Below are positions 1 to 58,259 of a stretch of 58,259 bases of DNA, one piece after another; within the stretch, counting starts at the first letter, position 1, and the number at the start of each line of letters is the position of its first letter. Where the stretch lies: contig JACQKZ010000012.1 in the NCBI GenBank assembly GCA_016204275.1, forward strand, positions 1 to 58,259, given 5' to 3'. Both the position numbers and the translations under genes were made by a program. The stretch is from Nanobdellati archaeon (GTDB lineage Archaea > Nanobdellota > Nanobdellia > UBA10117). The notes below the pieces were generated by a model. It made no database searches, had not been told where the DNA came from, and was given only the letters and a program-made list of their open reading frames with translations.

Positions 1-110
1 ATTCTATTTAATATTGTATTTTTAGCATTTGGTCCAATAGCCGTAACAGCTTCATTTTTTAAAAATATATACATAGCATATAAAATTATATAATTCCACA
101 AAAGACATCC

Positions 111-1514
111 CTATTCCAGGCGTAAATCGGTTTTTACCATGCCGGCCAGCAATTCTTCATCAGTCTGTGCATAGTAAAAGCAGTCCATCAGGCTTCTCGA
201 GTCGACCCGGACAGCAGAGCCAAACACCTGTTTTATGCGCTGGCGTATTTTTTCTATTTCGTTTCCAGTGTAACAGATGCCAGCTTTCGTGTCCGCTCCG
301 CCATCAAAATGCTCAATGTGCCCAAATCTGCCTATATTTTTAAGGCCGAGCGCTTCCCTGCTGATTCCGCCGCAGGCCTGTGCAACAACCTCAAGCTCGC
401 GGATTGTTGCGATTGGTGATGTTGTGTTATGCCGTTTCAGGTTATAATTATTATGATCTGTAAATGCCACGCCGTTTTCTACTCTTTTTTCTTCGGAGAG
501 TGGGTAGAATACGTCCTGTTCCAGATGCCGTTTTGCATAATATTCATATAATACACTTAATGACAGGAAGGTAACTGGTATATCGGTCATGTTCAAAGCC
601 GCAGAAAGCCGATTAGACGCTTGTTTCATACTATTTTGCAGTTTTAGATTCAGCGATGTCGCAAATATATCCGCAGGCCAGCAGAATTCACAACTATACA
701 TATTGGAACATAGTCCGGTTTTTTCCAAATGTGTTATTGTCCGCTCAAGTTTTGTTTGCTCTTCATCAGTTAGCTCTGTTATTTGCACGGGCTCTTCCCG
801 CCAATTTTTATTTTTAACGGACATTATGAATTCTTTTGGCCAGATGCGTGGCATGAGCCGCGTAGGTATTGTAGCTTCATAACTCTGTGGCAGGCCTCGG
901 TAATCCAAATTAACAGTTTTAGTCGGACATGGCAAGCCAGTTGTGCCAAATACATTATAATATATCTGCAAGTCATCTGGCGTAACAGCGCACCGGTCCA
1001 TTAATTGGAGGAAGCGCGTTTTATTGGCTGGTTTTTCAAATCGCATGCTAAGGCCGGCTGGCCCTTCATCCGCAACAAAAATCAGGCGAGTATTCATTAT
1101 GTCCGCCAGTGTTTTGAATTCCACCAGCCGCTCAAGAACACTATCTTCTGTCAGTTTGCCGCCAGTTAATCTTGACACATACATCGCCTTGAGAAGATAA
1201 TGTACGTCGTCAGCAACAATCGCGACAGGTTCGGAGTGTTTTGCAATTAATTCATATTCTACTTTTCCCTTTTGCAGTATATCTTTGTTAAGTTCGTTTA
1301 TCTGTAGCGGCATGCCCTCCATGGAGAGCAGCCTGAGCATGTGCGTCTTGCCTGTCCCGCGCGAGCCAACCAGCAGCCTGACACTGCCGGATTTTTCAAT
1401 GGAGCCTGCAAATAGTGGTGCGAGAATCGCCATGGCTGGCACACCCTCAAAACAACTGCCAATATCTTTTTTGGGCTTGAATTCCGCCCTGCCAGGAACT
1501 TGTTTGCGCATCAT
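111..1514 (-). CDS. P-loop NTPase of unknown function, divergent from the paralog array
   Basis: 467-aa ORF. Walker A LLVGSRGTGKTH near the N-terminus and Walker B-like RLIFVADEGP. No other family motif recognised. TAG stop. Confidence 0.75.
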   Translation of the reverse strand: MMRKQVPGRAEFKPKKDIGSCFEGVPAMAILAPLFAGSIEKSGSVRLLVGSRGTGKTHMLRLLSMEGMPLQINELNKDILQKGKVEYELIAKHSEPVAIVADDVHYLLKAMYVSRLTGGKLTEDSVLERLVEFKTLADIMNTRLIFVADEGPAGLSMRFEKPANKTRFLQLMDRCAVTPDDLQIYYNVFGTTGLPCPTKTVNLDYRGLPQSYEATIPTRLMPRIWPKEFIMSVKNKNWREEPVQITELTDEEQTKLERTITHLEKTGLCSNMYSCEFCWPADIFATSLNLKLQNSMKQASNRLSAALNMTDIPVTFLSLSVLYEYYAKRHLEQDVFYPLSEEKRVENGVAFTDHNNYNLKRHNTTSPIATIRELEVVAQACGGISREALGLKNIGRFGHIEHFDGGADTKAGICYTGNEIEKIRQRIKQVFGSAVRVDSRSLMDCFYYAQTDEELLAGMVKTDLRLE

Positions 1515-1535
1515 GTTTAAAGTGCGGAGACAGCC

Positions 1536-1545
1536 CTTTTAAAGT
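1536..1545 (-). promoter_or_regulatory. putative TATA-like box for the NTPase gene (leaderless geometry)
   Basis: The minus strand reads CTTTAAAAGG, centred about 27 nt upstream of the ATG at 1514. Confidence 0.35.
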
Positions 1546-1594
1546 TTTCTATAGGGATATAATTTGGACTGTTTTATAACGTAGGAATAGAAAG

Positions 1595-1602
1595 TATTAT
1601 AT
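1595..1602 (+). promoter_or_regulatory. putative TATA-like box for the paralog array (leaderless geometry)
   Basis: TATTATAT centred about 27 nt upstream of the ATG at 1625, in the 110-bp divergent intergenic region. Confidence 0.35.
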
Positions 1603-1624
1603 CTTTTAACTGCTTAATATAAAG

Positions 1625-2350
1625 ATGGCTCCGGGCAAGTGGAAAGAAGTATTAGCCGATTTAGAGCCGTCAAATCCGGAGAAAGCCCTTAGACTGGAAA
1701 AGGAAGAAGGTATAGAAGAAACGCTTGCCAAGATGTTTAAAATATATGCTGGCAATGAATATGGTGGCCGCGTCACGGACGAAAAGCACCTCGAATACCG
1801 TATTAGCGATATCAAAAGCTCGGGACGTAATATAACTAAACAAGTTGTGGAAGAATTTTTTCTGCAGGTCGTTAGGTATGAAGATATATTTGTCGCAGGG
1901 CATGGGCATTATTATTCGCAGCGCACGGGCTTGTTTGCTTCTGCGCTTATTCAAGCCTCGTTTGAACAGGGCCACAATAATTTTGAACTGTTGTTGTTTG
2001 GAAACAGGCCGATATCTGACCTTGGCTATAAACTCAGGGGCGAGCCGGCCCGCAGGCTTTCAATTAGCATAACTACAGCTAATCAACCAAACAGCAGGGA
2101 ACCGAGGCCAAGTCTTTGGCTGGTTAATATGCAGTATGTTGACGCAACAATACTTGGGCTGAAGTGTGTGCCGTCGTTTTTAGTTGGCAATTCAAAAGAC
2201 TGTACATTTGCTTCGGACAGCCAGGATATACTTGACGCGATTTCTGAGATGGGCCAGCACCCATGCAAACTGGTTGATAACGATAAGCATACGACAGTTT
2301 ACCAAGGCCGGCCAGCAGATGCTGGCCTGCAGGTCATGGTGGAAGCATGA
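1625..2350 (+). CDS. tandem paralog 1 of 6, QGHNNFE-motif family, unknown function
   Basis: 241 aa. Shares with its neighbours an N-terminal LADLE..EK..EETLAKMFKIY block, SFEQGHNNFEL, LRGEPARRL and YVDATILG. Its TGA overlaps the next ATG (ATGA). Confidence 0.8.
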   Translation: MAPGKWKEVLADLEPSNPEKALRLEKEEGIEETLAKMFKIYAGNEYGGRVTDEKHLEYRISDIKSSGRNITKQVVEEFFLQVVRYEDIFVAGHGHYYSQRTGLFASALIQASFEQGHNNFELLLFGNRPISDLGYKLRGEPARRLSISITTANQPNSREPRPSLWLVNMQYVDATILGLKCVPSFLVGNSKDCTFASDSQDILDAISEMGQHPCKLVDNDKHTTVYQGRPADAGLQVMVEA

Positions 2351-3075
2351 ATAAAAATCTGAAAGATGTATTGGGAGGCCTTGAGCAGTCCCCGCCGGAG
2401 AAATCCGCAAGGATAGTAAGGGATGGACTGCTTGAAGAAACGCTTGCCGCGCTTTTTGAGATTTATGAAAAGAAACTGGCAATGAACTCAGGGTCGGGAA
2501 ATAGGTTTAACGTTGCGCCAAAGTTTTACAATTCGTGCCTGAAGTCAATGCCAAAAAGCAAGTACGATATAACAAAAAACGTTATAGCTGAATTTGCCCT
2601 TCGCGCCGCAAAATATGATGACAACTCTCATTTTGGCGCATACACTGGTTATTTTATCACTGCGCTAATGCAAACTTCGTTCCAGCAGGGCCACAATAAT
2701 TTTGAACTGCAGCTTGTAAGCAGCGAGCCGATTCATCACTTAGGCGCCAATTTGCGTGGCTGGCAAGACAGGAGGCTGGCGCTAAAAATTGTCAGTTGCG
2801 TTGAGTACAAGAAGCGTGATCTGATGAACCAGCCGTTGTTTTGGTTTACAAACATAGCATATATTGACGCAACCATACTTGGCATGAATATCGCACCGCA
2901 GGGCATAGGCGTAAATACAGTAAGCTCTTCATTTACGTCTGACAACAAATACATATTGGACGCAGTTGGCTATCACGGAAATCACACACGCCACTTTGTT
3001 CCGCGGACAGAAGTAAAAGTACCCGACGCCATAGCAAATCACACTCCGCAGATGCAGGCGTTGGCGGTGGCATGA
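2347..3075 (+). CDS. tandem paralog 2 of 6, QGHNNFE-motif family
   Basis: 242 aa. Motifs LGGLE..EK..LEETLAALFEIY, SFQQGHNNFEL, LRGWQDRRL, WFTNIAYIDATILG. ATGA overlaps at both ends. Confidence 0.8.
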   Translation: MNKNLKDVLGGLEQSPPEKSARIVRDGLLEETLAALFEIYEKKLAMNSGSGNRFNVAPKFYNSCLKSMPKSKYDITKNVIAEFALRAAKYDDNSHFGAYTGYFITALMQTSFQQGHNNFELQLVSSEPIHHLGANLRGWQDRRLALKIVSCVEYKKRDLMNQPLFWFTNIAYIDATILGMNIAPQGIGVNTVSSSFTSDNKYILDAVGYHGNHTRHFVPRTEVKVPDAIANHTPQMQALAVA

Positions 3076-3860
3076 TGAACCAAAAACATCTGAAGGAATT
3101 ATTCGGCGATTTGGAGCCGGCGGCCGTGGAGAGGCAGGCCAAGGTAGTTGTAGATGAAGATTTAGAAAAATCACTAAATAATTTGCTGGATGTGTATAAA
3201 ACTTCAGTGGCGTGCGAGATAAATCCATACCAGTTAGATGAGTTCGCATTTTATTCTATCTGCCTGGCGCAATTAAAAAGAACAAGCTGCGACATAACTG
3301 AAAAAGTAATATCAGAACTTGTCCTGCGGATTATGCGGCACAATAATATGTTTAACTTCGGGATAAACGCCGGCCAGTTCGTCACAGCATGCATACAGGA
3401 GTCATATTGGCAGGGGCATAATAATTTTGAACTCGCAATAACGGAGCCACTGCGCGGCCTTGGCACATACTTGAGAGGCGGGCCAGATAAAAAGCTAATC
3501 CTAACAGTAAATAATTTTGCGGCAGATTCAGATGTTCTTAACCGCGTAACAAATTTACAAGGCTGGTTCACAAATGCAGCGTATCTCGATGCAACAATCT
3601 GGGGCGCAGGCAACGTACCAGTGCGTACAGGATTTTTTTTTGGGTATAGAAAATATACAAATGGCACGCAGCCCGTCATAGGATATGAAGCAAAGGACTC
3701 TGTTTTTCGGGTTGATGACGCTGCCATATTTGAGTATTTGACTGCCGCAAAATATAGTTACGACAACGAAGTTTACCTGCTGGAAAAGCCAGAGCCAGAA
3801 GTTGTTGTGATAGAACATAATCACGAAAAAGCTGAACTCAATCTCGCAATTGAGGCATAA
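3072..3860 (+). CDS. tandem paralog 3 of 6, QGHNNFE-motif family
   Basis: 262 aa. Motifs LKELFGDLE, SYWQGHNNFEL, LRGGPDKKL, WFTNAAYLDATIWG. A C-terminal YLLEKPEPEVVV block and a tail ending AIEA. 1-nt TAATG overlap with the next gene. Confidence 0.8.
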   Translation: MMNQKHLKELFGDLEPAAVERQAKVVVDEDLEKSLNNLLDVYKTSVACEINPYQLDEFAFYSICLAQLKRTSCDITEKVISELVLRIMRHNNMFNFGINAGQFVTACIQESYWQGHNNFELAITEPLRGLGTYLRGGPDKKLILTVNNFAADSDVLNRVTNLQGWFTNAAYLDATIWGAGNVPVRTGFFFGYRKYTNGTQPVIGYEAKDSVFRVDDAAIFEYLTAAKYSYDNEVYLLEKPEPEVVVIEHNHEKAELNLAIEA

Positions 3861-4591
3861 TGCAGCCAAATAATAAATTAAAAGAACTGTTCGGCGATCT
3901 GGAAACGCCAAAAGAAAAAGCTATCAAGATAGAAAAAGACAGAGGACTGGAAGAAACGCTTGCTAAGCTGTCAGATATTTACAAATGCGCGCGTGTTTAT
4001 GATTTAGACTGGCCAGATAAAATTTACAAAACATATTTTGATTTGTTGGAAAAAAGAAATATAAAAATAACGCCAGAGTCAGTAGATTACTTTTTTTCGC
4101 GCATTAGTTACGAAGGCGGCGCAGCAAATGGAAGAAAAATGGGGCTGCTCTTAACTGCGATGGTACAGCTGTCTTTCCAGCAAGGACACAACAATTTTGA
4201 AATTGTAATCTGTAATAATCACCCATTGCATTTGTTTGGAATGTACCTGCGCGGCCAGCCCGATAAAAAACTTGCCATCCGAATCGATAATGTATATGAT
4301 GTAATGAACTACAAGGACGGCGAGCCGCACGCGTGGTTTAATAACATAGCATATCTGGATGTTACACTATCAAATGTGGATGCAAACGTACGTACCTTTG
4401 GCAGAAACGCAGGCAGCTCGGTTTTTAAGACAGATAATGAAAGCCTATTTTGTGAATTGCGCGACAGATTTGGGACGGCTAGCGAGCGGACGCCCGCAGA
4501 CAAATGTGAAGTTTACCTGCTGGCCGGCCACGGAGATGACTTAGCTGACGTGCCTGAGCCAACATCAGAAATGCAGTTATTAGAGGCATAA
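3860..4591 (+). CDS. tandem paralog 4 of 6, QGHNNFE-motif family
   Basis: 243 aa. Motifs LKELFGDLE..EK..LEETLAKLSDIY, SFQQGHNNFEI, LRGQPDKKL, WFNNIAYLDVTL. Tail QLLEA. TAATG overlap with the next gene. Confidence 0.8.
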   Translation: MQPNNKLKELFGDLETPKEKAIKIEKDRGLEETLAKLSDIYKCARVYDLDWPDKIYKTYFDLLEKRNIKITPESVDYFFSRISYEGGAANGRKMGLLLTAMVQLSFQQGHNNFEIVICNNHPLHLFGMYLRGQPDKKLAIRIDNVYDVMNYKDGEPHAWFNNIAYLDVTLSNVDANVRTFGRNAGSSVFKTDNESLFCELRDRFGTASERTPADKCEVYLLAGHGDDLADVPEPTSEMQLLEA

Positions 4592-5412
4592 TGAAACAAG
4601 ACAACCTGAAAAAACTGTTTGGCGACTTAGACGATCCAGTGCAAGAAAAAAGTATCAAGGTGACAAATGGTGGAACGCTTGATGAAACAGTAAAAGAGCT
4701 TTGCAGGATTTACGAGCATGTTGCTGACACGCGCGACGACAACCCGGACTTTACATATAAGCTTTGCAAGAGAAATTTGCCGCGGGATAAATATAAAATA
4801 AGCAACCAAGTAATCACTCAACTTTCTACCCAAATTTTTATGTATGATGCAGACATAGATTTTAAGGAAACCGCTGGCCCGTTCCTGACAGCAGCCATAC
4901 AAACCGCATTCCTTCAGGGCCACAACAATTTTGACATTTTATTTTCCGGCGCAACGCCGATGCATTATTTCGGCAGAGATTTGCATGGCTGGCCAGCTAA
5001 CAAGCTGAGAATGAATGTTATGGACTCTGGTTGCAGCGCGCAATCAGCAGGCTGGTTTTCCTATGCGCAGAACCTTGACGTAAAAATTACTGGCATGCAG
5101 CTAGTTCCAAGCCCGCATGCCCAGGTGCAAATTTTCGGGCAGTTTGGGCAAGTTCGGTATTTTACTAAACCAGACGACTTTGCGGTTAGCACAAAAAGAT
5201 GCAGGTTCGGCGTTGATAATAAAGACGTATTTTATTATTTAACAGAAAGATTTAAACTTCAGGAAAACTTGCGGTCAGTTGGCCAGCCATACGTTCCAAT
5301 GCCTGAAAGCGAAAGGTCGGAAGCATACTTGCTTGACAGGCCAGAGCCGGAAGTTATAGTACTGGATTTAGACAAAGCGATAAAACCGGAATTTGCACGT
5401 CTCGCTGTTTAA
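4591..5412 (+). CDS. tandem paralog 5 of 6, QGHNNFE-motif family
   Basis: 273 aa. Motifs LKKLFGDLD, AFLQGHNNFDI, LHGWPANKL. YLLDRPEPEVIV block near the C-terminus. Confidence 0.8.
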   Translation: MKQDNLKKLFGDLDDPVQEKSIKVTNGGTLDETVKELCRIYEHVADTRDDNPDFTYKLCKRNLPRDKYKISNQVITQLSTQIFMYDADIDFKETAGPFLTAAIQTAFLQGHNNFDILFSGATPMHYFGRDLHGWPANKLRMNVMDSGCSAQSAGWFSYAQNLDVKITGMQLVPSPHAQVQIFGQFGQVRYFTKPDDFAVSTKRCRFGVDNKDVFYYLTERFKLQENLRSVGQPYVPMPESERSEAYLLDRPEPEVIVLDLDKAIKPEFARLAV

Positions 5413-5430
5413 TTTCAGAATAATTTCAAA

Positions 5431-6132
5431 ATGGGAAACGATAGTATAAGAAAACTGCTTGGTGATTTGGAAGCCTTCCCGGACGAAAAACACCTGAAGG
5501 TCGAGGCAAATGAAAACCTGAATTCAAAAGTAGTTGACTTGTTAGTAAGTTACGAAGATAGTTTGTGCCGCTCGTGGGGTGATATGACACATAGCAATAT
5601 AAATGACTGTTACGACTTTTGTTTAAAATCGCTGTCCAATCAGTGCGCAGGCGTAGATAATGAAGTAATATCTACGTTTTTAGTACATACCAGCACGTAT
5701 TCGGAGCGTAAAAAGTATTCAGAAATTACTGGCCTATTTATAACTGCACTGCTGCAAACTGCGTTCGACAACAACCAGAATAATTTTGATATTATGCTTG
5801 CCAGCCAGCAGCCACTAAGTTTTTTAGGTCATACATTGCACGGCAGATGGAATAGAAGGCTCATACTAAAAGTCCGGGAAAGCAGCGAATGGAAAATGCA
5901 GTATTCGCCGTTGATTTGGTTTGAGTGTGCATCGCATTTAGAAGTCATGCTAGTTGGGGCAAACAATGTGCAGCTGCCCGCATTGAATTTAGATTGTAAA
6001 TATAAAACTGATGAGAAAAACATATTATTGTATGTAAATGATACTATTCGGCCAATTAAGCGGACCACGGTAGATATAATCAAACGCATGACTCAAGTAG
6101 ACATGATTAAAATCGAAAAACATCCAGTATAG
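5431..6132 (+). CDS. tandem paralog 6 of 6, divergent member
   Basis: 233 aa. Keeps IRKLLGDLE and the overall layout, but the core reads AFDNNQNNFDI and WFECASHLEV. It is separated by an 18-nt spacer rather than overlapping. Confidence 0.7.
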   Translation: MGNDSIRKLLGDLEAFPDEKHLKVEANENLNSKVVDLLVSYEDSLCRSWGDMTHSNINDCYDFCLKSLSNQCAGVDNEVISTFLVHTSTYSERKKYSEITGLFITALLQTAFDNNQNNFDIMLASQQPLSFLGHTLHGRWNRRLILKVRESSEWKMQYSPLIWFECASHLEVMLVGANNVQLPALNLDCKYKTDEKNILLYVNDTIRPIKRTTVDIIKRMTQVDMIKIEKHPV

Positions 6133-6173
6133 GAAAGGCTGGAGCGGGCAATTGCGTAGGAAAAAATAAAAAC

Positions 6174-6662
6174 ATGACAAAGCAAGATTTAGCATATGAG
6201 ATTGCGCGCATAAATATTTTTAGCGACCGCCCAGATGTTCACGTTGAGCTGGTCCACATGGTTTTGGATTCGGAGGGCGGGGCAAGGCATGTGATTCCGG
6301 AACTGCAAAAGGCCTTTGCGAATTGGCAGGCCAGCAGACAGATCTGCTCGCCGCAGGCAGTGGGATTGTACATCGTGCAGGCGCACCCTGAAGCATACAA
6401 TCCGTCTGGAAGCATAACAACTCAGGAAGGCCAAACTTTTTTTGTAGGCACCGGCGGCCTGCCGCATTGGATTTATAACGTATATATCAGCAAAGGTGCA
6501 AAACAGCATAAAGAAGTTTGGGAACTGGAAATTCACCGGAGCAAGAGTGCAATCAAAACAGAATTTTATTGCGTTGGAACGCGGCGCGGCTTAGAAAAGT
6601 GGGGCCAGCGGGCAGTCATGTTTCTGGAAGGCAGGGTAACTAGGCTTCTTTATCGTATCTAA
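6174..6662 (+). CDS. hypothetical protein downstream of the paralog array
   Basis: 162-aa ORF on the same strand, 41 nt after paralog 6. No motif recognised. Confidence 0.55.
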   Translation: MTKQDLAYEIARINIFSDRPDVHVELVHMVLDSEGGARHVIPELQKAFANWQASRQICSPQAVGLYIVQAHPEAYNPSGSITTQEGQTFFVGTGGLPHWIYNVYISKGAKQHKEVWELEIHRSKSAIKTEFYCVGTRRGLEKWGQRAVMFLEGRVTRLLYRI

Positions 6663-6744
6663 TGTATAGCATAGAAAGCTACAAATATTTGTTCAAAAAC
6701 TCTATATATAGATTTATATACTATACATATACTTTTATATACGC

Positions 6745-7191
6745 TTAGATTAATCGGTACACAAGGTCCTTCTTTCTGACTTCTTTTGCAACCTTCATGC
6801 CGACTGACTGGCCTTTTTTCGCAGAATCTATCTTGTCGTGCTCTATCTGCATGCTCGCCACGGTCTGCGTGAAGTTTGTCTGCGGGCCTTCAATGCTGAT
6901 TTTGTCGCCGGCTTTTATCGTGTCTTTTACCTCAATCACGCCGACTGAAATTTTGTCAAAGAAGTGGCTTATCTCGCCAACCAGCCTTTTGTTTGCTGTT
7001 TGGACTACCTTCAGGCCTGCCGGTGCAAGTGCCTTGTTGACTGCTGGCAGGGCAACTCTTACTGCCTGCTTGACAGCCCTCTTCACAACTTTTTTGGCAA
7101 CGCGCTTTACCCGTGCCTGAACCTTTTTAACGGCCTTTTTAGCCATAGAACGATTGAACTTTTTGGATTTAGCTTTCTTTTTAACTGCCAT
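6745..7191 (-). CDS. small protein with a Lys/Ala-rich N-terminal tail and a C-terminal EF-Tu-domain-2-like beta-barrel (tentative)
   Basis: The N-terminus MAVKKKAKSKKF..AKKAVKKVQARVKRVAKKVVKRAVK is strongly basic. The C-terminal segment GVIEVKDTIKAGDKISIEGP..QTVASMQIEHDKIDSAKKGQSVGMKV resembles translation-factor domain II. Start chosen at the internal Met (7191). Confidence 0.55.
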   Translation of the reverse strand: MAVKKKAKSKKFNRSMAKKAVKKVQARVKRVAKKVVKRAVKQAVRVALPAVNKALAPAGLKVVQTANKRLVGEISHFFDKISVGVIEVKDTIKAGDKISIEGPQTNFTQTVASMQIEHDKIDSAKKGQSVGMKVAKEVRKKDLVYRLI

Positions 7192-7358
7192 CTTACACCC
7201 CAAATACAATTAATTAGAATGAGCTTAAATAAATAGTTTAGTATTCACTTGAAAATGAGAAGTTCGAATAGCTGTATGTTAGTATATATTTTTATATATT
7301 TTTATATAAATATCATATGTAAACCAAACCCACAGGCTTCGCCGCATATGCCTGGCGT

Positions 7359-7928
7359 TTAGATTTTATCAGACTCGCCAGATCCCTCGTCATCTTTCGA
7401 GAACTGTGCACCAGATGGAATTGGTGGCGACATTGTTGCTGGCGGCAAGGGCGGCACTTCCTTCTCGCTGTCTTTCGCCGGCTTGTCAAGCCCAAAGATT
7501 TTTCGTTCCAAGCCGTCCAGATCCTCGGGCAGGAGCAATCCAAGCCTGTGCATGCCAATTTGGCCTTGCCCTTTGCCAAAGCCGTAAGCATTCGGGTAGA
7601 CATGTTTAAAAAGCTGTAAAGATTTTTCGTATTCGCTTTTAAATTCTTTTAAATCATAGGTATTACTAAACCACTCTAAAACCTTTCGCGCCCTTTGCTC
7701 CGCAATCCGCCTGCCAACTTTTCTGTTTGGCCCGCCTCGTTCTTTCGAGCTCCACTCCGCACTGCCGCGGGCGTAGAAAGTTTGGTCTGGAAGTTCCGGG
7801 TGGCCTTTCAGCCTGATTTCCAGCAAGCATGTTGTCTCCGCGTTTTCAACGCCGTAAGACGCACTGTAGTAGAAAAATGGCCTGCTTACTTCTATAGTAG
7901 AATATCTTTTCGTAACAGTTGGTTCCAT
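7359..7928 (-). CDS. hypothetical protein
   Basis: 189-aa ORF with an acidic, Pro-rich C-terminus. No family recognised. Confidence 0.55.
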   Translation of the reverse strand: MEPTVTKRYSTIEVSRPFFYYSASYGVENAETTCLLEIRLKGHPELPDQTFYARGSAEWSSKERGGPNRKVGRRIAEQRARKVLEWFSNTYDLKEFKSEYEKSLQLFKHVYPNAYGFGKGQGQIGMHRLGLLLPEDLDGLERKIFGLDKPAKDSEKEVPPLPPATMSPPIPSGAQFSKDDEGSGESDKI

Positions 7929-7990
7929 GTTGCTAAATTAGACACCGAAACATATAAAAACTATTCGGTGTTCGTGCACATAATTGCATT

Positions 7991-8401
7991 TTAAATATCT
8001 TTGATTTTTCCAGCCTTTACTGCAGTAACAAAGGTTTTTTCATACTCTTTTGGCAGGCCGTCAGATAATAATGATAGTATTGCCTCCAGGCCAGATGCAT
8101 CAACTTCTTCTTCACGAATTATTTTTAGAAGCCGGTTCCAGTACCCGCCCGCGATCATACATTCGTGGCGGTAACCATCGCCGATTTCAGCTATGGATGA
8201 ACCTGATGTAGTATACCTGTATCTTACAGCGTAATCTCCAAAAGCATCTCGCTTAAATGTATTATCATTTTTCTTCGGCTTGTGCAGCTTGCCAGTCTTG
8301 AGATTAAATATGAAATCATAATAAGATTTTTTTGTTGGTTTAAATGCCTCAGCAATCTTATCTTTCGGAGAACTTTTTGCGGCTTTGTAAGTTTTTGGCA
8401 T
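7991..8401 (-). CDS. hypothetical protein
   Basis: 136-aa ORF with a basic N-terminus. No family recognised. Confidence 0.55.
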   Translation of the reverse strand: MPKTYKAAKSSPKDKIAEAFKPTKKSYYDFIFNLKTGKLHKPKKNDNTFKRDAFGDYAVRYRYTTSGSSIAEIGDGYRHECMIAGGYWNRLLKIIREEEVDASGLEAILSLLSDGLPKEYEKTFVTAVKAGKIKDI

Positions 8402-8452
8402 ATATTATGAACTGATTTAAGATTTTTATAGCTTTCTATTTGACAAGATACA

Positions 8453-9379
8453 TTATTTCTTCAGCACATACTTATTCTGCGGCAACGTTAACATCTCGCG
8501 CCAAGCTGTCTCAAACGGCGTGTATGGCACACCGAATATTTCTGGCCAGCTGTCCGGCTGGAAAACATCACCCGCAACCAATGCCTTCAGCTGGTCCTCG
8601 GTGAATGGCGGATTTCCGGTAATTTTCGCGTGCGCGTTCATCAGGAAGGCAAATAAGGAAATTGGCAGCGGTACGATAAGCCGCCGGATATTTTTTATTT
8701 TTGCAATCGTTTTAATCAAATCAGCATAAAATATTTTTTCATTCCCAATTAAGTTATAAATTTTATCTTTTGGCCCGCGCCTTGCCGCAGATGCGATAAC
8801 TTTTGCAACATCTAATACGTAAATCGGCTGCCGAATAATTTTTCCGTCGCCCGGCACTGGAAAGAGTGGCGACTTCTCAAGGAATCGCGAAAGATAGCCA
8901 AGGTGCTTGTTATCAAACGGGCCGTAAATTAGCGATGGCCTGAGAATTGTGTAAGGCATGCCAGACTTCACAACATGCTCTTCAGCCATTCGTTTTGTTT
9001 TTGTATAATCATCATCTGCTTTTGAAATTACGACTGAGGATGAAATATGAATAATGTGCGGCACGTTATATTTTTTTGCTGTGCCAACCGCATTTTTTGT
9101 TGCCAGAAAAGAATTTTTATAAAAAAGTTCTGAATCACGTGCAGAAATCTGCGCTGCCATTGTTATCAAAACATCTGCGCCCGCAATATGCTTCTGCCAT
9201 TCGCCATCTTCTGAGCAGTCCGCCTGTACCGCAGTAATGTTGGGGTTAAGGTTTTTTAATAGTTCCAGATTTTCCTCGTGCTTATCAATGCACACGACTT
9301 CTTCGAATTCCTTTGTCAGCATAGGGATAAGGTTTTGCCCCACGAGGCCTGCTGCACCGGTTACGACGGCTTTATACAT
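8453..9379 (-). CDS. NAD-dependent epimerase/dehydratase (extended SDR family)
   Basis: N-terminal Rossmann motif VVTGAAGLVGQNL. 308 aa, which is typical for the family. Confidence 0.8.
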   Translation of the reverse strand: MYKAVVTGAAGLVGQNLIPMLTKEFEEVVCIDKHEENLELLKNLNPNITAVQADCSEDGEWQKHIAGADVLITMAAQISARDSELFYKNSFLATKNAVGTAKKYNVPHIIHISSSVVISKADDDYTKTKRMAEEHVVKSGMPYTILRPSLIYGPFDNKHLGYLSRFLEKSPLFPVPGDGKIIRQPIYVLDVAKVIASAARRGPKDKIYNLIGNEKIFYADLIKTIAKIKNIRRLIVPLPISLFAFLMNAHAKITGNPPFTEDQLKALVAGDVFQPDSWPEIFGVPYTPFETAWREMLTLPQNKYVLKK

Positions 9380-9401
9380 ATAATTTCACGGGCAGAAGAA
9401 T

Positions 9402-9590
9402 TTAAGTAGTTTTTGTCTTCTTGACTTTCACTAGCATAGTCCACTTGAGCCTTTTCGGACTTCTATGTAACTTTTCAGAATACTTTTCACACTTGCTCGA
9501 GTGGAACCAGAGCAGCTTGCCAGTGTTTGTGATAAGCAGCTTTCCGGATGTTTTCTCAAAATCTTTGTTACAATAAGAGCACTTTGGCAT
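9402..9590 (-). CDS. rpl24e: 50S ribosomal protein L24e
   Basis: MPKCSYCNK..G..FHSSKCEKY zinc-ribbon pattern. 62 aa. Last gene of the conserved L7Ae-S28e-L24e order. Confidence 0.9.
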   Translation of the reverse strand: MPKCSYCNKDFEKTSGKLLITNTGKLLWFHSSKCEKYSEKLHRSPKRLKWTMLVKVKKTKTT

Positions 9591-9591
9591 T

Positions 9592-9873
9592 TTAGCGCTT
9601 CCTTCCTTTTAGCGGAGAAGCTTCAATCTCTGTCTCTCTTAACATCAAAATATCACCAATCCTTATCGGCCCGACAACATTTCGCCGGATTATCTTGCCA
9701 ACGTCCCTGCCCGTAAGAACCTTAACACGCACCTGCTTGCCACCCTCGCGCGTGCCCATCGAGCCGACTATCTCCATCACCTGCGATGGGAAGGCATGCT
9801 CGCCTACCTCAACAAGCTGCTGCTTCACGTTGCCCTGCTGCTGTTGTTTTGGTTTTTGTTGTTTTTGTGCCAC
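9592..9873 (-). CDS. rps28e: 30S ribosomal protein S28e
   Basis: Motifs VMEIVGSMGTREGGKQVRVKVLTGRD..IIRRNVVGPIRIGDILMLRETEIEA, with a Gln/Lys-rich N-terminal extension. Confidence 0.9.
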   Translation of the reverse strand: MAQKQQKPKQQQQGNVKQQLVEVGEHAFPSQVMEIVGSMGTREGGKQVRVKVLTGRDVGKIIRRNVVGPIRIGDILMLRETEIEASPLKGRKR

Positions 9874-9887
9874 TTTAATTAATCACC

Positions 9888-9986
9888 CTAACCGGATTGG
9901 CAGCAGCCGCACTCGTGGCCGCAGGCACAGCCTTCTTCTGTTTCTGCAGCCTTCTTTTTTTTCTCTTTTATTTTTTGGTCTTCCAT
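9888..9986 (-). CDS. possible 32-aa Cys-rich micro-ORF between rpl7ae and rps28e
   Basis: Hand translation gives MEDQKIKEKKKKAAETEEGCACGHECGCCQSG-stop. It fills the 120-nt gap inside the ribosomal operon and is below the ORF-track size cutoff. Confidence 0.3.
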   Translation of the reverse strand: MEDQKIKEKKKKAAETEEGCACGHECGCCQSG

Positions 9987-9993
9987 TTTAGAA

Positions 9994-10482
9994 TTATGCT
10001 GTTACAGCTACTGCTTCGGCTGGCTTTTCTTCTTTGGCTTTTTTCGGCGCCTTTGGTTTTGCTTCCTTGGGTTTTTCCTTTGCCGGCTCGGCCTTTGCCT
10101 CTGTTTTTGCTGGCCCAGATTTCTTGCCGCTCAGCACTTCAAGCTGTTCGGCGATTTGTGACATTCTCTTCGCGCCCTCGCCTGCTGACACGATCGCAAT
10201 TGCTGATGTGCCGACTGGCAGGCCTGCCGCAGCGCCTAAATCTGCCTTAGCAGGAACAAAAGCATAAGGAATTTTCTTTTCATCGCAGAGCATTGGTATG
10301 TGCTGTATAATTTCCAGCGGATTAACATCAGCAGCGATAACAACAAACTTGGCCTCGTTGCGTTCAACGGATTTTGTAGCCTCGTTAGTACCCTTGCGGA
10401 TTTTCCCGCCTGAGCGGGCATCTTCAACTAGCTTCAGAATCTGGTCTGAAAGTTCTTTTGGAATCTCGAATTTCGCGCTCAT
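9994..10482 (-). CDS. rpl7ae: 50S ribosomal protein L7Ae with a Lys/Ala/Glu/Pro-rich C-terminal extension
   Basis: Core motifs KIRKGTNEATKSVERNEAKFVVIAADVNPLEI..IPYAFVPAKADLG. About 45 extra low-complexity residues (AKTEAKAEPAKEKPKEAKPKAPKKAKEEKP). Confidence 0.9.
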   Translation of the reverse strand: MSAKFEIPKELSDQILKLVEDARSGGKIRKGTNEATKSVERNEAKFVVIAADVNPLEIIQHIPMLCDEKKIPYAFVPAKADLGAAAGLPVGTSAIAIVSAGEGAKRMSQIAEQLEVLSGKKSGPAKTEAKAEPAKEKPKEAKPKAPKKAKEEKPAEAVAVTA

Positions 10483-10601
10483 TTTGCAGCTCCTTTGCGA
10501 GAAATTTGATTATCAAAAACTATGTTTTTTGATTTATCAATTTTAGTCATTTTTTCCTCGCTCCGAATTTCATCGGTCATCGGACTAAAAGCCTGTGCAG
10601 A

Positions 10602-11207
10602 ATGGTTTTTAAAGGTTTTCTATTGCAGACTAGCATGGCTTTAACAGATAAGCTCGGTACAGTGTTTTACTTTTCCGAAGGTTACTTCAGGAGAGATCGG
10701 CAGCTGGCAAGATATGTCTATCAGCCAGTTTTTGAACGCCTGCAGGACACTGGGGCGATTTCAGGCCGGCTAAAAATTCTGGACTTAGGCAGCGGGCCTA
10801 ATGGTTCGGATTTTGTCAACATGCTTGCCGAATTTTCGCCGCAACTAGAAGTAACTTATGCAGATTATCATTGGAATTATGTTAATAATATGCGAATGCT
10901 CGGAAAAAAGGCAGTTGTATCTGACGGCAGAAAAATGTCGTTTATGGACGACTCTTTTGATATTGTTTTTGGTGGCTGGTCCGTTCTAGAAAGCAACGGA
11001 ACACGCATGGCACGGGACAGCAAAGTCATAGCTGAAGTAAGGCGCGTACTTTGCAGGCAGGGCATTTTTATATTCGAATATGCCGGCGGCGGCGATTACG
11101 AAACCGGAAAAAATTTCAGGGCTAATGGTTTTAGTAAATTTACCCACTTATTAAGGCTGGAACGCAGTGACAGAGAATTTTTGGACTTATATTCAGCGTC
11201 GGCCTGA
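10602..11207 (+). CDS. class I SAM-dependent methyltransferase
   Basis: Motif I ILDLGSGPNG and a post-I acidic residue pattern. About 200 aa. Exact start uncertain. Confidence 0.7.
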   Translation: MVFKGFLLQTSMALTDKLGTVFYFSEGYFRRDRQLARYVYQPVFERLQDTGAISGRLKILDLGSGPNGSDFVNMLAEFSPQLEVTYADYHWNYVNNMRMLGKKAVVSDGRKMSFMDDSFDIVFGGWSVLESNGTRMARDSKVIAEVRRVLCRQGIFIFEYAGGGDYETGKNFRANGFSKFTHLLRLERSDREFLDLYSASA

Positions 11208-11262
11208 AAAAACACAAATTAAATTTTTGAGTTAGGTTTTTAAACCATGCTCCACAGCAAAC

Positions 11263-11634
11263 GTGAACATGGGAAAAGAATCAGCAATGTTTGATTACGC
11301 GCAGAGCAGGGCAGTCAATGAGCTAGATACACTTATTCAGAAGCACGGCGGGTCTCAGCTAAAGGATAAAGAATTAGCTTCGATTTTGTTTAATAATTTA
11401 GTAATAGTTGCAAGTGGCGGGTTTGCCAGGATTCCGAAAGAAAAAATAAAAACTTATGGTGACATTGCCTGTGCGGTTGTGAATTTTTATACAGCTATTG
11501 GCAATGCTGGCCTAAGCGTAGCAGAAGTGCAAATTGGCGCTTACTCTGCCCAGGTAATCGGCGAAAAGGCAGCAGCAATTGCAAAAGCGGATAGGTTAGC
11601 AGAATTATTTCAGCTTACAAAAGTTAAAAAATAA
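11263..11634 (+). CDS. hypothetical protein
   Basis: 123-aa ORF. No motif recognised. Confidence 0.5.
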   Translation: MNMGKESAMFDYAQSRAVNELDTLIQKHGGSQLKDKELASILFNNLVIVASGGFARIPKEKIKTYGDIACAVVNFYTAIGNAGLSVAEVQIGAYSAQVIGEKAAAIAKADRLAELFQLTKVKK

Positions 11635-11650
11635 TGCGGCGTAAATAGTG

Positions 11651-12079
11651 CTATAAAAAATCTTCAAGGCTTGCTGTGCCGCCCTGCTGCCCGCGCGGAG
11701 TGAGCAGCGGTGTTTTGAATCGCTGGCTTGCCATTCTAACAATTTTTTCTTGCGCAATTTTCTGTTCAAGTACACATATGTAATACCATGCAGCTGGCCT
11801 GTCGCGCTGCGCATCTGCGGGCGTGGCATAGTAAGGCGTATCTCTCGCGAGGAAACCCACTCTGTCATTGACAAGTTTTAATGCCGCAACAATGCTGGCT
11901 TCAGAGTACAGCGTGACATGATTTTGTTTAATTTCTCTTGCAATCTGCCGCAACAAATGATGCTGCGGATTTATTTCATAAATATAGGGCAATATGTCTA
12001 AAACAAGCTGGAGATCTGCCTTCCGAATTTCTATTCTGGCATGCCTGTGGTTCCACAGTCCTTCGGTTCCATCGCCCAT
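11651..12079 (-). CDS. hypothetical protein
   Basis: 142-aa ORF. No motif recognised. Confidence 0.5.
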   Translation of the reverse strand: MGDGTEGLWNHRHARIEIRKADLQLVLDILPYIYEINPQHHLLRQIAREIKQNHVTLYSEASIVAALKLVNDRVGFLARDTPYYATPADAQRDRPAAWYYICVLEQKIAQEKIVRMASQRFKTPLLTPRGQQGGTASLEDFL

Positions 12080-12118
12080 GATATGCTACAATAAAGATAA
12101 TTTATAAAGCTTTCTTTG

Positions 12119-13798
12119 CTAATTATGCGTAAACACAAAGCCCAATTTTCCTTTCGCCTTTGCATCCAATCTTACAAACCCAAACCTTTCGAATTGTATT
12201 ATATCCCCAACTTTTAATTTCTCGCAGTTTTTCTCTGCAAAGCCGGCAACAATAGCGCCATCAGGCATTATCACTTCTGTTGCAACTGAAAAATCAGCAG
12301 GCACCCATGTAATGCGCGGTATTTCTTTGTTCTCTTTTGATGTAAATTCTGCTTTTGGATTTAATTTTATATTATATAAGTGCATCAGCCGCACTTCTTT
12401 TCCTTTTAAAGCCGTGAAATCTTTTTTCGAAATGTAAAATGTTTTTCCGACTTTTATCTTTTTCATTTCTGTTTCTTTGTCAGGGTGCAGTTTCACTTCG
12501 ATTTCCTTGATGGCTGGCGCGCCCTTCACTCCAACTTCGACTGGCTCGGCAATGAAAGAGTAGCGGTGCGAGGCAGGGTCTAAAATTTTTCTGTTTATTG
12601 CGTAGAGATTGTCAATCGGGACTTCGATATCATTAGCATTCAAGCCGATGTCTGCAATGAACTCGCGGACTGCGTGCGGCAAAATTCCTCGGCGCGCAAG
12701 TGATTGCAAGCTCCACGTTCTTGGGTCATCCCAGCCAGAGTATGCGCCAGATTTTACTTCCTTCTGAGCTTTCGATTTTGAGAGTTTTACTCCCTGCAGG
12801 CGTATCAGGCCAGTATGTATAATTGTTGGCGCGCGCCATCCAAAAATATTCCAGATAAACTTGCACATTTCAGTCTCCATCATCAAGTCTTTTCCGCGGA
12901 TTACGTGCGTCACGCCGAGCAGGACATCATCAATCGCCCAGGAAAACTCGAGCATGGGCCAGACTTTGTACTTATTGCCGACGCGCGGGTGTTTTCTGTC
13001 AGAAACTCTGCAAAGCACCCTGTCCCTGAATGCCGGATTAGGATGCGCCATGGAAGTTTTTAATCTTAGTATGGCCTGCCCTTCTTTGTACTTGCCCCTG
13101 AGCATGGCCTGCCATTTTTCTAAGGTTTCCTTCGGGGACTGCCTGCGGTGCTCGCACTCAATTCCCTTCGCCCTGCACTCCCGCAGTTTTTCTGCAGCGC
13201 ACTCGCAGACATAAGCAAAGCCCTTTCTAATAATTTCCTCGGCGTGTTTGTAATAAATTGCCAGCCTGTCTGATTTGTAAACTATTGGCCCGTCCCACGT
13301 GACATTCAGCCATTTGAATCCATCAGGAATCAGTTTGTAAGCGTCAGGCGCGATTGATTTTTCTTCAGAGCCGATTGTGTCGTCCATCACAAACAAAAGT
13401 TTGCCGGAATATTTTTCTGCATAAAGCGCATTCAGCAGGTACGTCTTTGCGTTGCCGATGTGCAGCGGGCCGGAAGGATAGGGTGCGAGGCGCAAAACAA
13501 TTTTTCCCTTCTCAGCGTTTGGCAGGGCGTCAAGCTCTTTTTCTTCGTGTTCGCTTACTTTCTTCTCGAAAAATTCAGGATAGACTTTTAGCAGCCTCTC
13601 TTCCTGCTGTTTGAGTGTCAGTTTATTTATTTCGGCAACTACCTTGCCTATCTGCGGGGCCAGCTCTTTCATCTTCTGCTTGACTGACTCGTCTTCCGCA
13701 ATCAGCTTGCCAATGATTGAGCCAGCCTGTGCCTTGCCTTCGTGAGAGAAAGCGTTAGCTAGGGCAAACTTCTCAATAGACTTTAAGTAATCTGTCAT
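12119..13798 (-). CDS. gltX: glutamyl-tRNA synthetase (archaeal/eukaryal type)
   Basis: LRLAPYPSGPLHIGNAKT (HIGH-type motif), VKLSKSK (KMSKS-type motif). 559 aa. Confidence 0.9.
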   Translation of the reverse strand: MTDYLKSIEKFALANAFSHEGKAQAGSIIGKLIAEDESVKQKMKELAPQIGKVVAEINKLTLKQQEERLLKVYPEFFEKKVSEHEEKELDALPNAEKGKIVLRLAPYPSGPLHIGNAKTYLLNALYAEKYSGKLLFVMDDTIGSEEKSIAPDAYKLIPDGFKWLNVTWDGPIVYKSDRLAIYYKHAEEIIRKGFAYVCECAAEKLRECRAKGIECEHRRQSPKETLEKWQAMLRGKYKEGQAILRLKTSMAHPNPAFRDRVLCRVSDRKHPRVGNKYKVWPMLEFSWAIDDVLLGVTHVIRGKDLMMETEMCKFIWNIFGWRAPTIIHTGLIRLQGVKLSKSKAQKEVKSGAYSGWDDPRTWSLQSLARRGILPHAVREFIADIGLNANDIEVPIDNLYAINRKILDPASHRYSFIAEPVEVGVKGAPAIKEIEVKLHPDKETEMKKIKVGKTFYISKKDFTALKGKEVRLMHLYNIKLNPKAEFTSKENKEIPRITWVPADFSVATEVIMPDGAIVAGFAEKNCEKLKVGDIIQFERFGFVRLDAKAKGKLGFVFTHN

Positions 13799-13947
13799 AA
13801 TACTGAAAACTACTTTGAATTTAAAAACCTATCTTATGAGCTAGTTATTAAAATTGCATTGCTGATAAAATATTAAAATATATTTAATTGACTGTATATT
13901 AGTAATAGCACCAAAACCTTTAAATTCCTTTTTGATTTTAAATAGGC

Positions 13948-14517
13948 ATGAAACGTTTGGTTAAGATATTGTTGGCAGTAATAATTGTGGCAACTGTAGT
14001 AGTCCTTGCCGGCATTTACATGGAATTCGGCGCGAACACGCAAAAACAAGCAAATTCAGATTCACTGTTAAGATTTCAGCCGTCAGCCAGCGAACTAAAA
14101 GGCTGGCAACTCACTTGGGAAGCAAAAAATATGGCAGAGTGGCCCGAAGAACAGAGAAAATCATTTATATCAAAAAATATTGATGACGCTGCCGGCTGGC
14201 GATATCAAAAAGATAACGAAACAGTAGAAATATGGGTAAGAGAGTTCAGAGCTCAGGATGATTTGCAGAAAGTAGAGCTGGGCATAACACAGCCATTTTT
14301 CTGGAAGGCGCAGTCAGCGCTTGGTTTTGCGGATTATGCAATGGTTGGCGTGCATGTAAGCGAAAAGCCAAGCCCGCTTTTGATGTATTTCGCCAAAAAT
14401 AAAACTATGTTTTATATTAATTACTATAATAAAGATGGCACGTACGATGCATCACAAATACTAAAAGATAAGACTTTCTTAACCTTGCTTGCAAAGAAAA
14501 TGCTTGCGAAGTATTGA
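13948..14517 (+). CDS. membrane-anchored or secreted hypothetical protein
   Basis: N-terminal hydrophobic segment LVKILLAVIIVATVVVLAGIYM. 189 aa. Confidence 0.6.
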   Translation: MKRLVKILLAVIIVATVVVLAGIYMEFGANTQKQANSDSLLRFQPSASELKGWQLTWEAKNMAEWPEEQRKSFISKNIDDAAGWRYQKDNETVEIWVREFRAQDDLQKVELGITQPFFWKAQSALGFADYAMVGVHVSEKPSPLLMYFAKNKTMFYINYYNKDGTYDASQILKDKTFLTLLAKKMLAKY

Positions 14518-14571
14518 ACTATTCGCAACAATGCAATAATCTTTAAATAGCCCAGCTATGCGATTTCGCAA

Positions 14572-15543
14572 ATGGAAATCTCTGAAAATAAAAATAATGA
14601 AAAAGAAATTGATGTTTTGCCGAAGGATGAATCCATAGATTCACCCACACCAGCTTCACCAACACCAACAACACACTCATCTAAATCTTCGGGCAAGAAG
14701 TACATTGCCCTGCTTGTTCTTATTGTAGTAGTTGCAGGCCTGTTTTACTTCTTACGCGCAGGCACTGGCGATGTTACCGGCTCAACGACTGCATTGCCTG
14801 CTGGGCAAAGCGATTCTGGCGAAAAAGTAGCGCAGGATAACGAGCCAGCCCTGCCAAAGGTAGATGTCGATGTACAAACAACACCACCCGCCAGAAAGTC
14901 AGCATCACAATCAACCGCTGGCATGGAATGCCAGGATTCTAATTCATGTACAATAGATACGTACGACCGAAATAGCGGCCAATGCACACATTCACCCGTA
15001 GCTAACTGCTGCGGCAATTCTGTATGCGAACAGGGCGAAAGGTGCAACAGAGAGACACTCGAGACAGCCTGCCCGCAGGACTGCTCATTGTCGTGCGAAG
15101 CTTTCTTAACAGTAAGCAAATTCGCGGCGCAAAAAGAGCCGGACAAGTACAGTTACAACTGCGCATCAGGCAGCTGCGAAGCCAATGGACTTAACGAGTT
15201 TAAAATAACCGGCGATGCAGTAGTTCATACATTTATCAACAACTGGGGCGAACTTATAGCAGAAAATTCAGTCTCAGCACAGACATTTTGCACATACAAT
15301 GGCGAGCAGATAAAACTGGATGGCACATTATTCGGGGTAGGAATTAAAGACTACTTCGGCGATAACAAGGATACATCTGGGCAGATAAGCGCAAGGAATG
15401 CAAAAGGCCAGAACTATGCCGAATATGCGATAGCAGTAAGCCGGCCATCAAATTTGGATAATGGTGTCCGCATCCAATGCACCGCGCTGTTGCAGTCCAC
15501 AGATATATCAAACAGCCAGAATTTGGTTTTTGTCTTAAGCTAA
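14572..15543 (+). CDS. membrane-anchored extracellular Cys-rich protein
   Basis: TM segment YIALLVLIVVVAGLFYF, followed by a Cys-rich block CQDSNSC..CCGNSVCEQGERCN..CPQDCSLSC. 323 aa. Confidence 0.65.
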   Translation: MEISENKNNEKEIDVLPKDESIDSPTPASPTPTTHSSKSSGKKYIALLVLIVVVAGLFYFLRAGTGDVTGSTTALPAGQSDSGEKVAQDNEPALPKVDVDVQTTPPARKSASQSTAGMECQDSNSCTIDTYDRNSGQCTHSPVANCCGNSVCEQGERCNRETLETACPQDCSLSCEAFLTVSKFAAQKEPDKYSYNCASGSCEANGLNEFKITGDAVVHTFINNWGELIAENSVSAQTFCTYNGEQIKLDGTLFGVGIKDYFGDNKDTSGQISARNAKGQNYAEYAIAVSRPSNLDNGVRIQCTALLQSTDISNSQNLVFVLS

Positions 15544-15554
15544 CTTTTTATTTT

Positions 15555-16289
15555 TTATTCTTTTTGCAAATGTTTTTTTAGGTTTTTTATTTTGCCAAAC
15601 TTCAGTATATTATCAGCGACTGCATAAATTTCAAAACTGTTTATGTCTTTTAAAAATGGCGATAATAATTTTTCTGACAAAACATTTGTTCCCTCGGCCA
15701 GCAGGTTAAACGAAGGCAGAACGACTAAATCCCTGCCAGACCATTTTCCCTTCAAAAAGCATTTCACGCGCTCAGAGGAAACGGAGTCAGATATTGTTAT
15801 TGCGGGATGTTCATGGCCAATTACAATTAAGCTTGCGCCCTTTATTTTTTCTTTTTTCGGAATTTCATCGCCATGCAAAAATAATATATTTTTAACTGCA
15901 AGTTCTTTTTTTACTTCGGCCAGTTTTTCAATATATTTATACATTGTGTCGTGGTTGCCTTTCAGGACAATGATACTTTTGCATTTGGTTTTTATAAAAT
16001 CTATTATAGCAGTTACATCACGGATTTCCTGCCGGCCAAGATAGCCAAACTCGTGCCTGATGTCGCCAAGAATAACAACCCTGTCTAATCCACATTTGCT
16101 TTTTTTAAGCCGGTCGAATATGCCTTGCAGCCTGGCCAGCGTATCTGCCAGCTGGTGCCTGGGCAGCAAAACCCCTTTGCTAATAAGCGCAGTTTCGTAA
16201 CCAATGTGAAAATCTGTAAGAGCAAGGATTTTTTCTTTTGCAAAGTAAAGCCCTAAGTCAACAATTTCAACGCCCCGCAGTATGTTCAT
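15555..16289 (-). CDS. calcineurin-like metallophosphoesterase, Lhr-associated
   Basis: Motifs TDFH, GDIRHE, GNHD, GHEH. Lies immediately downstream of the Lhr helicase with a 1-nt gap. Confidence 0.8.
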   Translation of the reverse strand: MNILRGVEIVDLGLYFAKEKILALTDFHIGYETALISKGVLLPRHQLADTLARLQGIFDRLKKSKCGLDRVVILGDIRHEFGYLGRQEIRDVTAIIDFIKTKCKSIIVLKGNHDTMYKYIEKLAEVKKELAVKNILFLHGDEIPKKEKIKGASLIVIGHEHPAITISDSVSSERVKCFLKGKWSGRDLVVLPSFNLLAEGTNVLSEKLLSPFLKDINSFEIYAVADNILKFGKIKNLKKHLQKE

Positions 16290-16290
16290 T

Positions 16291-18879
16291 TTATTTGCCC
16301 TTTAAACTAATTTTTGCCAGTATCTGCTTGTGCATTCTTCTTATAAAGTCCAGCCTGTCTTCCGCGCGCAGAATATCCGAGTATCCGCGCGCAATAATGT
16401 TGAGCGCGAACGGGCTGGGTATCTGCGTCTGAACGCTTTTTAGTGTTGTATGGCCGCTCTCAATCCATTTTAGCACCTGCTCGGCGTTCTTAACATCCAT
16501 TAAGTCTTCCATCACTTCGCGCCTTGCTTCTTTTAAAACAGGAAAATTATTCGAAATTCTTTTCGCGGCGTTGATAAGGATTTGTGCGGATACCTGTTGC
16601 CTGCCAACACGCTTGCGTACGCCCTTATAGTTTCGGATTATCATGAGCGCGCGGCCGGCACAGTGCCTAAATCTGCGTTTCATTATGTCTGTCTTGTCAA
16701 TGGCAAGCTCCAGCAATTTTCCAAAGTTTTCTTTTTTTAATTGCATGAACAAGTACTGCCAGTTAAGTTTTTGGCTTGCCGCGAGGTAAAAATTTGCATC
16801 GGTGATGGAAATCAGCACGTTTACACCATGGAATTTTCCAAGTATATACGCAAAAGACCGCGAGAGCGCATCATTCACCCGCCGGCCAAAACACGAGTGG
16901 AATATTAGATAGTGCTTTCCCTCGAAGTAAAGCTCCTCAATCAAAATCTTTTTATCATGCGGGATTGCGGCGTAACCCCACTGTTCGTAAAAATATTCAT
17001 AAAGCGAATTCGCGGCAGGCCCGTCGATATATAAATATTCCTTGATAAACTCAAGTATCTCTTTTTTCGATTTGTATTTATTATAATATTCTTCAATCAG
17101 GCGCCGGAATTTTTGGATTGACATTGCAAGGTCAAAATTTAATGGCAGCATGTCTGAAAACCAGCTTGGTATTGTTGGGATTCTGCCCGGCGCTGTTGAA
17201 ACCTGCGCGACCATTCCGCGCGAAAATTCGTATCTGTATGTGCTGCCGCCAAGGACAAAAATATCACCTTTCTTCATGCGCTCGAGGAACTCCTCATCTA
17301 TCTTGCCGACCGGCTGATCGCCAATTTTTATAGTGATATAGCTTTCGTCAGGTATTGTGCCTATGTTTGTTGAATACAAAACCCGCGCGAGTTTTGAGCG
17401 CTTGCCAACCATGCCAGTCCCAGCGTCATGCCATATTTTCGCATAGATGTGCCGGTCATCAAGCTCAGCATACTCGCCAGCAAGATATTTTATTACTGCG
17501 ATAAAATCCGCATCAGCTAAATTTTTGTAGCAGTAACTTCGTTTTACAGTTGTTTTTATATTATCGATATGATCTTTGCCCTCGATCGCAATTCCGTAGA
17601 TGTGCTGTGCCAGAACGTCCAGGCAATTTTTTGGTATGTCTATTTTATCAATTTTTCTTTCAACAGCGTTTTTTAGAATCAGCGCGTCCTCGACCAAATC
17701 GTCACGGTCAATTACGATGAATCTGCCTTTGATATTATCGTGCAGCCTGTGCCCGCTTCTGCCAATCCTTTGAAGCGCCCGCGAGACAGATTTTGGCGAG
17801 CCAAGTAAAATAACAAGATCGATGTAACCAATATCAATTCCAAGTTCAAGCGAAGTTGAGGAAACTACAACCTTCAGCTCGCCCCTTTTCAGTTTTTCCT
17901 CGGTAGATAAGCGCAGCTCTCTGGACAGCGATGAGTGGTGCGCCTGTATGTTTTCGGCATAATGCTTTCCAAATCTTGTTTTTAAGTTATGAACAACCCG
18001 TTCAGTAGCGGCGCGTGTGTTCGTAAATATCAATGTTGTTTTGTGTTCCTGAATCATATCGTGCAGCATGTCATAGGTTTTTTTATCAAGGTCAGCCTGC
18101 GTAACGTCCATTATGTTTTCGACAGGCGATATAACCTTCAAATCTATTTTTTTAAGAAATTGCGCATCAACAATAGATATATCGCGAGGCTGGCCATCAT
18201 TCTCAAATCCTGCAAGAAACTGCGCGACCTCTTCAAGCGGCGCGATTGTTGCAGACAGGCCAATGCGCGTAAAGTTGCCGGCCAGATTTTGCAGCCGTTC
18301 TAAACTTAATGACAGGTGAACGCCCCTTTTTCCGGAGGCCAGCGCGTGAATCTCGTCAACAATAACCCATTTCACATCCCGCAGCCTTTCCCGGAAAACC
18401 GGTGCGACAAGAAGGATGGCAAGGCTTTCCGGCGTCGTGATTAATATGTGCGGCGGCTTATCACGCATCTTTGATTTTTCGTATTGTGTTGTATCCTCTG
18501 TCCTGACGAAAACGCGCACGCCAAGCTCGCTGCCGCGCTCGGCTTCCATTTCAGTTAGCGGCTCCAAAAGATTTTTTTTGATATCATTATTCAGGGCTTT
18601 TAGGGGTGACACATAAACACAGTAAACCTTATCCTCTAATTTGCCAGCTTCGGATAAATTAACAAGCTCAGAGATGACCGCAGCGAATGCAGAGAATGTT
18701 TTGCCGGAACCGGTCGGCGCGGAAATAAGGACATTTTTCTTTTTATGAATGTCAAGGACAGCAAACTTCTGCGGCGGGCTGAATTTTTTAAACTTCTTTC
18801 TAAACCAGCCAGCCACCAAGGGGTTCAGCGCGGCGAATATCTGTTCATCGCTGCTTTCTGTCGTTTGCAAAGTTGCCAT
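16291..18879 (-). CDS. lhr: Lhr-type ATP-dependent DEAD/DEAH-box helicase
   Basis: Walker A APTGSGKT, DEIH box, SAT motif, and a long C-terminal Lhr-like region. 862 aa. Confidence 0.85.
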   Translation of the reverse strand: MATLQTTESSDEQIFAALNPLVAGWFRKKFKKFSPPQKFAVLDIHKKKNVLISAPTGSGKTFSAFAAVISELVNLSEAGKLEDKVYCVYVSPLKALNNDIKKNLLEPLTEMEAERGSELGVRVFVRTEDTTQYEKSKMRDKPPHILITTPESLAILLVAPVFRERLRDVKWVIVDEIHALASGKRGVHLSLSLERLQNLAGNFTRIGLSATIAPLEEVAQFLAGFENDGQPRDISIVDAQFLKKIDLKVISPVENIMDVTQADLDKKTYDMLHDMIQEHKTTLIFTNTRAATERVVHNLKTRFGKHYAENIQAHHSSLSRELRLSTEEKLKRGELKVVVSSTSLELGIDIGYIDLVILLGSPKSVSRALQRIGRSGHRLHDNIKGRFIVIDRDDLVEDALILKNAVERKIDKIDIPKNCLDVLAQHIYGIAIEGKDHIDNIKTTVKRSYCYKNLADADFIAVIKYLAGEYAELDDRHIYAKIWHDAGTGMVGKRSKLARVLYSTNIGTIPDESYITIKIGDQPVGKIDEEFLERMKKGDIFVLGGSTYRYEFSRGMVAQVSTAPGRIPTIPSWFSDMLPLNFDLAMSIQKFRRLIEEYYNKYKSKKEILEFIKEYLYIDGPAANSLYEYFYEQWGYAAIPHDKKILIEELYFEGKHYLIFHSCFGRRVNDALSRSFAYILGKFHGVNVLISITDANFYLAASQKLNWQYLFMQLKKENFGKLLELAIDKTDIMKRRFRHCAGRALMIIRNYKGVRKRVGRQQVSAQILINAAKRISNNFPVLKEARREVMEDLMDVKNAEQVLKWIESGHTTLKSVQTQIPSPFALNIIARGYSDILRAEDRLDFIRRMHKQILAKISLKGK

Positions 18880-19030
18880 GTGAGAAGTGTTTACTCCACT
18901 ATATAATAAGCATAAACTTAAACTTTAAAAGGCATTCGGTTAGGTGTCAAATTACGATTAAAACACAAAAACAGCGGCCGTGTGCCAGAGTTACACAAAG
19001 TTTTATAACATTTTCCATAGCATTTATTGC

Positions 19031-19342
19031 ATGGAAAATACGCAAACAAAAAAAGCAAGAACCTTGGAACAGTTGACATACGATGGCACATTTTTCCGCA
19101 AAAGTGACGGGCGGGCAGTAAGAGTAGAAGCAGTTGATCTGCCAATAACATTTTTAATTCAAAATCCAGAAAGCATAGCTACATATGTAGAAAAATTATT
19201 AGCTCACGATTCGCTCTGGATTCCGAAAGCAGCAAATGCTTATACTGCATCGAAGTTTAATCCAGACACACAGCATATTAGGGATGGAGCGGGTTTTTCA
19301 GTTTATGCGGTGCAGTTTTACTTAAAGTTTTTATCAGACTAA
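19031..19342 (+). CDS. hypothetical protein
   Basis: ORF trimmed to the internal Met (MENTQTKKART). No motif recognised. Confidence 0.45.
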   Translation: MENTQTKKARTLEQLTYDGTFFRKSDGRAVRVEAVDLPITFLIQNPESIATYVEKLLAHDSLWIPKAANAYTASKFNPDTQHIRDGAGFSVYAVQFYLKFLSD

Positions 19343-19427
19343 ACTGTATTTTGTGTGTTTCATGCTCAAAAAGCGCCATAACAGTTAATATAGACAGCTT
19401 TAAAAACCCATCGGCACGCATTTCTAT

Positions 19428-20606
19428 ATGCAAATCGGTTCAAGAGCGGAATGGGATACATTACGGGACGTAATAGTACACGGTTTGGGCATGGAGATAC
19501 TTTTCGGGCTCTTGCATCCAAGAGCAAATTTATACAAGAGCACATTTAGCCGCATGGCCGCAGCCAAGGAGCACCAAAAACTTCAGGATGTTTTAACTGG
19601 CGAGGGCGTGCGCGTTCACCGTGTCGAAGATGCCCTTAAACAAAACAGAAGGTGCCTAGTAGAACTCGCAATGGCCTGCCTGGATTTCGAGGACGAGACT
19701 GCTGGCAAGATAACCACCACAAGAGAAAAGGAACGGGTTGTGCGTGGCTTGGATGTTGATGACTTAGTTGCAGCAGTTTATCTGCAGCCGACAGCAGTCG
19801 TTGTCCGCGGCGATGGCATAAATTCTAGCGATAGAGTAGACTTGTACAAACTTTGGCCGTTGACAAATTCATATTTTATGCGCGATTCGTTCATAACAAC
19901 CGACAGGGGAATTGTAATCGGCAGAATGGCAACTGAGCAGAGGGAGGAAGAAACAGAAATAACAAAAGCTGCACTGCGCGCGATGGGCATTAAGCCAATT
20001 TATACAATGCAAAATAATCGCACAGAACCGCTGTCTATGGAGGGTGGCGATTTTATCCCTGCAGGCAACATATGCTTTATCGGCCGCGGGCTGCGGACTA
20101 CAACAGGCGCAATCAGGCAGCTCTTAAGCAATAATTGCCTTGGTTCTGACATTGTTGGAGTTGTTGACGGGCCTAAGGACATGGATCAGATGCATTTAGA
20201 TACATGGTTTAACTTGCCTGCAAAAGATACAGCAATTGTATGCGGGCCGACGCTCCGAGACGCAAATACTACTGTTACACTCTATGCCCGAGATGGCGGA
20301 AGATATAATAAAATAACGCAAAAACCACAAAGCTTTAGAGATTATCTAACTAAAGAGCTTGGTTATCGCATATGCGAAGTAAGCGATAGGCTGCAAAGAG
20401 CGCACGCTACAAATATTCTGACAGTCAAAGATGGAAAAATAGTCGTACCTTACGTTAGTAAAGAATATTCGCGCACACTTACAAAGTTAGGCATAGATAT
20501 TGTATCTGACCCAAGCGAAAAGGCTAAAAAGGGTCTATCGTTAGAAAATATTACAAAAGGCTGGGGCGGGCCACATTGTTTGACTAATGGCTTGCTCAGA
20601 GCGTAG
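19428..20606 (+). CDS. arginine deiminase-like enzyme (guanidino-group modifying superfamily)
   Basis: MHLDTWFN motif and a C-terminal catalytic-Cys context GWGGPHCLT. 392 aa. The substrate (arginine versus agmatine or other) is not determinable by eye. Confidence 0.6.
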   Translation: MQIGSRAEWDTLRDVIVHGLGMEILFGLLHPRANLYKSTFSRMAAAKEHQKLQDVLTGEGVRVHRVEDALKQNRRCLVELAMACLDFEDETAGKITTTREKERVVRGLDVDDLVAAVYLQPTAVVVRGDGINSSDRVDLYKLWPLTNSYFMRDSFITTDRGIVIGRMATEQREEETEITKAALRAMGIKPIYTMQNNRTEPLSMEGGDFIPAGNICFIGRGLRTTTGAIRQLLSNNCLGSDIVGVVDGPKDMDQMHLDTWFNLPAKDTAIVCGPTLRDANTTVTLYARDGGRYNKITQKPQSFRDYLTKELGYRICEVSDRLQRAHATNILTVKDGKIVVPYVSKEYSRTLTKLGIDIVSDPSEKAKKGLSLENITKGWGGPHCLTNGLLRA

Positions 20607-20614
20607 TTACTGGA

Positions 20615-22105
20615 ATGAGTCAAGATAAAGACCAATGGGGGCTGGCATCTAAGTCGCTCAGTACTGACCATTTGGAAATTAATGCTGAAGGACATGTTAC
20701 TATTACACCCAACGGTTTGCGCATAGATGTTTACAAATTAGCGAAACAGTACGGCACGCCACTCGAAATTCTTTTGCCGGGCATAATAACCGAGCGGGCG
20801 CAATACCTGCGCAGTTGTTTTAGCAATGCTATTGCTTTTGCGGGTTACACTGGTACGTATTCACACTGCTTCCCACTAAAGAGCAATCCCCTGCCCGATG
20901 TAGTCAGGGCTGCAGTGGCCGGCGGAACAAGCGTAGAAGTTGGTACAAATGGCGAGGCATTCATTGCTGAGAGGATGTATCACCATGGCGAGCTGGCCAG
21001 GGATGCAGTTGTAATCTGCAACGGCGCAAAAGAACAAAATTATCTTCGCAGGATTTTAGAGCTGCAGAAAAATGGCTTTAATACAATTCCCATAATAGAA
21101 GCAGAGCAGGAATATTTCTTAATAAAAGATCTTATGGGAAAACTGAATATGGATCACGTTAAAACCGGTTTGCGCGTAAGAACAGGCATCGATTTGATGG
21201 GCGCCACGCGATGGAATTCAGCAACGGAACAGAATCCATTTGGCCTGAAAACAAATGATGCCCTGCGTTTCGTTGAAGATTACATCGCAAAGGACAGCGC
21301 AGTCCAGGTAGAGGTTTTGCATAGCCATGCAGGTTCGCAAATAGAGGATTTAGAAGCAATGGTTAGTGCGATTGGCGCAGTCTCAGAAGTCTATGTAAAA
21401 TTGCGGCAAAGGATTGACGCCCTGAAATTTATTGATGTTGGCGGAGGCTTGCCAGTAGCGTATAACAAAAAACCGCTATTTTCAGTAAGTGATTATGCTA
21501 ATCGGGCAGTCCAAGTGATTAAAGAAAAATGCAACGGCGCAGGCCTGCCAGACCCAAACATAATCGTAGAAGCTGGAAGATGGACTTGCGCGCCAGCACA
21601 GTTTACAGTATTTGGCACGCATTATCCAAAACCCGTAGTTGATGGCCTTAGATTTATACGGATCGATGGCAGCCTTATGACTGACTTGCCAGACACATGG
21701 GGAGTTTCCCAGGAATTTCTAGTAGTGCCTGTGAATGGCGCACATCTGCCCGCACTAAACAAGTACTGGCTGGCCGGCATGACATGTGATTCTGATGATG
21801 TTTATCCGTCAAAAGACCATACTGGAAAGGCGATGGAGTCTTTGCCAGTTGTATTGTTGCCCGACGTTGACGAGCAGTGCAGATGGAAGGAAAACGGCGA
21901 GAAGGCATATATCGGCGTACTTGCAACAGGCGCCTACCAAGATTCTCTTAGCGGTATGAAGGGAGTAAAGCACTGTCTGGTACCAGAAGCCAAAAAAATA
22001 AGAATAGAACCGGACGGCACAATTAAAGTAATAGTTGAGCGGCCCACGCCAAGCGATGTAGCTGAGAGACTAAATTGGAAATTTAATAATAGTAATAAGA
22101 ATTAG
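20615..22105 (+). CDS. speA: PLP-dependent arginine decarboxylase-like enzyme (Orn/DAP/Arg decarboxylase fold)
   Basis: PLP-Lys context CFPLKSNP, HSHAGSQ, DVGGGLPV, GMTCDSDD. 496 aa, shorter than classical SpeA. Confidence 0.65.
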   Translation: MSQDKDQWGLASKSLSTDHLEINAEGHVTITPNGLRIDVYKLAKQYGTPLEILLPGIITERAQYLRSCFSNAIAFAGYTGTYSHCFPLKSNPLPDVVRAAVAGGTSVEVGTNGEAFIAERMYHHGELARDAVVICNGAKEQNYLRRILELQKNGFNTIPIIEAEQEYFLIKDLMGKLNMDHVKTGLRVRTGIDLMGATRWNSATEQNPFGLKTNDALRFVEDYIAKDSAVQVEVLHSHAGSQIEDLEAMVSAIGAVSEVYVKLRQRIDALKFIDVGGGLPVAYNKKPLFSVSDYANRAVQVIKEKCNGAGLPDPNIIVEAGRWTCAPAQFTVFGTHYPKPVVDGLRFIRIDGSLMTDLPDTWGVSQEFLVVPVNGAHLPALNKYWLAGMTCDSDDVYPSKDHTGKAMESLPVVLLPDVDEQCRWKENGEKAYIGVLATGAYQDSLSGMKGVKHCLVPEAKKIRIEPDGTIKVIVERPTPSDVAERLNWKFNNSNKN

Positions 22106-22117
22106 TTTTAGCTTCAT

Positions 22118-24076
22118 TTACATTTTTTCTAATTTTTGTATTCCGATTAGATTAAAGCACGATTCCAGGGCTATTTGTGTAGCCCTTACTAATTCCAGCC
22201 TCATTTGCTTTTGTGCTGGGTCAGCAGTCATGACTGGGCATTTTTCGTAAAACTCGTTAAATGCCGCGCACAATCTCAAAGTATATTGCGGCAGGGCACT
22301 TACATTATATGTTTGCGAAATTGCATGTATTGTGGCTGGAAGATTTATTATCATTGACGCAAGGCGCTTATCATGTGGAGTTAACTGAGACATATCGCTC
22401 TTGACTGTCGTTGGAGTTTCACCAGCCTTTTTTAATATGTTGCTCGCCCGCACATAAGTATACAAGCAATACGGAGCAGACTCTGCAGCAAAATTAAGCA
22501 TTCTTTTTAAGTCATATACAATTTTTTTGTTGCGGTCTGAATTTATCAAGAAAAATCTTGTCGCGCCGATCGCAAGTTTTTCAGCATATTCGTTTAGCTC
22601 GCCTTCGGTTACTGCTATGTCGCGCTCGGCGAAACGTTTTTTGAATTCCTCGCTGGCCGCATGGACAATGTGGTCTAAAACAGCATCTACATGGCTGCCC
22701 ACCCAATTACCAGACCGGCCAGAGAATCTGCCTTCTGGCAGGACTGCATGTTCATACGAAAGATGATATGAATTATTTGCTTGTTCGGGGTAGCCCAAAA
22801 TGCGCAGGCTTTCCTTTACAACTTTTTGCGGCCATTTTTGCTCTTGGCCGATTACATTTATCACGTTATTTGCTGAAGCAAATGGCATGTCTGTGCCCTT
22901 CCCAACGCGAGTTGTCCATAAGACTTGGCCGTTTGGCTGTGTTAAATATGGCTCGTATTTGAAATTAATAGATGTCAGGCCAAATTTCCACATCTGGAAT
23001 GCAATGTCCTTGCCAGTGTAAACTGCAGTGCTATCTGAGCGGACAAGTATTTTATATGATTTTTTCTGATCGGCGAATTCAGGGCCAGCCGTTGACATGT
23101 CCATTACGATGCAGCCCGCATCCTCGCCTTCAGTAAGTTTGTAAACCCTGCCAGTCTTTTGCAGTTTTGCCAGCGTTTCATCAAATAATTTTACGCCAAC
23201 AATGTCGCTTTCCCATACTAGTAAATCGTAAAGAATGTTCATGCGCCCCGCAGTTTGCAGTTGGGCGCGTACGCTTTCATCCGCGAATCTTTTGGCAGCA
23301 ATTGCAGTTTCATTGTTGCCTGCTTCCATCTGGTGCAGTGTCTGCTCAATCTGATGTTTGATATTATTTTGCAAATTTTTGGTTTGTGCGGCGATTTCTG
23401 CCAGTGTTGTTTCGTTACCCTTCTCTCTGGCATCCACCTCTTTTTTTTCAAGCTGTGCGGATGTTGAGTAAACCAAACCCTGCCAAAAATCTAGTTTTGG
23501 TGCATTTTCTGGCAGGCTTTTCAAGTGCGTAATGCCCCAGTAAACTGTCGCAACTTGCCTGCCAAGGTCATCTATGTAATTAAGAACTTCAACATCCAAG
23601 CCAGCCGCCCTTGCACATCGCGCATAAACATCGCCAAGAACGGAATTTCTAGCGTGGCCCATGTGCCATGGCTTGCCAGGATTAACTCCAGTATGTTCGA
23701 TTAGGACTTTTTTGCCGCTTTTTGGCAGATTGACATACGCAGGCCCAGTTTCAAGAATATCTTTTAGCATCTGAGCCATATATTCGTTGCTGAAAGTAAA
23801 ATTTACAAATGCGTTGAACGGGACAGCTTCACTGAATTCAGGCGGCAAGGCAACAGTTCTTGCGATTTCTGCAGATATATTTTCAGGTGACTCACCGACA
23901 GCCTTAGAAAGTACAAAACATGGCAAGCAAAGATCGGCAGCGATACTTGGAGGTGGCGATGCCACAATTTCCTCTAAATCTATTTTATTTGTAGTACAAA
24001 TTTCTGATAGTGGTTGATTCTTAATTCTAACTTGGGCTAATGCCTGCATTAGTGCGGTTCTAGCTTTCATCGTCAT
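22118..24076 (-). CDS. argS: arginyl-tRNA synthetase
   Basis: NPGKPWHMGHARNSVLGD (HIGH region) and a C-terminal anticodon-binding domain ending in Met. 652 aa. Confidence 0.9.
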   Translation of the reverse strand: MTMKARTALMQALAQVRIKNQPLSEICTTNKIDLEEIVASPPPSIAADLCLPCFVLSKAVGESPENISAEIARTVALPPEFSEAVPFNAFVNFTFSNEYMAQMLKDILETGPAYVNLPKSGKKVLIEHTGVNPGKPWHMGHARNSVLGDVYARCARAAGLDVEVLNYIDDLGRQVATVYWGITHLKSLPENAPKLDFWQGLVYSTSAQLEKKEVDAREKGNETTLAEIAAQTKNLQNNIKHQIEQTLHQMEAGNNETAIAAKRFADESVRAQLQTAGRMNILYDLLVWESDIVGVKLFDETLAKLQKTGRVYKLTEGEDAGCIVMDMSTAGPEFADQKKSYKILVRSDSTAVYTGKDIAFQMWKFGLTSINFKYEPYLTQPNGQVLWTTRVGKGTDMPFASANNVINVIGQEQKWPQKVVKESLRILGYPEQANNSYHLSYEHAVLPEGRFSGRSGNWVGSHVDAVLDHIVHAASEEFKKRFAERDIAVTEGELNEYAEKLAIGATRFFLINSDRNKKIVYDLKRMLNFAAESAPYCLYTYVRASNILKKAGETPTTVKSDMSQLTPHDKRLASMIINLPATIHAISQTYNVSALPQYTLRLCAAFNEFYEKCPVMTADPAQKQMRLELVRATQIALESCFNLIGIQKLEKM

Positions 24077-24248
24077 ATATTCACTATTGCATATAGATTT
24101 ATAAATGCTTCGGTTGGCATCCAGTTAATTAAACGAGCAGCGAGTTTAACTTACTTTTAACCACGCCCATTATAAAGAATATTTTTGTTGGTACCATTTT
24201 TATCTGCACCGATTGTTTTTTAAAATATATGCATTTAAACGTATTTGT

Positions 24249-24620
24249 ATGGAAATAACACCGCAGGAATTGAAAAAAGAATTAGACACAAAGAAAAAAA
24301 TCCTGATTGTCGATGTCAGGCAGCCAGAGGAATTTGATTTCGTGCATCTCGAGGGCTCGAAAAATATTCCACTGCCGGAATTCCAATCGCGCGTAAGTGA
24401 AATCCCGAAAGATGCTGGCATTGTAACTGTCTGCCATCACGGAAACAGAAGCATGCAGGCCGCAGTTATTCTAAACTCGCTTGGCTACAAAGCAAGAAGT
24501 TTGAAGGGCGGGCAGTATGAATGGGCAAAGCAGATTGATAAAAAGATGAAGTACTATAACGCAGAAACTTATTACGAAAACGGAAAAATCAAGTGCGAGG
24601 TTTGGGAAGTTAAGGATTAA
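24249..24620 (+). CDS. rhodanese-domain sulfurtransferase
   Basis: IVDVRQPEEF..HLEGSKNIP and active-site loop CHHGNRS. Start trimmed to MEITPQEL. Confidence 0.8.
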   Translation: MEITPQELKKELDTKKKILIVDVRQPEEFDFVHLEGSKNIPLPEFQSRVSEIPKDAGIVTVCHHGNRSMQAAVILNSLGYKARSLKGGQYEWAKQIDKKMKYYNAETYYENGKIKCEVWEVKD

Positions 24621-25583
24621 TTATTTCTCCCAGAACTTCCTTGCCGGCGCAATAATCTTTTTCAATTCCTTCGCAACTGCGTTTTTCAAGTCCATTGGAT
24701 GGAGCTTGCCAGCCACAAAATCAGTTTCTAACTGCAAGTAGCCTTCGTAATTAACATTTCCGCCGAATTTTTCGGGCCTTTCAATCAATAATCCTTTGTC
24801 GCGCGGAAATATGATTAATTTCACCAACTGCATGACTGCGTTATTTTCTATAACTTTTGCGGGGCAGTATGCATTCTTAATTGATTTTTCAATTTCTTCG
24901 TCAGAATCGTCAAGTGAAATTCCTGAGCCAGGGATTGACTTCGACATTTTTTTGCCTGCCCCAAGAAGTGAAACTACCATTGGCGTGTGCATGCAGATTG
25001 GCTTTGGCCAGCCAACCTCAGGCAGGTTTTCCCTGGCCAGCATGTGGACTTTTCTCTGATCAATTCCGCCAAGGGCAACATCGCACCCAAGCGCTTTGAT
25101 GTCCTCTGCCTGCATCAACGGGTAAAGCATCTGCGAGATTTTTGCGTTTTCAATATCCCTTGCTAATTCCTGCATCGCCCTCAGCCCACGCTGAACGCTG
25201 ATTTTCAGCGACATATTGATAACATCCATCCAATATTCTTTTTTGAACTGAAAATCTGAGCCTTTGACAAATTCTGCATCCAATCCGAATGCTTTGATAC
25301 CTTTTTCCCATATTTTGCACTGCCTGTCGATTTCCGCCTTGTCGCCCTTGAGGTTTGTGTAGGCATGCATATCTGCCAGAAGGACTTTTACCTTGAAGCC
25401 TGCTTTCTGCAAGTCCATCAGCTTTGTAATTGTAACCATGTTGCCGAGGTGCGGAGCGCGGGACGGCTCGTATCCGCAGTAGACGACTGGATGTTTCTTT
25501 TTCTTGAGAAGTTCTGCCAACTCGCTTTCTTCTATTATCTCAACTGTGTTTCTTTTGATTAGATTTAATTTTTCAGTGTCCAT
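24621..25583 (-). CDS. tyrS: tyrosyl-tRNA synthetase (archaeal type)
   Basis: YCGYEPSRAPHLGN (HIGH-type motif), KMSKS present. 320 aa. Confidence 0.9.
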   Translation of the reverse strand: MDTEKLNLIKRNTVEIIEESELAELLKKKKHPVVYCGYEPSRAPHLGNMVTITKLMDLQKAGFKVKVLLADMHAYTNLKGDKAEIDRQCKIWEKGIKAFGLDAEFVKGSDFQFKKEYWMDVINMSLKISVQRGLRAMQELARDIENAKISQMLYPLMQAEDIKALGCDVALGGIDQRKVHMLARENLPEVGWPKPICMHTPMVVSLLGAGKKMSKSIPGSGISLDDSDEEIEKSIKNAYCPAKVIENNAVMQLVKLIIFPRDKGLLIERPEKFGGNVNYEGYLQLETDFVAGKLHPMDLKNAVAKELKKIIAPARKFWEK

Positions 25584-26620
25584 GTTTTATTATTCTCCTT
25601 TTGGTTTATTAATGTTTGCTTGGTCCCGCAGGCCTGAGTTGAACAGGCAACCTCCCGGGCTACAGCCGGGCGCTCTGGCCATTGAGCTACTGCAGGATTT
25701 AGAGAATTAACTGCCGAGTTTGCCAGAATTTCCATTGTGTCAAAAATTTCGGAGCCATCGGACGCAATTATAAGTTGCAAATCAGTGCAGGCTAACAATA
25801 TTACATCTGCGCCGCGCTTTTTCAGGCCGGAAATTATCATGTGCAGTTTTTTTGAATCTGTTTTATTTGTCTGGCCAGTCCGCAAAACATTTTTTATCGC
25901 GCGCAGGATTGATTCTTGCTCGGTATCGTTTGGAATTACAGTGTTGATGTTTTCCTTTGCCAGCGCGTTTTGGAATAGGTTTGAATTTATTGTTGATGTT
26001 GTTGCAAGCAGGCCTGCGCATTTCACACTCTTTTCTTTGAACTCTGAAATTATTTCGTCTACAATGCTTATTATTGGAACATCTGATAGTTCACGGAATA
26101 TATCAATAAACAGATGCAACGTGTTGCATGGAATAACTATAAAATCTACATTGGCGGAATTAAGCTTTTTTATACAATCTATAGCAAACGGCAGCAAAAG
26201 CCGCGGGTTGTTGCTGATCGCCTCTTTTTCCAGGTCTAGCGGAACTGCGGCGTTTGCCAGCACTACTTTTGGCCTGCCCTTTGCCAGCTTTCTTGACAAT
26301 GAGATTAATCTTGTAAAGAACTCTGCAGTTGTTTCAGGCCCGAAACCGCCAACAACACCGATCACCGGCGCCTTTTCGCATAGGGCATCGCGCACATGCT
26401 TATTTATTTCAATTGAATGCGAATTGCCGAAAGTAACAATTCCAAGCTTCTGCAAAACCCTCAGATTATGCCAAACCGTTGATTTTGGCACATCTTTTAT
26501 AGAAGAAACAAATTGCGTAGCAGTCCCGTTAAATGAAACTAGTTTCACCAGCAAAAGCTTCTGCTTATCACTGAGAGAAAATTCAAGCAGCCGTTTGATA
26601 AAGAGAGTCCCGACTATCAA
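25565..26620 (-). CDS. winged-helix DNA-binding domain fused to aspartate/glutamate racemase
   Basis: About 90 aa of N-terminal HTH-like sequence (..STVWHNLRVLQKLGIV..), then racemase motifs VGGFGPETT and LLACTDL. The ORF has no stop until 25565, so its last 45 or so codons run through the tRNA-Tyr gene. Confidence 0.7.
   Translation of the reverse strand: MIVGTLFIKRLLEFSLSDKQKLLLVKLVSFNGTATQFVSSIKDVPKSTVWHNLRVLQKLGIVTFGNSHSIEINKHVRDALCEKAPVIGVVGGFGPETTAEFFTRLISLSRKLAKGRPKVVLANAAVPLDLEKEAISNNPRLLLPFAIDCIKKLNSANVDFIVIPCNTLHLFIDIFRELSDVPIISIVDEIISEFKEKSVKCAGLLATTSTINSNLFQNALAKENINTVIPNDTEQESILRAIKNVLRTGQTNKTDSKKLHMIISGLKKRGADVILLACTDLQLIIASDGSEIFDTMEILANSAVNSLNPAVAQWPERPAVAREVACSTQACGTKQTLINQKENNKTWTLKN
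25621..25696 (-). tRNA. tRNA-Tyr: tRNA-Tyr (GUA), intron-less, CCA encoded
   Basis: Hand fold: acceptor CCTGCAG/CTGCGGG, D arm GCTC/GAGC, anticodon arm CCCGG-CTGTAGC-CCGGG, T arm GCCTG-TTCAACT-CAGGC, discriminator A followed by CCA. Confidence 0.85.
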
Positions 26621-26713
26621 CGCAATTCCTTGTTTCTTTTCTGCTCAAATCGGTTTCCATAATTGTTTGTTGTAAGATATACTTTATAAATGTTTTGTAC
26701 AACTTTTATCGCA

Positions 26714-27283
26714 CTACTTTTTCAATTCATGCGCCAAATAAATCAAAAATGGGCCTGCCCGTCCATCTGTAAAAACTGAATTTCCATAATCTGCCGCAGT
26801 CAAAACAACATTAAACATGCCAGTATCACTTGCTTCCTTGAAGTGTGACTGTAGGCCACCCCATTCATGGCGCCCCAGCCTCTTCAGCTCTGCAATATTA
26901 TCAACCCTTGCTATTAGCGCGTCTAGATTTTCTATGAAAAACAGCGGGCGGTAGTCAAAGTGCCTTACGTCTGCCCCGCCAGCCAGAATTTCGTGGCTGT
27001 CCACGGCATCGGCCATGTATTTTCTTACTTCTTCTGTTGTTTTCAACTCGCCAGCCCGTTCAGCAGAGATGAAGGCTGGCCTGCATTTTAATTTGAATTC
27101 GTTTTGCCCCAAGTACGTTAAAGTTTCCCCGTAAAGCTGGCGCAGAAATTTATTATAATCAATTGCTGGATCGTTTGTGTAGACTAAATGACCCTGCATC
27201 GTGCCGCCGGCCAGCCAGTGTGATAAGCTATCAAACCAGCGCTGCCTGATTTGGCCTTTGACTGCCCTAAGCGTTTCTGCCAT
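26714..27283 (-). CDS. hypothetical protein
   Basis: ORF trimmed to MAETLRAV (189 aa). No motif recognised. Confidence 0.5.
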   Translation of the reverse strand: MAETLRAVKGQIRQRWFDSLSHWLAGGTMQGHLVYTNDPAIDYNKFLRQLYGETLTYLGQNEFKLKCRPAFISAERAGELKTTEEVRKYMADAVDSHEILAGGADVRHFDYRPLFFIENLDALIARVDNIAELKRLGRHEWGGLQSHFKEASDTGMFNVVLTAADYGNSVFTDGRAGPFLIYLAHELKK

Positions 27284-27325
27284 GTAAAATTTGCAGATTG
27301 TATATTTTATAAACCTGCCGACATA

Positions 27326-28111
27326 ATGCATATCATGGAAGTCCGTCTCCAAGTCTATCTGGCCCGTGCAGGCCTCGCTCCATCAAGGCGTAAGGCCGAG
27401 GAGCTCATCAAGGCCGGCAAGGTTTTGGTGAACAGGAAAGTTGCCACCCTCGGAACAAAAGTTGATGCAAAGAAAGACAAAATAACATTTTCCGGCGAAA
27501 AAATTGAGGCTGTAAAAAATAAAGTTTATGTTATGCTGAACAAGCCAGCCGGCTACCTTGTTGCAAAATCTGATGAACGCGGCAGGAAGCTGGCAATAGA
27601 TTTATTGCGGCAGCCCTCGGCTGACAGCAAGAAGTTGAGTGATGCAGAATTTAATTCCATCTTCAACATCGGCCGTTTGGATTTTAATTCCGAAGGCCTG
27701 CTGCTGTTCACGAATGACGGGCAGTTTGCAGACATAATCACCCACCCGCGCGAGCATGTAAACAAAACATATATAGTAAAAGTTTCGGGAAGAATTTCTG
27801 AGGAAAAAATTGGCAAGCTGTTGCGCGGCGTAAAAGTTGTTGCTGAGCAGGATGGCAAGCCAGTCGAATATTTTTCGCGGTTCAAACAAATTCGGGTTTT
27901 GGGCAGGGGGGAGTTCTCAGTAATTTTGATAAAAATTTCGCAGGGCAGGAAACGGCAGGTCCGCAGAACGCTGAGCGCAGTCGGCCATGAAGTCCTTGCC
28001 TTAAAGAGAGTCGCAATTGGAAATCTGAAACTCGGCGAGTTGCCGGCAGGAAAATGGAGGTACCTAAACTCCGGCGAGGTACGGACGATCACCCAAACAT
28101 CATCTGCTTAA
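27326..28111 (+). CDS. pseudouridine synthase, RsuA/RluB family, with an S4 domain
   Basis: S4-like N-terminus RLQVYLARAGLAPSRRKAEELIKAGKVLVN and catalytic motif IGRLDFNSEGLLLFTNDG. Start trimmed to an internal Met. Confidence 0.8.
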   Translation: MHIMEVRLQVYLARAGLAPSRRKAEELIKAGKVLVNRKVATLGTKVDAKKDKITFSGEKIEAVKNKVYVMLNKPAGYLVAKSDERGRKLAIDLLRQPSADSKKLSDAEFNSIFNIGRLDFNSEGLLLFTNDGQFADIITHPREHVNKTYIVKVSGRISEEKIGKLLRGVKVVAEQDGKPVEYFSRFKQIRVLGRGEFSVILIKISQGRKRQVRRTLSAVGHEVLALKRVAIGNLKLGELPAGKWRYLNSGEVRTITQTSSA

Positions 28112-28379
28112 GCTCTTCAGAAGGCTGCCACGGCGGCTCGAAGGTAAGTTCTATCTCCGTACTCTTCACGCCTGCGATCTTGCAGACTTTTTCTTTTATA
28201 TCATTAATCAGCATGTCGCCGTACGGGCAGAACGGCGTTGTCAAAGTCATTTTTATATAAATAATGCCGCTCTCTTTAATCTGCAAATCGTAAATCAGGC
28301 CAAGCGTCCAGACATCAATATGAATCTCTGGATCTTCACAGTTCTTCAGGGCTTCGATAACTTCTTCTTTTGAAACCAT
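28089..28379 (-). CDS. DUF59/SufT-like Fe-S assembly protein
   Basis: Motifs DPEIHIDVWTLGLIY and TLTTPFCP. 96 aa. Confidence 0.8.
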   Translation of the reverse strand: MVSKEEVIEALKNCEDPEIHIDVWTLGLIYDLQIKESGIIYIKMTLTTPFCPYGDMLINDIKEKVCKIAGVKSTEIELTFEPPWQPSEELKQMMFG

Positions 28380-28460
28380 AAACTTGGATGTATTTCGGGT
28401 TATTTAAGTATTACCCGAATATTATAAGAAGTAAGCCAGTATGGTGCGCTTCGCACGAAA

Positions 28461-28471
28461 GGTTTAAAAAG
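28461..28471 (+). promoter_or_regulatory. putative TATA-like box for the giant-protein operon
   Basis: GGTTTAAAAAG centred about 26 nt upstream of the ATG at 28492. Same box type as upstream of the tRNA genes. Confidence 0.35.
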
Positions 28472-28491
28472 CCATATACAATATTGCAAGT

Positions 28492-31400
28492 ATGACTGAC
28501 GCCCCAGTTACGCCAAATAACGTACTGTCTAAATTAAACGACTTGGCTAGCAAGAAAAAACAACTGGAGCAGCAGCAAGACACAATTTTACGGGCCAAAG
28601 ATACATATGCACAGATGCGGAGACAATATTTATCAGAACTCGAACAAGTTCGGGCAGGCATGGCAAGCTACCCAAATCTTTTGGGTCTTCTGGAACAGCT
28701 AGATGCGCCAGAATTGCAGGGTTTGGAAGAGCGTGTTTCTCCATCGCCGTATCAAATAAATGCCAAAAAAATTATTGGTCCATGTGTCTTGCAGGCAATC
28801 GATGAAGTGCCTGGCGGGCTTACGATACAGCAAATTTTTGAAAAACTTGGCAGCAGGTTTACGCAAGAAGAAGTAACAAATGCTATAAATAATTATAGAA
28901 TTTTTTTGAATGCAGACGAACAGGGAAAGTATACAGTTAGTGATAGGGGCAGGGCATCGTACACACGTTCCTTGGAGCGCGCAGCACGCAGGGCTAGCCA
29001 GCCAGCGCCAACAGCCCCATTGCCAGAAACATCAGAACAGCCCGAAGATGTAGGCCACGTAAACATCCGTAACTCAGTCTTGCGCATGGTAAAACAAAAC
29101 CCAAATATCGACATGGATAGAGTTGTTAGGGAATTGCCGAATTTTACACGTTCGCAAATTCACGATGCAGAATATGTTTTACTTGAAGCTGGCTATCTCA
29201 GAGTAGACAATGGCAGGTATACACTAACAGGCGCAGGTGAAGAAAGGCTTTCCAAGCCAGGCCATGGAGACATGGCGCAAAGAATACGCGAAAAGGCACG
29301 CACAGAAACGTTAGCAGTTAATTCAAGTAAACTTGCGGCCGAGCTCGGTGTTAGCGGCACACATGTCAGAAAAGTTTTAATTGAGGAAGGCTGGCAAGTT
29401 GCGTTTAAAAAATATTTTGTGCCTGGCAGCTGGGTAAGAGGTGGCGCGCCGGAGAAAAGTATGTTGGCAGAAGCTGTAGCCGCTGGAAATTCTATCGCGA
29501 AAATCGAGCGGCATCTTCGGCAGAGGGGCATACGCATTTCTACAGACACAGTGCGCAAATATCTTAAAATGTCTGAAATAGAAACAGAATCACAAGACGC
29601 GGATAAATCAAAATTAGCAGGCCGGCAACACGATACCGGAATGACAAAAGCAATAGCTGAACTTTCGAAGGATCGCGCGATATCCTGCGCAGATTTAGCA
29701 GAAGAACATAACTTAAATACTAATCATGTTCGCAACGTTTTGCGCCGCGCAGGCTGGAAAAATGTATTTCAGAATATTTATGTGTACAAAGATATGTTTG
29801 GTGAAGATGCCGGCAAGGCAATGATAACAAAAGCGTTTGAAACCGGAAAAAACATTGCGGGCGCACAGGAATTTTTGAAAAGCATCGGCATTGATGTGCA
29901 CATATGCCAGATAGCAGAGCTGGCAAGCGAGTCTGGACTTATAAATTTGGAAGAAACAATAAAGTCCGCCGCAAAGGAAATTGGCATTGACTACGATTCA
30001 CTTGCAAGCTTGCCAACCGCAAATGTAATTATGCGGGCCATGCAGGCATTTAAGCGCAATGGCAAGGAAGAAGTTACAGTTAACGATCTTAAACTTGTTC
30101 TGCCAAAAGTACATAACAAAAGAAAGCACTACGTAATATTTGATCTTATAAAAGACAATCTTATTGAAAAAACAGGCAACGCAACTTACAGATTAACAGA
30201 AGCAGGCGAAAAATTTAGTTTAACAAAACAAAAAATTGCAGGGAAAGTGCCGTACGAAATATCATTCCCTGTTGCAGAAGCAAGCGAGGAAGCGGTGTCT
30301 GCTGGCCTGCATGCTATGCTAGAAGAAGGCGCAGGCCTCGAGGGCGTGTTGGGCGCACTGCCAGTTGAATCACAAAAAACCCGCAGCATAAAGCCTCCCA
30401 TCAAACTGAATCTAAGCGAAACGATATTGTATGTTCTGCAAAAGTCGGATATTCACTTGACAGAAAACTACTTGGCGCAGGTACTTTCGCAAAAATATAA
30501 GGCAAACGATGTCTTATCGGAAATAGAAATTTTGAAGGCTAGGGGTGCAATTAAAATCGGCCCGGCAGGCAATCTGGTAGTTAGAAAAAGTGGCCTGCGT
30601 TTATTAGCGTCAAAATTTCACCCGAAGATAAAAGAATCTGATAAAGAAGAGGCAGGCACGCTGGCCAGCGTTCTGGAAGCAGGAACACAAGGCCTGCAAA
30701 TGAGCGAGTTTGATAAAAAAGTTTTTGCAGGCATAGACAGCGGCCCAATGCAGTTGATGTATATATTATATTCTAACGACAAGCAAGAAAATGCCATAAC
30801 AACTAGGTCACAAATTGAAGAATATGTCGCGGGTAAAAAACTTGCATCTGCACAAATCGAGTTATACAGACTAAGGAAGAATGGTTTTATTGAAAATGCC
30901 GGTGGTAAAAATGGAGTATACAAATTAACAAAAACCGGCCGCGAATTTATGCGCAACATTTTCAGCGAAAGATATGTGCATGAACTGGCAGGCCAGCCGC
31001 TGGCATCACCGAAGTTTGAAGCTGGCATTGCACAGCATCTCGAAAAAAATGAAAAAGCTGAATATGCCGCGCTTCTGCTTAGTGGGGAAGGCGGTTCGTT
31101 TGGTTACACTGATGTTGAAAGAATGTTTAGTGACTTAAGCCACGTTACAATTAAGCGTACTTTTCAAAAGTTAGCTCGCGATGGTGAAATAGAGCACGTC
31201 AAAGGCACCCATTCGCAATATTTAAAACTAACTGAACGCGGAGTCAAAGCCCTCGATGATAAATTTGTAAAACTAAAAGAGGCACACACTGCGCCAGCTT
31301 CAGTTACAGCCACACATGCAGTGCCGCAATTGCCTGTGGCGCAAAACGTTCCATCATTGTTAGAAGGCATTGACATCACACCGCCGCCAGCCGTAAAAGC

Positions 31401-32127
31401 CAGCCAGCAATCTGTTAGTGCTGTACCCATACCAGTCACGCCGCTGCCATCTGCAGGTGCAGAAGCAAAGCCACAGCCAAGTGCAGAAAAGAAAAGGGCT
31501 ATTGAGGATAAACTGATGAGATTTTGGAATGACCACAAAATTCCTGTGAGCGAAACACTTGTCGGCCAGATTATGAACGGCGATCACATAGAGAATTTCT
31601 TGGGCGAAAACGTAAAGCAGAGAAAAATCGGCGGAAAAATTGTTTTTGTGCCAAAGGGTGTTAGTGATATAACACTTGAACGATGGCGTAACTTTTATGC
31701 AATAGCCGCAGATGCAGAAAGCAAGGGCCAGCCAGTAATCATGGAGCAGGCAGCAATACTATTGCGCACAGATACAGATACAATAAGAGCGATGACGCAC
31801 GGCCTGAAAAAGAGCGGCTTAATTGGAGATGGCATAACACTCAAGCAATCTGAAAAAATTGATGTCCGCGACCCAGAAACAATACGCAACCGCGTAAGCA
31901 TGTGCCTGCGTTTCGGCGGTGTGCACGCAATAACAACTACAGATTTGGTTAATATGACTGGCCTGTCTGCGGTATCACTTTTGTCGCGCAGCCTCGACTT
32001 GGAAAATACGGTAAATGATTTAATTAAAAAAATATTTTCACCGCAGGACGCGAAAAAAATAAGCATATCACTTGATAAAGGAAAGGGAGGGAAAAATCCG
32101 GCGATAATCATATCGCGTAAAGAATAA
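28492..32127 (+). CDS. giant (1211 aa) protein made of a coiled-coil N-terminus and many winged-helix-like modules, unknown function
   Basis: At least 7-8 recurrences of a roughly 60-aa module ending in a ..G.Y.LT..G.. wing. Examples: GKYTVSDRGRASY, GRYTLTGAGEERL, ATYRLTEAGEKF, GVYKLTKTGREFM, SQYLKLTERGVKAL. An internal duplication covers about aa 262-360 and 385-475 (LAAELGVSGTHVRKVLIEEGW versus LAEEHNLNTNHVRNVLRRAGW). A Pro/Ala-rich linker lies near aa 940-1000. Confidence 0.75.
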   Translation: MTDAPVTPNNVLSKLNDLASKKKQLEQQQDTILRAKDTYAQMRRQYLSELEQVRAGMASYPNLLGLLEQLDAPELQGLEERVSPSPYQINAKKIIGPCVLQAIDEVPGGLTIQQIFEKLGSRFTQEEVTNAINNYRIFLNADEQGKYTVSDRGRASYTRSLERAARRASQPAPTAPLPETSEQPEDVGHVNIRNSVLRMVKQNPNIDMDRVVRELPNFTRSQIHDAEYVLLEAGYLRVDNGRYTLTGAGEERLSKPGHGDMAQRIREKARTETLAVNSSKLAAELGVSGTHVRKVLIEEGWQVAFKKYFVPGSWVRGGAPEKSMLAEAVAAGNSIAKIERHLRQRGIRISTDTVRKYLKMSEIETESQDADKSKLAGRQHDTGMTKAIAELSKDRAISCADLAEEHNLNTNHVRNVLRRAGWKNVFQNIYVYKDMFGEDAGKAMITKAFETGKNIAGAQEFLKSIGIDVHICQIAELASESGLINLEETIKSAAKEIGIDYDSLASLPTANVIMRAMQAFKRNGKEEVTVNDLKLVLPKVHNKRKHYVIFDLIKDNLIEKTGNATYRLTEAGEKFSLTKQKIAGKVPYEISFPVAEASEEAVSAGLHAMLEEGAGLEGVLGALPVESQKTRSIKPPIKLNLSETILYVLQKSDIHLTENYLAQVLSQKYKANDVLSEIEILKARGAIKIGPAGNLVVRKSGLRLLASKFHPKIKESDKEEAGTLASVLEAGTQGLQMSEFDKKVFAGIDSGPMQLMYILYSNDKQENAITTRSQIEEYVAGKKLASAQIELYRLRKNGFIENAGGKNGVYKLTKTGREFMRNIFSERYVHELAGQPLASPKFEAGIAQHLEKNEKAEYAALLLSGEGGSFGYTDVERMFSDLSHVTIKRTFQKLARDGEIEHVKGTHSQYLKLTERGVKALDDKFVKLKEAHTAPASVTATHAVPQLPVAQNVPSLLEGIDITPPPAVKASQQSVSAVPIPVTPLPSAGAEAKPQPSAEKKRAIEDKLMRFWNDHKIPVSETLVGQIMNGDHIENFLGENVKQRKIGGKIVFVPKGVSDITLERWRNFYAIAADAESKGQPVIMEQAAILLRTDTDTIRAMTHGLKKSGLIGDGITLKQSEKIDVRDPETIRNRVSMCLRFGGVHAITTTDLVNMTGLSAVSLLSRSLDLENTVNDLIKKIFSPQDAKKISISLDKGKGGKNPAIIISRKE

Positions 32128-33017
32128 TGGGAGACAACATACATCGCCGAATAGCAGACCAGCTTCGGGTCAGAATTCCAAGTGTTAGTAATCCGGCAGT
32201 CCGGCATAAGCTTGAGCGGGAGTTAAGGTACGAACTGAAGTCTGCACACCAGCCATCACAGGGCATGTGGCTGCTAACAGATTTAGGATTAGCAATAGAT
32301 CCGGTAGTAGATATAAAGCAAAACCCCGCATTATCGCGCAGGCCAGGCTTTAATGAAGAATTCCGGAGAAGGCTGGAGAGGCGCGGCGCTGAATTAATTA
32401 ATACAAAAGTTCCGCACATACTGCGCGCGTTAAGGTATGAATGCCTCGGCGGGGCGACTACAGGAGAACTGCTCGAAGCTACATATTTCACAACATCATC
32501 CGAATTGTACAGCACAATTAATGGATTGCGCGGGGAAGGCAGAAATAAAATGAAAGTCACAGTTAGAAATAAGACTAACGGATATTTTAAATGGCTGCTG
32601 GGCTGGCCAACTTTTGAGCCAATAGTAAAATTAGTAAGATACCAGCCAAGTCCAGACCAATTTCAAATGTTCGCCGCAGATTACGATACGCTGGGATTGG
32701 CAGTTCGTGCCGCGACAAGATTTGGATTTACAGTTGACCACCAAACAAAAGACAGCAGATTAAACCTTTACGTAATGCCGCTGCCGGAAGATCTGGCCGG
32801 CGGGCAGTTGGCGTATGATCCTTTAAGAACAAGCCATGTTGCCAGATTCGAGTGGGGCAGGCATGAAGATTTATCAGCGTCATTACAGGTCGGCGGCAAG
32901 CCACTGTCAATAGACCCAGCAAAACTTGAAAAAAGGATTGAAGATTATGGCAGAAAATGGTTCGAACAAAGGCTCGCAAGGGCCGCAGTCCACCGGCAGT
33001 CAGTCGGACTTAGATAG
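32127..33017 (+). CDS. hypothetical protein, second gene of the giant-protein operon
   Basis: 296 aa. Its start overlaps the upstream stop (TAATG). Contains one wHTH-like stretch, ILRALRYECLGGATTGELLEAT..INGLRGEG. Confidence 0.65.
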   Translation: MGDNIHRRIADQLRVRIPSVSNPAVRHKLERELRYELKSAHQPSQGMWLLTDLGLAIDPVVDIKQNPALSRRPGFNEEFRRRLERRGAELINTKVPHILRALRYECLGGATTGELLEATYFTTSSELYSTINGLRGEGRNKMKVTVRNKTNGYFKWLLGWPTFEPIVKLVRYQPSPDQFQMFAADYDTLGLAVRAATRFGFTVDHQTKDSRLNLYVMPLPEDLAGGQLAYDPLRTSHVARFEWGRHEDLSASLQVGGKPLSIDPAKLEKRIEDYGRKWFEQRLARAAVHRQSVGLR

Positions 33018-34560
33018 CGCTTATCGATTATTTGTGCGGCTGCTGCAAGAGAGGGCGAATATTATTAAGGCAAGGATAGATAAAGTTAGTAATCCAGATG
33101 CGAAAAGAATTTTGTTGCAAAATTATGAAACACTTGTTGCTCAGCCAGTTTCGAGTGCAGAATTATTACTAAGAAATTTAGATGGGCTTGAAGCACTTTT
33201 ATCTGGCGAAATAAAAATAACAAAAAGGCGAGGCGAGCCAAGCCTGCCAGACGCGCTCGAAGTAGAAGAAGATGCCAGTATACACATGCCGCCTCGGAGT
33301 ACGCGCGAGGTATTAATAACGCCGCTCGAACCAACAAAATCAGTATCGGAAAAACCCGAAGCCGGCGTTGTAAAACAAACAACACACTTAGAATATGTGG
33401 CTAGATTTTTTGTTGAGCATCCTGGCGAAGAACGGCTCTATGCCATAAAAATAATTGATGATACGGGTGGCGATGAAAGCACTATTAGGACAGCCCTTAA
33501 AACAGGCAATCTGCCGTTTTCGGTTAAACGATCTGAGCCGGAAAGTAGAAGAGTTTTAGTAACATTAAACACAAAAGCCGGCAAGAAACAGGTTTACAAG
33601 AAAACGCCGCCGCAAAGGCATATTTTTTTGGAAAATAAACTAGTTGAGTTGCCGGGCGGATTTTTAGTGCCAGCACAAACTTTAGCTGCATGGAAAACGT
33701 TTCCGGATATATTTGACGAAGGAGAGTTATATCTTTACACGACCTATGATAAAGTTGGCGCTTTAGCAGAAGCAATAGTAAAGTATCGCGGAGTTGTCGA
33801 GCTGGCCACCCCAGATTTAACGGGCGATTTTGCGCCCAGATATCCGCTGTTGCGGCAGGTGTCTAAAAACGAAAGGCTGGCAGGATTGTTTGACGCGCTG
33901 CTCGACAATGCTGAGCTAACAAGAGGCCAGCTGGAAAAAATAAAAATGTTTAAGGGCGATCAGACTTCTCTCTACCATTGGGAGCACGGCATAAATGAAA
34001 GGTCTGCCCAAACAAGCAAGGCAATTTACTTTCTTACTCAAGATGTTAAAATAGATAATGACAATAAGCATCTCATAAATCCAATAGTTCAGCTTTTAAG
34101 AAAACGGGGAATGACGTTTGCAGAACTTGTTTACGCGCTTGACAAACCGCTCGTAAGAGTAAAACACGCCCTTGATTTGATGACAATTAGCGGCACGGCT
34201 ATTGATAGCCAGGCCTGCCCATACACGCAGATACCATCCATTCACACGCAATGCCAGAGCGTTCCAAAAATAGTTGGCACGCTAACGCCGCCAGAATGGG
34301 CAGATTTCATGCCCAAGGGGCTTCGTGCTATTTATCTGGAATGCCTGCGTTACGGAGCGAGCGGCGAATTTAAAACAGTCATGAAAAAGAATGTCATTGG
34401 AAAAAAATCACCCGCCTTAGAAGCTGTACTGATAAATGTTGCTGGCCAGCAATACAGCCTGCGCCCCGCCGGAATATTCTCTGGCGATAAAACTGTAACA
34501 CAAGAAGAATTTTTTGGACTTTTAAAAGAAGCATATGTAAAAAATTTCAGCAAGGCTTAA
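32926..34560 (+). CDS. hypothetical protein, third gene of the giant-protein operon
   Basis: 544-aa ORF with wHTH-like stretches (LLRKRGMTFAELVYALDKPLVRVKHALDLM). The ATG starts at 32926 and 32947 overlap the upstream gene by 71-92 nt. A GTG at 33034 would avoid the overlap. Confidence 0.65.
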   Translation: MKKGLKIMAENGSNKGSQGPQSTGSQSDLDSAYRLFVRLLQERANIIKARIDKVSNPDAKRILLQNYETLVAQPVSSAELLLRNLDGLEALLSGEIKITKRRGEPSLPDALEVEEDASIHMPPRSTREVLITPLEPTKSVSEKPEAGVVKQTTHLEYVARFFVEHPGEERLYAIKIIDDTGGDESTIRTALKTGNLPFSVKRSEPESRRVLVTLNTKAGKKQVYKKTPPQRHIFLENKLVELPGGFLVPAQTLAAWKTFPDIFDEGELYLYTTYDKVGALAEAIVKYRGVVELATPDLTGDFAPRYPLLRQVSKNERLAGLFDALLDNAELTRGQLEKIKMFKGDQTSLYHWEHGINERSAQTSKAIYFLTQDVKIDNDNKHLINPIVQLLRKRGMTFAELVYALDKPLVRVKHALDLMTISGTAIDSQACPYTQIPSIHTQCQSVPKIVGTLTPPEWADFMPKGLRAIYLECLRYGASGEFKTVMKKNVIGKKSPALEAVLINVAGQQYSLRPAGIFSGDKTVTQEEFFGLLKEAYVKNFSKA

Positions 34561-34565
34561 TTTAC

Positions 34566-35174
34566 TTAGCCATCTAGTTCCGCCAACGCCTTCCTTTCTG
34601 TTGTCACGGGTTGCAGGGAAATGTTCAGCAGTTTAAGTATTTCATCTACGCGCACAGTGTTTGATGCTATTTTTATTATGTGGTGTTTTATATTTTTGTC
34701 TGAAAGTACTTCACTGATTATTTTGTCTATTTCTTTTTGCCATTCTATATCTGTGCTTCTGAATCCGTCTGCTGAAAGCGGAACAGTTATTGGCAGCTTA
34801 AATATAATATCATAGGAATGCGCCCAGTTCTCAAAAATTTCGGCTGCGATTTTTTGCAGCCCGCTATCCGCAAGCCGGCCAGCCCGCAGATTCCACAGAA
34901 AGTAAGCATAGTTATCTATTACGGTCCTGTCGCAAACCAGAATATCGTACTTGTGGACTGCCTCAAGCTCTTCGATCAGTTGACGGCAGAGAATCCATGT
35001 CTGCGCGGCTGCGGAGTTTTCTTTTTCCGTGCCAACTGGCAATGGGCAGTCCCGCACAAATTCGCGGATGTAGCCTGCGTTGAAGCCCAGCTCTTTCAGA
35101 TGGCCGACAAGCGAGTGTGCAAGGGATGTCTTGCCAGTGCCGTGCGCGCCAGTAATGCCTACCTTAAGTTTCAT
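34566..35174 (-). CDS. small P-loop ATPase/kinase (NadR-C-terminal/AAA_28-like)
   Basis: Walker A GITGAHGTGKTS and Walker B-like ILVCDR. 202 aa. Confidence 0.7.
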   Translation of the reverse strand: MKLKVGITGAHGTGKTSLAHSLVGHLKELGFNAGYIREFVRDCPLPVGTEKENSAAAQTWILCRQLIEELEAVHKYDILVCDRTVIDNYAYFLWNLRAGRLADSGLQKIAAEIFENWAHSYDIIFKLPITVPLSADGFRSTDIEWQKEIDKIISEVLSDKNIKHHIIKIASNTVRVDEILKLLNISLQPVTTERKALAELDG

Positions 35175-35213
35175 AGGGCAAGATTTTTAATTGCATATAA
35201 AAGCGTTTATGCT

Positions 35214-35987
35214 ATGAAGTATATAGTTGTGTCAGAAGCAAATGAGGCAAGCAGAAATATCGGGAAGTTTATTGACGCAATGAAGCTGCGCGCCTATGTT
35301 AAAATTATTAAAACAAAAAATAATGTTTTGGACTTGGAAAATGATCTGAAAGGCATTAAGGACGCAGAAGTAATAATTGTTGCCTCAACCCATAAATCAG
35401 AAGCAGGAGTGCCGATGCTGAACGCGCATTTTACAGGAAATTTTAGGGATGATGTTTCTCACGGCGGCTCCGCAAAAACACTTGCAATCGCGCCTGCGCT
35501 TTACCAACGGGCGGCAGTCATAAAGTACGCGAAGCTGCAAAAAGAAGATACGCGATTGAAAAATTACAAAGTTGGAATAGAAGCTACGCACCACGGGCCA
35601 ACTTTAGATTTGCCGATTCTTTTTGTGGAGGTCGGCTCGACAGAGGAGCAGTGGAATGACTTGGTGGCCTGCGAAGCTGCGGCGAGAGTTATTTACAAAC
35701 TGGTTTCAACCGCGCCAGAAAAAGCTCCCGTTGTTATTGGCTTCGGCGGCGGACACTACTGCCCGCAGTTCACGAAGAAGTTGTTCAGAGATGGTTTTGC
35801 GTTCGGGCATGTCTGCCCGAAGTATGCAGCAGATGATTTAAGCGAGGATGTCATAATGCAATTAGTAAATAAAACTATACCCAAACCCGAAAAAGTTTTG
35901 GTGGAGTGGAAAGGCCTTGCCAGCGGGCAACGGGAGAACATAACATCTGTTTTGAATAAACACAACATAAAATGGGAAAAAATATAA
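35214..35987 (+). CDS. dtdA: D-aminoacyl-tRNA deacylase, archaeal DTD2 type
   Basis: Motifs ASTHKSE, LNAHFTGN, EATHHGPT, FVEVGS. Start trimmed to MKYIVVSEAN. The upstream part of the 389-aa ORF is antisense to the ATPase gene. Confidence 0.8.
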   Translation: MKYIVVSEANEASRNIGKFIDAMKLRAYVKIIKTKNNVLDLENDLKGIKDAEVIIVASTHKSEAGVPMLNAHFTGNFRDDVSHGGSAKTLAIAPALYQRAAVIKYAKLQKEDTRLKNYKVGIEATHHGPTLDLPILFVEVGSTEEQWNDLVACEAAARVIYKLVSTAPEKAPVVIGFGGGHYCPQFTKKLFRDGFAFGHVCPKYAADDLSEDVIMQLVNKTIPKPEKVLVEWKGLASGQRENITSVLNKHNIKWEKI

Positions 35988-37108
35988 AACTTGTAAAAGT
36001 AAAAGAAGGCGCGGCAGAAATATTTGTGCCAAAGGTAGAAAAAATAACGTCAAGGAACGAAGTATTTTACAATCCCGCACAGGTTGTTAATAGGGATATT
36101 TCTGTGTTGCTTGCTTCCTGCCTGCTTGACAAAAACGCTGCAGTCATAGATTTGCTTTCTGCCAGCGGCGTTCGTGCCATAAGATTTGCAAAAGAAGTTG
36201 GTTTGAAAAACGTGTATGCGAATGATGCAAACCCCGCAGCAGTACGTTTGATAAAGAAAAATGCGAAACAAAACAAAGTGAAGTTAAGGATTTACAACAT
36301 GCGCGCGCACGAATTTTTTGCTACAAGATACAAACGCGAGGACAAAAAGTTCGATTACATTGATATTGATCCGTTCGGCACGCCAGTTCCTTTCCTTGAT
36401 GCTGCAGTCAAGGCGCTTAATCCGCGCGGCGGAATTCTGGCAATAACAGCCACAGATACTGCGGCTTTGTGCGGATCAGCCCCTGCCGCGTGTTTGCGGA
36501 AATACGGCGCAGTGCCTTTGCGAAACGAGCTGATGCACGAGCTCGGAGTACGAATTTTGCTGAAGAAAATTATTGAAGTCAGCGCACAATATGACCTTGC
36601 GTTGACGCCGATTTTTGTGCATTCAACGCTGCATTATGTGCGGGTTTACTTGCAGGCAGATGAGGGCGCAGGAGTTACTGATAAAATATTAGAGCAAGTT
36701 GGATTTTTCCAAAAAGCTGGCCCGATGTGGCTTGGAAGATTGTGGGATGAAAAATTAGCGGAGAAAATGCAAGGGATAGCGTTACAATCCGATTATATTC
36801 GAATCAACAAAGTAACAAAGGAAAAAATCACTAAGATAAACAAACAATTTAAATTAGATTTGCCAGTTCTTACAAATATATCTGGCGAAACAGTTAGGAT
36901 GCTTAACATAATTAGAGAAGAATCAAAAATAAATTCCTTTGGCTTTTATGACTTAGCAACATTCAAGCTGAAACAAGTCCCGAAGATTTCGGATGTGATT
37001 GCTGGCCTGCACGCAAAGGGCTTTCGGGCCGCAAGGACGCACTTCAGCCCAACTGGGATTAGGACGAATGCAGATTTGAAAAAGTTTAAAAATATTTTAA
37101 AAATTTAG
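35972..37108 (+). CDS. trm1: tRNA (guanine26-N2)-dimethyltransferase
   Basis: Motifs FYNPAQVVNRDISV and DIDPFGTP. 378 aa. Confidence 0.85.
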   Translation: MGKNIKLVKVKEGAAEIFVPKVEKITSRNEVFYNPAQVVNRDISVLLASCLLDKNAAVIDLLSASGVRAIRFAKEVGLKNVYANDANPAAVRLIKKNAKQNKVKLRIYNMRAHEFFATRYKREDKKFDYIDIDPFGTPVPFLDAAVKALNPRGGILAITATDTAALCGSAPAACLRKYGAVPLRNELMHELGVRILLKKIIEVSAQYDLALTPIFVHSTLHYVRVYLQADEGAGVTDKILEQVGFFQKAGPMWLGRLWDEKLAEKMQGIALQSDYIRINKVTKEKITKINKQFKLDLPVLTNISGETVRMLNIIREESKINSFGFYDLATFKLKQVPKISDVIAGLHAKGFRAARTHFSPTGIRTNADLKKFKNILKI

Positions 37109-37126
37109 CTATGTTTTTATTACGGA

Positions 37127-37528
37127 TTAAAAATGGACTTCAATATTAAAAGTACCGAGGTTATGTGATTCATACCTTTTGCCTATTTCTTGCGTTAAAT
37201 GCAGTACATCCGGCAAGTAAACATGTGCGGTAATATTTTTATTATATATATTATGAATATCAAGACTGGCAAAACCAGTTCGCGGGCCGCATATCTCTAG
37301 CGCTCGCTTGCCAAAAATCCAAACCCCTCCGCGCAGTATTTCAGTAAGGTCTATCCATTGATCCACGAGTGTACTACTTGTCGGAATATATATCGTATAG
37401 CGCCGCAACCTAAAGCTGTTTTTTACTGGTCCTTTCAAAAATCTGGCAAATTCTTCGTCTACTATTTGCTGAAATTCATCAGCTTTTTTGTTGTTAATAA
37501 TTACCTGATTTTGCGTAACATGTACCAT
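37127..37528 (-). CDS. hypothetical protein immediately downstream of tfb
   Basis: ORF trimmed to MVHVTQNQ. It starts 1 nt after the tfb stop. No motif recognised. Confidence 0.5.
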   Translation of the reverse strand: MVHVTQNQVIINNKKADEFQQIVDEEFARFLKGPVKNSFRLRRYTIYIPTSSTLVDQWIDLTEILRGGVWIFGKRALEICGPRTGFASLDIHNIYNKNITAHVYLPDVLHLTQEIGKRYESHNLGTFNIEVHF

Positions 37529-37529
37529 C

Positions 37530-38465
37530 TTACTGCTGCATCTCAAGCTCGCGTTCCAGCTTTTCGATTGTCTTTGCCAGCCCGAGCCTTTCGATAATCT
37601 CCTTGTACCTATTTCTTATTGTTACTTCAGTCACGCCAACAACATCTGCAATCTCTCTCTGGGTGCGTTTCTCGCCGGTCAACAGGGATGCAACATAAAG
37701 CGCTGCAGCCGCAAGTCCTATCGGGCCGCGCCCGGAAGTCAGCTCGATTGTCTTTGCTTTCTTTAGGATTTCGACAGCCCTTGTCTGTGTCTGCGAGTTG
37801 AAGCCTAACTTGTTCGCGAATTTCGGCACGTATTCCTCAGGGCCAGACGGCAAAAGTTTAAGCCCAAGCGATCTTGCTATGAATCTGTATGTCTTGCCAA
37901 CCTCGCGTTTGTTCGCGCCGGTAATTTTACAAATTTCATTCAGCGACCTGGGCAGATTAAACTGCCTTGATGCGATGTAAACCGCGCCAACTACGACAGA
38001 CTCCATTGAGCGCCCGCGGACTAATGCCTTGCGGACAGCCAAATTGTAAATTCTTGCGGCCTCTTCCTCGATGGACGGCGGAATGTTAAGCAGGGACGAA
38101 ACCCTTTTCATTTCGACAAGGGCGTATTTCAGATTTCTTTCCAGGGAAGTTGAAGAGCGCTGGTGCCACTCCCTGAGGCGCAGCATCTTTCGCCTTTGCG
38201 CGCCAGGTAGGTTAAAAATTTCCGCGTTCGAGCCGATCTGAGTGCCCGTACCCATGTCAGCCTTTGTGAATGTTGCGGGCGCGCCAGCCCTTCGCTGGTC
38301 TTCCTCGCCTTCGATATTTCTCCATTCTGGGCCAACATCGACTAGGTTTTCATCAACAACAAACCCGCAGGACTTGCAGACTACTTCGCCTTTCTTTTCA
38401 TCAACAGTTAGATTTATTGAGCTGCATTCTGGACAGCGCTTTACAAATTCACCCATTACAAACAC
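37530..38465 (-). CDS. tfb: transcription initiation factor IIB (TFB)
   Basis: N-terminal Zn ribbon CPECSS..CKSCGFV and two cyclin-fold repeats ending in ..VTEVTIRNRYKEI. Confidence 0.92.
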   Translation of the reverse strand: MFVMGEFVKRCPECSSINLTVDEKKGEVVCKSCGFVVDENLVDVGPEWRNIEGEEDQRRAGAPATFTKADMGTGTQIGSNAEIFNLPGAQRRKMLRLREWHQRSSTSLERNLKYALVEMKRVSSLLNIPPSIEEEAARIYNLAVRKALVRGRSMESVVVGAVYIASRQFNLPRSLNEICKITGANKREVGKTYRFIARSLGLKLLPSGPEEYVPKFANKLGFNSQTQTRAVEILKKAKTIELTSGRGPIGLAAAALYVASLLTGEKRTQREIADVVGVTEVTIRNRYKEIIERLGLAKTIEKLERELEMQQ

Positions 38466-38653
38466 CTCGAAGAAAGATAGTTAATTTCTAGCGACATCTT
38501 GTTGGTTTTCAAAGAAATTTTGTTCAACATAACCATCTCCATGCAGTTCACCACAAGCTTTAAAAGACTTTCGCACTTTTTGTTTATAAGGCTTTCGCAT
38601 AATATTGGCGATAGAGACTGATTTTTGTTTAATGCCACTGCTCAGTAAACTAA

Positions 38654-39430
38654 TTACTTTTCATCGGGTTTTTTAATTTCTTCAAAGCCATCGTCATCTA
38701 TTTTTTCCAGTGTTTCGGGGCTATTTTTGTTCCGCTGCTCGTATCGCCTGGCCTGCCGCCAATCCGCTAAGCGGCCCAAACCGTAAAGCAAGCCAACGCC
38801 ACCGAGAATTACGGCTCCACCGATAGCTAGTGCTGCGAGGCATAATGAATCATCAACATTATCTTGTTTTGGTTCAGCCAAATGCTCCATGCTTACGCCA
38901 TAGTGTGTCCTGTTTAAAATACCACCACCCAAAATGCCGCCTTTGTTAGTGCACATTCCGACTTTCACATAGTCGCCAGAGTTGAAGTCGTCATTATATT
39001 TCTGGAGTGTTTCCGGTGGTATGCCGTCTTCCGCCCTAAAATCAATTGGGTAATTTGTCAGGCCCCGCACCTGTAGAATGTCGTCGCCGGTGCCGTGCAT
39101 GCCGTCAGGCCCGTTACTATAATCCATACCGCTGATGTGGCCAACATCAGTTTCATAATATCCCGTCTGGCAGGCAGCTGCGCTTGCAGTGTCTAAAAAA
39201 AAGTCGTGGTTCAGCAGGCCTTCCAAACTAAAAGCCCCTACAAAAAGCCCAGCGCCAACAGCAACAGCCCGTGGAGCAAACCGCAGGCTTAACATTGTCA
39301 GAGCGGGGCGTTTTACATAAGATTTTGCGAGTGCGTGGCATGCCTTTCCGCTGATGTTTTGGGCCAAATCCTTGGCTGCTGAAAGCGGCGCAGCAATGTG
39401 ATTTTTAAATCGGCGTATACAGTTTTTCAT
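38654..39430 (-). CDS. membrane protein, hypothetical
   Basis: Hydrophobic segments AVAVGAGLFVGAFSL and LAALAIGGAVILGGVGLLYGLG flank a roughly 150-aa Gly/Asp-rich middle region. Confidence 0.6.
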   Translation of the reverse strand: MKNCIRRFKNHIAAPLSAAKDLAQNISGKACHALAKSYVKRPALTMLSLRFAPRAVAVGAGLFVGAFSLEGLLNHDFFLDTASAAACQTGYYETDVGHISGMDYSNGPDGMHGTGDDILQVRGLTNYPIDFRAEDGIPPETLQKYNDDFNSGDYVKVGMCTNKGGILGGGILNRTHYGVSMEHLAEPKQDNVDDSLCLAALAIGGAVILGGVGLLYGLGRLADWRQARRYEQRNKNSPETLEKIDDDGFEEIKKPDEK

Positions 39431-39487
39431 AAAATTTTGTCAATAATGCAGTTTATAAACTTTTTGCTATTGTTTTATTTGTTTGGC

Positions 39488-39979
39488 TCAGTCATACATA
39501 TGATTTGCACCACGACTCTCTAATCTGGGTTGTTCCTCTAAAAGTGTAATATGAACGCGTACTTTTTTTTGTTCTGCAATCCTACTAATAAAACCTGTTA
39601 GTGGTTTGACATTATCTCTCCCATAAACATCTAAAATCCATTGTTTATTATACTCTGCACGAAACTTTTTATTGTCCGTGCTTGCCAGATAATCTACTAA
39701 ATTTCCGTCCAGACACAGGGTTCCGACGTTTAATGCTAGCTGCTTTTTTGTATATGTAAATCCCAAAAAGCTTTTTTCAATTGGTTCTCGTGGCGCCAAT
39801 ATATGAATAGTGCTGCCTATGGGTCTTGTAACACGATGGCCAAAAACATCCGAAAATCTATAGCCAGCATCCCAAAACAGGCCGGCAATTTCATCGACCA
39901 GCTTTTGAAGCGCAAGCGCTGGATGTTCGCTGTAAGTTATTTGTGTATCGAGTGTTTTCTCTGCCAGCATTTTATTCAC
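39488..39979 (-). CDS. hypothetical protein
   Basis: 163-aa ORF. No motif recognised. Confidence 0.5.
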   Translation of the reverse strand: MNKMLAEKTLDTQITYSEHPALALQKLVDEIAGLFWDAGYRFSDVFGHRVTRPIGSTIHILAPREPIEKSFLGFTYTKKQLALNVGTLCLDGNLVDYLASTDNKKFRAEYNKQWILDVYGRDNVKPLTGFISRIAEQKKVRVHITLLEEQPRLESRGANHMYD

Positions 39980-40028
39980 AATTCAACTAATAAGCGAAAG
40001 ATTTAAAACACTTTTGATAAATTGTAAT

Positions 40029-40412
40029 TTATTTTGTAATTAACACAGCATTCACCGCGCCATCTTTGGCCGGCCTTGAAGTGACTCTTGCCAGCCCGTC
40101 TTCTGTTTCTATAACTGCGCCGCGCGTTATCACATTCATTCGCACGAAGTGCCTGTTAGCAGTATTCTGTTTGACAGTTTTTATCTTTGAAAGTTTGAAT
40201 TTGCCGCCACCGAGGTTAAGGTTTGCAACGCCCGCAGTAATCAGCCTTGAAAAATAGCTTGCGCCCCTTGTTCTGATAAGTGTCTTAGTGGTCTTCTCGG
40301 AAACCTTTGTATTTGTTGGGTTCGAGCCCATTTCAGAAAGCCGCTTCTTCCGGCTAGGCCAGTACTTCCCGCCACTTGCCTTGCGCTTTGAGCGCCCTTG
40401 CCAGATTGCCAT
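40029..40412 (-). CDS. rps8e: 30S ribosomal protein S8e
   Basis: MAIWQGRSKRKASGGKY N-terminus. About 127 aa from the internal Met. Confidence 0.88.
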   Translation of the reverse strand: MAIWQGRSKRKASGGKYWPSRKKRLSEMGSNPTNTKVSEKTTKTLIRTRGASYFSRLITAGVANLNLGGGKFKLSKIKTVKQNTANRHFVRMNVITRGAVIETEDGLARVTSRPAKDGAVNAVLITK

Positions 40413-40465
40413 TTTATTTTGCATCGGGTGAAGGGTTTAAAAGGGTTTCTGGTCTGGGTTTTTGT

Positions 40466-41221
40466 ATGGCGTTCGAAGATGTAATTCAGCAGTTCGAGAG
40501 CGGCTGGCGCCCAAGCACAATTCGCGAAGCGCGCCTACTGCGGCGCGCCATTATTGTTTTGTCAGATACACAGTTAGATCTGTCAAAAAAAATGGCAGAT
40601 GTTTTATTGGCTACGGTAGAAAGACTGCGCCCTGATGGCATGGCGGGTGACCTTGATTCTGCCGAGGCGTATTCCACTGCAGGCACAGCATATCTGCCCG
40701 ATGAGAAGGGTGTTAACTATCTAAACATCGCGCTCGATACACTGCGTAAATTGGTCGGTGGTATTCCCATGACTATAGATGGAATGTATAATGGGCGGGA
40801 AATTAGGGATAGGGAAGTGGCAGAGCTGCGGCCACTAGAAATGAACGTGCTGATACAATATGTGCGCACTAATGAACGCCTGGGGTATTACTACCTGAAA
40901 TCCAAGCCAGCCGAGGCACTCGGGCTTCTATGGGATGCATCCGAAGCACTTAGCTGGCTAAATAAAACCACATGCGTAAGTAAAGATGACCGGCTTCTCG
41001 GTACATTGTACACACTTTCTTTTAGGGCATACGAAAATATGGGCGGCATATTAGCAAGGCACACTAGCGATCTAGAACTTGCCAGTGATTTTTATGTAAT
41101 CGCGCGGGGATTTGGAGATAAATTAAAGGCAAGCTGGCATATGGATGAGTCGTGCGAAGAAGTATACAATCGCATTGTTACCGCAACCGGCGGAGTTGCA
41201 GCGCCGCATAGTAAAGCTTAA
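40466..41221 (+). CDS. hypothetical protein (helical-repeat-like)
   Basis: ORF trimmed to MAFEDVIQQF. The upstream ORF extension is antisense to rps8e. Confidence 0.5.
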   Translation: MAFEDVIQQFESGWRPSTIREARLLRRAIIVLSDTQLDLSKKMADVLLATVERLRPDGMAGDLDSAEAYSTAGTAYLPDEKGVNYLNIALDTLRKLVGGIPMTIDGMYNGREIRDREVAELRPLEMNVLIQYVRTNERLGYYYLKSKPAEALGLLWDASEALSWLNKTTCVSKDDRLLGTLYTLSFRAYENMGGILARHTSDLELASDFYVIARGFGDKLKASWHMDESCEEVYNRIVTATGGVAAPHSKA

Positions 41222-41307
41222 ATACCAAATCATGCGCGTAAGAACATTCGGCAATTGCCGTTTGGAGATAACGCTAACACGTTTGGCGGATTCTCTTTGG
41301 AGAAAAA

Positions 41308-41538
41308 ATGGATTTTGAAAGACCGTTGGATGCGCTCAATGCGGCGCGGAACAAACGCGTGTTAGTAGAACTAAAAAACAAGCATCAGGTTCTTGGCCAG
41401 CTGAAGGCATTCGACATTCACATAAATATAGTATTAGATGATGCCGAAGAAAGAGACGAAGATGGCAAGACAGCCAGAAAATTAGGGCAGGTCTTCATCC
41501 GCGGCGACATGATTGTTTTTGTCAGCCCTGCAACTTGA
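41308..41538 (+). CDS. Sm-like archaeal protein (LSm/SmAP)
   Basis: Sm1/Sm2 pattern RPLDALNAARNKRVLVELKN..GQLKAFDIHINIVLDDAEE..FIRGDMIVFV. Followed by rpl37e, as in many archaea. Confidence 0.88.
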   Translation: MDFERPLDALNAARNKRVLVELKNKHQVLGQLKAFDIHINIVLDDAEERDEDGKTARKLGQVFIRGDMIVFVSPAT

Positions 41539-41571
41539 AAAGCTTAAAAACCCGAATTTTAGTTTCTTACT

Positions 41572-41754
41572 ATGACAAAAGGCACGCCATCAGAAGGCAA
41601 GAAGAGTGGAAAGGTATCGCACATCAGATGTAGGAGATGCGGCTACCCTGCGTACCACAGGCAGGCCAGGCGCTGCGCGAAGTGCGGCTTTCCGGATGCA
41701 AAGATAAGGAAGTACGCATGGCAGAGCAAGAGATTAGGCAAAAGACTTTTTTAG
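41572..41754 (+). CDS. rpl37e: 50S ribosomal protein L37e
   Basis: MTKGTPSEGKK..HIRCRRCG..RCAKCGF zinc ribbon. 60 aa. Confidence 0.9.
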   Translation: MTKGTPSEGKKSGKVSHIRCRRCGYPAYHRQARRCAKCGFPDAKIRKYAWQSKRLGKRLF

Positions 41755-41895
41755 ATGCTTGTTAACTATTGCGTTCGGCAAAGCCGAATGCAATTAAAGC
41801 GCCAGCCGATTCCTTCAAAAAGGAGGTCTCGCAAACCAAAGTTTGCGAAATCGCGGCTGTGGTAGAGCAAGAGATTAGGAAAGAGGCTGTTTTAA
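41719..41895 (+). repeat. direct, in-frame duplication of the last 12 codons of rpl37e (copies 41719-41754 and 41860-41895)
   Basis: 30 of 36 nt are identical. Five of the six differences fall at third codon positions, and four of those are synonymous sense-codon changes (the fifth is the stop, TAG/TAA). There is a 16-nt identical core, AGAGCAAGAGATTAGG. The offset is exactly 141 nt. Confidence 0.85.
41723..41863 (+). mobile_element. putative miniature (gene-less) integrative element inserted in the rpl37e 3' end
   Basis: One 141-nt repeat unit. The spacer carries a 12-bp-stem hairpin (41768-41794) and an 8-bp-stem hairpin, TCGCAAAC-CAAA-GTTTGCGA. The first hairpin recurs inside the tRNA-Ile intron. 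Confidence 0.35.
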
Positions 41896-41900
41896 CACCA

Positions 41901-41911
41901 TTTAATTTTTA
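41901..41911 (+). promoter_or_regulatory. putative TATA-like box for the tRNA-Lys(CUU)/tRNA-Ala(UGC) unit
   Basis: TTTAATTTTTA centred about 30 nt upstream of tRNA position 1. Confidence 0.35.
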
Positions 41912-41936
41912 AACCATAATTTACGTTTTATTTCGT

Positions 41937-42126
41937 GGGTCCGTAGCTCAGTCTGGCTAGAGCGCCTGCCTCTTAATATTAAGAGCAAGCAGGATGTCGC
42001 GAGTTCGAAACGGAGATGCCTTCCGTTGGGTTGTGTAACAACCCGACCCGGGGAGGGTCAGGATGAGCGTCCAACTGGGGAGGGGTGGAACCCCTCCGCG
42101 GTTCCGAGAAAGTCTCGTCGGGCCCG
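41937..42126 (+). tRNA. tRNA-Lys: tRNA-Lys (CUU) with two introns: 12 nt in the anticodon loop and about 103 nt in the T-loop
   Basis: Hand fold: acceptor GGGTCCG/CGGGCCC (one G:U pair), D arm GCTC/GAGC, anticodon arm CCTGC-CTCTTA[12 nt]A-GCAGG, T arm GCGAG-TTCGAAA[42011-42113]-CTCGT. The exons sum to 75 nt. The intron is GC-rich with three hairpins. Confidence 0.7.
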
Positions 42127-42127
42127 C

Positions 42128-42358
42128 GGGCTGGTAGTCCAACCTGGTACGGCTTTCAAAGCCGCAGGAAAGAACGTCTGCTTTGCAACAGCAGCCTTTC
42201 TTTTTATTGCGAAAAGAAAGGCTCCTGGGCATCCAAAGAAAAGCGCGAGGGCATCTCGTGTTACTCGATGCCCAATGTCAGAAGAGCAGAAGGCTAGGGG
42301 TTCAAACAAGACGAAACTAGTTTTGCTAGTTTCTTGTCAGAAAATCCCCTCCAGTCCA
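42128..42358 (+). tRNA. tRNA-Ala: tRNA-Ala (UGC) with two clear introns (97 nt anticodon loop, 38 nt T-loop) and a probable third insertion of about 22 nt in the D arm
   Basis: Acceptor GGGCTGG/CCAGTCC gives the G3:U70 alanine identity pair. Anticodon arm TCTGC-TTTGCA[42188-42284]A-GCAGA. T arm AGGGG-TTCAAAC[38 nt]-CCCCT. The D region is about 22 nt too long and includes the hairpin CGGCT-TTCAA-AGCCG. The gene starts 2 nt after tRNA-Lys(CUU). Confidence 0.65.
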
Positions 42359-42413
42359 CTTATGATAAAAACCAAGTTTTTGGCATTTCGCCAACAGAGT
42401 TCGGCGTTACAAA

Positions 42414-42424
42414 CTTTTTTAAAA
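42414..42424 (+). promoter_or_regulatory. putative TATA-like box for tRNA-Lys(UUU)
   Basis: CTTTTTTAAAA centred 27 nt upstream of tRNA position 1. Confidence 0.4.
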
Positions 42425-42445
42425 CATCAATGTAGCTTTATTTTT

Positions 42446-42629
42446 GGGCCCGTAACTCAGCTTGGTTAGAGTGGCAGCCTTTTACGGCAGCCTTTCTTTT
42501 TTGCGAAAGAAAGGCTCCCGGGCATCCAAAGAAAATGCGATGGCATCTACGATGCCATAAACTTTGGATAACTGAGAAGAGAGCTGCAAGTCGAGGGTTC
42601 GAATATAATAGAAAATCCCTCCGGGCCCG
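42446..42629 (+). tRNA. tRNA-Lys: tRNA-Lys (UUU) with two introns: 97 nt in the anticodon loop and 12 nt in the T-loop
   Basis: Acceptor GGGCCCG/CGGGCCC, D arm ACTC/GAGT, anticodon arm GCAGC-CTTTTA[42485-42581]A-GCTGC, T arm GAGGG-TTCGAAT[42605-42616]-CCCTC. The exons sum to 75 nt. Confidence 0.75.
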
Positions 42630-42630
42630 C

Positions 42631-43143
42631 CTATTTCACAACTTCCAGCTCAACCAAAACTTCTGCAGTTGGCAGTAGCCAGCAGAAAAACCTTTCATAA
42701 ATTGCAGGAAATAAATTTATCAGCGGGTTAATTATTGGATTCAAAAATATCATCTCTGTCCGCGTAAAATTAAATCTTCGCGAGTTAATCTTGAATTTCA
42801 CAGGCGCGTAAAACGAAAAATCGGAAAAATAATCAAACGTAAATGCAGAGAAAAGCCGTTTATGGTCTGGATCGCGCCACGATACGCCGCAGCTAAAATG
42901 CGGGCTTCGCGTGCGTATTATCGCGCCAGGCTTGCAAATTCTTTTTAGCTCTTTCATGCAGGCCACTAAATCTGAAACGTGCTCAAGGACATGGGAAGCA
43001 AATACCTCGCTAAATGTGTTATCTGCCCAGGGCCACGGCGTTTTGTTTAAATCATGAACAACATCAATGCCCTGCAGTTTGAGCCCATCATGGTTTATCC
43101 AGCCAGCCCGTATGTCTAGGCCAGCCCCTAAGTTCAGCTTCAT
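42631..43143 (-). CDS. class I SAM-dependent methyltransferase (type 11-like)
   Basis: MKLNLGAGLDIRAGWINHD and ..FASHVLEHV.. motifs. 170 aa. Confidence 0.75.
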   Translation of the reverse strand: MKLNLGAGLDIRAGWINHDGLKLQGIDVVHDLNKTPWPWADNTFSEVFASHVLEHVSDLVACMKELKRICKPGAIIRTRSPHFSCGVSWRDPDHKRLFSAFTFDYFSDFSFYAPVKFKINSRRFNFTRTEMIFLNPIINPLINLFPAIYERFFCWLLPTAEVLVELEVVK

Positions 43144-43193
43144 GCATTTTTGCAGAATGAAACATTTATAAAATATGTGCCTGTCCGGTATAC

Positions 43194-44627
43194 ATGGTCG
43201 AACCCGAAAGATTGGAGAAACTCAACGCGCTAATCAAAGCAGGCATCGAGCCGTATCCATACTCATTCGGTAAAACACACGACGCAAAAGACATAGTTGA
43301 AAATTTCCCGAAATACGAGAACCAAAAAGTTTCCGTGGCTGGCCGGCTTATGTCTATCCGCGAGCATGGCAAGCTGGCCTTTGGGGATCTGCAGGACGGC
43401 TCAGGCAGGGTCCAGTTATGGCTCGGCGCGGAAGATTTGGGAAAAGATTTTGATCTTCTGAAATACATAGAAACCGGCGACATAATTGGTGTTCATGGAA
43501 TAGCAACAAAAACAAAGCGCGGCGAAATATCCGTAAAAGCAGATAAGCTGATTCTTCTTACAAAGACCCTGCGCAACTTGCCAAGCCAGTGGTATGGCCT
43601 GAAAGATATCGAAATCAGATACAGGCAAAGATATCTGGATTTAATTATGACTCCGGAACTCAAACAAAATTTTATTATTCGGACAAAAATAGTAGATGCA
43701 ATCCGAGAATTTCTAAATAAAAAAAGTTTTATTGAGGCAGACACGCCAGTCCTGCAGCCAATTTATGGCGGGGCAGCGGCACACCCGTTTGAAACATATT
43801 TGCGCGATTTGAAAATGAAGGTATATCTGCGGACTTCAAATGAATTGTATCTGAAAAGATTAATAGTTGGCGGATTTGAAAAAGTCTATGAATTTTCAAA
43901 AGATTTTAGAAACGAGTCTATAGATACAACACACAATCCTGAATTCACGCAGGTTGAAATCTATGAGTCATATGCGGACAGAGACAAAATCGCAGATTTG
44001 TTTGAAGAACTCTACGCCTTCGTTGCAAAAAAAATCTTGGGAACAACAAAAATAACTTACCAAGGCCATAAAGTTGATTTGAGCAAGTGGAAACGGCTTA
44101 CGATGATAGATGCAATTAAAGAAAAATACAAAATAGACGTACTTGCCATGGATAAAAAAGAATTATTAAATTTCGCGGAAAGTAAAAAGGCAAAAGTATC
44201 TGGCGAAGAGACTGAAGGTGAGATGATTAACGCAATATTTGAAACGTTTGACAAAGAAATAATTCAGCCAACTTTGATAATGGATCATCCAAAAGAAACA
44301 ACGCCGCTTTGCAAGGCCAGCCGAAAAAATCCGAACCTTGTAGAAAGATTTGAGCCGTTCTGCTGCGGCATGGAATTGGGAAATGCCTACTCAGAATTAA
44401 ACGATCCGATTATGCAGAGGAAATTGTTCGAGGGCCAGCTGAAGGGACGGGGTGCTGAAAAAGAATCATGGACATGCGAATTGGATGAAGATTTTCTGCG
44501 CGCGATGGAGTATGGCATGCCCCCAACAGGCGGAATAGGTATAGCAATTGACAGGCTGGCAATGTTATTAACAAACAGCGTATCAATACGCGATGTTATC
44601 CTGTTTCCGTTTATGTCGCGAGAGTAG
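43194..44627 (+). CDS. lysS: lysyl-tRNA synthetase, class II
   Basis: Motifs RYRQRYLDLI, FRNESIDTTHNPEFTQVE and GGIGIAIDRLAMLLT. 477 aa. Confidence 0.9.
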   Translation: MVEPERLEKLNALIKAGIEPYPYSFGKTHDAKDIVENFPKYENQKVSVAGRLMSIREHGKLAFGDLQDGSGRVQLWLGAEDLGKDFDLLKYIETGDIIGVHGIATKTKRGEISVKADKLILLTKTLRNLPSQWYGLKDIEIRYRQRYLDLIMTPELKQNFIIRTKIVDAIREFLNKKSFIEADTPVLQPIYGGAAAHPFETYLRDLKMKVYLRTSNELYLKRLIVGGFEKVYEFSKDFRNESIDTTHNPEFTQVEIYESYADRDKIADLFEELYAFVAKKILGTTKITYQGHKVDLSKWKRLTMIDAIKEKYKIDVLAMDKKELLNFAESKKAKVSGEETEGEMINAIFETFDKEIIQPTLIMDHPKETTPLCKASRKNPNLVERFEPFCCGMELGNAYSELNDPIMQRKLFEGQLKGRGAEKESWTCELDEDFLRAMEYGMPPTGGIGIAIDRLAMLLTNSVSIRDVILFPFMSRE

Positions 44628-44669
44628 CGAGTGACGTTAGAAACTCAAGGAGTTTTATTATATTAGCGT

Positions 44670-45131
44670 TTAAATTAATCCATAATGTCCTATCTTTATA
44701 TCATCTGGTGTTGCTCTTCGCGCGCTAAACATTATGCCCAATCCAAATTCGGCGCACTCTTCTAGGAACAATTTCGCGCGCCAATAGTGTGGTAAATCTT
44801 GCTTTTTAACCTTAAAATCCCAATCCGCGATTTTCGCCATCTCCTTTACTTTTTTTGGATTCCAGATGGCGCTGCGAGTCTTTTCACTTTTTCCCCACGA
44901 TTTTTCTTTTTCTATTTTCCAATTTGTAGCTTTTCTAAATATGCGCATCGCCACATTATTCCGATCTTCCAGGGACCGTATTTTGTCATTCTTTATTAGT
45001 TTACTATGTTCTTTGGCTAGTTCTTCCCACGCTTGTGGCGTTGGCAACGCCAATCTAAAGTCTATAGGTAAAAATGCACTTGCGTCCATACCTATAAATT
45101 GAATTTCATTGGCGTTTATCATTTTATTCAA
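44670..45131 (-). CDS. cassette protein A (paralog of the next ORF), unknown function
   Basis: 153 aa. It shares IGMDASAF.., ..IWNPKKVKEMAKIADWDFKV.. and ..YWRAKLFLEECAEFGLGIMF with the upstream ORF. Confidence 0.6.
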   Translation of the reverse strand: MNKMINANEIQFIGMDASAFLPIDFRLALPTPQAWEELAKEHSKLIKNDKIRSLEDRNNVAMRIFRKATNWKIEKEKSWGKSEKTRSAIWNPKKVKEMAKIADWDFKVKKQDLPHYWRAKLFLEECAEFGLGIMFSARRATPDDIKIGHYGLI

Positions 45132-45498
45132 AGTATATTCCTAAATTTAGTTCTGCACATAACTGTAAAAACCACCTTGCTGACCAATATGTGCTTATCT
45201 CGACCACATCAATTTCAAAATTCCAGTTTGCGTTTTTGTTTATTTCCCTTACAGTTTTACTAGACCACACCACAGCTCCAGGATTTCTCCGGTCTAATAT
45301 TTTTTTGCCTATCGCTGGTTCTAGTATGTGCCACCCATGCAGACTACAATCTTCTAGTTGGAAATCTGGATCAATTCCATTTGATTCTAATTTTTTACGA
45401 AGTGCCTCAAACTTAACTTTATATTTCTTACCTACGTCAAAGCCCTTATGCCACACTTCACTAGGTTTACAGTCAAATGCATGTGCGCTTATTCCCAT
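45124..45498 (-). CDS. cassette protein B (paralog of ORF A), unknown function
   Basis: Trimmed to MGISAHAF. Contains ..VWSSKTVREINKNANWNFEI.. and ..YWSARWFLQLCAELNLGIYFE. 8-nt overlap with ORF A. Confidence 0.6.
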   Translation of the reverse strand: MGISAHAFDCKPSEVWHKGFDVGKKYKVKFEALRKKLESNGIDPDFQLEDCSLHGWHILEPAIGKKILDRRNPGAVVWSSKTVREINKNANWNFEIDVVEISTYWSARWFLQLCAELNLGIYFE

Positions 45499-45809
45499 TT
45501 TAGCTTTTCTCCTTTTGTAAAATCTGTGTGCCCGCACCTTTCACACCAAAAGTGTATCGAGCCATCCGAATTATTGGAATATGTTACTGTTGTACCGCTG
45601 CCCAGACCGCCACAATTTTTGCAAGGCGCAGTACAACAAATAATCTTAAATTTATATGCTTTATGTTTTTCTATTTTTTGGTATGTATTTTTAATCTCTT
45701 TTATCTCTTTAACACTTAGTTTTTTCCCGTAAAACTTTTCTTGTTTTTGTATTATTAATCCAACTTCGTAGTTGCGTATTTTCTTTAGTGCGTTCTTATA
45801 GGGTTTCAT
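45489..45809 (-). CDS. cassette zinc-ribbon protein, unknown function
   Basis: 106 aa with a Lys-rich N-terminus. Cys cluster CCTAPCKNCGG ... FWCERCGH. Overlaps ORF B. Confidence 0.55.
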   Translation of the reverse strand: MKPYKNALKKIRNYEVGLIIQKQEKFYGKKLSVKEIKEIKNTYQKIEKHKAYKFKIICCTAPCKNCGGLGSGTTVTYSNNSDGSIHFWCERCGHTDFTKGEKLKWE

Positions 45810-45837
45810 TTTATCTTGTTATTTATCAAGACTTTAA

Positions 45838-45954
<117 letters not shown>

Positions 45955-46029
45955 CAAATAATTATGCACTCGGTTCAGCGAAACAAATAAAAACCTTTTG
46001 TTATAAAAAATACAGATCATTGGTGTAGC

Positions 46030-47070
46030 ATGTCAAAACAAATTCTTGCGGAGTATATCTGGATTGATGGCCAGACGCCAACAAAGAAGCTGCGCTCCAA
46101 AACGCGCGTGCTGGACTTGGTTGATGGGGCATCCCATGGCCAGCTTCCTGATTGGACGTCAGACGGCTCAAGCACCGCCCAAGCCCAGACAACGCAAAGC
46201 GATATTATTTTGCGCCCAGTTCATTACATTCCTGATCCAATACGGGGCCAGCCACACATACTAGTGATGTGCGAAGTTTTCAATGCGGATGGTACGCCGC
46301 ATAAATCTAACACGCGGGCGCGATTACGCGCTGCCGCAGAAAATTCCAAGGACGCGGAGCCATGGTTCGGAATCGAGCAGGAGTATACTTTATACGATAG
46401 AGACGGCGTTCGCCCGCTGAGATGGCCGACTGGCGCTGGCTTTCCCGCACCGCAGGGCAGGTACTATTGCGGCGTTGGCAGCGATGAGGTTTATGGCCGC
46501 GAACTTATTGAAGCGCACCTGAAGGCCTGCCTGTCAGCTGGCCTGAAGATCGGTGGCATAAACGCAGAAGTAATGCCAGCACAATGGGAATTTCAGGTTG
46601 GCCCGCTCTCCCCGCTGCAAACTGCGGATGAACTATGGCTGGCCAGATGGCTCCTTTACAGAATTGGCGAAGATTATAAAATCAGTGCAAGGCTTGACCC
46701 GAAACCTGTGGGTGGAGATTGGAACGGCGCGGGCGCACACACGAATTTTAGTACGAAACAGATGCGCGAGGATGGTGGCATCGCACATATCAATGCAGCT
46801 TGTGAAAAGCTCAGAACAAGCCATGACGAGCACATCAAAGTCTATGGCGCGGGGAACGAGGAGCGCCTGACAGGCAAGCATGAAACCTGCGACATCCACA
46901 CATTCCGCTGGGGCGTTTCAGATCGCGGCGCGTCCGTCAGGGTTCCGCTCCATGTTGCGCAGGCAGGCAAGGGCTACCTAGAAGACCGCAGGCCAGCTGC
47001 AAATGCAGACCCGTATGAAGTATGCGCTGCTATTCTGGAAACTGCGTGTGGAATCAGAAAAATAGAATGA
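46030..47070 (+). CDS. glnA: glutamine synthetase type II (eukaryote-like GSII)
   Basis: Motifs YIWIDG, FGIEQEYTL, GAGAHTNFST, NERLTGKHET, RGASVRVP and YLEDRRPAANADPY. 346 aa. Confidence 0.85.
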   Translation: MSKQILAEYIWIDGQTPTKKLRSKTRVLDLVDGASHGQLPDWTSDGSSTAQAQTTQSDIILRPVHYIPDPIRGQPHILVMCEVFNADGTPHKSNTRARLRAAAENSKDAEPWFGIEQEYTLYDRDGVRPLRWPTGAGFPAPQGRYYCGVGSDEVYGRELIEAHLKACLSAGLKIGGINAEVMPAQWEFQVGPLSPLQTADELWLARWLLYRIGEDYKISARLDPKPVGGDWNGAGAHTNFSTKQMREDGGIAHINAACEKLRTSHDEHIKVYGAGNEERLTGKHETCDIHTFRWGVSDRGASVRVPLHVAQAGKGYLEDRRPAANADPYEVCAAILETACGIRKIE

Positions 47071-47071
47071 T

Positions 47072-47608
47072 ATGAAATCCGAAATATATATGTCTGTTGA
47101 TGTAGAAACAGCCGGCTCAATTCCGGGTAAATTCAGTATGCTGTCCATCGGCGCGTGCCTTATTGATGATACAACAAAAACATTTTACGCAGAGATTAAG
47201 CCAACTAATAAATACATACAAATTGGCGTGCCAAATTTTGTCCGTGATTTATTTTTAAAAGTTGAGCGCAGCGGTTTGAAGCCAAGAATTGCAATGAGCG
47301 CTTTTGAAGACTGGATAAGGCTGCATGCGAATGGTGGCAGGCCAGTCTTCGTAGGTTTTAATGCAACGTTTGACTGGCAGTTTACAAATTATTATTTCGT
47401 AAAATTTTTAGGAAGAAATCCATTTGGAATCAGCGGCTTAGATATTAAGGCGTATTACATGGGAAAATTTGGAACAAGCTGGTCAGAAACATCAAAAAGC
47501 AGAATTCCAGACTTTCTGAAATCTAATAAGAGACACACACATAATGCGCTTGATGATGCAATAGAACAGGCAGAATTATTTAATAATATTGCGAATACAA
47601 AATTATAA
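47072..47608 (+). CDS. DEDDh-type 3'-5' exonuclease domain protein
   Basis: Exo I motif MSVDVETAG, Exo II-like FVGFNATFDWQF, Exo III motif HNALDDA. 178 aa. Confidence 0.7.
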   Translation: MKSEIYMSVDVETAGSIPGKFSMLSIGACLIDDTTKTFYAEIKPTNKYIQIGVPNFVRDLFLKVERSGLKPRIAMSAFEDWIRLHANGGRPVFVGFNATFDWQFTNYYFVKFLGRNPFGISGLDIKAYYMGKFGTSWSETSKSRIPDFLKSNKRHTHNALDDAIEQAELFNNIANTKL

Positions 47609-47662
47609 CGTAATTTCAAACCCCGCCATTGGCATCCCAATTTAACAAAACATTTGGATGTT

Positions 47663-49312
47663 CTAGCTTGTTATGGGAGAAGGTGACGCGCGTGGGGGCT
47701 GAGTAGATATTAGTGCAGGTGTTGGTGGTGTTATCATTTGCATCGTTTGCTTATATGCGGCGGACATTATGCTCTGAGCAGAGACTCCACTTGGAAGTAC
47801 GACATATTTTAACGTTATAAAATCAAAAATGGCTGGTTTTAGAACGGCGTTTAGTTTTCCTGAACTGTTCCAGCCCGGAGCGTATTTACCAACGACTTTG
47901 CCGTCAGAATCTCTAACAACAACGTAATCAAATCCTCCAAACCACGCATGCTTTGCCTCATAATTAAACATTGGCGATGGCGAAGGTTTTGGCTCAGCAT
48001 CTTGCAGCTTGCTTGTTAAACCTTCTGGCTTGCCCTTTGCATCGTAGAACCTAATTGCTTCCGCAGCAACTTCTGCTGGCAATTCTGCTGGCTTGCCTGT
48101 ACTTGTATCCCAGAACTGGCCTTTGTATGCCATGCCTACAATGGTTCTGCCATCGCAACGCACTTCTGTGGATGGGAATAAACCAGTAAAACCACGATGA
48201 TATGTATATTTTAGTGCGGTAGACGCTCCTGTCGAAGCGGCACTTGCATCCATCACGGTGGCCTTTTGCGCCTTCAATTCTTCCCGCGTGGCTGTCAATT
48301 CGTTTTGCAGACTTATTCGTGCTTTCACAAGCTCATCTACTCTGGCGGCTAAAGTCATCTGCGGTTGCGCCTGTGGCGCAACTGGTGTTACGGGTGCCGT
48401 TGGTATTACTGGCGTTACCTGTGTTGCAGATAATGGCGGCGCTTGTGGCTGTTGAGGTGTGGTTGCTGAACCCTCAGACTTGGGGTGGGCTGAAATAACC
48501 GGCATTACTTTTTTCTGCTCCACTAAATAAAACTCATGCAGCTCTTTTTCAGATGGCATGACTGGTACGCTATGAGTTGCAATAACTTCTATTTCGCCAG
48601 AAGGTCCAAGCATATATCTGACAAAACCGCTGCCATCCTGCAAAACATAAGTCACAACTCCGGTTTTTGGGTCGTAAGCATTTTTCGGTTTTTTCATCGT
48701 GAGAATCGTAGTACTATCCAGCTGTGGCTTGCCAATTATGTACGGCGCCCTCATGGTTTTATATGCAGATATTACAGCATTCGCACTAGCAGCGCAAGGC
48801 AGCGTAACATACCTAGACGTTGCAGCATCAAGAACTACTACTGTTCCATAGGTGTCTAAGCCTGCAACATATTTGCCAATAACTTTACCTGTTATATCTC
48901 TAACAATAACATGATCTTCGAAAAACCACGCCCGCCTTGCCTCATAACTAAACGGCTGAGATAATCTTTTCTCGAGCGAATCAATTAACTCATTCTGCTT
49001 TTGAAATTCCATTGCCGTTTGCGCGACAGGCTCAAATTTTTTTAAGACTGCCGGTGCATCAGCGGGCTGATGTTCTTGGCCTATCGACATTTCCGCGGCG
49101 CGATAAACCAAGGACACAGGCATATTAAATAGGCTAGCCACAGTTTGGCCGGGCGAGATTTCATCGAGCTCTATTCCAAACCTATCAGCAATTATATCAA
49201 AATACTGTTCTACAGTCCGTTGCGATTTATTTTGTCCGGTTGCTTCGGTTGGATTAGCTATCATTTTAAGGTTCAATACTGCCGAAAGGTATATAAATAT
49301 GTATAGTAGCAT
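47663..49312 (-). CDS. hypothetical protein with an internally duplicated domain and a Pro-rich linker
   Basis: FSYEARRAWFFEDHVIVRDITGKVIGKYVAG.. repeats as FNYEAKHAWFGGFDYVVVRDSDGKVVGKYAPG... Linker PQQPQAPPLSATQVTPVIPTAPVTPVAPQAQPQ. The start may instead be the internal Met at 49264. Confidence 0.6.
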   Translation of the reverse strand: MLLYIFIYLSAVLNLKMIANPTEATGQNKSQRTVEQYFDIIADRFGIELDEISPGQTVASLFNMPVSLVYRAAEMSIGQEHQPADAPAVLKKFEPVAQTAMEFQKQNELIDSLEKRLSQPFSYEARRAWFFEDHVIVRDITGKVIGKYVAGLDTYGTVVVLDAATSRYVTLPCAASANAVISAYKTMRAPYIIGKPQLDSTTILTMKKPKNAYDPKTGVVTYVLQDGSGFVRYMLGPSGEIEVIATHSVPVMPSEKELHEFYLVEQKKVMPVISAHPKSEGSATTPQQPQAPPLSATQVTPVIPTAPVTPVAPQAQPQMTLAARVDELVKARISLQNELTATREELKAQKATVMDASAASTGASTALKYTYHRGFTGLFPSTEVRCDGRTIVGMAYKGQFWDTSTGKPAELPAEVAAEAIRFYDAKGKPEGLTSKLQDAEPKPSPSPMFNYEAKHAWFGGFDYVVVRDSDGKVVGKYAPGWNSSGKLNAVLKPAIFDFITLKYVVLPSGVSAQSIMSAAYKQTMQMITPPTPALISTQPPRASPSPITS

Positions 49313-49323
49313 ACTATACTACA

Positions 49324-50277
49324 ATGGATACCGAAATACAAAAATTATTAGGACTGACAGAGCAACAATTAGACATTTTGAAAGGAATAGATCGTACTTC
49401 TACCTTGGGCAAGTCAAGACCAAAAGATATCGAACAAGCCTACAAAACGCTTACTGGAAAGCTAATACAAAAATCAAATATGTTTGCACAATTACGAGAA
49501 CTACAACTAGGAGAATTTGTAATAAAAACAAATAGTTTTTATTATGTAAATAAAAATAAAATAAAACAGGTATTACTTGAGAAGAAAAAAATCTTAGGCA
49601 ATGAAGTTAGCAAATGCGAGGCCCTAACTAAAAATATAGATAATTTTTTTAAGTCTGGCTCAGAGCCAACCATACTTAGATGCCTAAACAAAGAACAATT
49701 ATTCGAACACAACTTAAAGGTATTGCGTGATGCAGAGATTTTATGCAAAATCGGAGATATGCCTAACGTTTTACAATCAGATATTTATAAACAAAACTTA
49801 GGCTCGCATGAATATTCACGCATCTTGATAGAAAAATGTTCTAAAGGCCAGTTCACTGCAAAATATATAGTATCACTTAGGCCTGAAAAAACGTTCTTAA
49901 GATTATTCTCTAAAATAAAAGATAAAAAGAGAACTTACGAGTTAACTGCAATCTGCTATGATAATCTAATAAAACTACTAACCATACCAAATTTACAGTT
50001 CAGATATTTATCAATAGAATTTGGCACGTTTAATCTCGCTATTGGGCCAACTATGGCTTCATTACAATTACCGCTACGCACTTCAGTTTATGAACTCGCT
50101 GGCGGCATAATTATAGAAAATAAAGATATTTGCGAATCATACAACACAATGTTTGATAAGTTATATGAATCTGCGCAACCAATAAACATACAGTTAGTTA
50201 AGAAAATTGCGCGCAAAAACCTTAAAGAACTTCGCGATAGCATGGATAAGCTAATAAAAGAATATGGCTTTGACTGA
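49324..50277 (+). CDS. hypothetical protein (AT-rich gene, possible N-terminal HTH)
   Basis: 317-aa ORF with Lys/Asn/Ile-rich composition. No motif recognised. Confidence 0.5.
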   Translation: MDTEIQKLLGLTEQQLDILKGIDRTSTLGKSRPKDIEQAYKTLTGKLIQKSNMFAQLRELQLGEFVIKTNSFYYVNKNKIKQVLLEKKKILGNEVSKCEALTKNIDNFFKSGSEPTILRCLNKEQLFEHNLKVLRDAEILCKIGDMPNVLQSDIYKQNLGSHEYSRILIEKCSKGQFTAKYIVSLRPEKTFLRLFSKIKDKKRTYELTAICYDNLIKLLTIPNLQFRYLSIEFGTFNLAIGPTMASLQLPLRTSVYELAGGIIIENKDICESYNTMFDKLYESAQPINIQLVKKIARKNLKELRDSMDKLIKEYGFD

Positions 50278-50344
50278 AAAGATTAAAGACAAGAATATCT
50301 GCGATACGCCCCTAACACGAATGAATCCACGAATGAAAAAACTG

Positions 50345-52054
50345 CTAAGTATTTAAGCTAACTTCAAACCCCACGACCGGCATCCCCAAATTCCAGTTTT
50401 TAATGACTTGCGGATGAATTTCACCAATAAAACCAATCTGCTTGCCATCCTTCATCACAGCAGCAGACCTGCCAGAAATAAAAGATGGATGTTCGTGCTC
50501 AACAAAAATAATTTTCCAGCCCAAAGCGCCGGCAACTGCTTCCAAGGCTTGTTTGGCGTCTGTGAAGTTAGCATTTGTATCTGAAAAAGCAAACGCTAGT
50601 TTTCGAACGGTGTCACTGCCAACTTCAGCTTTAGCATTTAGTATAACGCAGTCGCCAACTTCAAAAATTTTCTGCGGGAACTCCTTTGCTGTGTTCTTGG
50701 ACAAAAACTCGAGCAGCGATGGCAGAAGCCAGCTTCGCACTACTGAGTAAGTGAAAGATACGGGATTATCAATTTCAATAACTCCCAAACCGAACGAAGT
50801 TTGGCTGGGGCCAGCTAATCGCTGTTCGCTTGCACCTTCTGCGAGCATATTCATATTCCCAAATAGGTATTCGTTGTTAGTCAAAACAAATGACATAATT
50901 TCCTGCGCGCCGGTTCCAATACACAGCTCCCGAATTTTTCTGGATAGTTTTTCATTTTCGGATAATTTTCCAACTGATGGAAGTGCGGCGGACTCGGGCG
51001 TAAATTTATCAAGCCCATGAAAGATTGCAACATCTTCATAAATGTCGACTTGGTGCATTATGTCTGTGCGGTAAGACGGAATTGTTACGTGAATTAAATT
51101 TTTTTCTGCCGAAACGTTATATCTGGCTTTTTGCAGTGCCTTAACAACATCCTCTGCAGATAATTTTTCTCCTAGCAGCTTGCTAACGTCATCAACTTTT
51201 ATTTCATAATGCCGCGTTTCAAAGTGCGGCGTTGCATCCGGCTTTCTGCTCGGGTAATCAATAATAACAGAATACAAATCCCCGCCCCGATCAGCAAAAG
51301 TTATCGCCATAATTCGCAGCACATTGTTTACGGATTCATAATCTGTACCGGTAACCTCAACCAAAACATTTGTAGTTTTTTCATTTACCTGCCCAAGGTC
51401 GTTGGAGTTTATTACTGGCGGCATAGAAAGTACATTATTTTTGGCATCTGTAAAAATTGGGTAGTAAGAAAGCCCTTTGAGCAGATGTTGGTACTCGAGG
51501 CCTTTCGGATGTTTTTCCAAAATTTGTTTTGGCAGCAGCTTCTCTGTAAAAGTCAGAGGAACAAAAGCATTCTCATCCGGTTTTGTAATTCCATATTTTA
51601 GCGGCCAGGCCAGCAGGTCTAAGTTGTAAAGGCCGATCGAGGTCTTTGCCCTTTTTCGCCCATAAGTGCCGTCAATCTTGTCCTGTTGCTGCATAATCTG
51701 TTTAATAAGTTCGTCCGTAAGTTTTATATTTTTTACAACGACGCAGGCAATGTAGGGCCGTATCTTCTCGAGCTTTTGATTTACAAAAATTCTGTAGTCT
51801 GACGCGCGAACTTTATACTCTTTAATTCCCTTCTCTACATCCAGTGCACCCCTTAGTTCGCGGGCCAGTCCTTCTACACACCACAAGTCCGGCCTGTTTG
51901 TGTCGCCAACTTTAATTGTCAGAGCGTCACCTTCAAAATTCTCTATCTCACTTTTTAGCATCCAAATATATGGTTCAAGCTTCTCAACGCTAGAAGGCAG
52001 TTTTGGCCCGACAAGTTTCTTCAAATCTGAAAACGAAACGTCAATGTTTGGCAT
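50345..52054 (-). CDS. pheT: phenylalanyl-tRNA synthetase beta subunit (archaeal type)
   Basis: N-terminus MPNIDVSFSDLKKLVG typical of archaeal PheT. 569 aa. Directly downstream of pheS. Confidence 0.88.
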   Translation of the reverse strand: MPNIDVSFSDLKKLVGPKLPSSVEKLEPYIWMLKSEIENFEGDALTIKVGDTNRPDLWCVEGLARELRGALDVEKGIKEYKVRASDYRIFVNQKLEKIRPYIACVVVKNIKLTDELIKQIMQQQDKIDGTYGRKRAKTSIGLYNLDLLAWPLKYGITKPDENAFVPLTFTEKLLPKQILEKHPKGLEYQHLLKGLSYYPIFTDAKNNVLSMPPVINSNDLGQVNEKTTNVLVEVTGTDYESVNNVLRIMAITFADRGGDLYSVIIDYPSRKPDATPHFETRHYEIKVDDVSKLLGEKLSAEDVVKALQKARYNVSAEKNLIHVTIPSYRTDIMHQVDIYEDVAIFHGLDKFTPESAALPSVGKLSENEKLSRKIRELCIGTGAQEIMSFVLTNNEYLFGNMNMLAEGASEQRLAGPSQTSFGLGVIEIDNPVSFTYSVVRSWLLPSLLEFLSKNTAKEFPQKIFEVGDCVILNAKAEVGSDTVRKLAFAFSDTNANFTDAKQALEAVAGALGWKIIFVEHEHPSFISGRSAAVMKDGKQIGFIGEIHPQVIKNWNLGMPVVGFEVSLNT

Positions 52055-52055
52055 C

Positions 52056-53579
52056 TTACACCTTTGCCCCTCTTAGCCAACTAATATCTTGGCTAAACAG
52101 CTGCCTGATATCTTTTATACTTTCGCGAATCATGAAAAGCCTGTCGACGCCGATGCCCCAAGCAAGCACGGGAACTTTTACGCCGAGCGGCAGTGTAACC
52201 TCGGGGCGGAAGATGCCAGCGCCTAAAGCTTCAACCCACTTGTTAAGCGCAGGGCTCCAGATGTCAACTTCGATGGAAGGCTCAGTATACGGAAAATAGT
52301 GCGGACGGAATCTCACTTTGTCCGAACCGGTAATTTTCTTCGCGAACTCTGCAAGCAGGCCAAGCAGTTTTCTCAAGCTGGCATTTTCATCCAGAACAAT
52401 ACCCTCTGTCTGGTTGAACTCCACGAGATGCGTGGCGTCAAGAACATCTGGGCGGAACACACGCGCAACCGCGAAATATGCGCCAGGAACCTTCAAATTT
52501 TTTGACATCATAGTCCTTGCTGAAAGTGCTGTCCCCTGCGTGCGCAAGATCAACCGTGCTGCTTCTTTTTCGTTAAACTGATATTGCCAGCCAGTGCTTC
52601 CGGTCCTGCCGCCATTCTCATGTGCGGTTGCAACTTCCTTCAAAAAATGTTTGTGCGCGTCAAGGCTTCCGTATTTTGGATCTCTAACAGAGTAAACATC
52701 GTGAATGCCTCTTGCGGGGTGGTCCTGCGGCATGTAGAGCGCGTCATTGTTGAAGAATGATAGTTCAACAAGCGGGCCAGTCATTTCTTCAAATCCCAGC
52801 GCGACAAGTTCGTCTTTCACTTCTTCCAAAAATCGCACATATGCCTGTTTTTTGCCGATAAATATTTCGGGGACTCTGGCTTCAACGTCAAAGCGCCTGA
52901 ATTGCTTGCTTGCCCACTCGCCGGATTTTATTATGGCAGGAGTTATTTGGCCGATCTTCTCGCCTGGCCTGACTGCATCTGCAACCCTTGCGCCTAAATC
53001 AGTAATTGTAAAAATGCGGGCAGTCCTGACATCACTAGTTGCCAGCCCGCGCTTTCTTAGCCGTTCAAATGCTTCCCTATCCTCTGGAGGCAGTTCGCTG
53101 ATAACAAAATCTTCTGCGGAATTAAATTTACTAATAAACTTTTCTTCAATGGTTTTTTTGTCTTTGTAGCTGAGGCCGGCTTCATTTAATTCTGTTTTGC
53201 CTTTTGATATTATAATTGCGCTTTTTTGCCGCCAATACCCGAGGGCAGCATTAAATTCCCTTGCATCCATAAATTTTGTTATTAACTTGTCGGCTGTCAC
53301 GCCCGCGGCAAGCGCTTCAACCAATTTTCTTTCCGGCAAGTTTTCAGTAATATAGTTTTTCCCGAGCTTTGTAAGGGCAGCAACGTTAATCTTTGTTTCT
53401 TTTATTTCGACCAAGCCCTTATTTTCCAGCCAGAGCGCAGACCTTGCCACCGCGGACTGATCCAGCTTTGTATCTGCCTGCAGTTCGGCATTGCTGGCCT
53501 GCCCGTGCCTCTTCAGGGCTTTGAGAATATGGATTTCGTTATCTTGCAGGGAGTCTGCCAGCTTAGTTAGGTTAGCCAT
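52056..53579 (-). CDS. pheS: phenylalanyl-tRNA synthetase alpha subunit (archaeal type)
   Basis: Class II motifs including FRPHYFPYTEPSIEVD and GIGVDRL. Start trimmed to MANLTKLADS. Confidence 0.9.
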   Translation of the reverse strand: MANLTKLADSLQDNEIHILKALKRHGQASNAELQADTKLDQSAVARSALWLENKGLVEIKETKINVAALTKLGKNYITENLPERKLVEALAAGVTADKLITKFMDAREFNAALGYWRQKSAIIISKGKTELNEAGLSYKDKKTIEEKFISKFNSAEDFVISELPPEDREAFERLRKRGLATSDVRTARIFTITDLGARVADAVRPGEKIGQITPAIIKSGEWASKQFRRFDVEARVPEIFIGKKQAYVRFLEEVKDELVALGFEEMTGPLVELSFFNNDALYMPQDHPARGIHDVYSVRDPKYGSLDAHKHFLKEVATAHENGGRTGSTGWQYQFNEKEAARLILRTQGTALSARTMMSKNLKVPGAYFAVARVFRPDVLDATHLVEFNQTEGIVLDENASLRKLLGLLAEFAKKITGSDKVRFRPHYFPYTEPSIEVDIWSPALNKWVEALGAGIFRPEVTLPLGVKVPVLAWGIGVDRLFMIRESIKDIRQLFSQDISWLRGAKV

Positions 53580-53632
53580 GCAGCTATTATTCCTGCCGCA
53601 TTTAAAAATTGTTTGTCCATGAAATGTCATAA

Positions 53633-54091
53633 CTAAAAGAATAATAAGTCCGCAGTCGCCGCAGACACAACGGCAGGCAATGCAATCACAACAGTTTGTT
53701 TCAGCATGAGGTCCATCGTTGCCGCTGTGTTAAAAACAAAAACGAACAAAAGCGAAGTCAGGAATGAAATTGCGTAAATTTCAACTGCCCGCAGGCTTGC
53801 CGCGTGTTCGAGTTGTATAGAAACGGCTTTTCTTCTTCGCGACAAATAAACTAGGGAAAATCCCATAATCATTGAAATTGTAAAGATTGCTAAAATATTT
53901 ACTGCATGCAGGTGTTTTGCAATTTCCCATATTTCAGATGTAACCGCAAAGAAAACTGCGCCGAATGCTGCGCCGACAAAATCCTCGAGAAGCAGGATAG
54001 ACACCCTGCCATGCATCCAGGCTAGCTCATGCCTGCCATTTCGGTGTGGCGCTGCCCGAGCTCTAAGTTTAAGTGAAAACGCCTTGACCAT
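53633..54091 (-). CDS. integral membrane protein, hypothetical
   Basis: Four hydrophobic segments in a 152-aa ORF. Start uncertain. Confidence 0.55.
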   Translation of the reverse strand: MVKAFSLKLRARAAPHRNGRHELAWMHGRVSILLLEDFVGAAFGAVFFAVTSEIWEIAKHLHAVNILAIFTISMIMGFSLVYLSRRRKAVSIQLEHAASLRAVEIYAISFLTSLLFVFVFNTAATMDLMLKQTVVIALPAVVSAATADLLFF

Positions 54092-54129
54092 TTTAATGTA
54101 ATATATTTGCTATTTAAAAACTTAATGAG

Positions 54130-54464
54130 TGGGCCCGGGCTGAATTTCTTCGACTGTATTTATTGCATTCGGCAAAGCCGAATGCGATCCCGTCTTTCTT
54201 GGGATACAAACAAAATCCACGAGGATTTTGTTGTACGGCCGAACATTGTTCGGTCGTAAACGTTAGACCTTCTTTCCGGAAAGAAAGAAGGGCTGTCGAT
54301 TCGAACAGCCGACCTCTGCCTTACTGATTCTTCGCCCGTAAAGTTTTGTGCGATTGTAAATCGCACTATTTTTCTTTTGGGGTTTCACAGAGAACTTTTC
54401 TTTTTTTAAAAAGAAAAGGGCTGTGTTATCAGAGCAGCGCTCTACCGGGCTAAGCTACGGGCCC
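54130..54464 (-). tRNA. tRNA-Ile: tRNA-Ile (GAU) with two large introns: 105 nt in the anticodon loop and 156 nt in the T-loop
   Basis: Minus-strand fold: acceptor GGGCCCG/CGGGCCC, D arm GCTT/GAGC, anticodon arm CTGCT-CTGATA[54322-54426]A-GGCAG, T arm GGCTG-TTCGAAT[54143-54298]-CAGCC, discriminator A. The exons sum to 74 nt of 335. Confidence 0.7.
54162..54188. repeat. palindromic hairpin module shared with the rpl37e-adjacent element
   Basis: ATTGCATTCGGCAAAGCCGAATGCGAT versus ATTGCGTTCGGCAAAGCCGAATGCAAT at 41768-41794 (25 of 27 identical). It lies inside the tRNA-Ile T-loop intron. Confidence 0.8.
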
Positions 54465-54487
54465 ACGATATAAATCAAATAATTACA

Positions 54488-54498
54488 GTTTAAAAAGT
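54488..54498 (-). promoter_or_regulatory. putative TATA-like box for tRNA-Ile
   Basis: The minus strand reads ACTTTTTAAAC, centred about 29 nt upstream of tRNA position 1. Confidence 0.4.
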
Positions 54499-54500
54499 TT

Positions 54501-54869
54501 CTATTTGCCGCTCGCAACTTTGTAAATGGCTAGCAGGCTTACAATCACAACAGCAGGCGCGACAAGGACAACAAAATACTGCAGGACGTTTACTAACAGC
54601 GGGCCGGCAATAGGTATAAACTTAAAACTCTGCGAGGATATAATAAGCGCGACGCTGGCCAGCAGGAAATTATGTGTTTCCTTTGCCCGTATGTTAAGCA
54701 GGCCGATGGCTATGCCCAGAAGCGCAAGGACAGAAGCAACAAACTTTTTGTCAGGTATGACTGTGCCAAGCGCAATTGCCAGCAGGATTCCAAACAAAAA
54801 AATCCAATGTCCAATCACGTGCAGTTCGTACCCAAAAATTCCGGTTTTAGCTTTCCCTCTCGCAGCCAT
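54501..54869 (-). CDS. small integral membrane protein, hypothetical
   Basis: Four hydrophobic segments. Start trimmed to MAARGKAKTG. Confidence 0.55.
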   Translation of the reverse strand: MAARGKAKTGIFGYELHVIGHWIFLFGILLAIALGTVIPDKKFVASVLALLGIAIGLLNIRAKETHNFLLASVALIISSQSFKFIPIAGPLLVNVLQYFVVLVAPAVVIVSLLAIYKVASGK

Positions 54870-54926
54870 AATATAACTAATATGGGGCAATTTAAAACGA
54901 TTGTTCACTACTAATGTATTATGAAA

Positions 54927-54937
54927 CTTTTAAAAAC
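54927..54937 (+). promoter_or_regulatory. putative TATA-like box for tRNA-Ala(CGC)
   Basis: CTTTTAAAAAC centred 27 nt upstream of tRNA position 1. Confidence 0.4.
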
Positions 54938-54958
54938 TCAGTTTAATATTATTCGTCT

Positions 54959-55030
54959 GGGCAGGTAGTTCAGTGGTAGAACGTCACGTTCGCAACGTGA
55001 AGGCCGTGGGTTCAATCCCCACCCTGTCCA
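54959..55030 (+). tRNA. tRNA-Ala: tRNA-Ala (CGC), intron-less
   Basis: Acceptor GGGCAGG/CCTGTCC with the G3:U70 pair, D arm GTTC/GAAC, anticodon arm TCACG-TTCGCAA-CGTGA, T arm GTGGG-TTCAATC-CCCAC. Confidence 0.88.
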
Positions 55031-55414
55031 CTAACTTCCAACGCGGGCCTGCAAATCCTTTTTCAGCCCGCCAAATGTTTCTAAAAGTTGATTTCGCTGG
55101 CTTGCCAGAAATTCCTCATATGCCTCGCGTTCGCCCGGTGCTGGCGCTGGCTTGCCAGGGATGTTTTTAACAAAATTTTTATAGTAAGCGTCTAACGCCG
55201 CATTAAACGTAGCAGCTGCTTTGTAAGCAATCTGCGCGGCATAAGCTGCGTCACCTAGGGCCGGCACTTTTTCAGTAGCAACTATTGCCTGCCATGCGTT
55301 TGTGTTTAATGCCTGGCCAACATTAATTAAATTAATATTCGTAGTTACTTCGTCCAATAGAGATTTAGCTATGACGTGGTCGCCGTTTCTGCGTAAAAAT
55401 CCAAGTGCAGACAT
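55031..55414 (-). CDS. hypothetical protein (Ala-rich, helical)
   Basis: ORF trimmed to MSALGFLRRN (128 aa), which avoids overlap with the MBL-fold gene. Its stop abuts tRNA-Ala. Confidence 0.45.
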   Translation of the reverse strand: MSALGFLRRNGDHVIAKSLLDEVTTNINLINVGQALNTNAWQAIVATEKVPALGDAAYAAQIAYKAAATFNAALDAYYKNFVKNIPGKPAPAPGEREAYEEFLASQRNQLLETFGGLKKDLQARVGS

Positions 55415-55451
55415 AGCAAACCATAAAAACCCAAAGAATTTAAAACTTTCT

Positions 55452-56249
55452 ATGGATCGGCTAGTATTTTTGGGCACCGGCGGCGGTAGAATAGTAGTTG
55501 CAAACCAGTATGTTGGCACCGGCGGATTTATTATACAAACAGAAGGCTATCAGATTTGGGTGGACCCAGGCGTAGGCGCAATCGTGCGGGCGAAACAATT
55601 CGGCGTTAGCGCTGCTAGGACAGATATTATTTACGTCACTCATCAGCATATAGATCACTGTAACGATGCTAATGCAGTAGTTGATGCAATGACACTCGGC
55701 GGCATAAAACAGCGTGGCACGATAATAAGCACACCTACTCTGATAAACGGCTCAGATAAGGATCAGCCCTGGCTCAACACAGCATTCAAGGCATATTTGA
55801 AGGATTCGTTTGCAATTAAACCAGGAGACAAAATAAAAATAGATAAATTAAATTTTGTAGCAACGCCGGCCAGGCATGACATAGAGTACTGTAATGGCCT
55901 GCGGCTTGAGACGCCAAAATTTACGCTGGGTTATACTTCTGACACCGCTTATTTTCCCGAGCTGGCAGAAGCCTACAAAGGCTGCAGCATCCTGATACTC
56001 GATGTCCTGAAGCCAGGCAACGAAGCGTGGAAGACGCATTTTAATTCTGAGGATGCAGCAAAATTAATCGCCGAAGTTAAGCCGGAGCTGGCCATCCTCA
56101 CTCACTTCGGCGCGAAAATGCTGCGGGCAAACCCAATCTACGAAGCCAGAAACATACAAAAGAAAACCGGCATCCGCACCCTGGCAGCGCAGGACGGCAT
56201 GCGCATAGATTTGAGAAGCCTGGCCAGCCAGACGAAGCTAGAAAGTTAA
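55452..56249 (+). CDS. metallo-beta-lactamase-fold hydrolase
   Basis: MDRLVFLGTGGG start and HQHIDH (HxHxDH) motif. 265 aa from the internal Met. Confidence 0.8.
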   Translation: MDRLVFLGTGGGRIVVANQYVGTGGFIIQTEGYQIWVDPGVGAIVRAKQFGVSAARTDIIYVTHQHIDHCNDANAVVDAMTLGGIKQRGTIISTPTLINGSDKDQPWLNTAFKAYLKDSFAIKPGDKIKIDKLNFVATPARHDIEYCNGLRLETPKFTLGYTSDTAYFPELAEAYKGCSILILDVLKPGNEAWKTHFNSEDAAKLIAEVKPELAILTHFGAKMLRANPIYEARNIQKKTGIRTLAAQDGMRIDLRSLASQTKLES

Positions 56250-56286
56250 TCGCTAGCCTTTTAAATTCGGAATTTTTTTAAAAAAC

Positions 56287-58259
56287 ATGGCGCTCGCCCC
56301 AAAGCCAGACTTCAAAGTTATAGAAAGTAAGTGGCAGAAGTTCTGGCTAGATAATAAGATTTACAAGTTTGATCCTAAATCTAAGAAGAATGTTTTTTCG
56401 ATTGATACGCCGCCGCCATACATTTCTGGAAACCCGCATATGGGACACGGGGTTTCTTACACTGGCTTTGAATTTATTGCGCGATATAAGAGAATGAAAG
56501 GTTTCAACGTCTTTTTTCCGATTGGGTTTGATGACAATGGCCACCCGACCGAGCGCTATGTTGAAAAAAAACATAATATAAGAAGTACGGACGTCCCGCG
56601 GCAGAAATTTATAGAGCTATGCCGACAGGAAACTGAGATTCTGGAAAAAACCGCAAAGGAAAGTTTCGTAAGGCTCGGGCACAGTTACGATTGGGATTTA
56701 TTTTACTCAACAATATCTGATAAGGCAATAAAAACTGCACAATTATCGTTCCTCGATTTATACAAAAAAAAGCTAGCCTACCGCACAGAAGAGCCTGGCC
56801 TGTGGTGTGTTGAGTGCCAGACCGCGTTAAGCCAAGCAGATGTTGAAGACGAAGAGCGCGAGACAAAGCTTAATTTCATAGACTTCAAGCTCGAAAATAG
56901 CGGGACATTACAAATAGCAACCACGCGGCCAGAGCTTCTCCCTGCCTGCGTGGGAATTTTTGTCCATCCAGAAGATGCAAGGTATAAAAAATTTATTGGA
57001 AAAAATGCAGTTGTGCCATTATTTCATCATGTCGTGCCGATAATTGCGGACAAAAAAGTTGATCCAAACTTCGGGACTGGCGCGGTAATGATCTGCACCT
57101 TTGGTGACAAGACAGATGTTGAGTGGTGGCGCACGCACGGGCTGGCCCTTCGGATTGTGCTTGAGAAAAATGGCAGGCTGGGACACGATGCGCATGAGTT
57201 TGCCGGCACGAAAATCAAGGAAGCGCGCGAAAAAATAATAGATAAGTTAAAAGAAACAGAACATCTTGTTAAGCAGGAGCCGCTGAAGCAAAATGTTGGC
57301 GTATGCTGGCGCTGCCACAAGCCAGTTGAACTGATAATTACAAAACAATGGGCCATAAAAGCAATCGAGGCAAAGAAAGAGCTGTTAGATGCCAGCCAAA
57401 AATTAAACTGGGTGCCGCAATACCACTCCAAGCGTTTCGAAGACTGGGTAAAAAATCTTAACACCGATTGGGTAATATCGCGCCAAAGGCATTACGGCGT
57501 GCCGATTCCTGTTTGGTATTGCAAGGCCTGCGATTCAGAATTGGTGGCTGGCGAGAGCGAACTGCCGGTAGACCCAAACACAAAGTTGCCTGCAAAGTCA
57601 AAATGCAAATGTGGATCAGCAGAATGGCGGCCGGATGCAGATGTCTTTGACACGTGGATGACTTCTTCGCTCACGCCGCAGATTAACCGCGGATTTTCTA
57701 AGGAGAGCATTCCGTTCGATATGCGGCCGCAGGGTTATGATATAATCAGGACGTGGGCGTTCTACACAATTCTGAAATCACTGTACCACTTCAAAAAAAT
57801 TCCTTGGAAGAACGCAATGGTTAATGGAATGGTTCTGGATCCAAAGGGCAAGGCAATGCATAAATCATTGGGAAATGTTATCGATCCGATGGCACAGGTC
57901 GATAAGTATGGCTCAGATGCGTTTAGATACTTTGCATCAACAGTAAACATAGGTGAAGACGCGCCATTTCAGGAAAAGGAAATTGTGCATGGGCAAAAAC
58001 TCCTGATAAAACTTTGGAACGTCGCCAGATTCGCAGAACCGCACTTATCTAAGGCTAGCAAGAGTACAAACATAATCGACAAATGGATTTTATCGAGATT
58101 ATCAGAAATAATTAAAATATATGAGAAAAATTTTGATAATTACGATGCTGTTCCTGCGCGAAGAGAGCTCGAGCAGTTCTTCTGGCATGAGTTATGTGAC
58201 TTTTATCTGGAGATGATCAAGCCCAGAATATATGGTTCTGATGAAAAAGCTAAGGCAGA
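56287..58259 (+). CDS. valS: valyl-tRNA synthetase, 3'-truncated by the window end
   Basis: Hand translation: MALAPKPDFKVIESKWQKFW..DTPPPYISGNPHMGHG..PIGFDDNGHPTE..DTWMTSS..RPQGYDIIRTWAFY..AMHKSLGN. The frame is open to the last base, which is why it is missing from the ORF track. Confidence 0.88.
   Translation, partial: MALAPKPDFKVIESKWQKFWLDNKIYKFDPKSKKNVFSIDTPPPYISGNPHMGHGVSYTGFEFIARYKRMKGFNVFFPIGFDDNGHPTERYVEKKHNIRSTDVPRQKFIELCRQETEILEKTAKESFVRLGHSYDWDLFYSTISDKAIKTAQLSFLDLYKKKLAYRTEEPGLWCVECQTALSQADVEDEERETKLNFIDFKLENSGTLQIATTRPELLPACVGIFVHPEDARYKKFIGKNAVVPLFHHVVPIIADKKVDPNFGTGAVMICTFGDKTDVEWWRTHGLALRIVLEKNGRLGHDAHEFAGTKIKEAREKIIDKLKETEHLVKQEPLKQNVGVCWRCHKPVELIITKQWAIKAIEAKKELLDASQKLNWVPQYHSKRFEDWVKNLNTDWVISRQRHYGVPIPVWYCKACDSELVAGESELPVDPNTKLPAKSKCKCGSAEWRPDADVFDTWMTSSLTPQINRGFSKESIPFDMRPQGYDIIRTWAFYTILKSLYHFKKIPWKNAMVNGMVLDPKGKAMHKSLGNVIDPMAQVDKYGSDAFRYFASTVNIGEDAPFQEKEIVHGQKLLIKLWNVARFAEPHLSKASKSTNIIDKWILSRLSEIIKIYEKNFDNYDAVPARRELEQFFWHELCDFYLEMIKPRIYGSDEKAKA

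Follow-up and report, generated by a model that had tools for sequence, protein, structure and literature searches.

Canonical archaeal tRNA introns, which are of the bulge-helix-bulge (BHB) type, occupy position 37/38, place a 4-bp helix between two 3-nt bulges, and leave exons that form a normal cloverleaf. The archaeal pre-tRNA-Trp intron encodes a box C/D sRNA. In Thermoproteales, intron families are common to unrelated tRNA genes (PMC4090602, citing Fujishima 2010). As summarised there, these transposed introns closely resemble one another across tRNA identities, occupy canonical and non-canonical positions, have the BHB as their sole junction requirement, and are presumed to move at the DNA level (PMC4090602). 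DPANN lineages show raised tRNA disruption alongside a specific EndA loop (PMC5829648).

The Caldiarchaeum tRNA-Thr model describes intron gain by a 1.9-kb mobile element with a putative recombinase that carries a copy of its target; direct repeats of the target gene flank the insert, mismatches are kept, and intron presence or absence varies at the population level (Sugahara et al. 2012, PMC3293823). Bacterial PIT/BoxC elements carry a pyrimidine domain, a purine domain, and a mirrored, reverse-Hoogsteen purine domain on one strand, and are multi-copy conserved repeats tied to genome rearrangement (Holder et al. 2015, PMC4666352). MITEs and REP-type repeats are short, non-coding, hairpin-rich, multi-copy, and mutually nested.

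The window described here is the whole 58,259-nt stretch of DNA that was analysed, and it contains tRNA-Ala(UGC) and tRNA-Lys(UUU) genes whose 37/38 introns resemble one another. With a probability of roughly 0.7, both are members of a single large family of structured, homologous BHB introns that has proliferated among tRNA genes in DPANN archaea of the Woesearchaeota/Nanoarchaeota type. The family is best read as a new variant of the Thermoproteales-type intron "transposition", with which it shares closely similar introns across tRNA identities and positions, a BHB as the sole junction requirement, and a presumed DNA-level movement. It differs from the Thermoproteales (Crenarchaeota) introns, as outlined in that source, in its DPANN hosts, in a ~60-nt 5' module conserved across genomes next to a host-specific 3' part, in a mirror-repeat covariation, and in its extra-intronic copies.

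Host genes and splice junctions

The tRNA-Ala(UGC) gene (42128-42358, plus strand) contains three introns and has exons at 42128-42148, 42171-42187, 42285-42306, and 42345-42358, as defined by in-silico splicing and ARAGORN; its G3:U70 alanine identity pair is present. The tRNA-Lys(UUU) gene (42446-42629, plus strand) contains two introns and has exons at 42446-42484, 42582-42603, and 42616-42629; one of its introns is a 12-nt T-loop mini-intron (42604-42615). Both genes carry a 97-nt intron at position 37/38 (42188-42284 and 42485-42581), with the coordinates and sequences that an earlier sequence-only reading had given. Once introns are cut out in silico, ARAGORN restores cloverleaves for Ala(tgc), Lys(ttt), Lys(ctt), and Ile(gat), four of the four genes.

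At both 37/38 junctions, constrained folds form the BHB, a 4-bp central helix between two 3-nt bulges, and keep the 5-bp anticodon stem of each pre-tRNA. The BHB-compatible folds have energies of -44.5 kcal/mol (Ala) and -47.2 kcal/mol (Lys) and lie within 4-6 kcal/mol of the unconstrained minimum. Unlike the shared 5' module, the 3' end of each intron fits its own host exon. In the Ala intron (42279-42284, plus strand), CAGA pairs with exon nucleotides 32-35 (UUUG) as the central helix, and the 3' bulge is made up of AG plus exon A38; in the Lys intron (42576-42581, plus strand), GAAG pairs with CUUU at exon nucleotides 32-35, with AG and A38 again forming the bulge. Further exon/intron pairings of this kind are CUGA/UCAG in Ile intron 1 of the window, read off the sequence, and CUCC/GGAG in the tRNA-Trp of locus L005.

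Position, central helix, bulges, and cloverleaf exons all agree with canonical archaeal BHB introns. In contrast to those introns, the helix past the 5' bulge is the intron's own P1 hairpin, which yields a multi-helix junction, rather than a helix formed with the strand preceding the 3' half of the central helix, and the interior of the intron stays conserved from one host gene to another. The Ala and Lys introns are predicted, from this junction analysis, to be spliceable BHB introns subject to EndA cleavage and RtcB joining. Pfam searches recovered neither EndA nor RtcB among 10 ORFs of the window, and no RNA run holding the module was found.

Standard tools miss four of the six tRNA genes of the window. 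ARAGORN, in its default mode as well as with introns of up to 400 nt allowed, finds only two intronless tRNAs and calls none of the intron-bearing Ala, Lys, and Ile genes, and Rfam returns the same two intronless tRNAs at the gathering threshold and at E values up to 5. Without intron mode, ARAGORN reports zero tRNA genes in 9 of the 10 related loci scanned, though tRNAs with module introns are present there.

Anatomy of the window introns

The Ala and Lys introns are similar beyond chance, with a local alignment score of 92 against 15.5 ± 2.8 for 300 dinucleotide shuffles (z = 27.8). The reported near-identity block proves to be an interior, 5' segment of about 58 nt, and the similarity does not lie at the splice-site nucleotides. 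No other place in the window contains the exact 15-mer GCAGCCTTTCTTTTT or 16-mer GGGCATCCAAAGAAAA. Their equal length, also pointed out earlier, is true but coincidental, as the Ala-Lys alignment requires at least 13 gap columns. Both focal introns fold strongly (z = -5.2 and -6.2). Group I and group II introns are ruled out by the 97-nt length and the lack of an Rfam match.

The Ala intron (42188-42284, plus strand) is a full family member by covariance model R1 (85.7 bits, E = 1.7e-23). Its P1 hairpin and closing pairs (42190-42226), supported by folding and covariation, join AGCCTTTCTTTT (42193-42204) to AAAAGAAAGGCT (42212-42223), with A42190-T42226 and G42191-C42225 as outer pairs; the helix lies immediately 3' of the 5' splice bulge. 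P1 is followed by the P2 5' strand GGGCATCC (42227-42234), whose partner in the minimum-energy fold is GATGCCC (42268-42274), and by the purine tract AAAGAAAAG (42235-42243), which the mirror test identifies as the mirror of the P1 purine strand AAAAGAAAGG. The variable GC-rich region (42244-42274) holds P3 and the P2 3' strand.

The Lys intron (42485-42581, plus strand) is likewise a full member (68.5 bits, E = 2.7e-18). Its P1 hairpin and closing pairs (42486-42519) consist of G42486-C42519, G42487-C42518, and AGCCTTTCTTT/AAAGAAAGGCT. The P2 5' strand GGGCATCC and then the purine tract AAAGAAAA occupy 42520-42535, with ATCCAAAG (42524-42531) pairing to CTTTGGAT (42562-42569). The P3 hairpin ATGGCATC-TAC-GATGCCAT (42540-42558) is seen in the fold, and P3 of this Lys type recurs in the D-loop introns of L012 (Glu) and L023 (Lys CUU).

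The sequence-only reading had matched GGGCATC..GATGCCC of the Ala intron (42250-42256 and 42268-42274) with TGGCATC..GATGCCA of the Lys intron as a paired G/T and C/A change that preserves a stem. This change is present, but it is ambiguous alone because the Ala GATGCCC pairs equally with an upstream GGGCATC, the pairing used by the minimum-energy fold. Family-wide covariation rescues the point.

Both tRNA-Ile(GAU) introns, for which a relationship had been suggested, are divergent members by R1. Ile intron 1 (37/38, 54322-54426, minus strand) contains P1 CTTTTCTTTTT/AAAAAGAAAAG and the purine tract AAAAGAAAAA; R1 matches it in full length at 54364-54424 on the minus strand (E = 8.2e-5), and its local alignment scores reach z = 6.6 to the Ala intron and 4.3 to the Lys intron. 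Ile intron 2, in the T-arm, maps to 54142-54297 on the minus strand, one position away from the 54143-54298 first assigned, and has extra hairpins nested between P1 and its ATCCCAAGAAAGAC tract. R1 matches only its first hairpin, P1 (54265-54294, E = 3e-4), the intron aligns with its Ala and Lys counterparts at z = 4.7-5.5, and the nested hairpin is common to locus L018. Across the whole window, R1 finds nothing significant beyond the Ala, Lys, and Ile introns, and the Lys(CUU) T-loop, Ala T-loop, and Ala D-loop introns show no significant family similarity in alignments against shuffles. The tRNA-Ala(CGC) of the window is intronless; in other family-bearing lineages (L003 and L015) this tRNA carries the module.

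Distribution of the family

The proposed spread between non-homologous tRNA genes is supported, and it is much wider than first supposed. More than 30 introns contain a ~60-nt 5' module that starts 1-3 nt past the 5' splice site. It begins with P1 (GCAGCCTTTCTTT/AAAGAAAGGCT), a 12-16-bp pyrimidine/purine hairpin directly flanking the 5' bulge, and continues through the linker CCYGGGCATCC, with the P2 5' strand GGGCATCC, to the purine tract AAAGAAAG. The variable 3' part consists of a GC-rich P3, the P2 3' strand, and a host-complementary stretch of 4 nt, which pairs with the exon just upstream of the 5' splice site as the central BHB helix.

Module hosts comprise about 20 tRNA species, namely Ala (UGC, CGC, GGC), Lys (UUU, CUU), Ile, Val, Trp, Ser (GGA, GCU), Pro, Cys, Gln, Gly, Glu, Asp, Asn, Thr, Met, and His genes. 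Module introns occupy the D-loop in L004, L006, L009, L012, L016, L022, and L023, position 37/38 in the window, L003, L005, L011, and L014, and the T-loop in L020-1386, L025-6250, and Ile intron 2 of the window. They derive from at least six named Woesearchaeota/Nanoarchaeota MAGs and from many groundwater, soil, and freshwater metagenome contigs; LysRS relatives and MAG names place the hosts in Nanoarchaeota/Woesearchaeota (DPANN) and not in the order Thermoproteales.

Scanning GTDB species genomes with an exact pattern turned up 7 archaeal copies, distributed over 5 named MAGs, and a metagenome scan added 17 loci; both were seeded with module-derived patterns, and the most divergent relatives and the true taxonomic range lie outside this sampling. 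L010, the sole bacterial match of the genome scan, has no P1 and is a chance match or a mis-binned fragment. Exact 31-mers of the module occur in at least nine studies (groundwater, soil, aquatic, and freshwater). Within 190 kb, the covariance model detects 34 copies in sense orientation (E < 1e-7). A single tRNA gene holds as many as 3, and 7 sit on a 5.3-kb locus taken from a 10-kb contig. Module identity is 80-100% across alignments A2-A4.

Outside introns, one copy lies in a tRNA 3' trailer (L021) and one is antisense (L018). The L018 copy sits at the end of a 414-aa ORF, next to an imperfect 33-nt duplication of that gene's end. Every copy borne by a tRNA gene is sense-oriented. Scanning IMG/VR twice with patterns gave no module match that would indicate a virus-borne origin, no mobility enzyme was identified for the family, and its copies contain neither terminal inverted repeats nor a consistent target site. 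The family resembles MITEs and REP-type repeats in being short, non-coding, hairpin-rich, multi-copy, and mutually nested; unlike MITEs, it lacks terminal inverted repeats and a short fixed target-site duplication, and only its 5' end is conserved, with variable flanks.

The nearest relative contig (78% LysRS identity) keeps the TFB-S8e-LSm-L37e synteny but lacks both the tRNA cluster and the module, and thus offers no orthologous comparison. A precise empty site was not found; at the L37e insertion, the search for one yielded very high repeat depth and not a single joint. Small hairpin repeats abound in the genome.

Intron turnover

tRNA bodies are conserved between lineages while their introns vary. 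Relatives from the same samples carry a 13-nt mini-intron with an identical 3' end at the Lys(UUU) site, and one relative carries a full module intron where the tRNA-Ala of the window has a 22-nt D-loop intron. Population-level presence and absence of introns is also a feature of the Caldiarchaeum model, and its flanking direct repeats can be compared with L018 and with the L37e end of the window. In contrast to the 1.9-kb Caldiarchaeum element, the inserts here are 100-170 nt and non-coding, and long duplications are found only at protein-gene ends and not at tRNA introns.

Selection on RNA structure

Covariation in P1, P2, and P3 upholds the earlier proposal that intron RNA structure is under selection. 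P1 is 96.8% paired, five of its pairs show double changes, and none of 500 shuffles reaches the observed values; an extra P1 closing pair is A-U in 18 of 31 rows and G-C in 10 of 31. P2 pairs with its own partner at -13.7 kcal/mol, compared with -12.06 ± 0.41 kcal/mol for swapped partners (0 of 20,000 permutations). Copies are phylogenetically related, and these permutation statistics, like that for the mirror repeat below, overstate independence. P2 covaries and uses G-U pairs, which indicates that the folding molecule is the sense RNA. The 3' parts of these introns have diverged, yet their 5' modules hardly vary, and recent origin alone is therefore insufficient to account for the identity.

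Mirror repeat and candidate triple helix

The purine tract mirrors the purine strand of P1, with a mirror score of 203 versus 165 ± 5.8 and 0 of 20,000 permutations reaching it, and the corresponding direct-repeat score gives no signal. Of 24 variant classes, 19 are described better by the mirror and 2 by the direct repeat. On inspection, A-run lengths break the mirror rule in three of the 24 classes (L024a, L007, and L020-1204), two of which are the classes where the direct repeat scores higher. The top pair of P1 varies together with tract position 8: C-G occurs with G in 14 of 31 rows and U-A with A in 10 of 31. Asymmetric variants (L012+5038, L025+6072, L020-958/-1386/-5206, and L011) fit the mirror and not a direct copy, which rules out Watson-Crick pairing of the tract with the P1 pyrimidine strand.

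Evolutionary evidence of the kind that this covariation provides has earlier revealed real RNA tertiary structure. The module has the sequence order of a class II intrastrand triplex, with a pyrimidine domain, a purine domain, and a mirror purine domain, and its mirror covariation is the signature such a triplex would leave. It is hypothesized, tentatively and with the balance tilting against it, that the intron core holds a naturally selected intrastrand triple helix in which the tract would lie antiparallel to the P1 purine strand and form A*A-U and G*G-C triples. Counting against this structure, RNA strands are reportedly excluded from purine-motif triplexes (PMC4666352, PMC7583470). In some copies, P2 also takes in the tract's first 4 nt, so the triplex and P2 may be mutually exclusive.

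The domain order on one strand and the association with multi-copy conserved repeats recall PIT/BoxC elements. BoxC is G/C-rich, intergenic, and bacterial, whereas the motif here is A/U-rich and lies inside a transcribed intron amid the covarying helices P2 and P3. If present in pre-tRNA or in the intron after excision, the structure would constitute the first long natural purine-motif RNA triplex; should it form in the displaced sense DNA strand of these heavily transcribed genes, it would drive copying of the element to further tRNA sites. Read on the antisense strand, this sequence would give a classical U*A-U / C+*G-C triplex, which could matter for the L018 copy. The mirror motif is one that in-vitro work says RNA should not form, and it is informative either way.

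Alternative explanations

The module could instead be a functional small RNA carried in introns, comparable to box C/D guides, that, once excised and circularised, acts in trans as a guide, protein sponge, or regulator and gains dosage from its copies. This account draws on sequence conservation above pairing needs, on a 60-nt module that is 100% identical across organisms and tRNA hosts, on 31 invariant columns of 66, on the strong folds, and on the uniformly sense orientation of tRNA-borne copies. It is nevertheless unlikely. A box C/D sRNA is rejected: the focal introns, as read from sequence, contain no C box (RUGAUGA; UGAUGA is absent) paired with a D box (CUGA), and Rfam has no match to them up to E 5, including snoRNA and sRNA families. 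The pre-tRNA-Trp intron likewise holds a conserved RNA element within a tRNA intron, but the module lacks its C/D boxes and is present in many tRNAs. In addition, the analysis turned up no single-stranded stretch that is conserved and has an identifiable target, the tract covaries with P1 intramolecularly and not with an outside target, and copies also occur antisense and in a tRNA trailer.

A purely local event, gene conversion or segmental duplication between the Ala and Lys genes with no family behind it, is suggested by their location 300 bp apart in one cluster and by GC(A/T)GC plus a T-run in both anticodon arms, a possible microhomology. The Ala module, however, shows 100% identity across 60 nt with a tRNA-Ala(CGC) intron of another organism from a different groundwater site and only 82% identity with its Lys neighbour, and the Lys module is closest to a tRNA-Gly intron (85%). 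The window introns are not mutual closest relatives, so direct Ala-Lys transfer is not shown by the data. More than 30 copies in about 20 tRNA species at three positions already contradict this explanation, which is very improbable.

Equally hard to sustain is the view that these loci are tRNA pseudogenes broken by a small repeat, with working genes elsewhere in the genome. Standard tRNA finders do not call the genes, and small hairpin repeats are abundant in the genome, as this view would have it. Against it, the exons are intact and form perfect cloverleaves, and the 3' ends of the inserts are complementary to their own host exons, with 4-bp helices and two 3-nt bulges, a pattern expected solely under selection for splicing. 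Most of the loci analysed contain no intronless tRNA by ARAGORN, and the tRNA bodies are conserved across lineages while the introns vary.

Convergence or chance, by which 37/38 introns beside U-rich anticodon loops need similar BHB nucleotides and UUU in both loops dictates GAAGAG ends (the Ala feature itself reads CAGA plus AG), can be dismissed, since the common block is interior, spans 58 nt, scores 27.8 standard deviations above shuffles, and recurs in D-loop and T-loop introns with unrelated flanking exons.

Proposed mechanism

For a family of homologous BHB introns, the module may serve as a portable scaffold. From established archaeal tRNA splicing, P1 would stack beside the 5' bulge and P2 would close the intron, bringing the tailored 3' end to the exon. 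EndA would then cut at both bulges, and RtcB would join the exons and probably circularise the intron. The element may be copied as DNA into tRNA genes, possibly into pre-existing short introns, and would persist only where the BHB permits it to be spliced out. Later interior deletions could leave the 12-22-nt mini-introns as remnants, or these could be precursors. P1 and tract sequence held beyond pairing needs may reflect a triple-helix-type interaction, in RNA or single-stranded DNA, that assists folding or propagation.

Significance

To our knowledge, no cis-acting element or mechanism of archaeal tRNA intron gain has become known since the "transposition" of Thermoproteales introns was inferred. 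The family offers a handle on intron gain, consisting of a 60-nt module with defined helices, a host-tailored 3' end, and many natural variants. Presence/absence polymorphism within single groundwater communities, together with copies outside tRNA genes, makes a cycle of BHB intron gain and decay testable. The tRNA complements of DPANN archaea are badly under-called, and these complements are often used to judge genome completeness and "missing" functions; a covariance model of the module would recover missed DPANN tRNA genes.

Intron-bearing tRNA genes

The window DNA is archaeal. The genes around the introns encode TFB, ribosomal protein S8e, an LSm protein, ribosomal protein L37e, and a class II lysyl-tRNA synthetase (LysRS). 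The sources of the best LysRS relatives (62–78% identity) name Nanoarchaeia, Woesearchaeota, Pacearchaeota, and Aenigmatarchaeota, all DPANN archaea, and groundwater metagenomes contain window DNA. Elsewhere in the window (1625-6132) are six tandem head-to-tail ORFs of 233-273 aa; five are linked as paralogues by repeat families spaced ~720-770 bp, and the first has no Pfam match.

Three intron-bearing tRNA genes lie within 41937-42629; a fourth, on the minus strand, occupies 54130-54464. Neither ARAGORN nor Rfam detects any of the four, because each holds two or three introns, and splicing by hand yields perfect cloverleaves. In silico, tRNA-Lys(CUU) loses a 12-nt intron at 37/38 and a 103-nt T-loop intron; tRNA-Ala(UGC) loses a 22-nt D-loop, a 97-nt 37/38, and a 38-nt T-loop intron; tRNA-Lys(UUU) loses a 97-nt 37/38 and a 12-nt T-loop intron; and tRNA-Ile(GAU) (minus strand) loses a 105-nt 37/38 and a 156-nt T-arm intron. 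Standard tRNA detection recovers two of the six window tRNA genes, and ARAGORN without its intron mode fails to report a single tRNA in nine of ten related loci (L009, L012, L014, L016, L018, L020, and L023-L025), all of which clearly carry several. These DPANN genomes have strongly under-annotated tRNA complements.

The tRNA-Ala(UGC) D-stem (42137-42140 with 42172-42175) reads GTCC/GAAC and contains a C12-A23 mismatch. Since this mismatch is also present in the Ala(CGC) genes of other organisms (L003, L015), it is taken as a lineage feature and not an error.

The Ala and Lys introns

The 97-nt introns of tRNA-Ala(UGC) (42188-42284) and tRNA-Lys(UUU) (42485-42581) were described in the sequence-only reading as near-identical at their 5' ends, an observation confirmed by alignment over the first ~58 nt. 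Aligned locally, they score 92 (dinucleotide shuffles give 15.5±2.8), and a 15-mer and a 16-mer common to both introns have no other occurrence in the window. The equal length noted in that reading is real but accidental, because the alignment requires several indels. Both introns fold far better than shuffles (z -5.2 and -6.2). Their junctions are canonical bulge-helix-bulge (BHB) motifs, each with a 4-bp helix (UUUG/CAGA in Ala, CUUU/GAAG in Lys) and two 3-nt bulges; this central helix lies beyond the anticodon stem and pairs exon nucleotides 32-35 with intron nucleotides -6 to -3. The shared block is interior, so neither outcome named in that reading as a refutation is seen: the likeness is not limited to the BHB-forming part, nor does it fall short of significance. 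A paired G/T and C/A change in a downstream hairpin, put forward earlier as a sign of stem preservation, is present but proves little alone, because two copies of GGGCATC are available as partners for the Ala GATGCCC.

A dispersed intron family

Family introns begin with a conserved ~60-nt module composed of a hairpin (P1), the 5' strand of a second helix (P2), and a purine tract. Comparison of the region with public metagenome contigs shows that unrelated groundwater and soil studies contain the 59-nt stretch 42189-42247, at a word depth of ~65 against 0 in the flanking exons. Scanning one genome for each GTDB species with an exact pattern returns seven archaeal copies in five named MAGs, each at the extreme 5' end of an intron and each in a different tRNA. 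A metagenome contig scan anchored on the first hairpin only adds 17 further loci, and nearly all of its intact-module copies carry downstream GGCTCC-Y-GGGCATCC-AAAGAAAG or a close variant, which was absent from the search pattern. A covariance model trained on 17 copies finds 34 sense-strand copies (E<1e-7) in 190 kb of fetched DNA, divergent ones included, with seven on one 5.3-kb locus from a 10-kb contig. In the window, the model matches the Ala intron at E 1e-23 and the Lys intron at E 1e-18. In agreement with the likeness proposed for the tRNA-Ile introns, it also matches the whole of Ile intron 1 (E 8e-5) and, in Ile intron 2, the P1 hairpin (E 3e-4); it has no other matches across the whole window.

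Host tRNAs, inferred by reading flanking exons, are Ala(UGC, CGC, GGC), Lys(UUU, CUU), Ile, Val, Trp, Ser(GGA, GCU), Pro, Cys, Gln, Gly, Glu, Asp, Asn, Thr, Met, and His. With modules in the D-loop, at 37/38, and in the T-loop of so many identities, the proposed spread among non-homologous tRNA genes is supported and widened. Single genes can hold several module introns (L024 1-300, L025 5890-6310, and L020 2140-2330): tRNA-His has three (D-loop, anticodon loop, T-loop) and tRNA-Pro two (D-loop, 37/38). Exact module 31-mers occur in runs of at least nine studies and were not found in IMG/VR viral contigs. Over 60 nt, the window Ala module shares 100% identity with the intron of a tRNA-Ala(CGC) gene in another aquifer, and the closest relative of the Lys module is a tRNA-Gly intron. 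Because neither module has the other as its closest relative, these introns are cousins, not donor and recipient.

Module anatomy and selection

The module starts 1-3 nt past the 5' splice site. In P1, AGCCTTTCTTT(Y) pairs with (R)AAAGAAAGGCT; the helix is 96.8% paired across 31 distinct copies, with two-sided changes at five pairs; none of 500 shuffles reaches these values. Two extra pairs close P1, one of them A-U in 18 of 31 rows and G-C in 10, so that the helix starts directly after the 5' bulge and replaces the outer BHB helix. The linker CC-Y-GGGCATCC forms the P2 5' strand, and its 3' partner lies near the intron 3' end in variable register (GATGCCC, CTTTGGAT, CTCTGGATGC, GGTTCCC, and others). 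Within a copy, this strand pairs more stably with its own downstream region than with regions taken from other copies (-13.7 versus -12.06±0.41 kcal/mol; 0 of 20,000 permutations), and several G-U pairs in P2 show that it is the sense RNA that folds. The two P2 strands enclose the purine tract and P3, a variable GC-rich hairpin whose arms vary among copies yet remain complementary. The final six intron nucleotides are host-exon-specific and form the BHB.

P1 covariation and the fit of P2 to its own partner support the earlier proposal of selection on intron RNA structure. The 5' module is almost invariant whereas the 3' parts of the same introns have diverged, so recent origin alone fails to explain module identity; the module sequence itself is under selection. 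It probably serves as a scaffold, and the introns are presumably spliced and circularised.

Mirror symmetry and a possible triplex

Asymmetric A/G patterns in the P1 purine strand reappear reversed in the downstream purine tract, neither the same nor complementary. Examples are GAAAGAAAAAGG with AAAAAGAAAGG, GAGAAAGAAAAG with AAAAGAAAGAGG, AAAAGAAAGAAA with AAAGAAAGAAAA, and, in window Ile intron 2, GAAAGAAGG with AAGAAAGA. Across 24 variant classes, alignment as a mirror scores 203, compared with 165±5.8 when tracts are permuted among copies (0 of 20,000). A direct repeat gives no signal across these classes (score 159) and fits better in two of 24, versus 19 for the mirror. The top P1 pair is C-G with G at tract position 8 in 14 of 31 rows, and U-A with A in 10.

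Mirror symmetry is not produced by any replication or Watson-Crick mechanism and is the defining feature of triplex-forming sequences. The covariation thus suggests a triple helix. The class II intrastrand purine motif has the strand order pyrimidine, purine, mirrored purine (PMC4666352), and the module has the same order. Its topology fits a triplex: the purine strand of P1 goes from apex to base, a 13-nt linker comes next, and the tract could then go from base to apex. Isolated purine-purine-pyrimidine triples occur in RNA, for example in the tRNA D-stem. Purine-motif triplexes are reported to exclude RNA in vitro (PMC4666352, PMC7583470). The interaction may therefore form in the sense DNA when single-stranded, in RNA contrary to expectation, or as an antisense-strand pyrimidine-motif triplex. 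P2 and the triplex may alternate, since P2 includes the first four tract nucleotides in some copies.

Signs of turnover and copies outside introns

The introns are polymorphic between lineages. In samples with the window's organism, tRNA-Lys(UUU) of related contigs has a 13-nt intron with the same site and 3' end (C-CAAAAG-GAAGAG or C-CGAAAG-GAAGAG). A related contig carries a full module intron after CCTGGTA, where the window tRNA-Ala has only the 22-nt D-loop intron (42149-42170; ACGGCTTTCAAAGCCGCAGGAA); both end in GCAGGAA. Because it ends like the full-length module introns that relatives carry at this site, the 22-nt intron may be a deletion remnant. This intron and the 12-nt introns of Lys(CUU) at 37/38 (41976-41987) and of the Lys(UUU) T-loop (42604-42615) are near the minimum size able to hold a BHB. 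tRNA-Ala(CGC) is intronless in the window and module-bearing in other lineages (L003, L015), and other hairpins are nested within some modules (L018, L023, L025). At 42473-42497, the module's first 10 nt (GGCAGCCTTT) equal tRNA-Lys(UUU) positions 26-35, the gene reading exon GGCAGCCTTTTA and then directly C-GGCAGCCTTTCTTT. Speculatively, the family founder could have come from a duplication in the tRNA-Lys(UUU) anticodon arm.

Two related loci have the module outside tRNA introns. In L021 (6330-6460, minus strand), it starts five nt past the 3' end of an intronless tRNA-Ala(GGC), and after it come another, partial copy (GGGGATCCAAAAGAAA), a GC hairpin, and TTTTT; here it is a 3' trailer or terminator region and not an intron. 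L018 (6204-6407) has an antisense copy with nested hairpins at the 3' end of a 414-aa ORF, flanked by two 33-nt copies of the gene end in imperfect direct repeat. Both repeats encode DDKQKT-L(S/T)EF-stop, and their last 15 nt differ mostly at synonymous positions.

The window L37e gene (41572-41754) also has a duplicated end (region 41719-41894). A hairpin-rich element (41756-41859, 105 nt) follows it, and then a second copy of its last 12 codons (41860-41895; W*SKRLGKRLF*), which matches the true gene end except for synonymous changes and one CAG>TAG. This arrangement is like that of an att-type insertion bringing along a copy of its target's end. The element is a high-copy repeat, because its word depth is 15-20x that of its flanks in three of four metagenomes compared, and it has a 25-nt hairpin (GCRTTCGGCAAAGCCGAATGC) in common with tRNA-Ile intron 2.

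A second, unrelated conserved module, CCGGGG..GTCAGGATGAGCGTCCAAC-TGGGGAGGGG-TGGA-ACCCCTCC-GCGGTTCCGAGA, lies in the tRNA-Lys(CUU) T-loop intron (42010-42112, core 42039-42106) and has no Rfam match. Several contigs of other studies match it with 5-9 differences (depth ~40), and a variant (GTCAGGGTGAGCGTCCACC...GCGGGTCCGAGA) lies in a further intron of tRNA-Cys in L008, ~180 nt downstream of that locus's copy of the first module. Its GGAUGAG and CCGAGA could form a K-turn-like pair.

Interpretation

The signs of turnover and the copies outside introns fit an element that would be copied to new sites at the DNA level and decay afterwards. Such DNA-level mobility is probable for the family, and these observations agree with the models proposed for intron movement in Thermoproteales (PMC4090602) and for intron gain in Caldiarchaeum (PMC3293823). 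The interpretation offered in the sequence-only reading is supported and extended from two introns to a family, for which no description was found in Rfam or the searchable literature. The phenomenon belongs to a known kind, BHB intron families common to unrelated tRNA genes, and three of its features are new: the host phylum, a defined conserved scaffold, and covariation of the triplex type.

Follow-up and report, generated by a model that had tools for sequence, protein, structure and literature searches.

A tRNA-Ile(GAU) gene with two large introns, one of them in the T-loop, in a Woesearchaeota-like archaeon

The tRNA-Ile(GAU) gene and its setting

The stretch of DNA analysed here (the window, 58,259 nucleotides long) is contig 26 of a 705-kb assembly, G000, which comprises 30 contigs and is 68% complete. 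The host is a Woesearchaeota-like DPANN archaeon from groundwater. Its gene for the splicing enzyme EndA is 89–97% identical to groundwater-MAG genes labelled Woesearchaeota, Nanoarchaeota or Nanobdellati. On the minus strand of the window, from 54464 to 54130, lies a tRNA-Ile(GAU) gene made up of three exons and two introns. Just 74 of its 335 nt are exon. An earlier note on this DNA had given the intron sizes, their positions and the exon count, and all are exact by the coordinates and by ARAGORN on the joined exons. The gene and its flanking signals are laid out as follows, in the direction of transcription.

54487-54500, minus strand: candidate BRE/TATA promoter, an A/T-rich block about 23-36 nt upstream of tRNA position 1
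54427-54464, minus strand: exon 1, 38 nt; 5' strand of the acceptor stem, D-arm, and the 5' strand and loop of the anticodon arm as far as A37 (anticodon GAT)
54322-54426, minus strand: intron 1, 105 nt, at the canonical 37/38 site
54300-54321, minus strand: exon 2, 22 nt; from A38 through the 3' strand of the anticodon stem, the variable loop and the 5' strand of the T-stem into the T-loop (nt 54-59)
54144-54299, minus strand: intron 2, 156 nt, at 59/60 in the T-loop
54130-54143, minus strand: exon 3, 14 nt; T60, T-stem 3' strand, acceptor 3' strand and discriminator A73
54116-54120, minus strand: T5 run, 10 nt past A73, conserved in the relative G002

Joined, the exons form a 74-nt tRNA-Ile(gat) in which ARAGORN finds all four arms perfect, with one G.U pair in the D stem and one in the anticodon stem. 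The invariant nucleotides (U8, G18G19, U33, A37, T54-T55-C56 and A58) are present, and CCA is not encoded in exon 3. Between G000 and G002 the upstream A/T-rich block is unchanged (100%) in a spacer of 82% identity, and it likely acts as an archaeal promoter. The T5 run is likely the transcription stop. Three open reading frames lie over the introns (54107-54259, 54163-54327 and 54160-54366). We do not regard them as genes; the two that run across hairpin A of intron 2 are thrown out of frame in G002 by a 4-nt indel.

Unspliced, the gene is missed by both ARAGORN and Rfam. Across the whole assembly ARAGORN, with introns allowed, calls six tRNA genes, and Rfam has six above its cut-off. A crude scan of our own, which asks for a T-loop motif and for T-stem and acceptor strands that are complementary, recovers about 20 plausible tRNA genes in G000. 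Most of them are interrupted, as tRNA-Ile(GAU) is, and 14 of the roughly 20 carry an insert exactly at 59/60, of 11–156 nt. A T-loop intron is thus the norm in this genome. The earlier note had called so large an intron at a non-canonical position unusual; as to position, this does not hold here: tRNA-Ile(GAU) has just the largest T-loop insert among the scanned genes, and is the longest of them. An uninterrupted tRNA-Ala(CGC) sits 500 nt from it.

The same note had reasoned that a canonical tRNA-Ile(GAU) elsewhere would speak against this locus. The assembly holds no uninterrupted copy, nor any second tRNA-Ile(GAU) 5' half at its 68% completeness. The sole similar 5' half belongs to tRNA-Ile(UAU) on contig C5, which is likewise split at 37/38 and 59/60. 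As the genome is 68% complete, a second copy of tRNA-Ile(GAU), or a second EndA subunit, could lie in the rest of it.

Splice-site geometry and the splicing enzymes

A canonical bulge-helix-bulge (BHB) motif has two 3-nt bulges with a 4-bp helix between them, and is cut after the second nucleotide of each bulge. Both tRNA-Ile junctions have BHB-like geometry. Predicting the motif at each junction had been proposed as a check, and the predicted folds come near the canonical motif at both without matching it in full. Intron 1 ends in a tail, TCAG+TA (54322-54327), whose TCAG pairs with C32-A35. Its 3' bulge consists of TA plus A38, three nucleotides beside the 5-bp anticodon stem, with the cut after the second. 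The 5' bulge is the irregular one: U36, A37 and the first intron nucleotide make 2-3 nt, followed by a local hairpin and not by a classical closing helix.

Intron 2 ends in AGAA+AT. Here AGAA pairs with T54-G57, and the helix TTCG/AGAA has three Watson-Crick pairs plus a G.A in both G000 and G002. The bulges are AA|T (A58, A59 and the first intron nucleotide) and AT|T (AT and T60), and the closing helix is CGAC/GTCG. RNAfold favours another register, with a GAA bulge. As modelled, the intron 2 junction is a relaxed BHB. It can also slide, for T and C are repeated at the boundaries, and 59/60, 60/61 and 61/62 all give the same product. We place it at 59/60 because only that position yields symmetric BHB cuts.

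Site 59/60 is the exact structural twin, in the T-arm, of 37/38 in the anticodon arm: in both, the splice site follows nucleotide 6 of a seven-nucleotide loop closed by a 5-bp stem. The proposed mechanism uses this symmetry. Transcription would give a precursor of about 335 nt, which EndA would cut at the two BHB motifs before RtcB ligated the exons. Within the last six nucleotides of each intron, a 4-nt strand would pair with the first four nucleotides of the loop (C32-A35 for intron 1, T54-G57 for intron 2), leaving two bulged nucleotides. The arm's own 5-bp stem, the 4-bp helix and two 3-nt bulges would then place each cut just past the sixth nucleotide of the loop: 37/38 in the one arm, 59/60 in the other. 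A change in the 4-nt tail alone would suffice to retarget an intron from the anticodon loop to the T-loop.

The predicted junction geometry of tRNA-Ile is conserved. Counting G000 among the orthologues, 12 of 12 introns at 37/38 (13–207 nt) end in T(C/T)AG and two further nucleotides before A38. At 59/60, all seven introns have a terminal 4-mer with three or four pairs to nucleotides 54-57, again followed by two nucleotides before T60. The T-loop helix is a perfect TTCA/TGAA in G008, and in G001 and G007 the 4-mers TGGA and TGAG make four pairs including wobbles. Across the G000 genome, at least three of the four tail-loop pairs form in 13 of the 14 introns at 59/60, for a chance rate of 0.14–0.21 (P ~1e-8).

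Both enzymes have genes in the assembly. RtcB lies at C22:17804-19114 (PF01139, 562.6 bits) and EndA at C29:51436-51696 (PF01974, 95.7 bits). The EndA protein has 234 aa, and its best PDB matches are 3iey_A and 1a79_A; judged by these, it is a single alpha-type unit, closest to the N. equitans alpha subunit and to M. jannaschii EndA. In alignments it lacks an insertion where N. equitans (3iey_A) and ARMAN-2 (4fz2_A) have extra residues, presumably the L3 loop, and M. jannaschii 1a79 is equally long in this part. Such an insertion in the catalytic unit (loop types L1, L2 and L3) has been proposed to give EndA broad specificity (PMC5829648), so its absence counts somewhat against splicing at both sites by this enzyme. 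G000 EndA has a lysine-rich N-terminal extension of about 55 residues. With a near-canonical BHB at 59/60, broad EndA specificity may perhaps be unnecessary.

The same gene in relatives

We found the orthologous tRNA-Ile gene in 15 relatives. It has from zero to three introns, and its exons are always intact; exon 1 is kept in all 15. Besides the two sites used in G000, the orthologues in G001 and G010 have an intron in the D-loop. Intron lengths, in nt, are given below in the order D-loop / 37-38 / 59-60.

G000: 0 / 105 / 156
G002: 0 / 207 / 152
G007: 0 / about 173 / 33
G001: about 83 / about 106 / 46
G014: 0 / 99 / 29
G009: 0 / 103 / 45
G008: 0 / 0 / 161
G016: 0 / 81 / 0
G013: 0 / 30 / 0
G006: 0 / 34 / 0
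G005: 0 / 13 / 0
G010: about 42 / 36 / 0
G012, G003 and G049: 0 / 0 / 0 in each

In a tree of RtcB, G000, G002 and G007 form a tight clade (support 100/100), and all seven genomes with a 59/60 intron group together with support 93/93. The introns at 59/60 in G007 and G001, of 33 and 46 nt, are unrelated to that of G000. The T-stem covaries across the 59/60 introns, which span 29–161 nt: GGCTG/CAGCC, GACTG/CAGTC, GACGG/CCGTC and CGCAG/CTGCG are all complementary. A comparison with tRNA-Ile loci in relatives, another check proposed at the outset, has given intact exons in 15 orthologues and compensatory changes in the T-stem. Intact exons and T-stem covariation are to be expected of a spliced, functional tRNA, and not of a pseudogene.

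The pseudogene reading deserves its hearing all the same. It says that the locus is a tRNA gene broken by repeat insertions, and that the functional tRNA-Ile(GAU) sits in the unassembled third of the genome. The 68% completeness would allow this, standard finders do not call the gene, and its introns do contain repeat modules. We nevertheless find it very hard to credit. The exons are perfect and are conserved across genera with compensatory changes, and every genome of the clade has an interrupted copy and no other match to exon 1. The junction geometry is conserved too, and most tRNA genes of G000 are interrupted in the same way.

Intron 1 and a family of structured introns

We built a profile from family introns of other tRNA genes and other genomes, leaving out the tRNA-Ile(GAU) gene. 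Searched genome-wide with nhmmer, it matches intron 1 over model positions 7-96 with 49.9 bits (E = 9.3e-14), and at least 12 further sites in G000 match the family. Over 36 nt, intron 1 matches the intron of tRNA-Val(CAC) on contig C19 with 97% identity. On the profile evidence, intron 1 is clearly one of a family of structured, mobile introns found in these DPANN genomes. Its fold is stronger than those of shuffled sequences (z = -4.4). From 5' to 3' the family layout is a few nucleotides ending in CAGCC, a pyrimidine/purine (Y/R) hairpin, a GC-rich linker, a purine box, a variable hairpin and a tail. In intron 1 we place these parts as follows.

54395-54418, minus strand: Y/R hairpin
54369-54382, minus strand: purine box
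54348-54366, minus strand: variable hairpin
54322-54327, minus strand: 3' tail, TCAG+TA

Searching 53800-55200 against Rfam at E up to 10 brought up no snoRNA/sRNA and no group I/II family, and neither tRNA-Ile intron gave a box C/D, H/ACA or ribozyme signal at that threshold. We rejected a self-splicing group I/II intron on the same Rfam result; at 105 and 156 nt the two introns are also too short for one.

Intron 2 and its hairpin modules

Intron 2 consists of its closing helix, four hairpins, a purine box and a 3' tail. Its predicted fold has -63.9 kcal/mol, compared with -33.5 for shuffles (z = -7.8), and none of 200 shuffles did as well. Inside the closing helix lie the following elements.

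54268-54291, minus strand: hairpin A, a pyrimidine strand paired with a purine strand; hairpin 1 of the family, with the preceding CAGCC as its base
54235-54257, minus strand: hairpin B, part of a 52-nt insert
54206-54234, minus strand: hairpin C, part of the same insert and abutting hairpin B
54187-54205, minus strand: purine box ATCCCAAGAAAGACGGGAT, collinear with the family box and identical in G002, with weak profile matches
54165-54185, minus strand: hairpin D, in the family's variable-hairpin slot

The four hairpins had been described as perfect. All four exist. One of them, the CCGAAC hairpin, contains a single A.C mismatch when read as RNA (a G.T on the plus strand); the other three are perfect. 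The earlier note had also seen in the CAGCC at the start of the intron a repeat of the T-stem. The repeat is present, and it is unrelated to the T-stem, being the base of family hairpin 1. We discarded a T-stem mimic because CAGCC opens intron 1 and other family introns as well, and is kept where the T-stems differ. G002 and G008 retain it in their introns despite T-stems of GACTG/CAGTC and CGCAG/CTGCG. In both introns the purine box mirrors the purine strand of the hairpin; with (GAAA)n periodicity, a mirror and a direct repeat are indistinguishable.

Against the family profile genome-wide, only the 5' module of intron 2 matches, at 8.6 bits and E = 0.58, which is weak alone. When the profile search is targeted, matches to the 5' hairpin and to the purine box appear in collinear order at 1e-4 to 1e-5, and the homologue of intron 2 in G008 reaches 14 bits across model positions 8-84. 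Most likely, intron 2 has the family scaffold that intron 1 has, retargeted to the T-loop through its 3' tail.

The G008 intron suggests how that scaffold may have grown. It shares the first 43 nt of intron 2 (86% identity) and then passes directly to the purine box. The 52-nt two-palindrome insert (54206-54257) is present in G000 and G002, and in G008 the segments that flank it are contiguous at that point. G008 has other palindromes of its own, placed after its variable hairpin. We considered a 'TA' target-site duplication at the insert and dropped it, for the abutting palindromes start with AC and end with GT and no duplication is needed.

Such modules are not confined to this gene. A related two-hairpin unit lies inside intron 1 of G002 and G007 and is intergenic in G000 (for example at C28:25487-25545), and related palindrome arrays of two to four units stand between genes in G011, G014 and G001. 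Hairpin D is identical at 24 of 25 nt to 41767-41791 of the window, and its core occurs at seven or more sites in G002, five of them within a longer repeat. The tRNA cluster of G000 at 41.9-42.6 kb is not syntenic in G002, where there are scattered module matches only. Genome-wide, G000 has 57 perfect hairpins with a stem of at least 9 bp, compared with 13 in a shuffled genome; 35 of the 57 sit in the 12% of the genome outside long ORFs, and four in the tRNA-Ile(GAU) gene. Their distribution suggests that the hairpin modules are mobile.

We are thus left with a reading that we hold to be very probable as a whole. The locus would be a working tRNA-Ile(GAU) gene, probably the only one, spliced by EndA and RtcB. 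Intron 1 is a clear member of the intron family, and intron 2 would be a scaffold of the same family that was retargeted to the T-loop through its 3' tail and grew to 156 nt when palindromic modules, also present between genes, were inserted into it in nested fashion.

Intron 2: function or movement?

Intron 2 is conserved between G000 and G002 as strongly as the tRNA exons are. The two copies are 97.4% identical (148/152), with one 4-nt indel, and the exons are 96% identical. Flanking genes stand at 74–79%, spacers at 71–82%, and intron 1 at 63% with 102 gap columns. At the mismatch rate of the flanks, conservation of this order has P ~2e-12. The four substitutions and the indel fall at predicted unpaired positions or at a stem tip, and no stem is broken. 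Hairpin C has a loop that reads TCGT in one genome and ACGA, its exact inversion, in the other.

One explanation is that intron 2 is a selectively maintained structured RNA, probably circular after ligation by RtcB, with a function of its own such as protein binding or as a stable RNA. The earlier note had likewise suggested that the intron may have a function after excision. This would account for the exon-like conservation in the midst of faster-changing spacers, flanking genes and intron 1; for predicted stems that the changes leave whole; and for the strength of the fold. We think it unlikely. By RtcB, G007 is as close to G000 as G002 is, and G001 belongs to the same genus, yet both have unrelated introns at the same site; the tRNA therefore has no need of intron 2. 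No known RNA family matches it, and the intron contains neither RUGAUGA nor CUGA. Family modules that are 97–98% identical between G000 and G002 occupy non-orthologous loci, which points to mobility and not to a function specific to this locus. Nor are there copies enough for covariation. Queried against 39 genomes of the order, intron 2 appears at full length in G000 and G002 only, with its 5' part in G008. A metagenome scan with a 19-nt junction pattern (T-loop plus intron start) gave five matches, all by chance in unrelated DNA.

The other explanation puts the near-identity down to recent movement of mobile introns or hairpin modules between co-occurring lineages, by lateral transfer or gene conversion, and not to constraint. 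The distribution on the RtcB tree is patchy, as this would have it: a large intron of the family type in G000, G002 and the more distant G008, and short unrelated ones in G007, G001, G009 and G014. The tRNA-Ile(UAU) and tRNA-Val orthologues differ in intron content, and the 97–98% identical modules lie elsewhere in G002. The flipped loop of hairpin C would be a sign of palindrome dynamics at the level of DNA. Against this, the adjoining exons differ between G000 and G002, with a compensatory T-stem pair lying 10 nt upstream and 5 nt downstream of intron 2, so any conversion tract must have been very short. Neither genome has another full-length copy of intron 2 to serve as donor.

A mobilising enzyme is the remaining difficulty for movement. 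An IS200/IS605-type Y1 transposase or TnpB would be the candidate mobiliser of the hairpins, and we set it aside: PF01797 and PF07282 are absent from G000, G002 and G001, which are incomplete genomes, in a search confined to these two families. Of 17 family genomes, G008 alone has either above the curated cut-offs. All told, we regard recent movement or conversion as possible, if some way short of probable, and rate it above a function of the excised RNA, because G000/G002 orthologues differ in intron content while 97–98% identical modules occupy non-orthologous loci.

Comparison with known systems

In the Thermoproteales it is established that a tRNA gene may have several BHB introns, that introns lie at non-canonical sites and that they transpose (Sugahara 2008; Fujishima 2010, as relayed in PMC4090602, PMC4033280 and PMC8450103). 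The genes described here are like theirs in having BHB introns, as many as three per gene, in canonical as well as non-canonical positions, in being missed by standard finders, and in that look-alike introns in different tRNA genes imply transposition. They differ in several respects. Protein-spliced tRNA introns are typically 'less than 100 nt' (PMC4033280), whereas those considered here run to 105–207 nt (156 in G000, 207 in G002). The lineage is DPANN and not Crenarchaeota, site 59/60 is used systematically, and palindromic modules are nested in the introns. The EndA of Thermoproteales is an (alpha-beta)2 enzyme with a crenarchaeal loop, compared with a single alpha-type protein in our genome.

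Closer in lineage is the DPANN set of Kaneta et al. (2018, PMC5829648), a survey that includes a Woesearchaeota genome, reports increased tRNA disruption in DPANN and links disrupted tRNA genes to an alpha4-type EndA with the L3 loop. G000 shares the superphylum and the single alpha-type EndA with that set; the survey itself reports counts, without the anatomy of the introns.

Farther afield, a eukaryotic nuclear isoleucine tRNA gene has several protein-spliced introns, one of them in the T-arm, and the G001 orthologue shows the same three-arm pattern. The eukaryotic gene differs from that of G000 in that its introns are short, and reports on it mention neither an intron family nor nested repeats. 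The tRNA-Trp gene of Haloferax volcanii has a 105-nt BHB intron that contains a box C/D guide RNA and has a life after excision. It resembles our case as a long BHB intron in an archaeal tRNA gene, and differs from it in that neither tRNA-Ile intron has C/D boxes or an Rfam match. The hairpin modules, for their part, recall REP/BIME or MITE repeats: short palindromes in head-to-tail arrays, mostly outside genes and at many loci. Unlike REP/BIME they are archaeal and nested in tRNA introns, and a search of G000, G002 and G001 brought up no Y1 (RAYT-like) transposase.

What the locus may tell us

Archaeal tRNA genes with several introns are a known kind. What this locus adds is the systematic use of 59/60, modular growth by nesting, a series of presence and absence among relatives, and an intron conserved like an exon. 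There is also a warning here for annotators. ARAGORN and Rfam recover only six tRNA genes in 705 kb, so tRNA counts are badly underestimated for DPANN genomes such as this one.

How archaeal tRNA genes gain introns is an unsettled question, and the tRNA-Ile(GAU) locus offers a natural series with which to approach it in close relatives: one gene with zero, one, two or three introns; one site, 59/60, holding unrelated introns of 29–161 nt; and one intron seen both with and without nested hairpin inserts. It is tempting, if rather a stretch, to suppose that tRNA introns in compact DPANN genomes are safe harbours for palindromic modules without a transposase, which would enlarge them step by step, and that the 156-nt intron may by now be under purifying selection, as an RNA that is structured, probably circular and has a function of its own. 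In any case, that intron 2 is conserved like an exon is a concrete hint of either a function of the intron or its recent transfer.

tRNA introns in related genomes

A second isoleucine tRNA gene from the genome of the window, G000, and one valine tRNA gene were compared with the sister species, G002. Both carry introns.

G000 contig C5:15050-15260 (locus L067:551-761): tRNA-Ile(UAU) gene, likewise interrupted at both 37/38 and 59/60, by a 105-nt intron of the structured family
L022 (G000:C19:1045-1266): tRNA-Val(CAC) gene with intron, compared with L065 (G002:C11)

When the tRNA-Ile(UAU) gene is set against its G002 orthologue, similarity ends exactly where the T-loop intron begins, and the first 60 nt of that intron occur as 97-98% identical copies at two other G002 loci. 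The tRNA-Val(CAC) intron is divided within itself: its 5' half hardly differs between the two species, but unrelated sequence has taken the place of the variable hairpin and tail. In G001, another relative, the tRNA-Ile(GAU) gene has three introns (D-loop, 37/38 and 59/60) and, without changing place, has been turned round with respect to the genes on either side (L021, G001:C29:4500-6000, against window 53000-55500).

Transposase and splicing genes

Among the 17 family genomes, G008 (G008:C74:160-1648) is the only one with any match to an IS200/IS605-type Y1 transposase (PF01797), and the only one with TnpB (PF07282) above the curated cut-off. As for the splicing endonuclease, G000 has a single EndA (L025:1084-1785, G000:C29), with an N-terminal extension of about 55 residues rich in lysine and glutamate, and without the insertion carried by its N. 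equitans and ARMAN-2 counterparts; we found no second EndA-domain gene in the 68%-complete assembly. The match to the ligase RtcB in G011 (L078, G011:C90:2953-4131) lies within a 1013-aa open frame, and because this is twice the usual length, an intein or a fusion is suggested.

Hairpins within and beyond the tRNA-Ile(GAU) gene

The first hairpin of intron 1 (window 54395-54418) holds five T and then seven A (T5, A7), all within the tRNA gene. Since archaea use oligo-T as a termination signal, read-through here may require the hairpin or may be partly inefficient. In intron 2, the stem of hairpin C is unchanged between G000 and G002, whereas its 4-nt loop is TCGT in the former and the exact reverse complement, ACGA, in the latter (window 54209-54232 against L002, G002:C21), a palindrome flip. 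The core of hairpin D (ATTCGGC..GCCGAAT) is included in a repeat of about 100-120 nt with at least five copies in G002 (five loci, L037-L041), to which a copy adjoining rpl37e at window 41700-41800 also belongs.

Perfect 9-11-bp hairpins also occur in pairs, spaced 5-25 nt and mostly outside open reading frames, at five G000 sites.

Paired-hairpin sites in G000
C28:25487-25545
C1:7673-7741
C1:13761-13814
C2:839-890
C21:6256-6301

Often one partner belongs to the AGAAAAAT..ATTTTTCT type. The two-hairpin units that lie nested within tRNA introns in G002 and in a further relative, G007, are of the same kind as these pairs.
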